DNA of 64,000 bases from Dimorphilus gyrociliatus (lineage: Eukaryota > Animalia > Annelida). Under the pieces are notes generated by a model. It was not told where the DNA came from, did no database searches, and was given only the letters and a program-made list of their open reading frames with translations. Below, one piece after another: positions 1 through 64,000 of the stretch (positions are counted from its first letter, which is position 1; each line of letters begins with the position of its first letter). The position numbers and the translations under genes are program-made. The DNA lies in NCBI GenBank assembly GCA_904063045.1, contig CAJFCJ010000005.1, forward strand, positions 2,061,988 through 2,125,987. Reading direction: 5' to 3'.

Positions 1-3
1 TCC

Positions 4-3000
4 GTGGCCGAGTTTGACAGGGAGGCCACACCCTTCGTTAGCTTGTCACTCATTTGCAGCGACGTCGCAAATAACAAGGCGACGCATGCAATTAGCGTCG
101 ATGTGCTCGACGTCAACGATTGTTCTCCGAAATTCGAGAAAGATTTCTATAAGAAAACTATCGACGAATCTATTCCGATTGGAATGACCATTCTAACCGT
201 CAAAGCAATTGATAAGGACGAGGGAGAAAATGGTACTGTAAACTACCGACTAACTGGCGAGGGCTCGCATTACTTTTCGATCGATAAGAGCGGACGAATA
301 ATGACTAGAGAAAAATTTGACGTCGATCACGCTAATCAGCGTAATTTAGGTGTTGATCCGTCATCAAATTCTCTGACATTGAGTATTGTAGCGGCCGATA
401 ATGGAAAACCGTCAAGAAATTCAAGTGTCGACCTACATATTCGAATTATCGACGTAGACGACAATCCAGTCGTATTCGATTCCAGTTCTTACGTGTTTCG
501 AATTCAAGAAAATTTCCTTCCTAATAAAGTTCCTCTTGGCCAAGTTAAAGCTAGCGATGCCGATCAAACGTTTAATAAATTTAAGTACACAATGAAGACA
601 AGAGAACTAGAAAACTTATTCTTTGTCGATAGCAAAAGTGGAGAAATAGAGTTGATTAAGAAATTGGATAGAGAAAAATCTGAGAGTTACGTTTTAGTTA
701 TTCTGGCTGAATCATTAGACGGTCCGTCAACAGCTACAACGACCGTAACTGTGAAAGTGTTGGATACTAATGACAATGCTCCAGAGTTTCTTTTTCCTCC
801 AATTGATCATTATAGAATGAAAGTTTTTTCAAGCACCGAGATAGGAACAAAGATAACTAGATTGGAAGCGGAAGATATTGACGGAGAAGAAAACTTCCCA
901 TTAATATTCGAGGCTGTTAGCCAATCCCCCTTTTTCGAAATCACTCACGACGGCTACATAACTGTTAAGGAATCATTAAGCAACCTGATAAACGAAACTG
1001 TAGAATTAAGACTGACGGTTAGAGATTCCGGCACCCCACGACTCCGGTCGAATAGGACGCTGGAACTATCGATAATCGAACGTAACGCTCTACCGTCTCA
1101 ACTCGATCAAAGCTCGAAAAGGAATTTAATAATAGTCATTTGCGTCGCCTCTCTGTCAACAGTCGTCATCATCTTCCTTCTCGCAGCCATACTCAACTTA
1201 CTTAAAAGACGCCGTCATCGCGGAACGCCTAAATTCGATGCGGTACTCAGCATACGTGATAACGACGAGAATAGAGGATTAGGATCGTGTATAATCCATC
1301 AATATCCTAATAGACTGAATCACGATTCATTCTCTACGGATAGTCATCATTCCAACGATGGATTCTTATCGAAGGTAAGACTTAAATTCCTGTGAGACAC
1401 ACACAGCTGTGTGCGTATACTAGTATGTTGAAATCCTTCCAAAGAGGGTAGGCGAGAGGGGTTTTATGTAGAACATGTCCGATTGATCCGATAATATCCT
1501 GTGCCCTATCGAACGCCTGTTTTAACAAAAAACTCCGTTCATCAATCCCCGATAAAGAAACGTTTCCGATCGGAAATAGAAGTCAGATTAGATGATGAGC
1601 CTGACTTTTGTCTTATTAAATCTATAACTTCGGCGTTGCTTTGTTCTTTCAAAAGAGTTAGGAGAGAATTGGATATCGCGTACTTTTTTCTTTCTGTATG
1701 AAAAATGCTTTAGGCCAATAACATAAAAGGGCAACAAGGAGAGAGATCTGCTGTGTCAATATTTCTAAGCCTATATACGGCAGCTTAATGAGCTCTTTTA
1801 ACGCAACTAGCGTGTCAAATAGGCTGACGTCATCCGTTGCGTAACTTCTAAAACGTTCAAGCTGATTGACAACTAGTAGGAGTGAAGTAAAATCAAAAAA
1901 ACGAAGAAAAACCGGCAGGGGAAAAAGAGTTGAACGCGTGCTGGTAATTAATCGAAGTCGATTGTAACAAAGCCCCCCTCCTAATACGTCTGTTTGAAGA
2001 GCAAGCAAGGAAAAATATGTGCCGAATGAACTCGATACTGTTGAGGAAATAAAACGTACGCTATTTATGTACATAAGGACGGTGACGCGCCTCTCGAAAC
2101 TGCAATCTTAAACCAACCAACGAAACCGAAATTAGTTCTGCTGACACACGGCCACGTGTCAAAAAATCTGTCCATTTCCTCTCTTCCTCAAAAAAAAACG
2201 AATTGTAAATTGTATGATTTTTTTTCTTTAAAAAAAAAAGCAAAAGCTGGCAGGGGAGTGGAACGACTACAGCCGGAAATATTGTTGGCATTATTTCATA
2301 AAGAAAAGAGGGAGGGTTGGGCCGGGGGAAGAGAAACGATGAAAAAATGACCTGCGGCGAGTGGGACAGGTGGTTCCTGTGCGCGAACCGTCATTAAGCG
2401 TTAATTTATGTTCGAGTACCGATATCCCCCTATTATAGAGAATATTGTATATATTGAAACGCGTGCCGGATTTTCGCTCTTCTCCATACAATATACCGTG
2501 AAAAGCCGCTCAGTTGTTATGTTTTTCTATAACAATATACACAAAAAAGGGGAGGGGTTAAGAAAAACCCGAAGCATTTGGCACGCGTGTACATCCTATA
2601 CATATTACATGAACAGTTCTGCAAGAGAATAAAGCTGTCACATAGCGTCCTCGGCATGTCTCACTCTCCCCTTATGTTCTTACTACGTAATAACTTGAGA
2701 TATAAGTTGATCACCTCGTTCGGCAGCTGTTCGATCCCGCCTACGTTCGTACCCTACCTCTGCACCTGCAGGCATTTTTCTCTTCTCGCTTTTTTATGCT
2801 GAATTTTCAGCGGGATGCCTACTTTACATATAATTAACCGTTTTCCCAATTCTTCCACCCCTTCCTACAGTTATTCTCGACTATCAAACGTCTTCCGAGT
2901 GTATTTGATGATTATGTAATTATTAACCCTATTACGTTTTATATACCATTTCAATGACAACTTCTTAGCCACTACTCGATTACGTCCTATATTCACGTAT

Positions 3001-4352
3001 TACCTTTAATCAGTCTACCGCTTCCAGGGCTATTTTCACGTACATTTATACCTTCGTTTATAACTATTGCTTACTTTGGAGTTCTTTTTTTTATTGCGGA
3101 AACTCGCCATATATCTAACCTAATTGAGAACTATTGCACATGGACGCTATGACGGTAGCGGCCCTCCTTTCTCATCTCGATAATTTCAGGCGCCGCTGAA
3201 AATTGAGTAAACAAAAAGATAAAAGTGGCCGGGTTGTGGACGTTCGAGGGGTTTTTTTTATTTAAAAAAACTAGCAGCTGCCGACCGTCACGCCGTTTAA
3301 CTTGACAATTTAATAACAAAGCATTCGCAAGCTAACTACTGCCACGAACTCCAGGCGTTCAAACAACCTCCGACCGCCTAAAATGTCAAAATTGTCGACC
3401 TTCTTTTGATGTATTAGTTTTCGTACCATTTCATCCCCTTTTACCTTTTGAATTTTCAATACCTTGACGACGCCAATTCTTTTTTTTCCCTTTATATAGA
3501 CATTTCACCAACAAATTGTTAATTCATTTCAATTTTTTATTAGACGCCTCAGGACAGTCACGAATCGAAAAGTTCAACTGAAAAGTCTAAGCAAGGTAGC
3601 ATAACATCTGAATGGATAGAAAGGCATGCAACAACTTTTGTGGTAAACTTTTTTTGCTCTCTGTCTTTATACTTATCGTCGTGTCACACAAGGCGTCTCT
3701 TTTCCATATCATAGCCCTCTGGCTATCTAGTTTTTGAAGTAATATAAAAAAAAGAAATTTCTATTACAAAAAAGAGGCAAGAATAAAAAAAAGTAGGAGA
3801 AGCACTTGAAATCCAAATAGCTTTGATGCAGAAGTGACAATGATAATTGCGCTCGAGAACCGGCTCAACGTAGATTTAACCTAATCGCTAGTTTCTGTGT
3901 ATTGTTGTCATTCGGCTATTCTAAAGTCTTTTGTTCTCAACTACTTTAAATAGGGCAGCACAAAACCTGCCGAGACAACCTGCGAAGATAACTCATCAGC
4001 CGATTCGGGACATTGTTCAGAGGATACACCTAGAATAAGCGTATCACCGATGAAAGGTAAGATAAATTTTTTAATTAGCATAAGGGAACACGTCTAGACG
4101 ATCTCCTTTATATGGAGACAAAAGCCTGTGTAAAAACATTGAGTTCCTTTTTGTTTTTCCCCAGCCGACAGCATCACGAAAGAGGAAGTACTTCGTCGAA
4201 TGTCGTATAATAAGGAATTTAAGCCGAGTAACGGCATCGATAGTCGAATACTCGGCAGGAAGAGCGTCACTTTTATGCATCCTCTAACAACTTTTGGAAG
4301 GGGGGATCGTAGTTCTGATTCAACATGCACAATCCTTTCTAGTCAGGTCTAA
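4..4352 (+). CDS. Protocadherin (delta-type-like), 5'-truncated. Exons <1-1374, 3954-4056, 4165-4352
   Basis: Cadherin repeats (DVNDCSP, AIDKDEGENG, DVDDNP, DTNDNAP) and a TM segment (LIIVICVASLSTVVIIFLLAAIL). Donor AAG|GTAAGA at 1375. Two downstream exons join in phase (0, then 1), encoding ...DSGH... and ...RKSVTF...SSQV*. Confidence 0.9.
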
Positions 4353-5240
4353 ACTAAGAAAAAAAAGGATTTAAAAAAATAAAGCTCTGTCGAATGAACT
4401 AAAGGCCATTTCTTTGCAAAAAGAGACTAACGTTCTTCTTCTTATTATTATTATTACTATTATAACTTGTACATATTTATGCTTGTTTTTTGTTACGATT
4501 TTTTCATACGTCTTTTTTATATGCATATTTTTGAATGGAAAAAAATGAAAACACAGAAGATGAAACTTTAATGAGAATGTAAAGAAAACAACCTTTTTGG
4601 TTAAAGAAGCTAATAAAATGGTAATAAATAACCTTTAAAACTCCTTCTATTTTGATAATTGCTGTGCAATCTTTTTCTAAAGAACGAAAACGTTTGTTAT
4701 TGAATGAAATACAAAAAGTTTTTTCAGAAAAAAAAATACTTTCCAACGGAGATATAATGTGTTTTTACCCTTATTTATTCTTTTCCTTTATATATTCTAT
4801 AAAGTTTATCATTCAAGATATTCTCTTTTCAAATAGATATACAAATAAATTAGCAGGCAAAAATATCTAAGAATGGAAAACAGAGTTGGGTGGGAAAGTA
4901 AGAAAGAAAGAGAGAGAGAGAGAATGGGAAGCTTGAAGAAAAGTAAAAACTAGGGATAAATAGATAAATTGATAGATAAATGGATGGCTACATAGATGGA
5001 ACAACATAAAAATTTTTTAACTATTCTTTTTGGAAGCGTGCGTTATTGTACGCCTAATTAAACCGATAATTGCATGACAATCAAACGCAACGACGCGGCT
5101 GCTGCAAACACGTGTTGCAGCAAACGAAAATTTTTAACACCACGGTTAGATTTCCTTTAAATTGATGGGGGTACAAATACGAGTTAGGGGTTAGAATAAA
5201 TACCAGCCGAAGGTATTCCATCGAAAGTACTTATTATATA

Positions 5241-5257
5241 TAGCGACATCTATCGGA
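5241..5257 (-). promoter_or_regulatory. CTCF-like motif between the protocadherin and TBC1D 3' ends
   Basis: Reverse strand reads TCCGATAGATGTCGCTA. Confidence 0.4.
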
Positions 5258-5474
5258 CATTTTTCAAAAAAAATGATATTTAGTTTCGTTACTTTATTTG
5301 ATATGTTAAACGTATATTTGTATATATGTATGTATGTATGTTTGTTTGTTTGTTTGCTTGTAGTTTCTTACAACTATCTCCTGTATACAGTAATTCATAA
5401 AAAAAATAGGGAAAAATAATAAATTTCTCAATCAAATAGTAAAAAAATATAAGCTGTACAGAGGAGAGAAAAAA

Positions 5475-5512
<38 letters not shown>
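5475..5512. repeat. (AG)n microsatellite
   Basis: Directly visible. Confidence 0.95.
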
Positions 5513-5517
<5 letters not shown>

Positions 5518-5644
5518 CAGGTAGACGTATAAAGAAATATAGAATAATCACTTTAAAGCATACATTTTTATAGTTTTTCCACACATATTCACGGTCTAGT
5601 TTGTTTGTATGTTTTATATTTTATTTTGTTTAGATGTTTAATAC

Positions 5645-8600
5645 TTAAACTGCAGGTAAATTTGAACTGTCTATCTCGTTAATAGGATGCTCAACGTCAG
5701 ATTTTTTTCTTACAATTTCTTGAACGTGCTTCTCAAGATTTGTTTCTTTATTTAAGTTTAAATTTGAACTTTCGTAGATAATCCTCGATGAAACTGGATT
5801 ATGTATAGGTGAATCAGTAATTGTAGTACTAACGTTTAAATCAGTTCTACCGCCTTCCGATGTTAATTTTATTAATGCGGCTCTTTCCAGTTCTAATTGT
5901 CTAACGTGATTTTTCATCTTTGTTTGCGAATCGTAAACTAATTGTAATTCGTCTTCTAAAGATCTTATACGTCCATTTGCGTTTTGTAATTGTTCTAATA
6001 GTTCTAAATTTTGTGTTTTTAAACTCTTGATTATAGCTTGAGTTTGATGAAGTCTTTCAACACTATCTATTGTATTATCTTCATCACCTTCTTTCGAAGG
6101 ACGGGATAATAACTCTTCTTGAAGCACATGGAATTCTATCTCATAACCATGTAATTGGCGTGCAATGTCCATTTCGAACGTCTGATTAAAAACCCTTTCC
6201 ATTTGTATAATTCCCATCTCAGGTAGAGTAGTTTTAAGGAATTCAACTATAGTTTCAAGACTATTACATTGTTTTATTAATTCCCTGTGACTTCCGAGTA
6301 GTATTATGGCTACTTTAAGAACAACATCACGGCCTTCATGAAGTATTAAATCGAAAACTCGTGCAACAAAGCCTAATGGAAATTGAGAAGCGAAGAGAGT
6401 TAGAAACCAAGGGGCTGCGTAGAGTGCGGGAGCAATTTGATGTTTTTCCAAGTGTTCGTGCAAGTCGGGGTGCATATCGTGCAGAAGACGAGATAACTGG
6501 TACATTTGACTTTGTAATGCCATCATATCAGGTCTATATTGCCTCCTGAATCCCATATTGAACATAAGATATCGAAAAGTATCAAAAGCATCTTCCTCAT
6601 CCATATGCATAAGTAAAACGCCAGCAACAAAACTTAAACCTTGGCAATAACCTACCTCTTTATCTAAAAGAGAATAGGCCTTAAGTATATTAAACAAAGC
6701 CAGTTGACCGGTGCCTAAATTCTTTGAGAAATACGGATGAGCGGGAAACGTCCGTCCTAAATCGATAAGAATAGAATGTTGGTGGGTAGTAAGCTCTTTT
6801 AATAAATCATAATAAGGTGTATTCATCGCCCAGGATGATTCAATTTCATTGTCTGTTATAGAGGATCGTCCTTGTAGTTTGTTCTGACTGACGAGTAATT
6901 GCCAAATATCGCCACGTAATTTGCGAGGGACCCCTATGTAAATGAAAGAATAAATAAAACTAAGAACTACAAAGTAAAGCAGAAAGATTCAATCAAATAA
7001 CAGGCCTATTAACTACATATGCCTGTTTACATGTAGGCTATAAATAATATAATAATATATATAATGCGTGTATATTTACCGTCCCTAACAGCTTTTAGTA
7101 AAATGTTTCTAGCTATAGGCTTATCCTTTGGGAAGCTAAGCATAGCCGTCCATTCTTTTGTTACTTCCTTTAAGCATGGTGTGATCTCGTCATAATCCAA
7201 TTTAAGCCGTTTAGCTTCAGCGGCATCCTGATGAGCTGTGTATTAAAAATATACAAAAAAAAGAAAACAAATAGCACACTTGTTAAAATCATAACAAAGA
7301 GAGGGATAGATAGATATAAATAGAGAGAGAAAGAGAGAAAGAAAAACAACACAACTATATACTGTATAAATGAACGCTTTTCCGTTTAATATTAATAAAT
7401 ATCCTTCATAAAAACGAAAACAGAATAAAAAACGCAAAAATCGTAGAGAAACAAAAAATAAAGAAAAATTATTATAGAAAATATAATAAATATTACAGAA
7501 TAATTCGACGACTGAAGGATGAAATTCGTCTTTATATAACGATTCAATAGTTGTTTTCAATTTTGTAAAAATTATATTCAAATTAATACGTTTTCTCCTA
7601 ATAATTCTTCCAGTATTGACTATTCGTATACCTAGGTATTCTGAATCCATTGAATGAAAGACTTTATAATTAATGTAACACATGTTCAAAAATTGCTAAA
7701 AACATTCTTTTTTTTTTATTTTTTTGTTTTTTTAACCAATGGATAAATGATGTAAAAGATATTTCTATATTCTAAATTTTTGTACGAATATCAACTAATC
7801 CCTTTCTGAATTTTTATGATTATACATAGCCTTAAGAATTATGTCAACTTTCCTCTCGTTTTTACCGTTTTTTGTTAACATTTAGTTGAGGATTATACGG
7901 TATATAAAGACTATCACCTGTTTCTATATGTCGAAAGTCTTGTTGAATTTCTTCGCATTGTGGACAATGACCATCTCCAAGATATACAATAATTCCTTCA
8001 CTATTGCTTAATAATAAAGGCTTACTCTCTTCGGTTAAATCGTTTAATGATCCAGAATTGGATTTTATAACCCTTCTATCTCTATAACTCGAAATTAATT
8101 CGGAATCTGTAGAGCATTTTCTAAGTAGTACGCAATCGTCGATAGAACTTTTCCTCCTTAACAAAGGTTTGCGTTCTTCTTCGTTTTTCTTTTCATCTAA
8201 TTGCTCGCTAAATACAGGTGACAAAGAAACAATTCTTATTGCGTTTGTAAATGCTGTCATCCATTTTGATGAATTGGCAAATGACGTCTCCATTCGTATA
8301 GCATTCCAGCTCAAGAAACGAACGATAAATAGAAAAGAACACCATAGAAAATGCTTTATAGATTTTTCCAATATTACACAGCTGTGCATTTGTGTGCACT
8401 AAATATATACATTTATGGAAGAGAATTGCAGGCAGGCCTATAGTACCCCTATGCTAGCAAGTTGTTTTTTTTTCCCTATTCATTCGTACAACAAGATACG
8501 CTTACGTTTTGACACATGTCAATTGATATATGCATATACTAATATATAGTGTATATATACATATAAACAATACTTGTACATATAAAATTTTATAGCATTG

Positions 8601-11600
8601 CGTACAATATACAGTTTATCAATACGCATATATATACATATAGTATATACGTTCAGACATTGTATGTAAACTATATACAATATATCATATATATATATGC
8701 GCTGTTCAAATGTAAATGATGATTAATTGACTAAACACTTACCGCTAATTATATTATTTTGTTTTTCCATTCGTATCCACAATAAAGTTTCTAATATCGC
8801 CTTTTTGTTTAAAATAATTAAATAAGAAAATTAAAAAATTTGCTTTCATTAATTAATTAATAAAAAACTTTTCTCGCACTTTTCTCCATCTTTTTCTCGC
8901 TCGTCTACTCGCATTTAATTCATTACCAATCGACAATTTCTCCACAGAACAATCATCTATAAAACAAACATAGGAAAGTGATATGATGAAACACTTTTAT
9001 TGAAAAGTTATATACTGAATATGTATATATAGTATATATACAGATATATATATATACTATAGATATTCAATCGATTAAGCCTAAGTAATATACAAATAAA
9101 AGTACATGGACTTTTAGTATTTGAAAGCATCTATGCCATATTATACTTTGCATTCTAACCATTTAAACTAAAACTATCACGTGATTAGAACAAATTACTT
9201 TTAAATTAGTGACGGTTTCTTTTTTTATAAAATTACTGAATAAATTAACTAAGTAAAAGAAAGAAAACACAAAACAAACAAACAAACAAAAAAAAGTTAG
9301 ATACCTTCTTTACACAGATTTGGTAATGTAACTGGTGTAACTACCGTCTGTAGAATACTAGTTCTCCAAGCCCTCTTTGAAGAGCTTGAAAACATAAAAT
9401 GGTTACCATTAGCAACAACCGGCGTTGTTGGTTGTGACATGGCTCGTGTTATGCTATCAGGGGAAATTCCTTTTTCAGTGTCAATCTTTCATAAGTGATA
9501 TCATTAATCTAATTAAGACGAAAAGTAACTTACAGTAACTTATTCGGCCTAAAAGTAGATCTACTCTTTAGAGTATTCCTATAAGAAAAGAAGAAAGAAG
9601 AAGAGAAGAAGAAAGTAGAAATGAAAAAAAAAAGTATATTTACTTACGATTTAGTCGAAATTTCGTCTTCAGAGCCGTCACTTTTATCCTCTGTATCACT
9701 TGCAATAATCCTACGGCCAAATCGATAGGGAAGAGTTCTACAACGTCGAACCATAATATCCGGCGAAGTATTCAAAAAACTTGGACGAGGTCTTAGATTT
9801 GCCGTTGGCTTAGATGGTGTTTTGTCCTCACTTTCATCAGATATTGAACGTTTTCGAACGCTTCCGAAGCTACTATCAAGTTCGTCTGAGTTTTCATTTC
9901 GATCGAATAGTTGAAATGGCTACAAATAAAGGAAGGAAAAAAAAGAGAGAAAAATGACGAAAATTTAATATCTCCATCAATAATAGGAAGAGAAAAAACT
10001 GGGGCAATTGAGCCTCTATTCTTTCAATATATTATGTTTTATTCATACTTTAGGTGGGCTTGTATCAGTAATATTATCAAGATTTTCGTGTAAATGACTT
10101 TTTTGTTTTTCCTCAACAAGATCCTTAATTAATGAAATAAGAACCGTCAAACGATGCTTCTCGTCCAAACTATTAGAGTTCTGTTTACGAATAATTTTCA
10201 ATAATTTATACAATACATACATTTCCCATTCGACGGATAAAAAAATATAAAAGAAAAGAGACATAAACTAACCTTTAATTTAGTTTGTATAGTACTCTGT
10301 TCAATTTTACTTAATCCATTTATTATCTTTGTTAGTACAATTGATATTTCCTCTTGATTTCGTCCTTTATATATATTTTTATATGCGTTTAATTAATAAG
10401 TAATTAAATTATTGATTGAATATTAATATTATTTTCTTAATTAATACCTTGTAATAAATTACAATATTGCCCAAATCGATATATGGGACATCTAGTACAT
10501 ATATCGTTATTCTTTCTCCTCGACGATTCGTAAGCATTTTTAAACGCTCTTTGTAGTAAAGCCATTATATCTGTTACCTAAAAATATTAATATAAAATAC
10601 TATAATACTATTAATTTTATATCAATATCATATTACTTACATTTTTTGCAGTAGCACATTGGAATACGTACATACATAATTTTAAATTTTGCGGTACTCT
10701 TGCAACAATTCCAAAATGGTTATCATTAATTTTACCCTAAAAAATTTACATAAACCGTTTACTAAAAATAGAAATAAAAAATGTTTTTATCACGTTTATT
10801 TACCTGTGTACAATGAGCTATATCTTTAAATTTTCTATTAAATTGTGCAATATTTCTATGAAGGTTAATACAACAGATTTGATCGTGTTGTATCTGAAAA
10901 AGCATAGTCATTGGTTTCCTACAATCGTTCATTTCAGACGATTGTATATCATCTATAATAATAAAAAAAAGTAATAAAAAAATTGATAGAAATATATGAT
11001 TAATATAGTTTATGGATATATTTTTTTAAATGGATTAACTAAAGAAAAGTAATTAGATATTGTTATATAGTATTTTTTATAAAACCTTTACTCTCATTTC
11101 CACTATCGAATGACGAATCAAATAGGTCTGATGCATTTGATATATTATTGCGTTTTAAGTTTATAAATTCATCCAGATATTCACTACTAATATTCTTTGT
11201 CTCCAAAGGATCCTTTCCTATAATATATAGAATGTTTTATTTCAATATAGATATAAATATGTTAGAGTATTTTATTAACCGACGAATAGTACTTCGTTAA
11301 CATGTCCTGGAAGAGGTTCAACTATTACTTTGTAATCTTGTTCAAATCTAGTTCCATCACCCAAAATTGATGTTATTTCTTTAATCTGTTTCATATTAGC
11401 AGATTATTTTGTTTGTTAAACAATAAATCTGTCAAAATACAAAAAAAATATTCAATTTATCTTAATACTCACCATTTGCGGTTTAGGTAATTTACATATA
11501 TAACAATCAGAATCTGCATCGTTAAACGCCACAATAAAGGCAACAGTCGTTTCTTCGTTTGGTACTTTTTCGAAATAGACATCTTTTAATCCATATTCAT

Positions 11601-11871
11601 ACATAAATTGTTCTTTCGTATCCAATAATCGAACACTATTCTTGGTAAAATGAATACTTATCTTTGAAGTTTCATCATTCCGAAGACTAAGTTCACCGGC
11701 TATCCAATATAGGATAGATTTTAGGGGATAATGCTTTGATAGTGATGTTTTTCCAATATATTCGATATCATTAAAGGCCTGTATCACTTCAACATGATCC
11801 TTAAGACGGTCGGTACTGCCCACTAAACTAAAAAGTTTTCGTCTTCGTTGAGCTTTTATAATTTCTAACAT
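5645..11871 (-). CDS. TBC1D4: TBC1D1/TBC1D4 (AS160/pollux)-like Rab-GAP: PTB domain(s) + TBC domain + coiled coil, multi-exon
   Basis: N-terminal PTB-like exon (11452-11871). Family motifs AWRTSILQTVVTP, AILETLLWIRMEKQN and RLKLDYDEITPC. TBC catalytic fingers ILIDLGRTFP and GYCQG in ORF 5645-6826. Confidence 0.9.
7918..8389 (-). CDS. Candidate alternative first exon of the TBC1D1/4 gene, inside the intron 7228-8742
   Basis: 175-aa stop-free ORF. Internal donor CAG|GTGATA (exon end 7918) is phase 1, matching the phase-1 acceptor of the exon starting near 7227. Confidence 0.5.
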
Positions 11872-12190
11872 AGTTTACGATTACTAATTAAGATTATTCT
11901 TAGAAAAATTCCTTAGCTGTACTTCTTCAACTTAAAAGGCTATTATTAGAATGTATTTAAGGAAAACTCCTAAAAGATTTTGCCACGGCGCCAACAGTTT
12001 CGTATTTATTTTAGCAATATATGACATTACTCAAAATAATTTAGATTATTTTATTATTATGATTATTAAATGTTAAATTAACATATGAAAAAATAATACA
12101 AAGGAACTTTCAACTTTATACGAAAACAACTTAACGAAATAGCAGACGACTGACCCTTATTTGCATAGCCGCCGCAACACCAGAAAGAAT

Positions 12191-14048
12191 ATGGCGAATG
12201 GTCAAGAGAGTACTACACGTTGGTTGCCGCTTGAAAGCAACCCAGATGTAAGATGAATAAATTTTTTATGTAATTCTTTAATAAAATAAATTTTCTTTCG
12301 TTTCAGCTTATGAACAAAGTAAGTTTTATCAAACTTTAACTAATAAAGCATGTTAATGACATAACCATCAGCAACTGGTTGCCAGAAGCGCTTTTTTTTT
12401 TTTTGTCATTTGAACAATCTACGATTAGTACTAATTTAATTTTTTAACAATTCACTAAATCTATATTTTATCAAGTTAATTCTTGCTTTTTCATGAAATT
12501 TGTTCATAGTAATATAATATTACTATCTAAAACTTCCGATTTTGCAATAGTTCATCCGATTATTGCCCAATACCTTATATTGTGCAATACAAAGACAATA
12601 TCTACGAAAAACATTGAAATTATGATTATCTGAGAATTCGAGCAATATTTCACATTGTAATGCAATAATTATTCTGATCGAGATTTGATATTAACTAGTT
12701 ATTTGATATAGTATAGTAATACTTGTTTTCAAATTGTATTACCCTTATACAGTATGTTGAAGAGCTGGGAGCGGATATGGGCGAGTATCGTTTCACAGAT
12801 ATTTTTGGATTCGACGCAGACCTATTATGCATGGTTCCAAGACCTGTTCTAGGTCTGGTTCTACTCTATCCTCTCACGGAGAAGGTAATTTGTTATTATA
12901 ATTTGGCAACAAAATTTTAATAAGTTAATTTATACCACAAAAAATTCTTTTAGTCGGAGTCTGGCGAAATTGGTAAAGAAGATCAAAAATCGGATTTATA
13001 TTACACAAAACAAACAATTGGTAATGCTTGTGGAACTGTTGGTTTGATTCATATTTTAGCCAATACAAAAGAAACCCTAAACATTAAAGGTAAAACTATG
13101 GCAATATTTTTAAATTTAAATAATTGTTTAATTTTAAAATAAAAGCTGACTCGATAATTGGGAAATTCTTGGAAGCTACAAAGTCAATGTCTCCTCAAGA
13201 AAAAGCCGTTTATCTTGAAAAGGATGAAAGCTTTGGTGCAACTCATGAGGTTATAGCTCAACAAGGTCAAACACAGGTTAGTTCGGATGTATATGATCGG
13301 ACTATGTATACTATAACCATTATAATTAAACATTAAATGAAACAGTAGGCAAGTTTAGACAGTGCTATTTTGTACATGAAAAGAGCATCTCCGCAGAAAT
13401 CACTTGAAAGTGAACTAGACAACTTGAAAATAGTAGACAAAAGTAGTAAAACTAGTGGAAATTGTATAACGCGTAAACTTAAACCTATATTTGAAAGCAA
13501 AAATAAGAGCGGTTCAATGAGAAGCAATCGTTCACCAAATCCACAACAAGACCTAAAAGTGACTTCATCCGAAAGTAGTATTGATGATGTCAGTTAACGT
13601 CTAAATCTAGTTATAAGAATATTTGATATAAAAAACTTTGGAAAATAATTTATTTATTGTAGTTTTCCACTTGAGAAATGTCTTAAACGATAACCTTAAT
13701 TCATTTTGTTTATAGTGTCCCGGTAGAGAAGATAAGGTCGATTTGCATTTCATAGCTTTTGTTCACTCCAACGGAACTCTATATGAATTAGGTATGTGCT
13801 TATTACTTTTTTAATAAAAACTCAAGTTTCTTTGTCAATACAAAAGATGGAAGAAAGAATGGCCCAACTGCCCATGGTCCAACCACTCCTGACAATTTGC
13901 TTGAGGTAATGTCAAAAGATTAATTAAATATAAGGTCATAGTTTATTTGTAATTTTAACAGGATACTGTGGCAGTTGTAAAGAAGTTCATGGCCCGTGAT
14001 CCAGATCAAATGCACTTTAATCTGGTGGCTCTAGCCAAGAATATGTAA
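12191..14048 (+). CDS. UCHL3: Ubiquitin C-terminal hydrolase, UCH-L1/L3 family
   Basis: RWLPLESNPD start; 12-nt microexon 12307-12318 (LMNK); catalytic KQTIGNACGTVGLIH; KVDLHFIAFV; YELDGRK; C-terminal FNLVALAKNM*. Confidence 0.95.
13349..13588 (+). CDS. Candidate 240-nt cassette exon of the UCH gene
   Basis: CAGTAG acceptor ends at 13348, followed by 80 open codons and a GAT|GTCAGT donor at 13589. Phase 0/0, as required by the flanking exons (end 13276, start 13716). Confidence 0.55.
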
Positions 14049-14252
14049 AATTTATTTTGTATTACTCGGATACACAGCTTGAAAAATACACTTTATATAA
14101 TTTGAGCATTCAACTAAAATTTATTTCGTGTCCTTAATATTGTAGAATATTATAAAAGGACTGACTTCAAAAGCAAACCTCACAACGATGAATCAAGTAA
14201 TTTCAAAAGAGCATTTAATAACAAACTTGCTGTCAAAGTTTGGTAATACTCT

Positions 14253-14920
14253 CTATACGCTAACGTATCCTCTTAATCTTTGTTCATTCGTTTTTACATG
14301 TTTCACTAGTAGTATAGCAGCTATTAGGGTAAATAAGCTTGTGCTTGCTCCAACATAATAAGACATTCCGAATTCCAGAACTTTATTTTGGAACTTGAGG
14401 CCAAATATTACAATAGCACTTGTGTTCGACATAACTAAAATGAAATTTATAAATTAAAGAAGCCTATACCATTGTTATTTTTAGAACTTACAGGATAACA
14501 CCAATGAGCCAATAATTATTTTCAGCATAAATCTATCTCTATGACAGCCCTGGCAGAATAAGAACACAAAAGAAAAAAGACTTGCTCCAACTATACAGAT
14601 AAAACCTAAAATTGACAATGCTTGAACCGCATAGAACCAATCTGTAAACGAATAATTTTATTAAGCGTTATTACCATTTTGAACTTTTAATTTTTTATGA
14701 GCTTACAGTCTAAAACAACATATGGTGAACCATTAAAGATGCTGCTACAGTGTATAAAACTACAAGTTTGCCATAATCCAAATCTCGAGTCATTTGTTGA
14801 ATTTTTAGTAATAAATGAAGTGCTTGTCATCCATCTTGTCGTAGAAAGTGATATACAATTTAATAAAGTACATAGAAATGTTGTAGAGAAGCCAACCGAT
14901 AAAGGATTACAAATTGCCAT
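14253..14920 (-). CDS. Claudin/PMP22-EMP-MP20 family tetraspan protein
   Basis: TM1 followed by W...FGLWQTC...C signature, further hydrophobic helices in downstream exons, C-terminus ...RGYVSV*. Confidence 0.8.
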
Positions 14921-15100
14921 AACAACACTTTTGTTAAAGAAATTTCACATTTCACGAAAGTTACCAATCAAAATGCTTATCATGTGACTCCAGTCACATG
15001 ACTTAACAATTAGTACTACATCTATAGATACTTTTCAAAATGGCGCCTTTATGTCAAAGTCTCGTCAGACATTATGTATTACCCGGATATTTTTTATTTC

Positions 15101-15185
15101 AGTGATAGATGGCAGAAGATATTCTTTTACCAGGTTAGACAGGTGGCGCTGTTAAAGGAAGTGGGATACAGCAGAGGACGCTAGG
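15101..15185 (+). promoter_or_regulatory. Three tandem CTCF-like motifs between the head-to-head tetraspan genes
   Basis: AGATGGCAG (15107), AGGTGGCGC (15141) and AGAGGACGC (15173); same orientation, 34 and 32 bp apart. Confidence 0.55.
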
Positions 15186-15231
15186 CGCCATAAATAATCA
15201 ACCTTAAAAAAAGATTTAATTTTCATCAAGA

Positions 15232-16699
15232 ATGGCATCAGCCTGGGTTATAATTGGTCTAACAGTGACTGCTGTAGCTTTCGTGTGTTCAATTGTCTCA
15301 TATACCATACCATTCTGGCTGAACGAATCGAACAGTCATTTGGGTTTATGGGCAAAGTGTAGGTATGTATCAATCATGATGTAGAGGGCTGAGACAGAGG
15401 GGTTATAAAGGGATATATATAAAGAAATTCTGGCAACGATTATCTATAATACTGATCATTTTATCAGAGGTCGGAAATTCGAAAGAGATTGGGAATGTGA
15501 CTGGTACTGGGAAAATAACTTCAAGGAGGCCAAAGCGAAACCGAGTAAGTGAAAGTATTAAAAATAACTTTAATCATAAATATAAAGTAACCTTAATATT
15601 TATAATATTTCTTTTTTTTTTCAAACAGTATGGTGGCAAGCATCTATGGGCTTAATGGGTGTTGGCGTATTGCTATTGTTTATTACATTTCTTATAGGTC
15701 TAACGGCTTTATGCTGTTGTAAATCCGCCGTTAAATCCGGTTACTATATCTCCCTCTTTTTAATGCTGGCCTGTAAGTATATTAAAAAGAAAAAAAAACT
15801 ATTCTGATTGAATGCACAAGTAATCAATCCTTAGATGAAGAATCTATAGCATGTTATAGAAAAAGCATGATTTGCATAAAGTTTTGCAGCCTTTCTTTCT
15901 CCTCATTATAAGTTTCATTATATTCTGTTTCGTTCACTCTATCTATTTTTCCTCTCTCTCTTTATCAATTATACATTCGTACCCATCTTTATAATTGAAA
16001 TTAGTATTTTGTTTTTTTTTCTTTGCCCGACTGTTTCTTAAAAACAGGTATGCTACATATCGCTACCGCTGCTACATTCTACGGTTTTGGACATGAAAGA
16101 CGAGCAATACTGAGAGAAGTGTTGGGTCATTCCTATTGGATCTGCGTCAGCACGGCTTGCCTCTGTTTTGTGGCGTTCTGTTTATATTTAATGGACGCAT
16201 GTCGACACCAATATAGAGCTTTAAGTACCAAGGAAATCGTTTAATTTTTACGCTTTTTAATGTAAGTGTTCCTCCCCGAACGCCTTGGTTTTTTTTCTCC
16301 CCATTTACCACTTTTCTCTTTTTTTTTGACCATTTATTTTATTAGTTTACGTAAAATGTCGTTTATAGAACAACATTATTTCAACCCCTTAAAGGACTTT
16401 CTCTATCTGAATTATAAAAGCTTTTATATATATTGTATATATACTGTATATTGTTGTAAGTAGCTGTAACGAACTTTTTCTTTTATTTTAAAGTTATACT
16501 AGTGGCCATTGGGATAGCGTTGTTCGTCGTGAAGATGATGGTAATTAGAGGACTGGAAGTTAAAGACCTAAGTAAAAGTTTCGACTGGGCAGTATGGTTA
16601 GGAGTCGGTGGTGCATTATCAGCGCTCTTGGCTTCAATTCTCTTTACTTGCGCCGGTTGCGGAGCTAGTTACGAAGGTTATTACCGCGGCGACGTGTAA
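15232..16699 (+). CDS. Claudin/PMP22-like tetraspan with two alternative terminal exons (A 16048-16244, B 16494-16699)
   Basis: MASAWVIIGLTVTAVAFVCSIVSYTIPFW...LGLWAKC...C signature; TM2 exon ends at a phase-1 donor (GCC T|GTAAGT). Both downstream exons have phase-1 acceptors and each encodes two hydrophobic helices plus a stop. Confidence 0.8.
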
Positions 16700-17077
16700 A
16701 TAGAAAAATTTGGCACACACGGGGGAAAATATCTATCTCAAAATGGCTTTATATTTTTACTGTATACAAGAAAATATGTAGAATCTCTTCTCATTCTTTA
16801 AAAAAAAAGTTTTTTCTCTCATTTTCTCTTTTTTTTATATACTTTTTTATGTTTGTAAATTGTCTTTTCTTTCTTTCTTTTTACGTATATATATATATAC
16901 ATACAATGCGTATATTTGTTCTTTTGTATGTGTATAGTAAATTTCCTGATATTTTTGTTATAGAATCTCTAGTTTCTCAACGCAATATACTCGAATTTTT
17001 TAAGCTAATTTTATTAACCTTTTATTTTACAAAACTAATTCAGCCCGCAGCATTGAATTGTCTACTCAGTCCTGTTT

Positions 17078-19059
17078 TTATTCTGGATCCGTGCTATTTC
17101 TATACAAACTAGGTAACAGGTACTTTTTAAGAACGAAATCGGAAGTCCTCAAAGCTCCTTCCATTAATACTTGGCATCCACCGTCGCAATAATCGCTTCC
17201 GACCACATACACTTCGTGACCTTTAGCGAGCGGTTTTAGAGCTGATTTCATAGCCCTATGTGGTTGTATGCAGCGCTTCCAGACGTACTTAGCTTTCGAA
17301 CCCCAATCGTGAAATAGAACAGCAGCTGATGAGTCGAGCTTTCTAGGATAAATGCAGCGCTCCAGCTGGTCCAATAAGTCTATAGAGAGTCTTTTTTTAA
17401 AAATATCCTGGCTGCTTCTATGTCTTGAGTAAAGTCCACGGAAATAATCGGCATCCACACCATCCACATTTATCGTTACAAGATTGTTTTCCATCTTTAT
17501 AAATCTCCTTGAGGGTAAATCTGTCACGACAACATCCTTTATGAGAAGATCCGTTTTTGACCTAATAGCCGCTCCAAAAGCAGGGAAAACTTCCATTTTC
17601 GGTAATGGTACATGAGTGGTTTCTGCAGGGTCTTTACCGTTCATCCTCTGCATGGAAACATGATGCAGGGCATGAGGTGGAATGGCTAAGACTACCCGTC
17701 GGGCGCAAACTCTCTCAACACCTCCACCTCCTACGAAAGTTAAGTAGTAACGCCTATGCTTCCGGTAAATGCACGCAAGTTTACTTGCTAAGTATTTTTT
17801 TCGAATCGTGTCAGTCTTTAGATCCTGAGACTCTGTGAATTCTTTGAGCATTGCGTCTATTATTCGATTGAGGCCTTTCTTCATAAATTTTCTTTTGTCG
17901 TGTTTATAATTGCGATGAAAGTCGGTTAGAATTTGCGCGTTTAAATTACTAGTTAGACTGGAAAAGTATTCAAATCGCTCTCCAAACTTCCAAACATTAT
18001 CAAAATTTTTAGGTTTTCTATAGCTACCATATTCACGCACTAAATTGCGGAAGCTTTTCAAAGAAAAAAAAAACGCTAATTATGATTATGAAAAAAATTA
18101 CCAAAATTATGCTCTATTTTTAATATAATATGCATGATTATTATAGATAAATGGAAAATTTACCCAGTTTTAAAAAGAGGTACGCTTGAGAATTTGCTTC
18201 TCTTTCGATCCGTGCTATTGACAGTCCAAGTAGACAAGCGCCGAAGGATAGTTTCCGGTTGCAGGCTGACAGTCCCTAATCGAACATCTTTACAACGGTG
18301 GCGTTGGCTTTGCAAATAATAACTGCATGAGTCTGGGTTCGGTAGGAACGTGGAGAGCTCCTCGGTGAGGTTTAGAGCACGGATCAGTTTCATCAGACGT
18401 TCTTGCTGTGTCGGATCAAAGTGAGAGGCGCCAAACTCGAACCAGGTGGACGAGTTCGCCCTCACGGAACGTATTCGTCCACCGAATCGATCGGACGCCT
18501 CAAAAAGACCAATTTTTGTTCCTTTGCTCCCGCGCAGTTTGTAAGCGGTGTAAACACCACCTAAACCGCCTCCGATTACCGCCACGTCGAAGCATTCTGG
18601 CGGTCGTCGTTATGTGGCCGCATTTATTTAAAATTACCCCTTTATTTTATAATAATATGACTTACCTCGTCCCTCTATAGCTATCTCCTTTTCGTATTGC
18701 GACTTGTGAATCATAACTATACAAACTATAACTGCTATTGTACCAAAAATCATAGCGATCGTCATCAAAGTTTTTGCATGATTGGAGAAAAACTGACTAA
18801 CAGCTCCCTTAGGCTTATTATCTTCCTCGTTTAGCGTCAGCATGTCGGCCGCCCTCGACGCTCTTTTTCCCAACGAAGGACCTCCAGTTATCTGTTGAAC
18901 AAAGAGAAAGCATTTTTTAAGTATAAGGTCAATAAACTTTAGATTAGGAAAATTTCGAATTCAGGTCATTTCTAAATTAAATTTTACCGGATTTAAGGGC
19001 ATAGTTACTGAGAGAGGTTGTAAGGTTGGATCCACTGGCCTTAAATGCTGTTTTTGCAT
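17078..19059 (-). CDS. FAD-dependent amine/L-amino-acid oxidase (achacin/aplysianin-like) with an N-terminal TM anchor
   Basis: ECFDVAVIGGGLGG...LFEASDRFGGRI dinucleotide-binding motif, FEFGA, C-terminal VYVVGSDY...EGAL. Upstream exon 18666-18891 has TM TLMTIAMIFGTIAVIVCIVMI. The ATG at 19059 is inferred from a phase-0 join; an alternative ATG lies at 18843. Confidence 0.75.
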
Positions 19060-19180
19060 GATGTCTAAGTTATATAATCGCAACTATCCTCTAAACTGAA
19101 GCGGGCTTGTTTACCGAATGTAACGAACGTTGTGAGGAATCTTTTAAAATTAACCTCCCCCCCCCTTTTTTTTCCTTAAC

Positions 19181-19196
19181 TGCGCCACCTATTTCG
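19181..19196 (-). promoter_or_regulatory. CTCF-like motif between the oxidase and TRPC genes
   Basis: Reverse strand reads CGAAATAGGTGGCGCA. Confidence 0.45.
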
Positions 19197-19689
19197 AATG
19201 GGTGCACAATCCTTATCTGTTTGTCAAGTCTATATTAGACGTTAACCGGTCAATAACGTTCGAGTATATATTAACAAATTCTATAACCCTTATGCTCATT
19301 ATCATTCAATAATTTATGATATTCTGTATACAATGTTTGCAAGTCTTTTCTATATTAATTGACAAGCTTAATTTTGTCTTTCCTATTAATATATTGATTT
19401 ACTTGAAAGTATAAAAAAGCTGTAATATTCCTAAATCTAGGACATTGCAGCCAGAGCTGCAGAGTCTACCATTGCAATACTAATAAGCATTGGTAAATCG
19501 TTCTGCCTTGTGCATCTCTCGTTATCTTACTCTTGCCTATAACATTTACTTTTTTTTTCTAAAAAACCTCTTCGCTGGTTAAATATTGTTACGAAACTTT
19601 GCCAAAGTAGCTTATAGTCTATAGACATTGATCGACAGATCAACAAATCCTTACCGCCTGGAAATCTCGATGAGCTGCATCAGGTGCAA

Positions 19690-19697
19690 TGACGTCA
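19690..19697. promoter_or_regulatory. CRE palindrome within a GC-rich island upstream of TRPC
   Basis: TGACGTCA followed by TGCGCACGCA and GCATGCGCGCAT (NRF1-like). Confidence 0.4.
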
Positions 19698-20101
19698 TGC
19701 GCACGCAGTACCATGTGACGCTAACGACGCTGCTTTAGTCGGCATGCGCGCATATATATTCATATATGTTAGTAAAAGCGTTTTTTAAAAAAGGACCAAA
19801 AAATTTCTGGCAATCTTTAATCTTAATTAGATTGGCGCATTAATTTTATATATAAAGAGCGTAAAACTTATTTCAATTTGTAGATCTATGGAGAAATTTT
19901 CGTTTGATAAAAATAAACATTTTTTCTCTTCTATAAGATTATTAGGCCTACATATTTGTGCAGTTCGCCTAGTTATCGTTATCAAACAGTCTTATCACTT
20001 CTACCAGTCTCAAACTGGTGCTAACAGTACTGAACTAAAGTCGGTTGATTAGACACATTAAACTAGATATAGTCAATTAGTATTTATTCCTTGGGCCAAA
20101 T

Positions 20102-20441
20102 ATGTCCAAAACGACTAAAACAGATAGCCCGACCCATCATCAACTTGTGGAGAGAAAGAGAGTAACAATTCAAGCTCCTGAATTGGAGGATGAGGTGGAT
20201 CCAGCTGAATCAAAGACCGGTACGGTGGCAAGCTTATTAATATTCATTAATACAATTACTATTATAATTAATAATTATTTTCTGAAGTACTGTTATACTT
20301 AAAGAATAGTTTCTCTAATAGAAAAGTGTAATTATTTTCTTTTATCAATTTAAAATAAAGTCTACAGGAGCTCGAAAAAAAGAAAAAGGAGGCTTCAATA
20401 AACTAGGATAAACTGAGTTAATTATTTACGCGCATAAACAA

Positions 20442-20479
<38 letters not shown>

Positions 20480-23449
20480 TTATATACTATATATACGAAT
20501 ATTTTATTACATACACTCTCCTTTTTACAGGCCTTGGTTACACAGCTTTGACTAAACAGCAAAGGCATCTACTAAAATTAGTAGACGAGGGGGATCTATA
20601 TGAAGTGGAAGAGTATATAAAGGACAATCCATCTTTAGACATTAATGGTATCGACTACCAGGGACGGTCGGCGTTAACGATAGCTATAGAAAATCAAAAC
20701 GAAGAACTCGTTGAATATTTTATTTCCCAACCCAATATCCGATTCGGTGACTCTTTGCTTAGGGCCGTTAAAGAGGGTAATCTATCGGTGGTAGAGACGC
20801 TTATCGATGCTCAGGAAAGGTAGTTTTTCAGAATACTCTTCAAGATATATTTAACCAACAAAAATCCACAAGCATAGACAAACTAGGAATATGGCAAACA
20901 ATTTATAATTAGGATAGTGGAACATGCTAATTTACTAATTTATTACACAACATAGATAACGTAAAGATCATTCTTTTGTTGATTAGACTGATTACAATAG
21001 TGTGCATAGGACACTTCAAAACATATACAAAAAACCAAAAAAGACAATTGATTGAATAGGAGATAACAATAAAAAATTGACAATTCTATCTAATTTTTTT
21101 TCAAGTATTTCCTCTTTTTTTTTGCTAGGCGTACCAAAATGAATATCAAGGAGGAACCGATAGAAAGTGCTGAATTTGCTCCTCATATAACACCGCTTCT
21201 TCTTGCGTGTTTAGAAGATCATTTTGAAATTGCTAGATTCCTAATGTCACGTGGTCACGAATTGAAAATTTCTTCACCATTAGATTGTTAGTATAATAGA
21301 TATGTAGATTTCTTCTTGTCAATTATTAACTATAATATTCAATCTAAAAGACGAAGTGGTTGATGAATACGCTGAATATGGAGAACGGTTGGAAGATTCA
21401 AGAGCAAGAATAGATTCTTATAAGGCATTATCTAGTAGCTCCTATATGATGCTTAGCTCTGAAGATCCTGTACTAAATGCTTTTCGAATAGCTTATGAAG
21501 CTGACAAGATGACCGACAAGGATCCTATATATAAGGTTTTATTTCGTTATATACTATATATATATATAAATGCCATCATTCCTTATATATTCTCTAAAAT
21601 CAGGAAACTTTGATGGCCATATTATCTTATCCACTGTAGATATACAGTGCATATTGATATCAACCTCTTCTATTTCAATTTTCCCCTCCTATACAGGATG
21701 ATTATGAAGAAATGTCGGAAAATTGTAGGAAATTTTCTTGCGCTGTTCTAGACCAATGCCGTACTTCTGAGGAAGTTGCAATCATCTTATCCCAGACTCA
21801 TACTAAAAAAGATGGTCTAGGAACGGGAACAATTTATCCTCGTCTATTTTTGGCTATGGATTTAGAAATGAAAGAGTTCATAACACATTCTAATTGTCAA
21901 AAAGTTATAGAAAATATTTGGACCAAATATCATCCAAATGTCATGTGGTACTCACCATTATGGAAACTACTTTATTTTACACCTCAAGTTTTCCTATTGC
22001 CATTTATTTATTTAATCTATATTTTTGCGCCTTGCGCATCTTTTCTCAAGTACTGGCAGGCACCGATGAATAAGTTTCTGGGTCATCTAGTTTCCTACTT
22101 GGTTTTTCTTTGCCTTTTGTTCGTTAGTGTTATTAAAGGTGGAGATCAAGTAGGAAGTAGAGTACCGAATTTAAACGGAGGTATCGACATATGTATTTGG
22201 CTATGGGTTGCTGGTATGATATTTGAACAAGCGCAAGTGTCGGTCTTTAGCGGAATCAAGGGCTATAAAAAACAATGGTGGTTAATATACGATTTAGTTA
22301 TGCAAATAACGTTTGTCATATCCTTTATTGGCCGTTTGGCAAGTTTCATCAAGTCCAATGATGAAGGCGCCGCTTACAGAGATCTAGTTAGAGACCTATG
22401 GCCATGGAATGATCCTCAATTAATTTCAGAAGCATTCTATTGTTTTGCAACTGTCTTAGCATTCGGAAAATTACTGTATTTTGTTCAAGGAAGTAAAGTA
22501 CTGGGACCTATGCTATTGTCACTTAGTAGAATGATGTACGATGTATTTCAAGTTCGTAATTTATTTTGATAAATTAGAACAATTAATAGAGATGGATATA
22601 TCATTATCTTTTCCTCTTTTTCTGTCTTTTCTAGATGCTATTTCTCTTCGTACTGATTATGTTTGCGTTTGCAACAGCAATGGCTAGAATGAGTGGCTAC
22701 TATAAGGATTCAGCAAGAAAAGATGCTCCAGACGGTGATGTAACAAAACAACCTGATGCATTCACAGATTTTGGTTCATCTTTTAAAACATTATTTTGGA
22801 ATTTATTTGGTTATGGAGAACCAGAATTCGCTGATATAGTTGTTTCCAACAACTGTACTTCCACTATTAATTGCAACGTTTGTATATTAAGAATGTTGTA
22901 AAGGAACTTCAATATCTAATGAACCTTATTACCTTAGGTAAACAAGCATAAATTTACTGAGGGCTCGGGTTATTTATTGTACGGCCTCTATCATCTACTA
23001 GCCGTAACAACTATGCTTAATATGTTAATTGCTATGATGTCGAATTCCCTAAATCATATTCAAGAGAATGAGGACAGAGAATGGAAATTTTCACGTTCTA
23101 GATTATGGATAACATATTTAAATTATCCTTTCCTTCCTCCACCCCTTAATCTGATACCATGTCCAATAGAGATATATCATTGTTTCAAATGGACAACCAA
23201 ATATGTTTGTGGTAAGAACGACTCTGACGAAGTTGCAAAATTCTCCCAGCAAGTAAGTAATATTATATTCATTATATATAATTTCCTAGGAGCTTAGTTC
23301 TATTTAAATAATTTAGGAGTTTTACTCAAATGTTTGCAAAAATCCAAAAACTCTGAGAAGGCTATCCAGTGATATTTGTTCTTATGTTACCAACCTATAT
23401 TTTCCATTAGTTATACATATAGCTTTGTATTTACTATATACAGTATATC

Positions 23450-23488
<39 letters not shown>

Positions 23489-24264
23489 CAATTATTTCCT
23501 GGTTTTCTCTATTATCATTACAGTTATCTATCTCATTTTTCTTAATGAATTTTATTTACAAAAGTTTTCAGGAGGGGTAAGTTGAATGTCATTTTTTATT
23601 AATAGTTTAATAAGCCTATTTCTTTTATATTTCTCCTCTCTTTACTATTAATCATCCATAATTATTTCAAGAATGTTTCTTTTACTTTACTCCTATCTTA
23701 CTTAACCTATTATTCGTTTTGTTTCTTTTTTTTTCTTTATCTTCAACTAACTCTTCATTATAATTATCATTCAACATTGTACTTTATCTCAATGTTTGAA
23801 CTTGTAGTATATATAGTATAGTTTTGGTGTTTTGCCTAAACGATATTGTTATTAATTTGCAGAAAGGTTGCTATTTTGAAGACGAAGAAAGACGTACTGA
23901 AAAGGCAGAGCTGAAGCAACAATACTTAGTTCGATAATTAGTTAAAAAATTTCCTTATCTTATTAATATAAGCAAAATTTTACAGGATCTACTTGGACGC
24001 CTCTCTAAGCGATATTGGGCGTCTCAGGGCGACATGTCAAACATTGATGAATTAACTCCCGAACATTTAGAACAAGTTAAGATTGATATTGTTAAGGAAA
24101 TTCAAAAGTTGCAGTTGTCCAAGAGTCGTGCTCAAAGTCTAGCTGTAAGTTCTAAACACTTCAGAATAAATGGAATATAAGTTATTTATTTCGTTTTCAA
24201 GGCAACTCCGATTCTACCAAGGCACACTATTGATTTAGCTACGTTAAACCACAGGCTATCGTAA
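20102..24264 (+). CDS. TRPC-family cation channel (ankyrin repeats, 6TM, TRP box)
   Basis: Ankyrins (DINGIDYQGRSALTIAIEN), TPLLLAC, SRARIDSYKALSS, pore helix FKTLFWNLFG, S6 NMLIAMMSNS, TRP box EWKFSR. Confidence 0.92.
20444..20476. repeat. (AT)n microsatellite in a TRPC intron
   Basis: Directly visible. Confidence 0.95.
23456..23486. repeat. (AT)n microsatellite in a TRPC intron
   Basis: Directly visible. Confidence 0.95.
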
Positions 24265-24452
24265 AAGGATCTAAAGCGATTTATGTTTTCTGGCTTAAAC
24301 ACTTTATGTATGTTGTTTCTTAGTATTTACATATATATATATATATGTATGCAGTATATATATATAGTATATTAGTATATTGTGTATAATTTAATACAAT
24401 TTTTAACAAATAAAATGAACAAAAACAAACAATATTATACAAAAAACCAATT

Positions 24453-25591
24453 TTACATTATATCGTCCTGTGGAATTGCTACAAAAGTCCTTGTATCATC
24501 GTTTTCATCTATTTTAGTTGGTCGTAATCGAACAGAACTAGCATCTTTAGATTGGCAACCAACATTTTTAAACTCTTCAAAGTAACCGTCATTTGACCAC
24601 ATAGCGTCAATCACAACTTGAAATTTCGCCATTTTATAACAAAAATGTTTCTATTGGGAATGCAAAGTTAAGTAAAATCCAAATAAAAGGCCTTTTTATT
24701 ACTTACCAAAAGTCTCGACTGTTGCGATGTTAGTACTTCACCTTTCTTACAGATCACGTAGTCTTCTCGCAAATTAATGATGCCTAAAAAGAAACGCATT
24801 AAGAATTTTGGCTTATGACATTGTTGCAGCAAATAGTAAAATTTAGGAAGTATCAGACCTATCATTTACACCCTCATAGATTTCAGGGTTAGGCTCAAGT
24901 TTTCGTCATATTTAGTATAGACTATTGAAAATGCAATGCATAGAAAAAGCATGCTTACCTCTTACAAGTTTCGTTGGAAGACCTAATTGACGCAGTTCAG
25001 GTTCCATATTGAAAGGGAACATTTCTAATGGACCTTCTTCAAGTGAAACGGTTTGTTCGGCTAAATTTCCCGCTCTAGCATAGTCAGCTTCAGAATAATT
25101 GGTAAACCATTTAAGAACATCCTCCTTAGTTTTATTAGTAAATAGTAAACCCGTTTGCCCTTTCAGACGTTTGGATATAAGATGTACATTTGGTTTATAA
25201 GCCTCTTCTTGAACACGTCCCAAAGCAATACTCATAACCTTATTCTTTCCGAAGCAAAATTTACTACCTTTCCATTCTAAACGAACGTCTTTTAAAAGAC
25301 CATTTCGCATATTGGCAACGGAAAATGTAAATACTCTTTCATACTTGTCAAGAGCTTCACGGATCTGAGTCAGAAAAGAAGATTTTTATAGATATGAAAA
25401 TCATGCTGCTTTTCACGAAAATAAAAATGCTTACATTCTCTATTAATTTTCCTTTTATATCTGTTCCTTTCTTGGCCGTCTGCGTAAGAGACACTGTAGA
25501 ATTAGAAGAATTATTATTTAAAGATATTTTTGAAATATTAATATAATAAATTTCAAAAATTACCTTTACGATCTCTCTTCGACCTCGGCAT
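24453..25591 (-). CDS. MRTO4: mRNA turnover 4 / ribosome assembly factor Mrt4
   Basis: MPRSKRDRK start, [51 protein letters not shown]. Confidence 0.95.
24850..24912 (-). ncRNA. Candidate intronic box C/D snoRNA in MRTO4
   Basis: C-like ATGACGA (24909-24903), D' CTGA, C'-like ATGAG, D CTGA (24856-24853). About 66 nt upstream of the 3' splice site in an unusually long (~170 nt) intron. The terminal stem is weak. Confidence 0.5.
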
Positions 25592-25874
25592 TTTTCTAAT
25601 TCCGACCACGTGAATTACACCGGAACCGGATATACAGAAAATGCAAGTGAGGCACTGTGGGAAAGGTTATTCTAATTGATTCTCGTCTCAAACTGTCTGA
25701 CGGCTTTTTGCACTTATTCAGTGCTTATTTCTCACCTACGTTATTCAGCGGCTCTTCTTGTTAAATCCAAATTCCTAGTAAGTATATCTTTACTTTACCT
25801 ACATATTCTTGGTGCTTAATAGCAAAAGCCGGTGCTTGTCGAGCCGTTTTGCGGCTTTTTCCCTGGTAACCGTG

Positions 25875-25882
25875 TGACGTCA
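25875..25882. promoter_or_regulatory. CRE palindrome in the MRTO4/14-3-3 divergent promoter region
   Basis: TGACGTCA. A YY1-like CGCCATTTT lies near 25976. Confidence 0.4.
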
Positions 25883-26338
25883 CAGTCCCGAGTTAAAATG
25901 AGTCATTGTCTAGATGTCATGATGCTAATAAAAGCAGAGGTATTCTAAAATGGCCTGTATAAGTTGATTTTACGCCGCCATTTTGAATAATTGTGAAGTT
26001 GATAGTCTAATCTCATTGGTTCTATCGTTGCTGCACTGCGCCTATTTATAGACGAACTATTTACTTATCGACGGTAGGAACTGCTGAATTCCTCAGGTTT
26101 TTACTGATTATTTTAATAACTCACACTGTATTTTATATCTTTTGTTTCCGTTGCTCCATGTAAGCTTGTTGTTGAAAGTCAATTTTGTTTATGGCGCGAA
26201 ACCATACTTAAACGCGCAATAATACATGCTATAATTGTAGTTCTACAGTGTCCGCCATATTGAATTCAACCGATTTCGCCAAAAAAATTTCATAACTGAT
26301 CTCTTCTCTTTTACCATTTCCCTCACGCAGAATCGAGA

Positions 26339-28020
26339 ATGAGTACCGAAAAGGATGATCTGGTCCAAAGGGCCAAACTCGCTGAACAAGCAGAAAGATA
26401 CGACGATATGGCTGCAGCCATGAAAAAGGTAACGGAACTCGGAATGGACCTGACTAATGAGGAAAGAAATCTCCTCTCGGTTGCCTACAAGAATGTCGTT
26501 GGTGCGCGTCGCTCATCGTGGAGAGTGATTTCGAGCATTGAAGCTAAAACTGAAGGCAGCAAGGCCAAGCAGGAAATGGCGAAGCAATACCGCGAAAAAG
26601 TCGAAGAAGAGCTTCGCGACATCTGCAACGACGTCTTGGTGAGTAATCCATACCTGCTTTTTGTTCCTGTTGTGTGAATTCAATCAAACCAAAAAATATG
26701 GAAGTTAATTGTCTTTACTAATTGTCTGCCCTATCTCGCTTTCTATTCCGCCTTGTTATAAGTGCATGCGTATTGACCGTTTTTTCGAACAGGCCTTGTT
26801 GGATAAGCACCTGATAAGAAAAACCAAACCCGCAGAAAGTCAAGTGTTCTACTTGAAAATGAAGGGAGATTATTACAGGTACCTAGCTGAAGTGAATAAT
26901 CAGGGAAACAAGGATGAAAAATCGGATAAGCAAGGTTAAACACGTTTTTAGAAACGATGCTTGGGGACTGCACATACCCGCGTGTTGCCAGTTGACATGG
27001 ATTGTAGTAGATCATTGTATATATCTCTTTAAAACAGGGTCTGCTTGAAAAATTTCTCGTTCCAAAGTCGAGCAGCGCCGAGAGTAAGGTCTTTTATCTT
27101 AAAATGCAAGGAGACTATTATCGGTATTTGTCCGAATTTGCTGAATGGGATAAAAGTACCACGCCTAAAGATGATTTATCTAAACGTTTATGTAAGTGTC
27201 AGATGATGTGTGCTTACTCCCAAAAAAAAAATCCTGACCAATTAATATCTAGCAACTGGCAACAACACTATAAAACTCTTTAAGAATTTTAAGTATTTTA
27301 TAAAGTAAATAATGTTATCACAGACGTGATAGACGCTTCAAAGAAATCATACGAAGAAGCTTTCGATATAGCTAGAAGCAACATGCAACCGACTCATCCG
27401 ATTCGGTTGGGTTTAGCGTTAAATTTTTCTGTGTTCTATTACGAAATTCTTAACGCACCTGATATGGCCTGCCATTTGGCAAAGCAGGTAATCGCGAGTT
27501 TTGGGCGTCTAATACGGAATGTGCATGTCTCCAAACCTAGATATACGAGATTAATAATATAGGTGATTGATAACGCTTTTTTGAATTAATTTCAACAGTG
27601 ATGAATGAAGTGATTGACAATTCTCGTAGTGCTTACCAAGATGCTTTTGACGTAGCTAGGAAGGAAATGCAGCCTACTCACCCCATCCGACTCGGCCTTG
27701 CATTGAATTTCTCAGTATTCTATTACGAGATATTGAACAGCCCAGATAAAGCATGTGAACTAGCGAAAAAGGTGTGTTTTCAATTTACTAACTTGTTTTA
27801 TTTGAGTTTGAAATCAAAATTTACCCAAAAATGCTTTGTCTACCTATTCTAACATCTTTTTCAGGCTTTTGATGACGCTATTGCCGAGTTGGATACATTG
27901 AACGAGGATTCGTACAAGGATAGTACATTGATCATGCAATTGTTGCGTGATAACTTGACCCTGTGGACTTCTGATACGAATCAGGAGGACGGAGATCAAG
28001 GAGATGGTGGTGACAATTAG
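26339..28020 (+). CDS. YWHAZ: 14-3-3 protein (zeta-like). Exons 26339-26638, [26793-26934 | 27038-27191], [27324-27487 | 27599-27771], 27865-28020
   Basis: [66 protein letters not shown] and [22 protein letters not shown]. Two duplicated exon pairs have matching phases. Confidence 0.97.
26983..27264 (+). promoter_or_regulatory. Putative selector/docking RNA duplex: 26983-26994 TGTTGCCAGTTG with 27253-27264 CAACTGGCAACA, flanking 14-3-3 exon 2B
   Basis: Perfect 12-nt reverse complement in the two introns flanking exon 2B. Confidence 0.7.
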
Positions 28021-29794
28021 AGCCTTCCATCCATTCAGTTTAGGAACTGAGTCTGTGTGAATGTATGAGCGTACGTTTTTTTCATCCGCATCTACCGAAA
28101 AAGTTTATCTTCATCTATTTGTCTGCTTGTTGTAATAATATATGAAAAAAAGGTGTTGTATTGGCATTCTCTATTGCCGGTGTGCGTACAATACATTAAA
28201 TGCTATGATGAAAAAAAAAACACATCATTTCGTTTTACAGCCCGTAAGAATTTTTGTCATGATTTAAAATTGTACGTTACTTCGTTTTTTGTAATGACGA
28301 TGAACGTAGATACATATATATCTTATATATATGGTTCATTTCGATTAAACGCAACCAGTGTTTTGTTATTTAATTGGTTTTTACTAGTAACTACTCGATG
28401 CTATAAATCTTAGCTGTTCATTGAGGCTGTTTTGGGGGTAATTTCAAATACATGTAACACAGACAAGTACTTCTTCCTTCAAAAATAAAGCTTAGTGTTT
28501 TCATTTAGCATTTAATTATCGCATATTTTTTTTGTTTCATCCTCAATATTTTATTACGGTTTTCTTAAGTAAAAGAATAAACATCTGGATCTGATAAAAA
28601 AAGAGTAGAGAAAAATTGACCGAAAACATAGTTTGTCTTGCCATTCGGCTTATATCATGTGATGGAAATTAAATAACAATCAAGCTTCTGTATAATTAAG
28701 CAATATTAATTCTCTATCTCAGTATTAGTTGGCGGTCTATATCACCTCTCGTATTCTTTGGTTGTAATTAATTTTTAGCAGTTAAAATAAACATTGTATA
28801 TCGACTTAATCGCTCTACTGTTCTCTCCCTCCATTTGTCCGTGTGTGTAATTATTAACAATCTAGAAAAAACCAGAGAAAAAAAGCCTTTTTGTTCGCTT
28901 TTTTTCTCCATCGTATTAGAATATTCATTATTTGCATATTTTACGTATATTATATCAATATTTATTTATATTTTGTCTAAGCTTTCTCCCGCTATTCCTT
29001 CTCTTACCTTCTAGACCGGTTTTTTAATACTAATGAATGTCTAATGATGCGTAACGCTTGTCTATGGCCCTTGTCCTAAAGTCAAGAGTTTGAAATAACC
29101 TTGAGATGACTGGCTGTCCTTTACGAAATTTAACCTCAGATAAACTGTACGTTCATGAATAGTATATGTACTTCTAATCAACTCCTTGTTACTTTCAACC
29201 TCAGCAGGAATTGACTAATGTAGTCTTTTACGTGCGGGTTTAGACCTTGGCAATGTACCGAAATGTATTCTTCCTATTAGACATCAATATATTATACCAA
29301 TTATAGCATTTACTAATGTACTGTTATATATATTTAGTATAACGTTTCTTATAACAACGCCAGCGCGTTAACCTAATATTTTAAGTTTGTCACCATATTA
29401 CAGACGGAATATCGTGATTGGAATTCGATTTTATCTCATTCTTTGCTGCTTAAAATATTACTAGTAATATACATAACATTGATATATAGGCCGTTTACCT
29501 GATAATATAATATGAAAAGAATGTATGAACATCATAAAACGATATCAGCTTGTTTTATCTATGAATTTGTAAATGAATTTTTTAAATTATTTATACAAGT
29601 CGTGACGTCTGGAATAGCTCTCTTTTTTTTTGCAATCGGACAAATTATTGTAAAAAAAAAAGCCTTGATATATCGATATGGCCGTTTAAAAAATCGGTCG
29701 AAATCGATATGGGACGATCCGATATTCAAGATATAGGATAGAATCTCCACTTTCATTTGAATCTTTTTTTTCGTTTGCCGTAAGATACAAAATC

Positions 29795-29992
29795 ATGTCA
29801 ACCTCCTCGCGAGAAGCCTTGGAGGCTATAAAGAACGTATCTGAATTACTAAATACGGGTTTGACGTCTGAACAACTGGTCACTTGTGTGAAGTTAATAG
29901 AAGAAGGGATTAATCCGGAAGTGCTTGCTAATATTGTTATTCAATTGAGAACGGCTACTGAAGAAAGCGGTGTCGACAGTGTATCTCAGTAA
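29795..29992 (+). CDS. MZT1: Mitotic-spindle organizing protein 1 (MOZART1), single exon
   Basis: SELLNTGLTSEQLVTCVKLIEEGINPEVLANIVIQLR matches the family pattern; 65 aa. Confidence 0.93.
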   Translation: MSTSSREALEAIKNVSELLNTGLTSEQLVTCVKLIEEGINPEVLANIVIQLRTATEESGVDSVSQ

Positions 29993-31450
29993 AAAATATA
30001 GAACTGACCCTAAAATTTTTACAAATGAAAGGAAAAAACGAAAAAAAAACAACTTTTTATGTATAAAAGTCTTAGATTTCCTTTTTATTTAATCAAAAAC
30101 TTGAATAAAATATTGTATGTTTTTTTAAGTCGCCTAAATTGTATATTTACATCAATGGACATTTTTTTTTACCATAAGGGACACTATATTTTATAATATT
30201 TGATTTACAGCTTATATATGTATGTATGTATGCTTGTGCGTTCATAAACACTCATTAGAATCATACAAAACAAATACTTGACATAAACAATGGCGCTAAA
30301 TACTGGTATTATTATATCCGTAGTTTAAACACTATCAAGCAAGATAACAATAAAACATTTGGCAGTGTTCACAGTTTCATTAATGAACAATAGAAAGTAT
30401 TAACAATATAGTAATTTGTATTTATATCTATGGCAATACAGATCTAACATCATATATTAATTCTCTTGCTATTTTGATAGTTCAATAAAGGGTTATATTG
30501 ATTTTATATAGAAAAAATTCTAGCAGTCAGCATTTTTTTATATAGATGATATAAGTAACGCAGACAGAGAGAGAGAGAGAGAGAGAAAACGATATTCTAG
30601 AAAATTCCCTTTCGGTGCTTCTACGTAGAAAAGTGCCTCTAGCGATCATAATTATTTGTATCTTTTTTAAACGTTCTAGCTTTTAAAAAACCCTCTTTTC
30701 TCTGATTCTTTTATTAATAATTTTCTTGTTTTATACTCATTATACATTATATTCACTGTAAATATATAATTTATTGTAAGGGAAAGGAAACGGCGGGAAA
30801 GAAGGGTCATCTAGTTGGCTAGCTGTTTCTACTATACTTGTTTTATTATCTAATGCATTATTTAACAATACTTTCTATGTTAAAGAAAAAGAGAAAGTGA
30901 TATACGAAGGGTGATTGCTAAACATAGAAGTTCATAAGTTCGTCATTCCCTTAGTTAGGAAGGTCACTGTTAGGTGATTTGCTTACCTCCTTCCGGAAAT
31001 TAAGAAACCGGTCATCGATTGAAAATATAAAAGTGGTATATTTAAACCGGGACAGTAATTTAATGGAGTTATACAAATTTTCTAGCATATTTACGATTTT
31101 TGATCTTATTCGTGGGAGTAGGAAAAGTAGGAGGATATAATGGAGCAAATACAAAAGATCTATAGTAATAGCAAATAATATACTTTCAAAACAGTTCCCT
31201 AACTTCTTACTCCTGATGGATGGAATAGATTTTAAAATTAAAAAAAACCCCTCAATTCTTATAAATTAAACAAATAGGTCTTAAGGGGAGAGGAGAGTGA
31301 GAAAAAGAGAGAGAGAGAGAAGAAAAAAAAGAAAAAAAATGATAGGCCTATAGTAAAGAAAATGAGAGAAAAAAATAACACGTCTTCTAAGAAATTTAAA
31401 AAATAAAAAAAAAAACTAGTTTGTTTCTTTAAAATAGAAAAGAAGATAAT

Positions 31451-34400
31451 ATGGCGACTAATGTAACAGTTTCGTCTCCCTCTAAAGATAACAATATCCC
31501 GGTTCATGAATCTCGTGAAGTTAGTAACGTCGATCCGACGTCTATTCCCATTTCAGATAAGATGGTTAATGGATCGGTGTCCGAAATACATCAACTTGTA
31601 ATCAAGAATCGTAAGAGTCGGTTGATAAAATTAATCAAAGGGGAAGGTCGGAAATGGATTGTTAAATTCTAAAATAAAGCAGCAATAATAATAATACGTC
31701 TTTAATTTCTAGATTCTTATAAAGAATTAAAAAACAAATACGGTCAAACTCCGCTATATTGTGCAGCTTACTTAGGAAGAGAAGGCTTAGTACGTTTTCT
31801 ATTAGACGTCGGTGCTAATCCAAATGAGTAGGTTTCTTTTCATTTGTTTTTTGTTGTTATTGTAATTTTAATAGTTTTAACCTAAATGAGATTATAAAAA
31901 CAGGAGAAGTAACGATAATAGTACTGCTGTTCATGCTTGCGCATTCGGATGCGATTGTTCAATCATGGGAAGAATGCTGCAATCAGGAGCCGACTTACGC
32001 TTAACTGATGAAAGTGGGCAATTACCAGAATATTGGGCTAAGTGCAAACCGAAAGATTCAAAGAAGATGCTAAAATACTTAACAGAAACTTATAATTACG
32101 CTAGTCAATTAACAAGAGGGTTAAGACACACCAAAAACTCTGCTATTCTCCAATCTAGGTTAGTGTGGATTATTTGACTTGTCGCTTTTCTCCAGGGATT
32201 TCTTTTTCCCTGCTTGTTTTTCTGTTATAGTTTTAATAAATCCAAGCCAAAATACTCTTCTCTAACCTCTCTTATTGCTATGTTCTCACCGGCGAAAAAG
32301 GCAGTGTCCCTAACCAATTGTTCATCTGATATATCGAAAAGAACAAATAGTTATGGATTTGGAATTGTTAGTATGAGTTCTAATCAGATTTAAAAGACTA
32401 TTCTCTATTATTTCCTTTTTCCTTTGAACAAAAACTTAGAAACGATCTCAAACCGCTAATTCTGGTATTCGAATAAGCGTTCCATTGGACGCCCCGGTTT
32501 TTAATCGAGATGACTTTGAGGAAGCAACTGAAAATCCCATTATTTACAGGAATGGATATTTTATGACGATGGAAACGTAATTTACACGTGTTTTTTTTCC
32601 TTTTTAATTAATTAGAGTACTGTTATTAATTATTTTTTATCAGATTAAAGTTTAAAGGCAAGATTAATGTTACTCTAAAAAGAATTTTTCGATCTAACGG
32701 AGCTAGACCTGATTATTTAATTCAAGAATTGAATAATATGTCGTTAGTAAACATTGAAATAATTGTTTTTAATTCATGATATTATCTTCTTTTTATTTAA
32801 TTTAATAGCAAATTATTCCACAAGAATATATTACAATTGTTAGGCGTCTATCAAAGAAGTAATCTACACGAAATGGCACTAATATTTGAGCATATAGAGA
32901 ATAAATCCTTATTTTGTCTGTTACACGAGGAAGGGGTAAGTTATTATCATATTTAGATAAATTAGGCGGATGTATCATATTAAAAGATTATCTGAATAGG
33001 AAAGAATTTTCGATAAACGTCAAATATATCGAATTGTAAAGCCTATATTGGAAGCATTAATGTGGGTTCATAGCCAGAATATGATCCATTGTTCTGTTAC
33101 ATCTCACGCTGTTCAATTAACCAATAAATATACAGCAAAACTTAGTAATTTTGAATTGGCAACTGATTGGTAAATAATTTGAATATTTTAATTTATGCAT
33201 AAAATATTCACTATATATATATTAATTTTTTTTTAGTGAACAAGCTGAAAATCCTCCCGATAACTGGTGGAATTACTTAAGGGAATTCGATAAAGGTTCC
33301 ACGCTGTTTAACTGGCTTGCTCCTGAATTATTGAGAAAACCTAAACGTTTCGATGAGAAGGTCGACGTATACGGGGTCTCCGCTCTTCTCTGGGAGATGT
33401 GCCATGGTAAATCAATTATAAATTTTTAAAGATTCTTAATTTATTTAGGAAAAATATTTTCAAAGAGCAAATTCCGTGGAAGAACATGGGCGGTGCAGCA
33501 ATTTGTGATATAATTCATAATCAAGGAAAATCTCTAATTGATTATGTAAACGAACCTAACGTTATTGGATTTAATACTTTCTACTCATTTTTACCGTCTG
33601 GATTAGCATCTAAACCTCAACAACGTAATTTGACAATTGATATGTTATTGCAAGTTATCGATTCGGCTGAAAAGAACTTTCGGAGGGAAGATGTATTCAC
33701 AACTGCGGAAGTTGATAATGAGTGCATATGACTTTTCTTTTTCATCATCAAATTTCACAATCTTATACCTTTCTTCTTCATAATAGATCTCATGTTACGT
33801 ATCTTATATCTAAAGCACCGCTTTCCCTGGAAACGTCAAAAAGATCCCACACTACTAAAAGCGGAACTCCAACTGCCCATAAGTTGAATGGCCCTAATTG
33901 GTCAACTCCAAATTTGGAAAAAGATGTCCTCTTAATGCCTAGATCGAATGCTTGTATTAAAGAAACGCCACAAAAAGACTCATACAAATTGTCTGTAAAA
34001 AATTCGTCTATGAAATTGACAACTAATCCTACTCCATCTCCAAGATCTCCATTTCAAAGGCCTTCTAGTAACAACAATGCTAAAGACGATCTTGTATTTA
34101 CACCTACAGACTCAGTAACCGATCTATCTAAAAGTTCTAAGGAACCTTTTAAATATTCATTTATGAATAGGTTTATCATTTAGTTTATAACATTAATAAA
34201 TTCAATAAATTCGCATTGATTGATATATGACAAAACACAGAGTCCAAGCGAAGTGGAGCACTATTTCAGCTACACCTCGAACAAATGATAATAGAAAGGA
34301 ACTAATGAAAGATCTCCTTCGAGAGTTAAAGACGAATCCCCCAAAGTTATCACCTCCCAAGAGTCCGCATAGAAATTTTGAGGAAACAAATCGAGTAATA

Positions 34401-35506
34401 GAAGCTTCTCGGTGTCCAAGCGGTGGGAAAAAAACATTAGGAATTATAAGTTCCAGATCGCCAAGGTAACCTTTATTTTACCTTTTCTCTTATTACAAAA
34501 AGAAAATATCCACACAACCTGACCTTTTCAGCACCATCAGTGTTTGTTCTAGTAGACCCGAGACGATAAAATCTAACCAGTCATCTTTAGTTAATGCTCC
34601 AAAAAGACCTACTAGTTTGTCTTTCAAACCGGCTAGTCATAGGCAAGATGGAATAAGGGAGTTAGAAGCTAGAAAATTAGTGAATAAATTACCTTCCCCT
34701 TACATGAGTTCTACTACAGGGGAAGGTGTCAAAGTCCCAAAAGCTGATTGGCAGGTAAACTGCGTAAAGGAACCTCTTCCATGCATCAAATTACTTGCAA
34801 AGTCTGTAAGTAAACATTTGCCTGATTCTCCTGCTAAGGTTCCTTTTTTCATTTACATGCTTAACATTCCAAGCATATCTTTCTGCATTCTTCTTTTATG
34901 TTTTAACCAATTTCTCTTCCTTTATACGCTAGGATGGGTCTGCCTGCAGTAAAACATCTCAAGGAACAGATTTAGCCTATTTAGAAGAAGATATTTGTCA
35001 AATTCTAAACCAATCGGGAAGTACTAATAATCAAAAGACCCCTGCTAATGAAGAAGATGGGTTAGACACGTTGATTAACATAGTTAATTAGTTTATTAAT
35101 TAACTAAAAAAAAAGTAAGAGAAATATCTTTCCCCATTTTTCATTTCGCCTTCTTTTAGGGGGAAGATAAACGAAATATCAGCGAGTGAGAACGTTTTAA
35201 AAGACGGTTGTAAAGTGGGCAAGAACGCTTATAATAACAATAGTTCAGCCATTCAACAAAATAACGATAGCAACGATAAATGCCTAGATTCCCCTGAGAG
35301 TCCTGGAAAAGGTAGCTAACTAAAATATGACCGTTGAAATACAATGACTTTCAAATCTTAGGCTAAAAAAAACATTTATAGTATACGAATTAATTAAAAG
35401 AATCGAAGAAGAACATAATGTGTATTATCGTCTTAATTTTATTATAAATGACTCTTTTGGAAGTGACGATTATAATTTAAGTCTAGATATGACAAAAGTT
35501 GATTGA
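31451..35506 (+). CDS. TEX14: TEX14-like ankyrin + pseudokinase protein; 3' end uncertain (35091 or ~35506)
   Basis: GQTPLYCAAYLG, GANPN, STAVHACAF, GADLRLTDESGQLPEYWA. Degenerate kinase: IHCSVTSHAV in place of HRDLxxxN, KLSNFE in place of DFG, WLAPELL. Phase-2 donor at 35061 joins an extra exon starting at 35160. Confidence 0.8.
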
Positions 35507-35915
35507 AAGAAACATTTTTACTTATATTGTATGAGGATAATATGATTTCATAAGAACTTAATACCGCTCATTAGATTTTACTATTATTGCTATGTTGTTT
35601 TCATACTTGATTAGTTTTTTTTTTGATTTTCTAAATAAAGATTTAAAAAGAACAAAATAAATTTTTTCTTTTAATTAGGAGAGTTGAATATTTAGATCTT
35701 TTTAATGTAAAAACTTTCACGCATTTAAAAATCATGTGTGGATTCCCTTCCTCGTCGATTTTAGATTGTACAGTAATAGGTGTGAACAGGACGCCAGTTT
35801 TTGAATCAACCGGAACTTCCGACGTTGAACTGCCAACATTTGAAAACATTTAAGCGGTTTTGCCTTTTTATTTAGTACAGATAACTTTTTAAGAAGAAGG
35901 TTAGCTGTAGAAAAT

Positions 35916-38900
35916 ATGGCAGATATAAGTAATACAGATTTAACCGACAATATCCGAGTAGCAATTCGAGCGAGACCGTTCATTTCTCGCGAAATAAATG
36001 CGAAATTGGACGACCAGTGGAATTGTCAGACAAATAGTGTTGTAAGTCGCGACAGATTTCATCAGTTTATGTTTGATGATGTGTTCGATGCAACCAAAAC
36101 AACTAGTGATCTATACGGTGGTTTGGCTAGACAGATAGTGGAAGGGGCTGTTCAAGGTTAAAATTAAATATCTTTTTTTCTTACATTTTCACTGGTTTTA
36201 GCTATATAGTAATAAAGTACAAAATTTCCATCTATATGTATATATGCTAATACCTATGCATTTGTGTGCTTAATTATCTATAAATAGAGTTCTAAATTTT
36301 CTATTCTTATTTTCATATTCGGCGCTTTTATAGGATATAATGGAACAATTTTTGCCTACGGTCAGACATCTTCAGGGAAAACATACACAATGAGTGGTAG
36401 TGACAAACAAAAAGGAGTTATTGAGATGGCTGTGGATGATATTTTCTCCCTTATAGAAGAAGTTTATACAGATTCTATTTTTATACTACGCGTGTCGTGT
36501 ATGGAACTATACAACGAAACGGTTTTCGATCTATTGGCAGATAGAAAGCTTGAAGTACGAGAGAAAGACAATAATTTCATAGTCAAAGATGTTGATGAAA
36601 AATATATTAGTTATCCTGAAGAAATTTTAAAATTTATTAAGGTGGCGAATGAAAAGAGACAAGTGGGTGCAACGGCTATGAATGATAAAAGTTCACGTTC
36701 ACACGCCATTTATCGAATTGTTATTGAAGGCAAACAGGTATTTAGTGAAATTTGACCAAAGCGAAAAGACTTTGTTTCTTAATTTCCTTTAGGCAATCGA
36801 TGAAGAAAGTCTCATTAAGGTATCTCACTTGAATTTCGTTGATTTAGCCGGTTCGGAAAATTGCAATAAATCAGGAGCAACTGGTTTGCGATTGCACGAG
36901 GGAGCAATGATAAACAAAAGTCTGTTTACCCTTTCTCAAGTCATTGCGCAATTAGTTGAGAATTCCACGCATGTTTCATATCGAGATTCTAAATTGACAA
37001 AGATTTTGAAAAACTCTTTAGGAGGTTGGATAAGCGATAATTTTTGTTTCATGTTTATAATCAACATATTATTTTTCTCTTTAGGAAATAGTCGAACAGC
37101 TATTATATGTAATATTACCACGGCGGAAAAGGATGAAACCTTGTCTACTCTTCGTTTTGCAAGCTCGGCTAAAAAAATCAAAAATCACGCTAAAATCAAT
37201 GAAATTATGTCCGACGACTGTCAATTGAAAAGATGTCAGCGACAAATCGTTGATCTTCAAAAGCAGCTTGATGATTGTCAAGGTAACGACGATTTACGGT
37301 TGAAAAACGAATTAGAAAACAAGGAGCAGCAATTAAGGGATAGAGATAGACTCGTGAAAGATTTAGAAACGAAACTGGAGGGATATCAACGATTATTAGT
37401 AAAGTCTAGTCAAATTCCAACTGGAATATTTACGCCAAAGAAACAGAATCCGTTTATGGAAAAGAGGAATAGAAGGCAAACCTGGTGTCCTGGAAACGTG
37501 TTACAACCTCCTCTAAATGACCCGCGAAGAAGTGAAAAAGTTACTAGCCTAGGTCGACCAGCCGACAATACTATATCGGCGATAATAGAACAAGATGAGG
37601 ATGATAGATTAGATTCTCTTATGAAAACACCGGAAACATTTTGTGAACATTGTAAACAATTAAATGAAAAGGTGCAACAATTAGAGATGGAGCTAAATGA
37701 AAAAAGTGAAGAATTGGAAGAAGTTAAGGAATCGTTTGAAAGGGGCCACCAAAGCTTTATGGAGTATCGTGACTTTGTCGCCATTGAGAAAAAGTTACAA
37801 TTAGATGGTGAGATGGATGAAAATGTGAAAGGCGAAGAAGAACTTAAAAAGAAAATTACTGAATTGGAAGAAGCACTAAAAGAGCAAAAATCGACTCACG
37901 AAGCAAATATATGCGATATAAGAGATCAGGCATTAACTAAACTTGAAGAAGAAAAATTAAATATAGAAGGAAAATTTGAAAATATTATTAAGGCTGAACA
38001 GGACAAATACCATCAGAGGCTGCAGCTTGCCCTGGAAGAACTGGAGGAACGAGAAAAAGAAATTGAAAATCAAGTAATTTCCCTGGAAAAATCTAAAGAA
38101 GAACTAAAAATCAACCAAGATATCCTTAAGGAAAGAGAAACTTTCGTTATGGAATTGGAGAATAAAATGGCCGATCCTCGACATACTAAATCAGCGGCTG
38201 AAGAGCAGCAGGCAGAAGAACTAGAAGCTGTTAAATCTAAATTGAAAAGCACTATGGAAGAACTAGAACAATCTAAAAGGCAAATGAATATTCAAGAAGA
38301 AAGATTTAGCGATAATTTAGAAGATCTTGAAAATAGGGAGAAGCTAATTGAAGAATTAGAAGAAAAGATAACTAAGGAGCACGAAATCATAGAAATGGAG
38401 AGAATAGCCTTAGAAACCCAAAGAAATCAATTGAAAGGTGCACTTTGTGAGTTAGAGAATCGGGAAAGACTCGTCGAAGATTTAGAAAAGAAGATTGAAA
38501 TTAAATTGGAAAGTGAAGAAATACAAAAATCCCAATCAGAAGGTATTCATAACAACTTAAAAAATGCCCTGGAAAACTGCAAAATTGAATTAGAGAATAC
38601 AAAAATTCTATTAAAAAAAGCGAACGAAGATGTAAAGGAGTACAACGACCTAAAGAGTTGTTATGACAAGAGAGCAAAAGAAATCGATAATTTAAATAAT
38701 AGTTTAGCAAGTAAGACCAAAGAGTTGGAATTGGCAAAAAAAGATCTTGGCGATGTGTCTGAAAAAGCTATTAATTATGAAAATGAAATTGCAAGTGTTA
38801 AGGCTGATTTTGAAAGTCTTAATAAAAAATTAGAAGAGTATCAAACATCTAATCAAACTTTACATGAAATAAGAAACGAATTCGATTCCTTGAAGGTTGA

Positions 38901-40907
38901 CTACGACCGTTTAAAAGGAGAGAACATAAAACTGGAACAAACAAATTTGGAAGAGTTAAAGAAAAAGAGTATTGAATTAGAGGATATTAAGAGCAATTAT
39001 GAAAATACATTAGAAAAATTAAAGGAGAAGGAGAAAACCATAGAGGAATTAATGAAGAGAAATAATGAACTCGAGTCGCTGAAACAATTAAAAACTGAGC
39101 AAGAATCGACTAAATTGGCTTTGAAAACTGCTTTAGAAGACTTGGCTAGTCGTGAGCAAGAATTAGAAAATTATAAGGCTAACTATAAATCGGCCGACCA
39201 AGTGGTTGAGAATCGTGTTCAAGATTTGGAAAGAGAGATTGATGAATGTCGATCGGAAAGGCTTAAGGCGGAAATGGAATTTAGCGAAATAATGAAAATG
39301 AAAGATAATGAATTGAAAACGATTAAAGAATCGACTAGAAAAGCTGAAATTGAATTTGAAAAAGAAAAGAAGACATCGGATGAGCTTTTGACTAATTTAT
39401 GTACAGAGTTAGAGCAAGTAAAAGAGGATAATGCTAATATTGCAGAGGAGAGATTACAAGAAACAAAAATTCTTGAAGAATACGAAACAGTGGTAAGTGG
39501 AAAACATTTTAATTGAATTTTTTAAATTTGAAATCTTTCCAAAGGTAATATTATTGATAAATTACAGATACAAAATCTTAAAGAAACGGAGCAAACTTTA
39601 TTAAAGGCCAATGAAAGTTTAGAAGAGAAATTAATGTGTGTTATTCAAGAAAATGAAGAACTTAAGACAAAGCATAATGACAAAGACCTTAAAGAAGCTT
39701 ATAAAGAATTTGTGCAATCATACCGAGACAAAGATGTTTGTATAATTAATTAATTCTATTTTTTCTAATATAAATTAGATTTTCTCTAAGAAGATTTCGA
39801 ATGGATTTAACGTTTATTTTTGTATAATGAAATTAGTTTATTAAGTATTAAGATATTGTCTAATCCGACTTTATTAATTGAAAACAGTTGGACGATTGTA
39901 CATCAGATCAGAGGATTAAGAAGCTAAAAATGGAACTCGAAAAGAAGGATGAAGAGCTACATAAAAATGATAATACAATAAAATATTTAGAAATGGATAA
40001 TAAACGATTAATGGACGAATTAAATAAGTTAGAAGATGAATTTAATGAGAAAGAAGCTGAGTGTGATCGTTTGTTAGAATGTACTAATTTGGGAAATCCT
40101 GATAATATTCAAGAGGAATTTGATCTTATGAAAAATCGTTCAGTTAGATTGGAGAAGGAGAAAAACGATTTAGAACAAAAATTAGGATCTTTAGACAAGT
40201 AATTCGACTATATTATTCTTTATTAGTATATTTTATAACTTTGTATATATCTTGTTTCAGATTGAAAAACGAATATCGAACAATAAAAAGTCAATTTAGC
40301 CTTTTAGAGAAAGAGAATAAACGACTGGAAGAAAAAATGAGCCATTTCGAAAAGTAATTTATTAAATTAATTAGCTTTTTTCTTTTATTACCAAACGGAA
40401 ATTATTAATTGATTTATACTTTTTTACAATAGTCTTAAAAAACAAAATCAAGAATGTAAAATAGAAAACGAACATCTCGGATCAGCCTTGAGGACACTTC
40501 AAAAACAAGTGCGTAAATCGCTTAACGACAAAGCTGAATCATCTATATTTCAAGAGCCGCCTCCTCCGCCACCTCTAAGTTCGTCATCATCCAACGACTC
40601 TGAATTGCGTAAGCAATTAAAAGAAAAGACAACCGAAAATGACCGCCTCAAAGCTACTTTAGACATTTTAGAGTCGAAATATCGTAATTTCAAAGAGCAA
40701 GCCGCTAAGCATATGGATTATAACGAAAGAAAAAAATTAGCTGATTTACTTAATACTCCAGTGCCGTCAAAAGTAAAACGGCACAAACGTTTCTTCTCAC
40801 CAGCCGCTGAAAATGAGGAAGATGATGAAAAAATGAATTGTACTGTTGTGCCGCCTTATAGTAAAATGATCGATGGACCAGACAAGATAAACTGCTCTCA
40901 ACAATAA
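35916..40907 (+). CDS. CENPE: Kinesin-7 / CENP-E-like motor with long coiled coil
   Basis: [47 protein letters not shown] neck motif, ~900-aa coiled-coil exon, C-terminal CAAX-like CSQQ*. Confidence 0.9.
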
Positions 40908-41203
40908 ATTTAAATATGTTTACTATTTTAAAACTAGATTTTACGTTTAGAATGCAAAAATACATTTTTTTATTACTTTTTTATATATATTTAGGTCTAC
41001 GAAAGTCGTCATACTGTTCTATATTGTTACTACATTTTTTTTACGTAATTAACTCCGTAACTAACGAATGAAAGCTTGAATAAAAACGATAAATGTTGAA
41101 AATCTATACTTTAAATGTTCAATTTATTTAATATTTTTTTCAATTAAAAAGTATGAATAAACAGAATAAAGCCATATTTAAATAGCAGTTTAATATAGTT
41201 GTT

Positions 41204-41608
41204 CTATTTATCTTTCATATCGAATTTTATTAATATTTTCTCCAATTTTTTTGTCTCTCCATCTTCTTGTATTATTCTAATTATTATTATTATTATTATT
41301 ATTATTTAATTAGTAGGCGTTTAATTATATCTATGATAAGAGTTTTTGTTCGTTTAGATAGTGTTGACACCTGCAATACGTACATATGACCTTCAACTTG
41401 AGGATCGAAAGTAGGTGAGAGCATTGTAGATAGTATGTTTTTAAAGGGCGAATTCCTGTAGCGTTGTGTAAAACAGGAAGAGATTTTACAACTTAAATTA
41501 TCAATAAAACAAGAAACAATGAAATAAGAATTATAGTAGAAAATATAACTAAACAGTAAACATTACACGTAAACTCGGAAAACGTGACCTTTTTTCGGGA
41601 TTCTGCAT
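41204..41608 (-). CDS. Candidate 3-exon micro-gene (54 aa): 41608-41589, 41455-41384, 41276-41204
   Basis: GT-AG junctions join in phase (2, 2) to give MQNPEKRNSPFKNILSTMLSPTFDPQVEGHIIIQEDGETKKLEKILIKFDMKDK*. AATAAA lies downstream. No homolog recognised. Confidence 0.3.
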
Positions 41609-41880
41609 TGATATTTTTGTCAAGAGACACTGAAAATACTAAAAATAAAAAAATTATTGATTTTATTAATTGAATAGTACTTTAAAAATTAACTTATTCT
41701 TTAATAATACTTTTAAATAAACTTTATTGTTGGAAATGAAATTAAATAAGAATTCATTTTTTTCTGTCAAAAGATGGCGTTATGCCTAGTAGAGTTGGCA
41801 GTTTTACTTTGAAGTTATTAAAATTTGCAGGTTTAGCAGTCGTTTCAATATTAAGAAAATGCTTTGTGACACTAATCCAG

Positions 41881-43692
41881 ATGTGGGAAAGTAATCTTAT
41901 CAAGAATTTTCTCACCTACGTTTCCAGGTATGTGTATGCTTTCAAATGATTCTCTTTTCGTTCAAATCATTTAATCCGCAGGTATAGGAAAATTGCTCTT
42001 ATAGTTATTGTAGTGCTGTCCCTTTTTCTATATCTTTGGCCGTATTGGTTAAAGTCTTATTCACGGAAGTACGTCGATCCAATCCTACTTTGCGAGGAGA
42101 GATCCCTCCATCCTTATTTAAGAGCATTGAGCAGCCACGATGCACTAGTTGAGCATGAACCTTCTGTTGCCGAAGACAAAACATTCCTGCCTTATGTTGG
42201 AAACGGCTACTTCGGTTTATCCGTCCTTCACGATAGTAGAGTTTATATACAAAATGATCGTACACTGTCTGAAGGTCTAGGTATTTCTCCCATAATATCT
42301 GCTCAAGCAAAGGGATATATATCTAGGGCAGTAGTTGTTTTGGACTTGTTAAATGGTATAGTCGAAAGGACGCAATGCTTTCAGCTTGGATCTGTGTGCG
42401 TTGGTATTACAACAAAGATTTACGCTCATCGAACAAAGCCATCTCTATTAATTCAAGATATTCGAATTAGCAATCCTACTGCAGAACCAGTAACCTTAGA
42501 TATAGAATTAACGGGATTTGGAGATGGTTTTACAATTCGAAAGAAAAAAGAAGACATGGCTTTAGGCCGTACGATTGTCAAAGATAAAAAGATTGGAGTA
42601 GCAATTATGAATATACCGGAGAGTTTAACAATAAAATCAGGAGGAGCTTTATCTTTTCATCATATTACATCAATAGTCGTTGTAGCCAAAGATACTCCTG
42701 ATAAAATGGTTTTAGAAAAAGCTGAAAAAGATTTGGTGGATGCTCAGAAAACGAAAGATCTTGAAATGCAACACAAATCAGTATGGCGACATTTATGGAC
42801 TCATGGTTTCTCCATTAGTGATTCAAAAGCAAGTGGAGCTCTGAACGGTGACCGTATAAATTTAACTCTGTACTACGTTCTTAGCAATACGCCAGCTCTG
42901 TTACACGAACCAATTGATAAAGCTGAAGTAACGAAACTCCGTACTTATTTAGCATATCCTGATAGATGCTACGAGGGTCATCACACTCTACAGAATGACG
43001 TTTTGTGGAAAACTGTGGAAAGTGACAACGATGTTCAATCGTTGGCTAGCACCTGGTTGTTGACACTAGATAAGCTTGGTTGCTCTCAGATGATGAAGGC
43101 AGGAGCGGATGGAATAATGCAAGCTATGGTGCTATCCTGTGGGGCTTTGAAATTTAAAAATTTTCATCTTGAGTTGTCCATGCAACATTCCGATCTCGAT
43201 AGAGTGATGCACTGGAGACGTGTACATTATGGTAATAATACGCACGTTAATATCACTGTTCTAGTTCGAGATGACAATAGACCTCAAATAATAGTATCTC
43301 TCGATAGGAATGATAAGCCATATTATGCTTGTTCAGCTGGTTGTACAGATCTTTATTCGCTATCGGAAACACCTCAAATTCTACCAGTTAAAATTACAAA
43401 ACCATTAACAGCTCTTTTATATATAACATCCGATAAAAAGCATATGCAAGAGCTACGAAAAACTATACACTTTAAAGAAATAAAAGATGCTCCGGCGCAT
43501 TCTCAAGGTATTTTAGCAGTACACAAGCACGGTACTCACTACGGAGGTTTACCGGCTCTCTTTTGGATATCTATTGCATCCTTAATAGCAATATTTCACT
43601 TATTCCTATTGAAAATTGTGTTGAATGAATATTGTATGACTGATAATTTAGCTAAAGAGCAGAGGTATCCGCGTCCCAGGTATACCGTATAA
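41881..43692 (+). CDS. KIAA2013: KIAA2013-like type II/TM glycoside-hydrolase-fold protein. Exons 41881-41927, 41981-43692
   Basis: MW start with N-terminal TM, LPYVGNGYFG, AHRTKPSLLIQDI, GDRINLTLYY, C-terminal HKHG...GGLPALFWISIASLIAIFHLFLLKIVLNEYC. Confidence 0.9.
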
Positions 43693-44124
43693 TAATATTG
43701 GTGACTTAACTTATCTTTTTTATGTTTGTTTAATTAACTTTGTAATTTTGCTTTGGTATTTTCTATTTTTAACCAACAACGTTACAGTTAATGACAATAA
43801 AAGTTACTCTTATTATTAATAATAATACAAATAGAGAAGTGTGTTAAGTCTTCATCATATTACATTCAAACAATGGTAATTGAACGAATCTCCGAAGATG
43901 AGGATAAGTTTCTCCCATTCAACTCACTCAAAATATCTTTTACGTAATCAAGGTATTTATATAAAATTATCTTACGAAAAAGATGAACAAGACTCTAGGG
44001 TATCCAATGATTGAAAGATGAACAAAAAGATCTGTTGAATAAAATTCAATAACCGTTGTGATCGCCGTATTTAAATGTAACACGTATTATAGAAATGTAG
44101 AAACTTGAATTATGAACAAACAAG

Positions 44125-44433
44125 CTATTTAATTGGTGGTTTCTTCTTTAAATCTAACACATTATTTAAAGTTGAGAATGATTTTCTTTTAATAAATATT
44201 CTCTTATTTCCGGAAGGACCTCTATGAATTTTCTTTACGTCTGCCTTATCCTGATCAATATAATCTGGTATTTTTTCGCTCATAGCAGCCATCGAATAAT
44301 AGCACTTGAATACCTTACCCCTTCGTTTATTCGAAGTATTGGCCCCTTCCTCAACACTATCGTACTTATCGTAATAAGTAGAATATGTATCATTTGTAGA
44401 TGAAGATTCATTTTTACCCTGACAAAGTCCCAT
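44125..44433 (-). CDS. Small unrecognised ORF (102 aa) starting MGLCQGK
   Basis: Stop-free, hydrophilic ORF in an AT-rich intergenic region. No family recognised. Could instead be an internal/last exon (TTGTCAG acceptor-like sequence). Confidence 0.35.
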   Translation of the reverse strand: MGLCQGKNESSSTNDTYSTYYDKYDSVEEGANTSNKRRGKVFKCYYSMAAMSEKIPDYIDQDKADVKKIHRGPSGNKRIFIKRKSFSTLNNVLDLKKKPPIK

Positions 44434-44498
44434 AAAAAAGATAACAAATAGTTGACAAATTAAATTGTATATATACATATATACATCTATATACAAGA

Positions 44499-44501
<3 letters not shown>

Positions 44502-44540
<39 letters not shown>
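44502..44540. repeat. (AT)n microsatellite
   Basis: Directly visible. Confidence 0.95.
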
Positions 44541-44542
<2 letters not shown>

Positions 44543-44895
44543 TATATAGTATGTATATCTTACTTTTTCGATTTTTAAAATAGCTTTATATGATATCATA
44601 CTAATATTAACTTTTTAATATGATACGAGGGAAGAGGTGTCTTTAAATAATCAAATATCTTAGCAGCTTTTTCTTTTCGTTTTATTCTAGTAAGGGCTTG
44701 CAAAGATCAATTCCGAATGAAAATTATAGCTTTGCTCTGTCAACAACAAGACTATTTCGTTGATGATATTTAAACGTTAGTAAATATTCATTGTAATGAG
44801 CTGTTATTGCAGTTATGGGCTAAAACAAGAAATTACTTATTCTATTAGGTTATTGCAACAGTTTAGTTGAAAACTATTAAAAATACATATGCTTT

Positions 44896-44912
44896 AAGCG
44901 CCGTCTATCGGA
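44896..44912 (-). promoter_or_regulatory. CTCF-like motif upstream of APTX
   Basis: Reverse strand contains CCGATAGACGGCGCT. Confidence 0.35.
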
Positions 44913-45351
44913 TTTAAAAAAATTGTTTCAGTGGTAAGTTCTTTACAAAGTTTCCCCTCTATCGTTACACTTAAAGGGCTTTTTCTTTTGTAACGAAAAA
45001 ATAAATATTTTATTTGCGAACAAATTGTTATATACTTATTTATTTATTTACTTTTAAAATGCTCAATAAAAGTTTATTGTCAAGAGTTTTGTTAATGATT
45101 TGTCAATTAAAATTATTTTGAAAATACTTTTCATCAATGTTCAAGTAAGGCTTTTTTTTCTTTAAAACCATCGAATTGGGTAGTAGTCTCAGTATATTGT
45201 TATACTCAAAAATAAAATAAAAACTGGTATATATAAAAACTGAATGTTTTACGTAAGAAAGGAATTTGTTTTTTCTACTACTATTGCAAAATTTTACAAA
45301 ATATTTAAACAAAAATTAATTAGTCAGCAATCGTTGAAAAATCTAAAGAGT

Positions 45352-46013
45352 ATGGCTACGAATAAACGTAAACATGAGAAACAAGGAGGTCCATCGGCTA
45401 AAAAAGTACCTCCTTGGATGGAAGGTTTAAAACAAGCTATGGAAAATCCAGATTTAAAAGTTTTAGAGACTGATAAAGCTGTTGTGATTAAGGATAAATA
45501 TCCGAAAGCGCGTCATCACTATTTAGTTTTACCTAAAGAAAATATATCAAATCTGAAAAGGTTTGTGTAAATACAATTATGAATCACTAATAAAATTCTT
45601 ATAAATGCTTTTATATTAGTTGTCAAAAGGAGCACGTTGAACTATTAGAACATATTCATGAAATTGGCGCCAACTTAAAAACGAGGCATGAAAATTCTGC
45701 ATTCCGATTAGGCTATCATGCTATTCCAAGTATGTCTCAACTACACATGCACGTCATAAGTCAAGACATGATATCCGATTGTATGAAGACAAAGAAACAC
45801 TACAACTCTTTTACAACCGATTATTTTGTTCCCTCTGAAACTATTTTAAAAATGTTAAAACGAGACGGAAAGGTTGATATTAACGCAAAAGATATGAAAT
45901 TATGTCTAGAAATGAATTTAAGGTGTCATTTGTGCGGTGAAAGTCAAAAGAATATACCTACTCTCAAAAAGCATTTACTTCTAGAAGATTCGAAAAAGAA
46001 CAGGGGAAAATAG
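45352..46013 (+). CDS. APTX: Aprataxin (HIT + zinc finger), short form without FHA domain, 2 exons
   Basis: [60 protein letters not shown]...IPTLKKH. Confidence 0.93.
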
Positions 46014-46779
46014 AATAATAATAGAACGTTTCGAATTATCTATTCCGAAAAAAAGAACCTAACGTAACTCCTCTTAGCAGAGATTTAAGGAAGTTGTATT
46101 AGTAAATTGTAAAAGATTTTTAAGCAATAAAAACATAACTAAAAGAAAACTTTTGCTTTATAGAATGTATGGAATTTTTAAAATACTTTTAACTTTTATT
46201 TACGCAAAAATCAAGGTGTTTATTCTCTTTGAAAGAAAAAAAATTGTCTTTATGCCAAAAGAATTTAGAATGATTGATCAACTGAATTATAGCATTTTTT
46301 TCAGCCCTCTATCCCTTACTCTCCCCCTCCCTTTTCCCCTCCCCTTTCTATTTTAGTATATGAAAAAAAATAATATCCAATCACGTGACTGTCGTGTGGG
46401 CGTGAGATATTTGTATGGTATATTTATTCAGACGGTAGCGTTTGAACTGTTCGGTCTTTGAATTTTCATCCGTTAGAAAAGAAAGATCTAGAAGAGAAAG
46501 AGAAGATATATAAGTTAGTATAAACGAATTAGACGGTAATAAATAAATAAATAAGTTATTATTAAACTTATTCTTATTTTTTATTATATTCTATCCTTTG
46601 TATTTATATATGAATTAATACAAATTTTAACTATAAAAAATATTTACCTATATTTGAAGAATAGCTCTCTTAAGCCTAATAAAATAATTTTAGGAATTTT
46701 TTAAAACGTAAGGCCATTTTTAAGTAAATTTATTAATAGAGAAAATTTTTACAGCTAACAACACGAACACAGAATAACA

Positions 46780-48879
46780 ATGGTATGTCAGTTATTTAAA
46801 CTACATATATGGCTACTAATTGGACTATTTACTTATGTTCTATCGAGTTGCCCTGCAGTGGATAAGAATTGCTTATGTAAAACCAAATATACTTATAACT
46901 TCTTTATAGAATGTTCAAATTTACATAAATACGATCAAGTGCCAGTGTTTCTGAATAATTCGAATAAGCTATACGAATCTGTGAATTTTTATAATTCTGA
47001 TATAAGAAATATACAGGATAACGCCTTCGTTAATATTACAACTAAGAATATTCACTTGGAGAATAATGAAGTTCGGCAAGTTGATGAAAGAGCCTTTTAT
47101 GGAATGGAAGACCTTAGTTACATAAACTTGGGTGAAAATCATCTTCACACTGTACCAAATGGCTTATTTCACGGATTAGAGAATTTAGAAAATATTGGTT
47201 TGAATGGGAATAAATTAAAGAATCTATCAGATAGTTTATTCAGCAATTTGCGTAAATTAACTTTTCTCTATCTATTTAATAATGAAATAAGAGAAATTCG
47301 AGAATCTACATTTGCAAATTTAACGAATCTAAAAGTTTTGGATATAAAACATAATTTCCTATCTGAAATTGATCGAAATAGTTTTAAGGATCTAATAAAC
47401 TTGGAACGCCTCGCTCTGCAGGGAAATTCTATAAGGATCATTCATGACAATATGTTCTTGAATAATGCTAAATTGAAAGACATATATTTAGATTATAACT
47501 TATTAGAAAATATCAGTTCTGATGGCCTTAAAGGTCTGGAATCTATACAAGGACTTTCCCTATCACACAATTTAATTGAATTCTTACCGACACGAGTCTT
47601 TTCAACTCTTCAAAATATCACTCAAATAGATTTATCCCATAATAAACTAAGGGAAATTGACGACAGTACATTTTATGATTTAAGAAAGTTAACCAAATTA
47701 GAATTGAATGATAATTATCTTAGACAACTTCCCAACGCCTTTATCTCCATGACGAATATACAATATCTAAATTTGGCAAATAACCACCTGACTGCTCTTC
47801 AAAATTGGAAATTTTATTTAAGGAACTTTAAGCCAACTTTAAAACAGCTTATACTTAAGAATAATTCTATTGATACCGTTGATAATCGGTTAGGAGCATA
47901 TTTCCTGTCAGAATTAACTACTTTGGATTTATCCTATAATCAAATTGAACGTTTTGATATTAGATTTTTCTCAAATATGACCAAGCTAAAGATTTTACAC
48001 CTAAATAACAACAGACTGCAGCATGTTTTCAAAGAATATTTCATTCATTTACAAAGTTTGGAAGATTTATATCTTAACGATAATCAAATACACTATATTC
48101 AAGATTACACCTTTTCTAAAGCTCCAAGACATTATTTAAATCTAAATAACAATCAAGTTGGTGTGATACACGGTCTTTTATTCGCTGGTAATACTAAACT
48201 TTCAACTCTAAATTTGAAAAATTGTTATATTGGCGGTATAAATTCTTATGCATTTAAAACATTAACAAATCTACGATATCTAAGGTTGAACTATGGAGAT
48301 CTATCGGCTCTAAAGGATGATCTTTTCTCAAAGAATTCTAAATTAAAATGGCTTTATTTGAATCAGAATAGATTAAAAAAGATAACAAGAGGAACGTTTT
48401 TTAAAGCTAGAAGTTTGGAAGTATTACATCTAGAGAATAATATTATATCTAGTATTGAAAATTCTAGTTTTTTTGACTTAAAAAGGCTGCAAATATTAAA
48501 ATTGAATAATAATAATTTGTACGCTCCAATCGACGAAAATCTATCTTCTGATCAACCAGGAACGAAACCGCCTTCTCCTAAAATAACAGCAAAAACCTTT
48601 GAAGGATTGAGTAATCTAGAAGAGCTAGATATATCTAACAATAAACTATCAGGCTTTCACGAATCATACGTGACAAGACTAAAGAAGTTAGCTTATCTAA
48701 ATCTTGACTTTAATCCTATGTTCTGTTCATGCCAAATGAATTGGTTAATTAAAAAAGACATTTCGGTGGATTGGGAAAATATGTTTTGCAAATTACCATT
48801 AGCCTACGCTGGTAATAAAACAGCGTGTTTTCTAGAAGAACAGTGCAGGTTATCAATAAAAAAGGACTTTGACTGTTAA
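46780..48879 (+). CDS. Secreted leucine-rich-repeat protein (signal peptide, LRRNT, >20 LRRs, LRRCT), single exon
   Basis: Hydrophobic N-terminus, CPAVDKNCLC cap, repeated LxxLxLxxNxL, NPMFCSC cap. No TM segment before the stop. Confidence 0.9.
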   Translation: MVCQLFKLHIWLLIGLFTYVLSSCPAVDKNCLCKTKYTYNFFIECSNLHKYDQVPVFLNNSNKLYESVNFYNSDIRNIQDNAFVNITTKNIHLENNEVRQVDERAFYGMEDLSYINLGENHLHTVPNGLFHGLENLENIGLNGNKLKNLSDSLFSNLRKLTFLYLFNNEIREIRESTFANLTNLKVLDIKHNFLSEIDRNSFKDLINLERLALQGNSIRIIHDNMFLNNAKLKDIYLDYNLLENISSDGLKGLESIQGLSLSHNLIEFLPTRVFSTLQNITQIDLSHNKLREIDDSTFYDLRKLTKLELNDNYLRQLPNAFISMTNIQYLNLANNHLTALQNWKFYLRNFKPTLKQLILKNNSIDTVDNRLGAYFLSELTTLDLSYNQIERFDIRFFSNMTKLKILHLNNNRLQHVFKEYFIHLQSLEDLYLNDNQIHYIQDYTFSKAPRHYLNLNNNQVGVIHGLLFAGNTKLSTLNLKNCYIGGINSYAFKTLTNLRYLRLNYGDLSALKDDLFSKNSKLKWLYLNQNRLKKITRGTFFKARSLEVLHLENNIISSIENSSFFDLKRLQILKLNNNNLYAPIDENLSSDQPGTKPPSPKITAKTFEGLSNLEELDISNNKLSGFHESYVTRLKKLAYLNLDFNPMFCSCQMNWLIKKDISVDWENMFCKLPLAYAGNKTACFLEEQCRLSIKKDFDC

Positions 48880-49236
48880 AATTTTTTATAAGAACGTTAA
48901 TTTTTGTTTATATGTTACTTTTTACTCTTTTTCTTTATTGTTTATTTTGAAATGTTATTAAATAACAGTTCAACGAAAAAAAGCCTTTTTAAGCCGACTG
49001 TTTAGACTAGGAATACAATTTCTGTCTATTCTACATCATATTTTCATTGAATAAGGATTAAGAGAAAAATGAATTGTATATTTGTATATTTATACAATAA
49101 TATAAATCTTTATATACAGCATATGTAAATAAGTTAACTATTTATTTTACTAGCAAAACGAAAAGATTGACACTAAATAGAAAATCCATTCGCTTCTCTA
49201 ATTCCATTCTTCTTAATCTTTTCCAGTTTCATTTTC

Positions 49237-49383
49237 TTAACCAACCTCAGCCATTCCGTAACTTTTTCCAGCCGTGCTTTGCTGTGCAAAATTGGAAATC
49301 GTCAGTTTCTCCTGTCCACAAGATATTGGTGCAACAACGATAGTTCTTGATTTAACAGCAGGTTTAGAAGATGTTAGTCCCAT
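49237..49383 (-). CDS. Small unrecognised ORF (48 aa) starting MGLTSSK
   Basis: ATG in AAAATGG context, locally higher GC than the flanks, classical myristoylation N-terminus. No homolog recognised. Confidence 0.3.
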   Translation of the reverse strand: MGLTSSKPAVKSRTIVVAPISCGQEKLTISNFAQQSTAGKSYGMAEVG

Positions 49384-50200
49384 TTTTACTTTATGGTTTA
49401 ACTAATTCAGCAAGGTATACAACTCCAAAATGGTCATTAATATCTCTCTTATATAATGATTTTCCCTATTAGTTGATTATGTAGTAATTTAAGAAGGTAA
49501 TTCAATATAAAATCGATTGTAAATATACCACAAAACAAAAAGTATTTATTATATTGTTGTGATTTACGAATATAAATATTGTTAAATCAATTCCAATACC
49601 CTTTAGGTATAACCTAATTTGACCGAACCGTAAATGCATAATTTTTCCATACGAAGCAGAAGACTACAACGTGAAATTTGTGAAAAAAGATTCAATATAT
49701 TCACCACATATATTGTATATTAGTCTATATATATATAAAGATATTGAGATTGTATTATTTATATCCTAAGTGTACCGATTTCCAATAAATTATAATTATT
49801 ACCATTATTTTTAGACATTTAAAAGGCAGAGACGGATGGGAAAGGGGATTTTACGAGGACAATAAATCAGAAGTTTATTACGTTTGCGTTAATATTTAGT
49901 ATTCTATTCTTTCTTTTACTTTAGTAGTTGCTTTCTCGACTTTATTCCTCCTCTTGATTTATTATTTGAGAAGAACTTCTTACAATGCCAACATTTTTAA
50001 GAATATTTTTAAAATTGAACCTGCAAATTTCAACATTCTTAATTTAGAAAGCTAGAAATATTCTAGTACAAAGTTGACAAGAATGAGAACGAAAGTAAGC
50101 TTAATCATGCGCTATTTTTATTTCAACTTTGTCTATTTATAGAAAAAATTTTATATTATTGGTATTTATTCAAATTAAGAATTCAATTGTTTATTTATAA

Positions 50201-50203
<3 letters not shown>

Positions 50204-50238
<35 letters not shown>

Positions 50239-50260
50239 TATACATATATATATATATATA
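50204..50260. repeat. Interrupted (AT)n microsatellite
   Basis: Directly visible. Confidence 0.9.
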
Positions 50261-50446
50261 TTTGTTTTTTGATTTTTACAAGTTAATTTTTTAAATATTC
50301 AAAATAGAAAAAAAGATTACAAATTTTCAACAAAAAAAAATTCAACTAATTTATTTATTTAATATTATTTTTTGTTTATAGAATAAAAAACATATTTGTT
50401 TATTTTAATATAATTATTAATTTTTTTGTTAATTCTTGATCTCTCA

Positions 50447-53400
50447 TCAGCACTTATCGTTCTAAAAAGAAAAAGAATAGGGAAAATAATTCCATTGCTT
50501 AAGAAAATCTCATATATACTCTAAACATAACTTATATATTGGTACATATATATTAGTAATTTGTATATATATATATATGTACCAGTATATTATTTATTTC
50601 TTTTTCAACATACCTGAGTTTCTTTGAAATAGGTTGGTTTTCCACCTTGTAAGATGACTGCAAGTGGATGAATACCTTCCTTTTTGTTTGGATGCCTTTC
50701 TCGCACGTGTTTGTGACCCTCTCCGCTCAGATAGAATGCTAGATGGCAGTAATCGCAACCAAATCTCTTGAAACCGTGTCGTAAATAATGAATTTTCATC
50801 TTGGGCCATATTGCTGTTTCATGGGGGCATTTTAAACATTGAAATATTCCGGCAGTTCGCCTATTAGCGAATAGTTCCCTAGGAACAGTTGTTCCATCAA
50901 CATTCATGGAGTATTCAAAAGTTGAAGTTTCTTGAGATTCACCCCCCTCAGCTGACTTTTTTACATTTGCCTGGTCCATTAATTCGTTTAGCGTATCCTC
51001 CTTCTCTTTATCTTTAAATTTTAAAACCTTCACTGAACAATCGGCGTGAAGTTTCTCACTATGCTTTTTCATCTCAGTCACAGTACAACCGGTAAATCCA
51101 CATTCAGCGCATTTATAAGGCGTATATCTCATTTCTTTGTCCATTAAATGTAACAACATAGCTTGTTTCGAAGTAGTTTTAAAGTCGTCGCACATTGGAC
51201 AAACAAAATTAATAGCATCAAAAACTAAAGTTGTTGGCGATCGAAAATTAGACGGATTCTGTTTAGATTCGACTAGAGGTTTTTCTTTTGCAGGAACCAC
51301 TTCTGAGTCATCTTCACTACCATGTTCGTTTTTAACATTATCTTCACCCTCTGCACCCAGTTTCTCGTAGTATTTAACGATTTCATTTTCCATTTTTTGA
51401 TCTCTTTCCTTTATAGGCTCCCCTTCAAATGAATGAATCGATCTCATATGTTTTTTCATAGGGTAATTTCTTGTTGTTTCATACTTGCAAAGAGCGCATT
51501 TGTATGGTTTGTATTGTAAATGTGACATGACGTGGTGTCTTATTGAATGCCACATGACAACCTTAGAGCAGATTTTACATCTACCTTTCTCTTCCTGTCC
51601 AGGAGATGTGCTACAAGTTGCCTTTGGGCTATCTTCAGTTTCATCTTCCTCTTCCTCAGCTACTTCTTCTTTAACAATTGGTTTCAAAAGAGAGCCATGC
51701 TCAGAACTATTGTGTTCCCTAAACTCTTCAGTTGTGGAGAACGTAGCTGTACAATAATTACACTTTATTGGCGATTTAGATGCTGATCGCTTCGATGCTA
51801 TTATGGGTCCGTTGTATCCTTCGATAGGACCGTAATATAAGCATAATGTTCCATCATCCAATTTCTTTTCTTTTACAACTTGCACGTAGCTATTCATCAC
51901 GTGCGAGTTGTCTCGGACAGTATGAGACACGCTTCCATGCTCTCTTTCAATATGAGCGGATACCGCTTTCGTTGTTCGACTCCCATAATCGCAATAAGTG
52001 CATTTAAACTGATATTTACCCATATGTTTATGATATACGTGCACTCTCAGGTCGCTAGCTGACCATTTACTAGATAAGTCGCAAAATATACAACAATGTA
52101 ATCTGTGTACTCCGGACGAGCTATCTTTAGAAGGAGTTGTAGTTGAACTGGGTGTCTGATTGGTAGTTGCTATTGGTTGAGCTGTAGATGATTTCTCTGT
52201 TTTCAATTGTCCTTGAGGAAATACTGACATTTCAAATTCATCTGGCTTAATTGTACACCGTATTAGCCGTTTTGGTACAGCTCCGTGTGTCTTAAAAGCG
52301 TGCTCGCAACCAGCTTGCATGTCAACAAACTTTTGGGAACAATAAGCACACTTAACAGGTCTAATAGAAGTATGCTGCCCAAGTACATGTCTCCTTAAAG
52401 CTCTAGGCGTTGACATTTTTGATCCACATAGAGAGCATTGCCAACCTTCTGTTCCTTCTGCGAAACGTAATATCTTTCTTGATAGAGCATCTCTAAGAAA
52501 AGGTTCGTCGATATCTTTAGATTTTACAGAATCAGGTTTTTTCATTCTGTACGATAGATTGCGCTCAGTATCACCAGGAGCAATCCTAGTTAACTTTAGG
52601 TCTTGGTGACGATGAGTTCGACGAGTGTGGTGCCGTATATTCCTAGCAGAATAATCGTTTTTATCACAATAATTGCATGAGTAGATCTTCTCCTCTAAAT
52701 GATCTTTTGCCACATGTTCGATTAAATCTAACCGATCCGCTTCTTCTAAACCGCAATCTTTACATTTATATTGAATTTGTTTGCTATCATCTTCTTCCAT
52801 TAATTGTTCAATTAGTGGATCGTTTTCTTCGTTTTCATCACAGCTGGTTTCCTCATAATCGTCAGATTCTAAATCGTCACTGGAATTTTCCTCATCTTCT
52901 ACAGATATTTCCGGTGGTGGTTCAGATTGTTCGTCCCAATCGATTTGTCTTAATTTTTTTTTGTCTTTTTGTAGAGAAGACATTGAACTAGAGCTATTAT
53001 TTACCGACGGATGTAAAACATGGTCGTTTATATGTTGAATTACATCCGCTCTTGTTTTCGATGTAAAATCGCAAAAAGGGCAAGAAACGGGCTTGTCAAA
53101 TATAAAAGTTAACGGTAAATCGGCAACAAATCGACCAGCTGTAGCGTTCATATCTTCAGATGATTGCGCAGCTGAATTTGTTTGTTTTTCATTAGTATCA
53201 TCGCTGCTCTCTTCCGTTTCTCTGGCACTATCAATAATGATATCGCAAAGGTAATTGGGATATCCGGGATGGCAGTCAAGCATATGCTGGGATAAGGCAG
53301 CAGGTTGATTATCTTTAAAACTGCGACAAAAACGACAAGAATATAACAGTACATTTCTTTTGTGTTCTCTTTCGATATGACGTCTGACATTTCTTAAAAG

Positions 53401-56400
53401 CTGAGTTTCAAAGGTACAGAGGGGACAATGTAAAGATAAGCTCTTTTCATTCGTTTTAACTTCTTCAGTATGACATTCTTCGTCTATTGCCTCTTCTACT
53501 AGCTTCAATTCTTCTTTATCATCGAATTCTTTTCCATCCATAACGCAAATATCTTGAGGTATTAAACCAAAAGTTCTTTTTAAGTGCTTTACTTCGTGGT
53601 GTTCCTTAATAGCCGATGGCAACATAGCCCTATAGGGGCAATTGGCGCACTTAAATATTCGAACTTCATATGTTTTACCAGAATCTTTCATTTCTCTCAA
53701 AAGATGCATAGTGAAGTTTCCCAGATGAGACGAGGAAAATTCACAAAATTGACAAGCTAGTTGACCCAAACGACCTTTAAATGCATCGTTTACTGGTCCC
53801 TGATTCCAAGAAGATCTCTTTGAGTAAGTTATAACACGAACTCGCTTATTAAACAACAATGAAACAGAAGCATCAGTCTTATTTAGAGGAGATAGGCTTA
53901 CATCAACAGGTTCCATCTGCAGTAATTTACGATTCGAACCCCCAGCATTTTTGTCATTAGATTGTGAAAATTTAGTTTTAATTTTGGATCCAGCACAAAA
54001 CTCTTTTGTGTAAGTTTCGAAGCTGGCAACGTCATGCACTTTCCTTATATGCCTTAACAAATTAGAAAAATAACCCCCACAAAACGGACAAAAGAAGTCC
54101 TTAGGATCGATTGTTTCTTCTAAAACATCGTAGGCAGGACTTTTAAGAGGATGAGAATTTAGCATGTGTTCTTCAATGATTGTTTCCACATTTGAACTAA
54201 TTGTACAGTATCGACATCTATAAACTGTTATACTAGAACCATGTTCTGAATGATGAAAAAGATGGCATTTAAGAAAGGACGCCTGTTCGACGCTAAATGG
54301 ACAATGGTCACATTGGAATCTCTTCTTTTCGTCTCTCTCTTTTTTATGCCAACGCAAATGCTCTTGGATTTTTGTTTTATCTGAATGAGAGAAGCCACAT
54401 AGATTACATGGCTTACCTAATCTACGATTTGGATGATGTTTATCGCAGTGTTTAATTGCTTCCGACAACTGACCAAATGTAGAGCCGCATAAACCGCAAT
54501 CAACCTTAGTTTTACTTCCAGCCTTTGACACTTTAATGCGAAACTTTCCTCCTTTTCCCTCTGTTCCATTTTCTGGTGCATATGGTGTATCATCGGGATC
54601 GATACCTTCAGCTAATTCATCTTCCGAAAAAGTGGCAACCGACCTCTCAGATGGATCTATACTGTCGGGCATATCTTCCATATCCTCAAACTCTTCGCTG
54701 GAATCTCGTTCGTGTATGTTAACGCACAATAATTCCCCACTGACTAAAGCTTCTTGTTTCTCAATATTGGGGTGAAATTGGTCGTAATGATCTTTCATTT
54801 GGACGTATTTAGGGCAATCATAACTGCAGTGCGGACAGTCCAACTTGTAGGCTATTCCATCTGAAACGTGCTTAATAAAATCTTTATAGTTGTAAAACTC
54901 TCCTGTGCAAAGTTCACAATCGAAGCATCTTGTTGTATGATGCCTCACAGCCAGGTGAGATGCGAAATCTTGCAGTTGGTGAGCAAAATAGGAGCAATTG
55001 GTTACACTACACTTAAATAAAGCGAATTGTAGTTTATTTTCGTGCCTTCTCATATGTAACTCTAATTCTTCTGGTCTGTAAACCGCATCGTCTGAGCAGT
55101 AGAAGCAGGGCATTTTTTGGACCTTTCTATGAGAGCTCAGATGTCGTCTCAATTCTGGAAATGTTCGGAAACCGTGAAAACAACCATCGAATCCACAAGC
55201 GTAAAATCCATCTCTTGAATTATGACCATACGAATTATTGGAACCGGGACTATTCCATTCTGAAAGACTTCTTATGGCATCGCTAGATAAATTATTTAGA
55301 CGATTATCTACAAACTCGTGTGAAACTATATGTTCGTAGATAGCATCTTTTTCTCCTATGTTCATCCTAAAAGGACATTTACTGCATATAAAGGTTTCTA
55401 ATTTACTCAATTTGGAAGGTGGATCTTGGTATTCGTCTTCCAAATCATCCATTGGAAGGTCATCCGCTAATTGTTTTTCCAATTTTTTTAAAGCATTTAC
55501 AGGCTCATCTTCGCTGTCGTAAAACGGTTCCATTTTGATTTTCATTGCTAAACTTGAAAATCCTGAGTCATAAATCGGTTCCGGTAACGTTGCTTCTAAA
55601 TTTCTTTTCATAGGCAGCCTTCTAACTGATTTCCGACTGTGAATCCTATTAGTCGAGCAGCTTTCCTGATTGTTACTAGTCGATTTTCCCGTATTAGACG
55701 CTTTGGCTTTTAAACTTTCAACTATATTTGCTAACTTCGATTCGACGCCGTCTAACAGCTCTTTTGCCTTTTTCTCTACTTTAAGTATATAATGTACTAA
55801 AGGTGTTTCTGACGAAGTTGTTTGGGTCGAATTCGATGCTGTGTGAGAGGCTATTACGTTCGTTGGAGAGTCCTTCATTGTCAGTTGCAAATATTTTATT
55901 AAGGGAGTAATTGAGTGACATTTGTTCATAAGAGCAACAGTATTCTCAGACGTACATCCTTGACATACAACTGCGTTAAAATCACCTACAACCGTATGTA
56001 AATTTCGAAAACAATGAAAGGATGCTCTATTTCTGCAGTTGGTCTGAAAATCACACGTGCGACAGATGAATAAACCATCAACTACAGAGAATTGTAGAAC
56101 GTATCTATTCGAAATCTCTCTTGCTAATGGAGTTTGGCCTTTGTCTTTTACATTCACTGTCTTAATTAACGGATGCAAGTCGTCTTGAAACAATAAATTT
56201 ACTTGATCTGCTGCCCTAGGTCCTAAGGTCATTAATATTCCTTCAGTAAAGAACGTTTGCTTAACATGAGTATCGATATGGGCTGAAAAGTCTTTTCTCT
56301 CCCAAAGTTTTATATCACATTCGTGACATATATACAAACCAGCATTGTATTCTAGGAAAAAATCAGCCTTTTCGCTTGTTTCCTCAGGCGTGTCTTCTTC

Positions 56401-56442
56401 CATTTTTATTTCCTCTGTAGAAATCGCCTTAAAAGTCATAAC
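50447..56442 (-). CDS. Very large multi-C2H2 zinc-finger protein (scattered finger pairs). Exon 56442-50614 plus a 15-nt last exon 50461-50447
   Basis: 1944-aa ORF with dozens of CxxC-x12-H-x3-5-H units (e.g. YKPYKCALCKYETTRNYPMKKHMRSIH) and acidic linkers. Donor CAG|GTATGT near the end. Confidence 0.9.
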
Positions 56443-56980
56443 CTACGTTTGAAACAATAACAAATTCGTTAAAGTTATCGACTGTCATAATATAATACAA
56501 TTATAAACTATATAGTAAACATTAATTAAGTACTAATTGTACCTTGTCTATTAATAGACTATGTTTTTTGTCGAATTTTGTAGTAGTTGTTCTATACAGT
56601 ATAATAATAAAAATCCCAAATAGGGCTCAAAATAAATTCATTGAACAAAAAATTCTTTTTTTAGATTGCAATCTAATTAAAAGTCTAATTGATTATCTAT
56701 ATCATAATTATAACACAAATTAACTTGGGAAAACTTTATCAACGGTCTCTGGAGACTTAATTCCCCATTGATAACTGTTGGAACATGGCTATTAAACAAT
56801 ATAATCCGCCGAACAAATATATCAAATACATGTTTGATTGTTGGTGAGTATTTGACGGACTTTTAAAAAAAGAAGAGAGTCGAAAAGTCGTAAGATGAAC
56901 ATTGCATCTTGAAGCAGTTTGTGCTAAACAGCGCTAAGTTCTAAAATCGATTCTTACAACTTAGACTTCTTCGACCTGTC

Positions 56981-57331
56981 CTAAGCAGCCACCGAGCGCA
57001 ATGGCAGCCTCTGACCTACTTTGATAGAATACTTTCGAAGACAATATAGGCCTACCTTTCTGGATCGTTTCAGAACATTCTCGTCGAAGGAGAAAAGAGT
57101 CGGAACAGCTTCTTCGCGCAACTTCCTCTTGTTCATACCTTCCCAGCACCATTCTTCGAAGTGTTTCGAACATAATCGAGTGTGTTGTGTTAGCTTAAAA
57201 ACTCGGCGAATATTTTTCATCCATTCCTTCAAGATTTTTGGATCTTTGGGAAACTTGTGGAAGCTCACTCGACGTTCTGGATCCACTCTATCTGAACGAT
57301 TTGAACAGCCCGGCGCTGCACATAGCACCAT
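56981..57331 (-). CDS. THAP-domain exon/ORF (C2CH zinc-coordinating DNA-binding domain)
   Basis: MVLCAAPGC...SFHKFPKD...EWMKNI...LCSKHF...AVPTLF. Donor AAG|GTAGGC after 57056. Confidence 0.9.
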   Translation of the reverse strand: MVLCAAPGCSNRSDRVDPERRVSFHKFPKDPKILKEWMKNIRRVFKLTQHTRLCSKHFEEWCWEGMNKRKLREEAVPTLFSFDENVLKRSRKVGLYCLRKYSIKVGQRLPLRSVAA

Positions 57332-57407
57332 TTTCGTTCCAGCCCTTCCTACTTCGTCCGATAATCGATAGTGCTGTGCGCCGGAATAGAACTAGTCGAG
57401 GCGATCA

Positions 57408-57420
57408 GCGCGCATGCGCA
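57408..57420. promoter_or_regulatory. NRF1/EWG-type palindrome ~80 nt upstream of the THAP ATG
   Basis: GCGCGCATGCGCA. Confidence 0.55.
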
Positions 57421-57590
57421 AAGTATGTCATTTCCTGTCCGTCTTCCGTCCACTTGCCTTTTACATTGCGTTTTCATGAAATCTTTATTTTCTGAAGTGT
57501 CGATATGAGCTAAAACTTTCACAGACAGTTTAAGAGTGCAGCTATCATTAATAGAACGACAGTCATCTAATCCATAGTGACATATCTGAC

Positions 57591-57605
57591 ACAGCAGGTG
57601 TCGCT
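57591..57605 (+). promoter_or_regulatory. CTCF-like motif between the THAP promoter and the ATAD5 3' end
   Basis: ACAGCAGGTGTCGCT. Confidence 0.5.
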
Positions 57606-57890
57606 TTTTCGGAGTAGTAAGTCCCTGACAAGGGCCTATCTTGATATATTTAAGATGTTATTAAAGAAATCGCACTATTATAAACAGAACAATATTAAGA
57701 GGAATATATAATATATATAAATATATATCCTCTATAAAGAATGTATTTTAAAAGATTTAGTTTAACTAATTCTCACCACTACTAAAAGTAGTGATCTTCA
57801 ATAAATAAAAATGCAATATTGGTATATATTTTCATAATATATCAAATAAAAAAATATATCGAAGTATTTATAAAATATATCTGTTAAATT

Positions 57891-60800
57891 TTATAGAAAA
57901 GAAGTCTGGTATGTTGCAGTAGTTGAGCCTTTGAGGTGAATAAAATTGTGTTCCAAATAGTGAAGAAATCTATTAAACACAAAAGAATATTAAACGATTT
58001 ATTTATCTATAAAATAAAGAATAAATATTAAAACCTTCTCCTTGAATTGCATATCTTCCTATCATTCTCGATTTTACATATAGCTCTTATTGCTGGAGAT
58101 ACATCTAAGGCAACTGAAGAGTGATTTGTGCCGGTTAAAGTAAAGGATAAATCCTTAATTTCCTTACAAGTATTATGTATTTGAGCTTGCCTGTTGACAT
58201 TGAAAAAGAGAATATTTTTTTAGTTTAGGTGTCAGCTTGTCTTTGTTATGCATTTCTTCAATTTTTACCTATTCAATTTGATATTACTTCTTTGAAAACG
58301 ATACGATGCTAGATCAAGATTATTGCCTAGTGATCGTGCGCATTTCATTGTTTCCAATTGGACAAAGTAATCGATATTTCGCTCGATATCTTCATTGCGT
58401 TTTTCTTCAATTGATGGCTGGCATTCGGACGAATCATCTAATTGATAGCGTAAACAAGATGATGTGTTTGTTTGATGGCAGCGTTTAATTAAGTCATTAA
58501 TGCATCTGCTATCGAATAGTTTAGCAATTTTCCGCAATGAGTTTGAAGCTTTATTCTTTTCCTTCTCTTCCCCTTCATCTACTTTAAGTGTTGTTGCTTT
58601 TAGACAGTTTTCTAATACATTTTCGGTAACGTCAAGTTGATGAGCTTCGGCCAATTGAAGTAAATCAGTAAAGCAACGATTTGATAAATTCTACAATATT
58701 TAACTACAATAAACTATACAATATTTATTATTTAGTTAATTGACTTACCAATTCGGTGAAACATAGAGGAGACAATTTATAAAATGGTATATTCAACAAA
58801 TCAGACAAACATAAATGTCTTTCAATAATCTTATCAGGCTTAATTTCTGCCTTCTCTGCCTGTTAATTAAATAAGTTATTCTCGAATTTTTTTTTTAGCA
58901 CAAACAAAAATCAAAAGAATGTTACCTTCAGTGAATGGTAATTGGATTTTGAACTTGCTCCCGATTCTATCCAGTACTCTAATAGATTTAGGCATTTCTT
59001 TATATCGCAATTTAGACTTTCTGCTATTCTCTCCATATCCTCCCAATATGTCGGTATATTTTTAGCAAGGCAGACTAATTGCAGATAACATGCAATAGTT
59101 TTCTGTTTCAAAATGATTATTTTAGTTTTTTTTTAACAAATAAACTTACTTACCGGTGAAGGTCGACCCATATCCCAGTGTTCCACCATACATCCATTTA
59201 ATTTACTTTCTAAGGCTACGGGTAAATGAGAAAGCAAGATAATAACAGGTCGTTTCGTTGTTAAAATGATTGTAGATATCGCGGAATAAAACCCTTTTTC
59301 ATCATCAAAGAGGATATCGGCCTTATTTGAAAGTACATCGAGATTAAATAGTAATAAAAAAAGCATAACAATCAATTTCTTACGTCATCGAATAAAATGA
59401 GCGATGCGTTAGATAACTGTAAAGACGTTTCTCTAGTCGAGTCACTCGAGTCAATTGTAGCAGATGAACCTTTAACTTTATTCTTTTGATTTACTGCGAA
59501 ATTCATAATGGAATTTCCTAGAAATAGGGAGTTTAATATTTTTCGAGAAGATGTAATTATTATTAAATAACTAACTGGGATCGGATTTGTTACAAACTCT
59601 ATGGGACTGAGTAGCTTCTTGTAGTTGAGCCAGAACATTTTTACCATTACGCAGGGAAGAAGAGTTTACTTCAAAGATCTAATAGACAAAAGTAATTTTT
59701 ATGAGGTGATAAATCGGAATTAGATTAAGATATACCTTGTAACCTAATTCTTCTGCAACTGTGCTAATTAAAGTGCTTTTACCACACCCGACTGGACCAG
59801 AAATAATTACAGCATTGGATAGATCTTCATACTCATTTTCAGAGCTTTGATAAGTGTCATCCGCCTCGTCATCCATAACTAATAAAATATTTTTTTTTTG
59901 TTATTAAAGAATTTTTCTTGGAAATTTTTATAAAACTTCTAATATTAAAAGGTTATTTTATACCTCTTTTAAGTGGATCTTTCTTCTTCGCAGCTTTTCT
60001 TGCATTTTTCTCTTGCTCTTTACGTAACTTTTTTAAATCTGCATCAGTCTTATTTTTCCAATCAATTAACCAACTTTTGAACTTTTTCACTACTTGACGG
60101 TTACCAAGCATTTGAGATGCTTTAGTCGGCTTTAACAAACTCGTAAGAGTCATAAAAGTTGAATTAGCTGTTTTCACTATGATGAAAGGATGAAATAAAT
60201 AACAGTTTAGTTAGATTTTATATTGAAGTATATATTTACTTTTCGTGCAAAGACACTTGTAAAGCTTTTCCACCGGGAAATCTTGATTTCTTTCTATAAT
60301 CTCTTTGAGTAAAGATCCCTTTAGATCTTTATCGAGTTTAATTTCCTGTTTTTTCTATAAAGTTACGTGATACTGATAAAGTAATACATTTGAAATATGA
60401 TACAAACCGGAATTTCATTTGGTTTTCTATCAATTAAATCTAATAAATCTCTCACTGACGAGGATTCTAGAGAGATATATTTTTTGCTATCTTCATTCAA
60501 GCTTAATTTTTTAACGTGAGGTGTTAAAATAAAGTCTTCTCCTTGCAGCGTATGATTAGGATAAGGAATAGGAGGATATTTTGACAATATTGGATCTATA
60601 GAAGATCTTTTAACAGTTTCGGGAACTTGACTCATTAAAAATTTCTTTCTTTTCTCGATTGCTTCCTGGGAAAGAGTGCAAATTTTTTTAGGCTCTGGTT
60701 CATCTTCCGAAGATTCTGGATCCCCTTTTTTCTTAAAAAAGTTGACTAGTTTCGATTTCCTTTTCTTCTTCTCATTCGTCTTTTTTGGTTCCATTTCATC

Positions 60801-61330
60801 AAGTGACGAGTTTGTCTGATTAATTTTCAAAAAAAAAAAGAATTTTCATCCTCTTGTTATTTTGTAAGGAAAAGAAAATCAATAAGAAAGGATCAAAGTT
60901 ACCTCTAAACTTGTCATTTTGACAGATAGACGTGCTGAACGTCTTTTAAGAAAGGTTTTGTCGTTTAATTGGTTTTTTGTTTCACTTGTCTATGGAAAAA
61001 GTGCACGTCTTGATATTTCGAACTGATTTAAAGATGAATTTCAACTTACTTTATCCTTATTACTAGTGACTTCAATTTCTTCAATATCTCCTGAAGAGGA
61101 TCCTTGGTTTGTTTTAGTTCCCATTTGACTTAAATCTTGATGAGATACGTTTTCCTTTTGATTATTAAAGTCTGATCCACTGTCTAAGTCTGAAGATGGC
61201 GAAGTGAACCAGCATGTCAAAGGCTTTAAATGAGATTTTTTTGACACCTATGATATGAAACTAATTAATGATTGGTTGATTGTGAGATGACATACTCAGC
61301 TACCTTTCCCTCATTTCTTTGGTCACTCAT
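57891..61330 (-). CDS. ATAD5: ATAD5/ELG1 RFC-like PCNA unloader
   Basis: FKSWLIDWK, Walker A ISGPVGCGKS, SLILFDDV, TTKRPVIIL, C-terminal RFLHYL. First exon MSDQRNEGK is inferred. Confidence 0.9.
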
Positions 61331-61650
61331 TTCAAGTTTAATTTTATTGACTGCGACTTTTTAACTTTCTACTATTTAATGAAATAGTATAGATAAATTG
61401 CAATTCAAAGCATAAAAGTAGTGACCTTGACATTAGAAAGCGCCAGTTTGAGGCTTCGGTATGTAAGAAAAATAGTTCTAAAGAAAGTACTTATTATCTT
61501 CATTTTTTGGCATTACTAAAAATTTATTAATAACGTAATTACATTAAAACTGATATATTTTCATATCCTAGTGCTCATATCGGGAAATAGTAAAACATTT
61601 AGGGCGCGCATGAATAGTAGTCTACGATCCGGCGCCATTACCGGAAATCG

Positions 61651-61660
61651 TCCTTTTTTC
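61651..61660 (+). promoter_or_regulatory. TCT/5'TOP pyrimidine tract of RPS9
   Basis: TCCTTTTTTC 41 nt upstream of the ATG, preceded by an ETS-like CCGGAA. Typical of ribosomal-protein promoters. Confidence 0.7.
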
Positions 61661-61700
61661 ACGGACTGTCGAAGGAACAACACGTGCTAGGGAAAAAACC

Positions 61701-62515
61701 ATGCCTGGCCGAAAACCAATCGTTTTCTCGCGTACCTACACCACCCCACGTAGACCTTATGAAAAGGAACGTCTAGACCAAGAATTGAAACTCATTGGAG
61801 AGTACGGACTTCGTAATAAGAGAGAAGTATGGAGAGTCAAGTACACGTTGGCCAGAATCCGTAAAGCCGCCAGAGAACTCCTCACCTTGGAAGATAAAGA
61901 CCCAAAACGTCTTTTTGAGGGTAATGCTCTCTTGAGACGTCTTGTAAGAATTGGCGTATTGGATGAAACTAAAATGAAGCTCGATTACGTCTTGGGTCTT
62001 CGTCTTGAAGACTTTTTGGAACGTCGTCTACAAACCCAAGTATTCAAATTGGGTATGGCCAAGTCCATTCATCACGCTCGTGTCCTGATTAGACAGCGTC
62101 ATATTCGGTAAGCAAATTACTCGCCCGTAGGCCAATTTGGCTAAAGCCATACGCCTGCGCCCCATAATTTGGTACTAGTGGTAAGTACAATAAGGGGCAT
62201 CCATTTTTCCAGTACAAATGAGTTTTAAAACTCAAAAAGTGAATATAATAATAAGACCGTTTTCAATTTCAGCGTTCGTAAACAAGTTGTTAATGTTCCA
62301 TCATATGTTGTCCGCTTGGACTCACAAAAGCATATTGCTTTCTCACTCCATTCACCATTGGACTCTGGACGTCCAGGTAATTTATACATCATAAATCTAT
62401 AATAATCACTGTCAAACTATTTGCTAATATATTGTAAATTTCTACAGGACGTGTTAAGAGAAAGAACATGCGTAAGGCTCAAGGTGGAGCTGGTGATGAA
62501 GAAGACGAAGATTAA
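61701..62515 (+). CDS. RPS9: 40S ribosomal protein S9 (uS4). Exons 61701-62107, 62273-~62376, ~62448-62515
   Basis: [35 protein letters not shown]...[36 protein letters not shown]. Confidence 0.99.
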
Positions 62516-62626
62516 AATGTTAATTTTTGTGTATGAAATAATACACTTGTAATGAAATGAAAATGTTTTTCGTGTATTTATTAGCTATATAAAAAACATA
62601 CAAAACAAAAAATATTTGAGATAAAA

Positions 62627-63973
62627 TTAAAACTTAATTAGTTTATGAGCAGGAAACACAACTTCACTTATATCATCGTAGCCTCCAGAAATCAGCTTCT
62701 CCTGATCAATCCTATTCCATAACCCAGTCTTATAATCACTATGCGCTTTCGAATTTAGCTTGTTTCTTTTGTTTCGTAGCAATAGTAGGAGGTTATCGTG
62801 AAGAATATCTTGACATATTGCTTGTTGTTTTAACTCTTGTAAATTGTCCTTTCTACCAACAATTATACTAAGCGCTTGACGTACTTTATTGATGAGTTCT
62901 AAATCCAATTCGGTTAATTCAACATCAAACTCCACTTCGATATCGTTATCGGGATGAATACTATTATTAGTGTCTATCTCGTAGCCTAGTCCACAAATAG
63001 CACCGACAATTTGCCCTCTCTTATTAATGCGATATTCAGCAAAAGGACAAAAGAGAAGTGGAACTAATGAAGTTAAACCACTAATATTTGGCAAGATTGT
63101 TGTGCTTCTCATCTGAAGTCTTCTACCAGTCAAGATCGAATCTCCTCCAACCATCATGCGCATTGTATCCTCACGCCAGCTATCGTCGAGGGGAACAGAG
63201 TTTACCGAATTGGGGCTCACGACTGTTGTTAATTGACTTCCAACTGAGGTCATCATTGTATATGTACTCTCAATTGGACTATAAGGTCCTTTTAGTTTAA
63301 CGATCCTGGATGGAAATATCGACCCATCCTTTCTTTTGTCTTCAAATTCTTTGACCAACAGAGCAGCGTTAGAGGAGAGCTTGTAGTTCTTATTTCTTTC
63401 AATCTGAGAAGGATCCTTTTGGTACTCTGACCTCTTTTCATGCTCTCTCTTTGATTGAGCAGTTTCCGGTAATTCCTTACAAATGTTGCGGTCTATTAAC
63501 CAACGATTCACGTTTAATTCTTCAATGTATAATGTAATTCTTATCTCATCGTTGATAACCGAATAAATTTTACCGACGACTGGAAGTGATTCTTGACCAA
63601 GTAATAAATCAGAAAAATGTTGATTTTGTTCCTGAGTATATGAACTGAAAGCAGGGCAAACACCCGCCAAACAGCATTTTAAAGCCTGACCCGGAATTTC
63701 TTTTATAGAATCTGGAAGAGCTTTTAATTTCCGTAACTCCACTAAATCAATATTACCATAATCAATATAAAAGACGCTTGCCATCTTCTTTGAAATATCT
63801 ATAGATCGAATTTTTGCTCTGTAATAGCAAACATTTCCGCTGCTATAATAGGGAGCCGCAACTAAAGAGCCTGTTCGAATTTCTTTCTCTCTTAAATATG
63901 TTACACTTTTATTTGCCATCTTATCAATGTATTTCAACTCCTCTTCGTAGTCCAAGTTATTTGCATAAAACAA
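62627..63973 (-). CDS. TDRD9: TDRD9/spindle-E piRNA helicase, 3' part (Tudor + C-terminal domain); gene extends beyond the window
   Basis: Tudor YYRAKI...VFYIDYGN, LKGPYSP, VNSV, TTILPNISGL..L..LLFCP, GAICGLG, DIEVEFDV. Confidence 0.88.
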   Translation of the reverse strand: MFYANNLDYEEELKYIDKMANKSVTYLREKEIRTGSLVAAPYYSSGNVCYYRAKIRSIDISKKMASVFYIDYGNIDLVELRKLKALPDSIKEIPGQALKCCLAGVCPAFSSYTQEQNQHFSDLLLGQESLPVVGKIYSVINDEIRITLYIEELNVNRWLIDRNICKELPETAQSKREHEKRSEYQKDPSQIERNKNYKLSSNAALLVKEFEDKRKDGSIFPSRIVKLKGPYSPIESTYTMMTSVGSQLTTVVSPNSVNSVPLDDSWREDTMRMMVGGDSILTGRRLQMRSTTILPNISGLTSLVPLLFCPFAEYRINKRGQIVGAICGLGYEIDTNNSIHPDNDIEVEFDVELTELDLELINKVRQALSIIVGRKDNLQELKQQAICQDILHDNLLLLLRNKRNKLNSKAHSDYKTGLWNRIDQEKLISGGYDDISEVVFPAHKLIKF

Positions 63974-64000
63974 ATTACAATTTATAATGACGGTCGGTCT

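Follow-up and report, generated by a model that had tools for sequence, protein, structure and literature searches.

A candidate cassette exon in the crossover-loop intron of a UCH-L3-type gene of the annelid Dimorphilus gyrociliatus

Positions 13349–13588 on the + strand of a 64,000-nucleotide stretch of Dimorphilus gyrociliatus DNA (assembly GCA_904063045.1, contig CAJFCJ010000005.1, positions 2,061,988 to 2,125,987; hereafter the window, numbered from its first letter) form a 240-nt segment of 80 open codons, in phase 0/0 with the flanking exons of a UCH gene and conserved in a deeply diverged relative. We regard this segment, with a probability of about two in three, as a genuine coding cassette exon of the UCH-L3-type gene that is included rarely or conditionally. 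Most transcripts would skip the exon and yield the canonical UCH-L3-type enzyme, and inclusion by way of the TAG acceptor and the GTCAGT donor would place 80 disordered residues in the middle of the crossover loop. The exon is probably spliced in at low frequency, or in particular cells, stages or sexes.

The host gene and the intron in its crossover loop

The host gene lies on the + strand of the window and is a member of the UCH (Peptidase_C12) family, closest to UCH-L3. Profile and structure searches were carried out exon by exon rather than on a joined protein, and substitution counts were summed per exon. Searched singly in this way, the exons match PF01088 at profile positions 13–57, 72–103, 111–152 and 156–177, and a profile search of the genome, which includes the neighbouring pieces in frame, gives a sum of 102 bits for the gene and places two further PF01088 loci elsewhere. 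The best PDB matches of the host exons are to human UCH-L3, with UCH-L1 behind, and the catalytic Cys, His and Asp motifs are all present when each exon is read separately.

Exon borders were located with RNA contigs from four runs: X6, from the same species, with an exon depth of about 5,200; X1, a coral metatranscriptome that contains mRNA of this worm at at least 99% identity; X4, from a closer relative that is 90–95% alike; and X2 (95–99% alike), which covers parts of exons 2–4 and the 3′ end only and stops short of the exon 4–5 junction. The coding part of exon 1 (12191–12247) begins with the ATG at 12191 and is defined by its translation, by spliced X6 and X1 contigs that end the exon at 12247, and by its retention in the deeply diverged relative. 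A 12-nt microexon (12307–12318, encoding LMNK), bordered by ag and gtaagt and likewise kept in that relative, follows, and its twelve letters separate 12247 from 12753 in the X6 and X1 contigs. The remaining exons all have RNA joints. Exon 2 (12753–12884) carries profile positions 13–57; exon 3 (12954–13089) carries positions 72–103 and, in its translation, the catalytic Cys motif NACG; and exon 4 (13146–13276), which ends in phase 0, carries positions 111–152 and matches residues 117–158 of 1uch. Exon 5 (13716–13791) contains the catalytic His (DLHF) and matches 1uch residues 160–183 and profile positions 156–177. Exon 6 (13847–13905) is defined additionally by its sequence, and exon 7 (13962–14048, stop codon included) by its translation. 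The Asp codon, G/AT, is split across the RNA-confirmed junction of exons 5 and 6. The short introns of the gene measure 55–69 nt.

The intron between exons 4 and 5 (13277–13715) measures 439 nt. Exon 4 terminates in GQTQ at 13276 with the donor cag/gttagt (slashes mark splice borders), and exon 5 opens with CPGREDKVDLHF at 13716. In UCH enzymes, the crossover loop runs from the helix before it to a strand whose first residue is the catalytic His; in UCH-L3 it is said to extend from residue 147 to residue 166. Exon 4 finishes at the residue that aligns with E158 of human UCH-L3, and residue 160 is matched by the second one of exon 5, which places the intron inside the crossover loop. An insert would enter between the equivalents of E158 and A159, ten residues ahead of the catalytic His, which agrees with the preliminary description of this DNA, where the segment was assigned to a UCH's active-site crossover loop.

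The open frame and its conservation in a diverged relative

The candidate segment is free of stops in the frame that continues exon 4, and the two other + frames hold 10 and 12 stops. It is directly preceded by the TAG at 13346–13348, which is part of a tandem acceptor, CAGTAG (13343–13348), the sole acceptor in the gene with a second AG within 5 nt. It is followed by a GTCAGT donor at 13589–13594 (border GAT/gtcagt, with C at +3), beyond which a TAA at 13595–13597 ends the frame if the donor is read through. The length, the borders and the 0/0 phase given in the preliminary description are thus all found in the sequence. The C at +3 of the donor and the want of a pyrimidine tract at the candidate acceptor speak against the exon, although two constitutive acceptors of the gene are no better. 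Use of the exon would divide the intron into pieces of 72 and 127 nt (56 and 119 nt in the relative), nearer to the 55–69 nt of the short introns. AlphaFold2 predicts almost no order for the insert modelled alone (pLDDT 63.6, pTM 0.16, with a single helix of five residues), and the insert includes a 13-residue core, CITRKLKPIFESK, that is conserved and basic. Origin from a repeat or transposon was considered and rejected, as only one copy of the segment exists in the genome, by DNA and by protein search alike.

The preliminary description had further judged so long an open frame to be unlikely. This holds for the intron, in which an in-phase open run of at least 82 codons arises in 0.2–0.4% of dinucleotide shuffles of the 439 nt, but less so for the window as a whole, where 91 open runs of that length are observed over six frames against about 24 in block-shuffled copies. 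Because block-shuffled windows still hold that many, the open frame alone is unconvincing, and the number may be cited in favour of a chance open frame, devoid of function, in an ordinary intron. In keeping with a chance frame, the RNA contigs contain the skipping form only, and searches with the 80–82-residue peptide return no Pfam family and no candidate by word search, while the best ESM Atlas score of the insert peptide, 0.78, is below any useful level. The blank word search is weak evidence, however, because the same search missed the homologue described next. A scan of JGI metagenomes with the two-species alignment found nothing.

A phmmer search of 1.84 billion cluster representatives with the insert peptide returns one true match, P0001 (68 aa, E 3.7e-9). 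A second match, P0002, is a 281-aa repeat protein in which only a short low-complexity stretch is matched, and was taken as spurious. Genomic Logan contigs of another species carry P0001 as a reading frame between two Peptidase_C12 frames, and it therefore occupies the orthologous intron. A search for further relatives through the exon 4 reading frame led to the same relative only; the comparison covers one relative, two species in all, and four runs of that relative are identical over the region and so carry no information on polymorphism. Gapped BLAST ran through the introns and could not delimit the conserved block, so MAFFT alignment and ungapped blocks were used instead.

The relative is distant: the constitutive UCH exons are 75% identical in nucleotides, with differences of 35/20/115 by codon position, a saturated pS of 0.77 and a pN of 0.105. 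The introns, with many gaps, are at 0.41–0.59 identity against 0.52 for a shuffled control, and one short intron is at 0.69. The candidate segment aligns with positions 9926–10165 of the relative's contig L002 over all 240 nt with no gap, at 69.6% identity (binomial P 2e-12 against the intron background) and with 44 of the 80 residues identical. It lies inside a gapless run of 282 columns (13336–13617), the longest in the alignment of the gene. Both species have the same letters around the acceptor, AACAGTAG/GC, and around the donor, GATGAT/GTCAGTT, and nine letters around the tandem acceptor are likewise identical. The conserved block takes in the donor and an intronic flank of about 32 nt (13589–13620), of which 26 of 32 letters (81%) are identical and ungapped; beyond it, identity drops to the shuffled level. 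Over 8 kb of collinear sequence, nearly all conserved ungapped blocks of at least 90 nt are frames open in both species.

In the relative, too, none of the 80 codons is a stop, and the frame is in phase with exons 4 and 5 of that species, whereas the other two + frames hold 9 to 17 stops in both species. Stops or frameshifts in related species had been named in the preliminary description as grounds against the exon; neither occurs in this one deeply diverged relative. A block so far above the intron background, and ungapped among introns that are otherwise unalignable, is hard to reconcile with a frame that is open by accident; judged by the alignment, that explanation is already contradicted, and we consider it extremely improbable. 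A stand-alone small gene, in the form of a 73-aa frame started by ATG within the segment, was also considered. An exact look-up of it was empty, and it is disfavoured because the ATG is not kept in the relative, where it reads ATA.

Conservation of the block leaves the question of what is being conserved. When the same substitutions are placed at random, the frame stays open in 1–3% of trials, and in 15% when they are jittered locally. Among the six frames, + frame 0 is best in amino-acid identity, mean BLOSUM62 and conservative replacements, and in synonymous codons it ties with the open antisense frame (12 each). For + frame 0, the local-jitter simulation, given an open frame, puts identity at P 0.0017, BLOSUM at 0.0007 and synonymous codons at 0.043; the corresponding values of the open antisense frame, 0.29, 0.14 and 0.39, lack significance. 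In the core and in the start of the segment, ASLDSA, the two species differ at third codon positions only.

These values bear on the proposal that the true coding strand is the minus strand, with the 86-codon run 13336–13593 as an exon of an overlapping antisense gene, for example of the convergent tetraspan gene close by. Neither species has a stop in minus frame 1, whose peptide is hydrophobic, and a minus-strand gene for an LHFPL-like membrane protein lies just downstream (14253–14920). Yet minus frame 1 fails to reach significance in the protein-level tests, 17% of shuffles of the + frame's codons leave the antisense frame open as well, and both the frame and the conservation of the LHFPL-like gene stop at its stop codon at 14253. 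Reading of the two-species alignment revealed no conserved minus-strand acceptor, and the antisense frame has no Pfam match. An antisense exon is accordingly given very little credence.

The protein-level signal of the + frame is modest (omega 0.56), and the 20/24/29 differences of the candidate by codon position are nearly even (chi-square P 0.43). Compared with the constitutive exons, pS is lower (0.42 vs 0.77, Fisher P 1.8e-5) and pN is higher (0.28 vs 0.105, P 7e-8). The weak bias by codon position and the omega of 0.56 place much of the constraint at the nucleotide level, so that the RNA or DNA is constrained in addition to the protein. The near-uniform differences and the strongly conserved synonymous sites would also be explained by a conserved non-coding element, either an intronic regulator of splicing or transcription or an unclassified RNA, in which the open frame is incidental; such an element would account, too, for conservation that extends 32 nt past the donor of the frame and for the lack of an inclusion joint in the RNA contigs. 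It would, however, leave the open frame to a joint chance of about 1e-4 to 6e-4 (0.002–0.004 for an in-phase open frame and 0.01–0.15 for its retention in the relative). It also does not predict an amino-acid signal specific to + frame 0, the absence of any indel in 240 nt, or a frame coextensive with the conserved block and bounded by a conserved AG and a conserved GT. Rfam covariance models gave no match at the block with E up to 1, and no inverted-repeat pairing is conserved in both species. A purely non-coding element is thus improbable in our estimate. We note that in the relative 8 nt of the core can pair with the donor flank, a pairing that is broken in the window.

The candidate has a low dS, a raised dN, a conserved flanking intron and a length that is a multiple of three, a combination published as the hallmark of alternative exons that are conserved, regulated and often tissue-specific.

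Transcripts and the tandem acceptor

In the RNA contigs of X6, X1 and X4, position 13276 is joined straight to 13716, that is, the skipping form only. Inclusion junctions at 13349 or 13588, which the preliminary description had set against the skipping junction, do not occur in the contigs of these three runs, and on the first ground for rejection named there, skipping as the sole junction, the exon would fail. Contigs drop rare forms, however; because of this, the missing junction limits the abundance of the exon and does not exclude it. At the protein level, phmmer found no insert-bearing UCH among the 1.84 billion cluster representatives.

The sole RNA over the segment is one X6 contig (13342–13743) at a depth of 12.9, or about 0.25% of the exon depth. 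It starts upstream of the proposed acceptor and shows no splicing at the proposed donor or at the real acceptor of exon 5. This contig may represent pre-mRNA background, because intron 1 shows a similar low-depth X6 contig (12393–12637, depth 20.7). Its start is nevertheless peculiar: position 13342 is the first 31-letter word common to an exon 4 to 13346 joint and to the unspliced path, as exon 4 ends in ACAG and positions 13342–13345 also read ACAG. Applied at exon 5, the 31-letter-word reasoning also yields the contig ends seen there (13714 and 13743). The start at 13342 hints at a branch in the assembly graph that would fit use of the upstream CAG, as judged from the contig ends, and it could also stem from a coverage gap or a polymorphism.

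At the tandem acceptor, use of the TAG opens the 80-codon exon, whereas use of the CAG, which would start the exon at 13346, makes TAG its first codon. The upstream CAG would normally compete with the TAG acceptor and so give an immediate stop, and failure to use the weak donor would lead to read-through to the TAA at 13595. Along either unproductive route the product would be a truncated UCH that lacks His and Asp, or else the transcript would probably be degraded. The preliminary description had foreseen the second of these routes, and the TAA is indeed there; the first, in which TAG becomes the first codon through the CAG, had gone unnoticed.

The exon might, then, mainly serve unproductive splicing and so lower the output of the enzyme. 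The CAGTAG is conserved, with the CAG 3 nt upstream of the TAG acceptor; the X6 contig starts exactly where an exon 4 to 13346 joint would predict and runs unspliced across the donor; and nucleotide-level constraint dominates the segment. A pure poison exon, on the other hand, needs neither 80 open codons, nor 240 nt free of gaps, nor a frame-specific amino-acid signal against a relative whose neutral sites are saturated. The RNA sets contain no contig with the exon 4 to 13346 junction, and a coverage gap or a polymorphism can end a contig as well. Unproductive and productive outcomes may occur side by side, but the former alone cannot explain the conserved open frame, and we hold it unlikely that they are the main purpose of the exon. 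The coding cassette exon, rarely or conditionally included, is the explanation that we prefer.

Loop length and comparison with known systems

The crossover loop has 11 residues in UCH-L1, 14 in UCH-L3, 17 in UCH-L5 and 21 in BAP1, and loops of more than 14 residues are reported to be necessary for cleavage of di-ubiquitin. The statement in the preliminary description that loop length limits substrate size, and that extension broadens it, is found in the literature. A loop of about 94 residues, well past the threshold of about 14, is for that reason expected to cease to act as a tight size filter; the exon would loosen the filter or add a regulatory or docking module, and the conserved basic core of the insert may supply such a docking or regulatory site. 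We know of no natural isoform of UCH-L3 or UCH-L1 with a spliced-in insert in this loop, and a limited literature search found no report of one for a UCH crossover loop.

We tentatively propose, as a possibility against which the odds still stand, that splicing toggles the UCH-L3-type enzyme between a small-adduct hydrolase and a form with a loop of about 94 residues, including the conserved basic core, which would accept folded substrates or ubiquitin chains, or would be targeted or regulated by the insert. The tandem CAG/TAG would add a premature stop as a further outcome, and the arrangement would have been kept across deeply diverged dinophilid-type annelids. The host gene itself is an ordinary one of the UCH-L3 type, and long loops and alternative exons under RNA-level selection are both already known.

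In UCH enzymes the crossover loop is accepted as the filter for substrate size, a role for which most tests have used engineered loops in vitro. If genuine, a natural exon that makes the loop about seven times as long, and that has long been kept in two lineages, would provide a biological handle on the purpose of the filter, and one gene would span substrate ranges that are otherwise divided between short-loop and long-loop UCH paralogues. For annotation, setting this compact genome beside a saturated relative can expose exons overlooked by bulk transcriptome assemblies.

Human UCH-L3 (1UCH, 1XD3) is the closest structural reference. The skipping form of the worm enzyme aligns with it free of gaps over the exon 4–5 stretch (residues 117–158 and 160–183), the Cys, His and Asp motifs are present, and the intron falls inside the loop that leads from the last helix to the His-bearing strand. 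Unlike the human loop, that of the worm would go from about 14 to about 94 residues with the candidate exon. In UCH-L5 (UCH37) and BAP1, longer loops (17 and 21 residues) accompany the processing of larger ubiquitin conjugates or chains; these loops, however, are fixed in separate genes and are far shorter than 94 residues. The insert has no detectable similarity to the two other PF01088 loci of the genome.

Tandem acceptors of the NAGNAG type have two AGs 3 nt apart. The CAG/TAG of the worm has the same spacing, and both of its AGs are conserved, but here the choice of 3 nt would decide between a stop codon and an insert of 80 residues, and not over a single residue.

With conserved, regulated alternative exons (Plass and Eyras 2006; Lu et al. 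2009; Xing and Lee 2005), the candidate shares a length that is a multiple of three, a lower dS, a higher dN and a conserved flank. The alternative use of those exons is known from transcripts, whereas the candidate is compared in two species and its inclusion is predicted. The nearest mechanistic precedent is provided by engineered insertions into the loop of UCH-L3 (Popp et al. 2009; Zhou et al. 2012), in which, as cited in other papers, the enzyme with the extended loop cleaves K48 di-ubiquitin in vitro. Those insertions are artificial and were studied in vitro, whereas the insertion in the worm would be natural and controlled by splicing, with a predicted effect on the enzyme.

A microexon of the UCH gene and the adjoining intron

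A microexon of 12 nt, bounded by ag| and |gtaagt and encoding LMNK, lies on the + strand within the apparent intron 1 of the UCH-L3-type deubiquitinase gene (window 12307–12318). It is present in spliced RNA contigs of two runs, and its counterpart, LMNT, is kept in L002, a genomic contig of a deeply diverged relative (8866–8877). The 434-nt intron located 3′ of the microexon holds a low-depth RNA contig (12393–12637), near which is a sub-threshold, C/D-box snoRNA-like Rfam match (sn2429, 12614–12681; 22.6 bits, E = 0.28); a second such sub-threshold match, to snoR24, is located at 12223–12318 (E = 0.55). Comparison with the relative revealed no conserved block in this 434-nt intron.

Conservation of the neighbourhood and the convergent gene

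The entire neighbourhood (window 9000–18100) is collinear with L002. The UCH exons, at 75% identity to the relative, are clearly less conserved than those of several neighbouring genes (82–90%). A block of 98 nt (15126–15223) is 91% identical between the two species; its differences (3, 4, and 2 by codon position) are without third-position bias, and no reading frame shared as open by the two species spans more than 70% of it. Conserved non-coding sequence is one possible reading of this block; another is an exon border of the neighbouring + strand gene.

Convergent with UCH is a three-exon, LHFPL-like tetraspan gene on the minus strand (14253–14920; weak PF10242 match), the end of which is ~200 nt away from the UCH stop codon. 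The 3′ ends of the two genes may overlap, because a single RNA contig of 965 nt, from a run of the same species (X6), spans from UCH exon 7 to beyond position 14200.

UCH sequences elsewhere

The full spliced UCH mRNA of the worm is contained, at an identity of at least 99%, in a coral metatranscriptome (X1), and the animal, or a near-identical strain, is therefore present in the coral sample. The worm's own genome (G000) carries two further Peptidase_C12 loci (C6:409200–409794 and C11:320006–320446), which are presumably of the UCH-L5 and BAP1 types.

Follow-up and report, generated by a model that had tools for sequence, protein, structure and literature searches.

Candidate nested RNA helices around tandem alternative exons of a 14-3-3 gene in the annelid Dimorphilus gyrociliatus

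Two nested helices are predicted among the introns of a 14-3-3 gene of Dimorphilus gyrociliatus, around two adjacent pairs of alternative exons. The gene was analysed within a 64,000-nucleotide stretch of DNA, which is referred to as the window. The inner helix (H1) flanks exon 2B, the outer helix (H2) encloses exons 2B and 3A, and the main mRNA of the gene joins exon 2A directly to exon 3B. We suggest that H1 and H2 are loop-out and bridging helices that favour this default 2A-to-3B splice; they are probably functional, a judgement that we hold at close to even strength. That the helices fold in vivo and cause the splice choice is what we infer from the sequence of their arms, the folding predicted for them, the lack of any change in these arms among relatives, and the splice joints present in RNA contigs.

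The 14-3-3 gene lies on the + strand, and its exon borders were set by the reading frame together with RNA joints. Coding exon 1 (e1; 26339-26638) comprises 100 codons and ends at a GTGAGT donor. The last coding exon (e4; 27865-28020), with the stop codon at its end, was placed by translation and RNA joints. Between them lie two tandem homologous pairs, 2A/2B and 3A/3B. In the first pair, exon 2A (26793-26934, 142 nt) is the major variant and has the weak donor AAG/GTTAAA, and exon 2B (27038-27191, 154 nt) is the minor variant and has the consensus donor TAT/GTAAGT. In the second pair, exon 3A (27324-27487, 164 nt) is the minor variant and exon 3B (27599-27771, 173 nt) the major one. The frame needs one exon from each pair. 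Exons 2A and 2B encode homologous 14-3-3 segments and are each 1 mod 3 in length, so that inclusion of both or of neither causes a frameshift. Both e1-2A-3B-e4 and e1-2B-3A-e4 give open, 14-3-3-like reading frames, and the 14-3-3 domain match Pfam PF00244 is recorded for the orthologous exon ORFs. A 5'UTR exon with its end at 25777 was also seen, over 25754-25777, as loose ends in three RNA runs; it is spliced from 25777 to 26331, with a 553-nt intron taken out. A further perfect 12-bp inverted repeat, GACACTGTAGAA (25490-25501 with 26241-26252), is located upstream of the coding exons, and its 3' copy falls within a stretch that is conserved in relatives.

The splices in use were read from assembled RNA contigs of four runs from three studies. 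Rare paths are dropped from such contigs and their depth is unreliable; the presence of a joint is informative, and its absence is not. The main contig was e1-2A-3B-e4 in all four runs, with the joints e1 to 2A (26638/26793), 2A to 3B (26934/27599) and 3B to e4 each found in every run. The intron removed after 2A in the main mRNA is therefore 26935-27598, 664 nt long. The main isoform thus uses the weakest donor of the gene, that of 2A, across the longest intron of the gene. The median intron of D. gyrociliatus is 66 bp, and retention increases with intron length (PMC7854359); the 664-nt intron is ten times as long as that median. Minor joints were 2B to 3A (27191/27324), in runs X2 and X5, and 3A to e4, in run X8. 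The 2B-to-3A joint occurred with the surrounding sequence still unspliced, and unspliced contigs also continued from the 2A end across intron 2A-2B to reach 2B and farther. The region enclosed by the helices is represented in the RNA contigs, and intron 1 in none of them. No joint of e1 to 2B, 2A to 3A, 2B to 3B or spliced 2A to 2B, and no backward joint, was reported in the contigs of the four runs, from which rare forms are dropped. Because only contigs were available, with rare joints dropped and depths unreliable, they do not fix isoform ratios or strict mutual exclusivity. At the contig level, these results indicate that the enclosed exons are predominantly skipped.

The core of H1 is a pair of complementary 12-mers. 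TGTTGCCAGTTG (26983-26994), in intron 2A-2B, is the exact reverse complement of 27253-27264, in intron 2B-3A. A sequence-only reading of this DNA had proposed this perfect 12-bp duplex around exon 2B. Its coordinates and complementarity are exact, and the exon that it flanks is indeed left out of the main mRNA in each of the four runs. The core extends to a helix of 18 bp between a 5' arm at 26983-27002 and a 3' arm at 27247-27264 (both +), in which A26995 and A26997 are bulged. The extended helix was calculated at -26.5 kcal/mol and the core by itself at -18.8 kcal/mol. Folding was carried out in contexts of 664 nt (26935-27598), 1226 nt (intron to intron) and 1682 nt (the whole coding pre-mRNA). 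H1 was found in the minimum-energy and centroid folds, with a mean pair probability of at least 0.97 in these contexts. The 5' arm overlaps the only branch-point-like motif of intron 2A-2B, TTGAC at 26992-26996. This motif, also put forward in the sequence-only reading, is the sole yUnAy match of the intron, with its A at 26995, 42 nt from the intron end and 60 nt from its start.

A second helix lies next to H1. H2 is formed by a 5' arm at 26961-26978 (+) and a 3' arm at 27516-27534 (+), the latter located in intron 3A-3B and followed after 64 nt by the 3B acceptor. A single bulge and a single mismatch interrupt the 17 bp of H2, which was calculated at -25.4 kcal/mol and is part of the minimum-energy fold, with a pair probability of about 0.9 in the same three contexts. 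Neither H2 nor the joint of 2A to 3B, rather than to 3A, had been part of the sequence-only reading. The 5' arm of H2 begins 26 nt after the 2A donor and is separated by 4 nt from that of H1, which follows it; the two helices therefore nest. Since the main mRNA is e1-2A-3B-e4, the nested helices span the 664-nt intron that is really removed. H1 and H2 also folded in the orthologous stretches of two relatives, with the same result as in the window, and RNAalifold retained both. RNAalifold further predicted a weak outermost helix of 7 bp, H3, between 26943-26950 and 27568-27575 (both +), in which one pair is changed on a single side, from U-A to U-G.

Other pairings in the gene were also considered. 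A duplex of intron 1 with exon 4 (26718-26737 with 28001-28020, -25 kcal/mol) was rejected, as exon 4 differs there in both relatives. A strong pairing that is not conserved indicates that strong pairings can arise by chance here, and the invariance of H1 and H2 stands out all the more. The region of the 2A acceptor can also pair with the opening codons of 2B (26779-26804 with 27031-27056, -23.7 kcal/mol). Such a helix would enclose exon 2A and cross H1, and might represent an alternative state; its energy does not exceed the shuffle background, and it was therefore not adopted. A search of the conserved introns against Rfam gave no RNA family or snoRNA at E <= 1.

The energies of H1 and H2 were compared with chance using a windowed duplex scan of all 10 intron pairs with 150 shuffles; global duplexfold of whole introns was uninformative, as it allows very long interior loops. 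For the intron pair that holds H1, the best duplex had -25.8 kcal/mol against a null mean of -14.3 (sd 2.6), and this energy was reached in 0 of the 150 shuffles. The value for the H2 intron pair was likewise reached in 0 of 150 (null mean -15.9, sd about 2.5). Only these two pairs reached about -26 kcal/mol, and the other eight fell between -9 and -18. An extreme-value fit to the nulls gave about 0.002-0.003 for each of the two helices, before correction for ten pairs, and the chance of a perfect 12-mer match between the two particular introns of H1 was estimated at about 0.003. Perfect 12-mer inverted repeats spaced 50-1000 nt apart are not rare in the AT-rich window: about 20 distinct pairs occur in its 64 kb, nearly all of them AT-rich or of low complexity. 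A gene-wide windowed scan that included exons gave several pairings at -24 to -26 kcal/mol, and segment-wise shuffles of the whole gene, exons included, gave -24 to -28.7 kcal/mol. Since shuffles with exons reach comparable energies, duplex energy alone proves nothing. The statistical support is moderate and depends on the introns around the alternative exons being the right search space.

Relatives were sought by word-index protein searches with the ORFs of exons 1, 2B and 3A, and two diverged lineages with genomic contigs were found. One lineage (L001-L004) is about 87% identical to the window over 4.4 kb and the other (L005/L006) about 83%; beyond these, the next matches in the ORF searches were other animals. 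The stored gene calls of L001-L004 and L006 (P0001, P0121, P0177) translate TGA as tryptophan. It is because of these calls, and not through a difference in sequence, that the loci were reported as not translating to the query. A metagenome scan yielded 80 14-3-3 loci of other organisms, with no close relative and no tandem exon 2 among them, and the exon-2 pair may therefore be lineage-specific, as judged from this small sample. Short ORFs of other organisms (P0169, P0170, P0172 and P0174-P0176) carry tandem copies of the 14-3-3 exon-3 segment with very short spacers; exon-3 duplication therefore looks widespread outside this genome.

Conservation was then expressed as three-way identity among the window and the two lineages. 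It was 44% in intron 3B-e4, about half in the 5' half of intron 1, 92% in intron 2A-2B and 89% in intron 3A-3B. Among the exons, it was 99.4% in 2B (153/154 columns), 98.2% in 3A (161/164), 95% in 2A and 94% in 3B. Nucleotide conservation over the three lineages is thus higher in 2B and 3A, the minor exons, than in 2A and 3B, the major ones, and synonymous sites in 2B and 3A are almost frozen. The 3' 90 nt of intron 1 (26706-26792) are nearly invariant in the three lineages, and its 5' half varies freely. Exon 3B starts with TGATGAATG (27599-27604) in the window versus TGAATG in L001, L006 and run X8, which gives the window three additional bases and hence one codon more.

All four arms of H1 and H2 are identical in the three lineages, and neutral-looking intron sequence is about 44% identical. 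Intron 2B-3A is conserved from its donor to 27264 and collapses at 27265, where A, G or T is found across the three lineages; the end of the conserved block coincides exactly with the outer edge of the 3' arm of H1. On the loop side of the 5' arm, variation starts at 27005. Run X8 represents a fourth, more closely related lineage, in which the arms are unchanged and 3 substitutions occur within 35 nt beyond 27264. Compensatory, two-sided changes were seen in 0 of the 188 pairs predicted by RNAalifold for the three lineages. There is no covariation evidence because the arms never vary. Conservation of the arms, which the sequence-only reading had set as a check, was borne out, with arms that are invariant in relatives about 13-17% diverged and in the closer lineage. 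Introns 2A-2B and 3A-3B are conserved almost throughout, so conservation is not specific to the arms. These results indicate that the arms are under constraint; their pairing is predicted from sequence.

From these results, the following mechanism may be proposed. H1 could form once intron 2B-3A has been transcribed. It would then enclose exon 2B and hold in a helix the U-U-G of the only branch-point-like motif upstream of that exon. H2 would subsequently close over 2B and 3A, and both helices would be anchored just downstream of the weak 2A donor. In this state, H2 would bring the 2A donor within about 90 unpaired nt (26 nt + 64 nt) of the 3B acceptor. The expected outcome is the default e1-2A-3B-e4 mRNA, with 2A joined to 3B across the 664-nt intron. 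If the helices were absent or opened, the strong consensus donor of 2B and exon 3A would become usable, which would give the minor 2B-3A form. The shared anchor beside the 2A donor might moreover couple the two exon clusters, so that the gene would make essentially two proteins (2A+3B and 2B+3A) rather than four. Such coordination of distant choices by RNA structure would be independent of the insect 14-3-3zeta switch. We offer this last step tentatively and consider it unlikely.

The conserved intron blocks could also be protein-binding silencers or enhancers, or other signals typical around alternative exons, with the complementarity of the arms fortuitous and of no structural role. We regard this as possible but less than an even chance. 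Conservation of introns 2A-2B and 3A-3B nearly throughout, beyond the arms, and the absence of covariation both fit such signals, as do the abundance of perfect 12-mer inverted repeats in the window and the similar energies of the gene-wide shuffles. However, two adjacent helices are both outliers among the intron-intron pairings, their nesting fits the intron really removed, and the conserved block stops exactly at the edge of a helix; these points argue for the loop-out and bridging helices. It is also conceivable that the helices promote the enclosed exons. Exons 2B and 3A would then share one loop, leading to the 2B-to-3A splice or to back-splicing of 2B into a circular RNA. Inverted repeats around an exon are a known architecture of circular RNAs, and loops may promote splicing (PMC10790352); the 2B-to-3A joint with its surroundings unspliced would agree with this. 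Against it stand the absence of any backward joint in the contigs of the four runs and the minor status of the enclosed exons in every run, and we consider it improbable.

A true competition between docking site and selectors, of the type known from insect 14-3-3zeta, Dscam and Mhc, was weighed as well. The docking-like sequence 27247-27264 is complementary to the selector-like sequence 26983-27002, and both are invariant in the three lineages. If the mechanism were of this kind, the downstream arm would be contested by the arm in intron 2A-2B and by a selector in intron 1. Competing pairings are the insect paradigm, and a partial match, TGTTCCTGTTG (26661-26673, +), is present in intron 1 of the window, where the sequence-only reading had pointed to it as a weaker partner. 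However, this element belongs to the half of intron 1 that evolves fast, and in L001 and L006 unrelated sequence stands in its place. As the intron-1 partner is not conserved, selector competition is not supported. The best pairing of intron 1 with intron 2B-3A, at -15.3 kcal/mol, equals background, and in insect 14-3-3zeta the selectors follow the variants instead of preceding the first of them. No second selector for 27247-27264 was found, and other intron pairings with the H1 arms were at background level. Competition of this type is thus very improbable. Since no conserved competing pairing was found, the arrangement is better described as a loop-out with a bridge than as docking and selector competition.

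In insect 14-3-3zeta, the elements IE1 and IE2, downstream of exons 5a and 5b, pair with IEa downstream of exon 5c (PMC4174434; PMC6071210). The exon 5 cluster of Drosophila 14-3-3zeta was reported by Yang et al. 2011, as described in PMC4174434, PMC6071210 and PMC4691838, and the arm topology has been established experimentally according to the literature (PMC4174434, PMC6071210, PMC10790352). The present gene belongs to the same gene family and likewise has tandem homologous variant exons. As in H1, a conserved arm after the earlier variant pairs with a conserved arm after the last variant, and the later variant is looped out. The insect-type mechanism invoked in the sequence-only reading therefore agrees in arm topology, but a competing selector was not found. 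Unlike Drosophila 14-3-3zeta, the arrangement described here consists of a two-exon cluster with a single arm pair and no selector competition, is known from sequence and contigs, and has a second helix that reaches into the neighbouring cluster. The duplicated exon is presumably also another one, exon 2 here, with the insect cluster corresponding to exon 3 of the present gene. On the part of the protein that these alternative exons encode in insects, our literature search yielded nothing usable.

Vertebrate mutually exclusive exon pairs, for example those of human ATE1 and DNM1, are controlled by competing RNA structures. Like the present case, they are clusters of two exons outside arthropods, and their introns carry complementary boxes that are strongly conserved. 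They differ in that competing alternative pairings have been demonstrated for them, whereas the present gene yielded no conserved competitor. RNA bridges and exon loop-outs have been described in Drosophila Nmnat, CG33298 and Gug and in mammalian CASK, PHF20L1 and DST (reviewed in PMC10790352). In these genes, as here, complementary intron sequences flank the skipped exon or exons and join a distant donor and acceptor. In contrast to the known bridges, two or possibly three helices are nested here over two adjoining alternative exon pairs, and the genome is one whose introns are normally about 66 bp. The predicted H1/H2 arrangement is thus probably a new example of a mechanism known from insects and mammals, and its likeness to the insect 14-3-3zeta switch would represent convergent evolution.

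Insects and a few vertebrate genes provide well-documented examples of exon choice controlled by RNA structure, and no paper on such control of alternative exon choice in annelids, or in this species, was found in our literature search. If the helices are real, this locus of about 700 nt would make it possible to test cleanly, in a genome whose introns are typically 66 bp, whether a default splice across an unusually long intron can be enforced by nested helices, and whether such helices can link two neighbouring exon choices. The most interesting point is that the two exon clusters might be coupled through the anchor common to both helices. The gene would also make a case for the repeated evolution of structure switches within the same gene family that has a proven switch in flies.

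Follow-up and report, generated by a model that had tools for sequence, protein, structure and literature searches.

Two adjacent pairs of tandemly duplicated exons in a zeta-type 14-3-3 gene of Dimorphilus gyrociliatus

Proteins of the 14-3-3 family recognize phosphorylation marks on hundreds of clients, and in vertebrates seven genes supply their diversity. In a 64,000-nucleotide stretch of Dimorphilus gyrociliatus DNA (the window), we identified a 14-3-3 gene in which two neighboring internal exons are each present in two homologous copies, 2A and 2B followed by 3A and 3B. How are these four exons used, and why are the rarely used ones more conserved than the dominant ones? A sequence-only reading of the window had proposed two consecutive pairs of mutually exclusive exons and hence four isoforms. 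Mutually exclusive 14-3-3 splicing has been described for Drosophila and other insects (PMC6071210, PMC3795638, PMC8373072). In the literature searched, we found no description of mutually exclusive 14-3-3 exons outside insects, in annelids, or of a cluster at exon 2.

The 14-3-3 gene is a single gene on the plus strand, at ~25.7–28.6 kb of the window, with borders taken from the sequence and checked by script. It has two alternative 5' leaders. The first includes an upstream non-coding exon (25660–25777), whose start is approximate and whose 3' end is fixed at 25777 by a GT at 25778 and an AG at 26329–26330; contigs from runs X3 and X5 contain ~30–118 nt matching 25750–25777 joined to 26331. 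The second is contiguous with the coding sequence (26254–26338) and is represented by an X1 contig unbroken from 26254 to 26637. Coding exon 1 (e1, 26339–26638, 300 nt, 100 codons) encodes helices A–D, ends in phase 0 and matches positions 2–92 of the Pfam 14-3-3 profile (E 2.5e-35). Exon 4 (e4, 27865–28554) encodes helices H–I and the acidic tail. Its coding part spans 27865–28020 (stop codon 28018–28020, profile positions 189–223) and its 3' UTR extends to ~28554, with contigs from X1, X2 and X5 reaching ~28532–28559. The head-to-head upstream neighbor of the 14-3-3 gene in the window is MRTO4-like (Ribosomal_L10/RL10P_insert, 24912–25310, minus strand), and its downstream neighbor is MOZART1, a gene with one exon (29795–29992, plus strand). 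The introns of the 14-3-3 gene are 93–154 nt long, above the published median of 66 bp for the D. gyrociliatus genome (PMC7854359).

Between e1 and e4 lie the duplicated exons. Exon 2A (26793–26934, 142 nt) carries the motif LKMKGD and exon 2B (27038–27191, 154 nt) carries LKMQGD; the two are separated by intron 2 (26935–27037). Exons 3A (27324–27487, 164 nt) and 3B (27599–27771, 173 nt) are each typed by a 12-residue motif carried by this exon. The phases are those originally proposed, 0 to 1 for both exon-2 copies and 1 to 0 for both exon-3 copies, and every exon is bordered by AG and GT. Matches to Pfam PF00244 are colinear (2A, positions 94–136; 2B, 94–133; 3A, 136–188; 3B, 133–188), and each coding segment taken alone exceeds the Pfam 14-3-3 cut-off of 33.2 bits, with 2B at 50 bits and 3A at 80 bits. 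Sequence searches were performed exon by exon, and exons were concatenated only for frame arithmetic. Further 14-3-3-like pieces were not found elsewhere within the 64-kb window. Each pair therefore has the hallmarks of a mutually exclusive cluster: neighboring homologous exons that encode the same protein segment, share entry and exit phases and have canonical splice sites.

The frame arithmetic also agrees with the earlier proposal. All four combinations that take one exon from each pair give a single open frame of 253–260 amino acids, and inclusion of both or neither exon of a pair leads within a few codons to a stop, at amino acids 102–207. Because double inclusion and double skipping both give an early stop, the exclusivity of each pair is enforced at least by the reading frame.

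We take exon 2 to encode the end of helix D, helix E and the E–F loop, with helix E carrying the phosphate-binding Arg-Tyr and the groove lysines, and we take exon 3 to encode helices F and G and the start of helix H. Relative to 2A, exon 2B has LSEF in place of LAEV, a different and longer E–F loop, and the previously noted Lys-to-Gln change within LKMKGD. This change falls at the position of human zeta Lys122, a residue on the rim of the fusicoccin/stabilizer pocket. Exons 3A and 3B share an unchanged groove helix G, over a 24-residue stretch, and differ on helices F and H.

Exon 2A had been described as epsilon-type and 2B as zeta-type. Searches against PDB sequences point elsewhere: 2A is closest to sigma and then to zeta, and 2B, 3A and 3B are closest to zeta (insect 6nyb_C or human), with epsilon lower-ranked or absent among the top 60 matches for the four exons. 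The LDKHLI motif behind the epsilon assignment is also present in zeta-like mRNAs of other invertebrates. Judged by these matches, the four exons are all zeta-class, and we rejected the idea of an epsilon/zeta mosaic.

We asked which exons enter the RNA. Sequencing runs from 16 studies contain the gene stretch, coral and marine metatranscriptomes among them. The RNA evidence consists of contigs, not reads, from four runs (25 of 82 records listed), and rare forms are lost from contigs. In all four runs the long spliced form is one and the same, e1-2A-3B-e4 (junctions 26638>26793, 26934>27602 and 27771>27865). Exactly one exon per cluster, 2A and 3B, is thus found in the mature transcript assembled in the four runs. 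The two adjacent frame-compatible clusters stand, but the contigs do not demonstrate four isoforms: they provide one full form, which is certain.

Traces of the inner exons are sparse and partly unspliced. The only splicing seen for exon 2B is from its donor to 3B, next to a retained intron 2: contigs stop exactly at 27191, and an X5 contig comprises intron 2 and 2B followed by 13 nt of 3B, at ~19% of the main depth and with introns 1, 3 and 4 uncovered. Exon 3A was seen only as a donor joined to e4 with intron 3 retained, in an X3 contig that runs from intron 3 through 3A to 27487 and then into 24 nt of e4. This contig has two mismatches, one of which is a TTT>TTC variant also found in the related contig L005 (described below). 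Depths in X3, the deepest run, were 167 for 2B, 198 for 3A and 195 for retained intron 1, against 8,000–48,000 for the main exons. The 25 of 82 contig records listed contained no e1>2B junction, no 2B>3A junction and no other junction into the 3A acceptor. The donor sites of 2B and 3A are used, and this use is real but rare in whole-sample RNA.

These contigs bear on the main alternative, one that we consider unlikely, namely that the inner exons now act chiefly through regulated unproductive splicing, as poison exons. A message that includes 2B after 2A or retains intron 2 would then meet a stop in frame, and the amount of 14-3-3 would fall. The X5 contig (intron 2 retained, other introns uncovered) is consistent with this behavior, as is an X3 contig that starts at 27036 and fits 2A>2B double inclusion better than e1>2B; a TAA at 26937–26939 directly follows the 2A donor. 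The 3A>e4 junction argues in the other direction, since by skipping 3B it follows a productive pattern, and a poison exon needs neither a matching phase nor a matched homologous helix.

The dominant junction also exposed a peculiarity of the window. A TGA at 27599–27601, at the start of exon 3B, is present in the window only and is absent from the transcripts of all four runs and from two related contigs, L005 and L090. Because the transcripts do not contain this TGA, their exon 3B starts at 27602, as does the acceptor side of the 2A>3B junction. The same absence makes the Met in the window's V-M-N-E-V peculiar to its strain or assembly: the TGA is either a strain-specific in-frame duplication of 3 nt or an assembly slip. 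In a separate comparison, window positions 26819–26825 were set against runs X1–X5, L005 and L090, and at least four sequence lineages of the worm can be distinguished in public data (the window, a transcript type with only the 26823–26824 AC>GG difference, L005 and L090). This number suggests a species complex or deep strain structure.

The related contigs address whether the tandem layout is genuine. A search with exon 1 returned two near-identical ORFs and led to contigs L005–L008 and to L009 with L090, which are Logan assemblies of other sequencing runs and independent of the window assembly. Six further contigs from six Logan runs share the layout, four accessions being of the L005 type and two of the L009/L090 type. 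L005 is ~87% identical to the window at the nucleotide level over 4.4 kb, which marks it as a diverged sister lineage and not the same sample. It is also syntenic with the window, with an MRTO4-like gene upstream on the other strand and MOZART1 downstream. Both L005 and L090 have 2A, 2B, 3A and 3B in the window's order, share the six exon bodies and have intact splice sites. At 2682–2972 of L005, the recorded gene call reads through two stop codons, apparently under another genetic code, and the 2B-containing ORF of this contig is therefore stored as 96 amino acids.

The shared exon order in L005 and L090 removes the concern, raised with the original proposal, that the locus might be an assembly merge of two haplotypes or paralogs. 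A merge, or the related possibility that 2B and 3A are dead relics of duplication, is highly improbable. Coverage of 2B and 3A only at the level of introns in the deepest run is what a relic would give. Against both stand the recurrence of the layout in two diverged lineages (six further contigs, whose intron sequences are distinct), the intact splice sites and absence of amino acid changes in 2B and 3A in all lineages, and unspliced RNA contigs that run across the borders of 2B and 3A just as the window sequence does. We conclude that the two-cluster tandem-exon architecture of this zeta-type 14-3-3 gene is real and conserved.

Comparison of the window, L005 and L090 further shows how the exons have changed, and gives the strongest of our results. 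Exon 2B is identical to L005 at 154 of 154 nt and differs from L090 by one synonymous change; exon 3A has 100% amino acid identity in the three lineages and three synonymous changes. Together, 2B and 3A have four synonymous and no non-synonymous changes (binomial p 0.0017 under neutrality). Exons 2A and 3B together have five synonymous and nine non-synonymous changes (pN/pS ~0.4), with five amino acid changes in 2A; for constitutive sequence, namely e4 and a part of e1, the counts are 13 synonymous and four non-synonymous. On these counts, all four alternative exons are evidently under purifying selection and neither 2B nor 3A is decaying, contrary to another outcome that had been considered for the locus.

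Over longer times, the members of each pair have diverged considerably. Exons 2A and 2B are 53% identical in amino acids and 3A and 3B are 76% identical, and identity at third positions is 0.30–0.31, equal to random, which means that synonymous sites are saturated. By this measure, both pairs are old duplicates. Saturated synonymous sites combined with retained residues indicate that both copies of both pairs have long been kept as protein-coding sequence.

Conservation of the inner exons also extends beyond the protein. Synonymous rates per site are 0.03–0.09 in all four alternative exons versus 0.13–0.20 in e1 and e4. Intron 2 has 3–5 mismatches in ~102 nt across the three lineages (95–97% identical), in contrast to 14–38% divergence in introns 1, 3 and 5. 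The introns contain sharply bounded invariant islands, which flank 2B and 3A. The islands cover intron 2 in full, the final 90 nt of intron 1, 73 nt at the start of intron 3, and both ends of intron 4 (54 nt at its start, 27488–27541, and 36 nt at its end); the stretches adjoining them differ by 15–38%. Depressed synonymous rates and conserved intron flanks are general features of regulated alternative exons.

At the nucleotide level 2B and intron 2 are conserved almost completely. Coding for protein does not require this much, and a purely RNA-level role could be the reason. This is how the poison-exon explanation accounts for it: 0–1 changes in the 154 nt of 2B beside a 95–97% identical intron would be the mark of a regulatory RNA and not of alternative proteins. 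Yet 2B and 3A keep full 14-3-3 coding capacity despite saturation of synonymous sites relative to their partners, which argues for long-term protein-level selection on each copy, and all four recent changes in these exons are synonymous. We favor their maintenance as coding alternatives.

Folding predictions suggest what the invariant intron sequence may do. The segment 26935–27598, the 664 nt removed from the dominant mRNA, has a predicted energy of -172.6 kcal/mol, compared with -149.7 ± 6.3 for shuffled sequences (z -3.65). Two nested helices are common to the MFE and centroid folds. In the outer helix, 26961–26975 of intron 2 is paired with 27517–27532 of intron 4 (8 + 7 bp and a single bulge, -18.5 kcal/mol), with 2B, intron 3 and 3A all inside it. 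The inner helix joins 26983–26994, also in intron 2, to its complement at 27253–27264 (a perfect 12 bp, -18.8 kcal/mol) and encloses 2B alone. The island-to-island duplex energies exceed those of 99.0–99.4% of dinucleotide shuffles (fractions 0.006 and 0.010). All four arms lie within invariant islands, and conservation ends right after 27264; the arms are invariant in all three lineages, and hence there is no covariation in that set. The nested helices, as modeled, could loop out the inner exons 2B and 3A. Two other candidate pairings, 26651–26660 with 27481–27490 and 27307–27320 with 27568–27581, were rejected: in L005 their arms carry changes that are not compensated.

The position of both inner exons inside the outer predicted helix is also relevant to a different interpretation, according to which only two isoforms exist and a coupled 2B-3A module (e1-2B-3A-e4) alternates with 2A-3B. 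The two exons are adjacent, both rare and both extremely conserved. They are also closer to exons 2 and 3 of an L001-type gene (86% for 2B and 76% for 3A) than are 2A and 3B (67% each). What the RNA contigs contain makes such coupling quite improbable: the sole observed 2B junction leads to 3B and not to 3A, and the 3A contig has intron 3 unspliced upstream, with no 2B>3A junction among the 25 of 82 records listed.

The reading that we favor, with a probability of roughly 0.65, is that splicing of the two pairs is regulated and mutually exclusive: 2A-3B is the default, and 2B and 3A are coding alternatives that are rarely used but maintained by selection. In this reading, two adjacent ancestral exons of a zeta-class 14-3-3 gene have each been duplicated in tandem, one being the helix E exon with the phosphate-binding Arg-Tyr and groove lysines, the other the helix F-G-H exon. 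The default message joins the outer copies, 2A and 3B, with 2B, intron 3 and 3A removed as part of one 664-nt intron. The nested helices would probably bring the 2A donor to the 3B acceptor and hide the inner exons, an arrangement that fits the dominant isoform. We infer that a small fraction of transcripts, probably confined to certain cells or stages, are productive mRNAs that carry 2B or 3A as coding alternatives. The resulting proteins would differ at the end of helix D, at the Lys122-equivalent position (Gln in 2B), in a longer E–F loop and on the outer faces of helices F and H, and may differ in function accordingly.

The closest known parallel is Drosophila 14-3-3 zeta (leonardo), which is likewise zeta-type, has tandem homologous internal exons and is known to choose one at a time. 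The fly gene has one mutually exclusive cluster of three exons (PMC6071210), which gives three spatially restricted isoforms (PMC3795638). The worm gene instead has two clusters side by side, each of two exons, and the first of them covers the helix E exon. Looping out of exons by intron RNA pairing has been reported for the fly gene (PMC11802352, PMC6071210), whereas the worm helices are predicted. The two systems also differ in the expected geometry. In the fly model, the pairings of a downstream docking site with different selectors compete (PMC6071210), whereas in the worm each of the two strong helices has an intron-2 arm of its own and, in the MFE fold, one lies inside the other. A search for intron complementarity in the worm gene found no one element that could pair with sites next to both variants. 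We conclude that the worm locus is a two-cluster version of the exon switch already known from insect 14-3-3 zeta.

Several independent tandem-exon clusters in one gene, with combinations that multiply, are also a feature of Dscam1 and Mhc of arthropods (PMC8373072, PMC6071210). In those genes each cluster holds many variants and combinatorial use is documented; the worm gene offers two by two choices, with one combination dominant.

Genomic contigs of other animals place the exon-2 pair in a broader context. A search with 2B recovered a family of LKMQGD-type exons in such contigs, only distant ones. In contigs L004 and L094 an LKMQGD exon precedes one with LKMKGD; both exons run from phase 0 to 1 and have good splice sites, and the introns are of kilobase length. 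These contigs share with the worm the same Lys/Gln difference between members of the pair, and differ from it in order (Gln then Lys, as opposed to Lys then Gln in the worm). The exon-2 cluster, which the sequence-only reading knew from no other gene, is thus real in the worm and not unique to it. Kilobase introns in L004 and L094 likewise weaken the suggestion that a compact genome had regenerated 14-3-3 diversity by splicing. All 57 full-length 14-3-3 mRNAs from metatranscriptomes have LKMKGD, and among these 57 we found no pair identical outside exons 2 and 3, as isoforms would be. A third residue, Arg, occupies the Lys/Gln position in an exon-2 ORF of P0015 (LKMRGD, Logan assembly).

Tandem copies of exons 3 and 4 are common in other contigs. 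Frame-compatible exon-3 pairs were identified in L091, L093 and P0148–P0155, with each copy 164 nt where measured. In a tree of 54 exon-3 residues, worm 3A grouped with P0148b with support of only 87/66, a value that does not resolve the orthology of 3A and 3B to the other pairs. L091, in which exon 3 is duplicated, has the counterpart of Dimorphilus exon 1 in three pieces at 1031–2280 (two extra introns), and the protein of its first exon-3 copy is identical to that of metatranscriptome mRNAs L019 and L026. An RL10P_insert/MRTO4-like gene lies upstream of 14-3-3 in L093, as in the window.

Exon 4 is a third duplicated position in 14-3-3 genes. Tandem copies of the helix H–I exon (a 10-residue motif through LRDNLT, 99 nt, phase 0 to 0) occur three times at 5295–6425 of L004 and twice at 12537–13220 of L093; exclusivity at this position is not enforced by frame. 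These genes have their second cluster over exon 4, unlike the combination of exons 2 and 3 in the worm.

A broader and more tentative proposal, which we regard as doubtful, is that an old, shared exon-2 pair toggles the Lys122-equivalent residue between Lys and Gln and adjoins an equally old exon-3 pair, that nested helices couple the two choices, and that the products serve as client-specific adaptors in particular cells. If this is true, the same Lys/Gln switch in L004 and L094, from other phyla, would mark an ancestral and unnoticed feature of protostomes. If a single zeta gene is diversified by swapping its groove helix, it would offer a natural two-state Lys/Gln switch with which to study isoform specificity. 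At 1.2 kb, the locus is also compact enough to serve as a test bed for the choice between exons of two adjacent pairs, and its invariant intron elements can be mutated.
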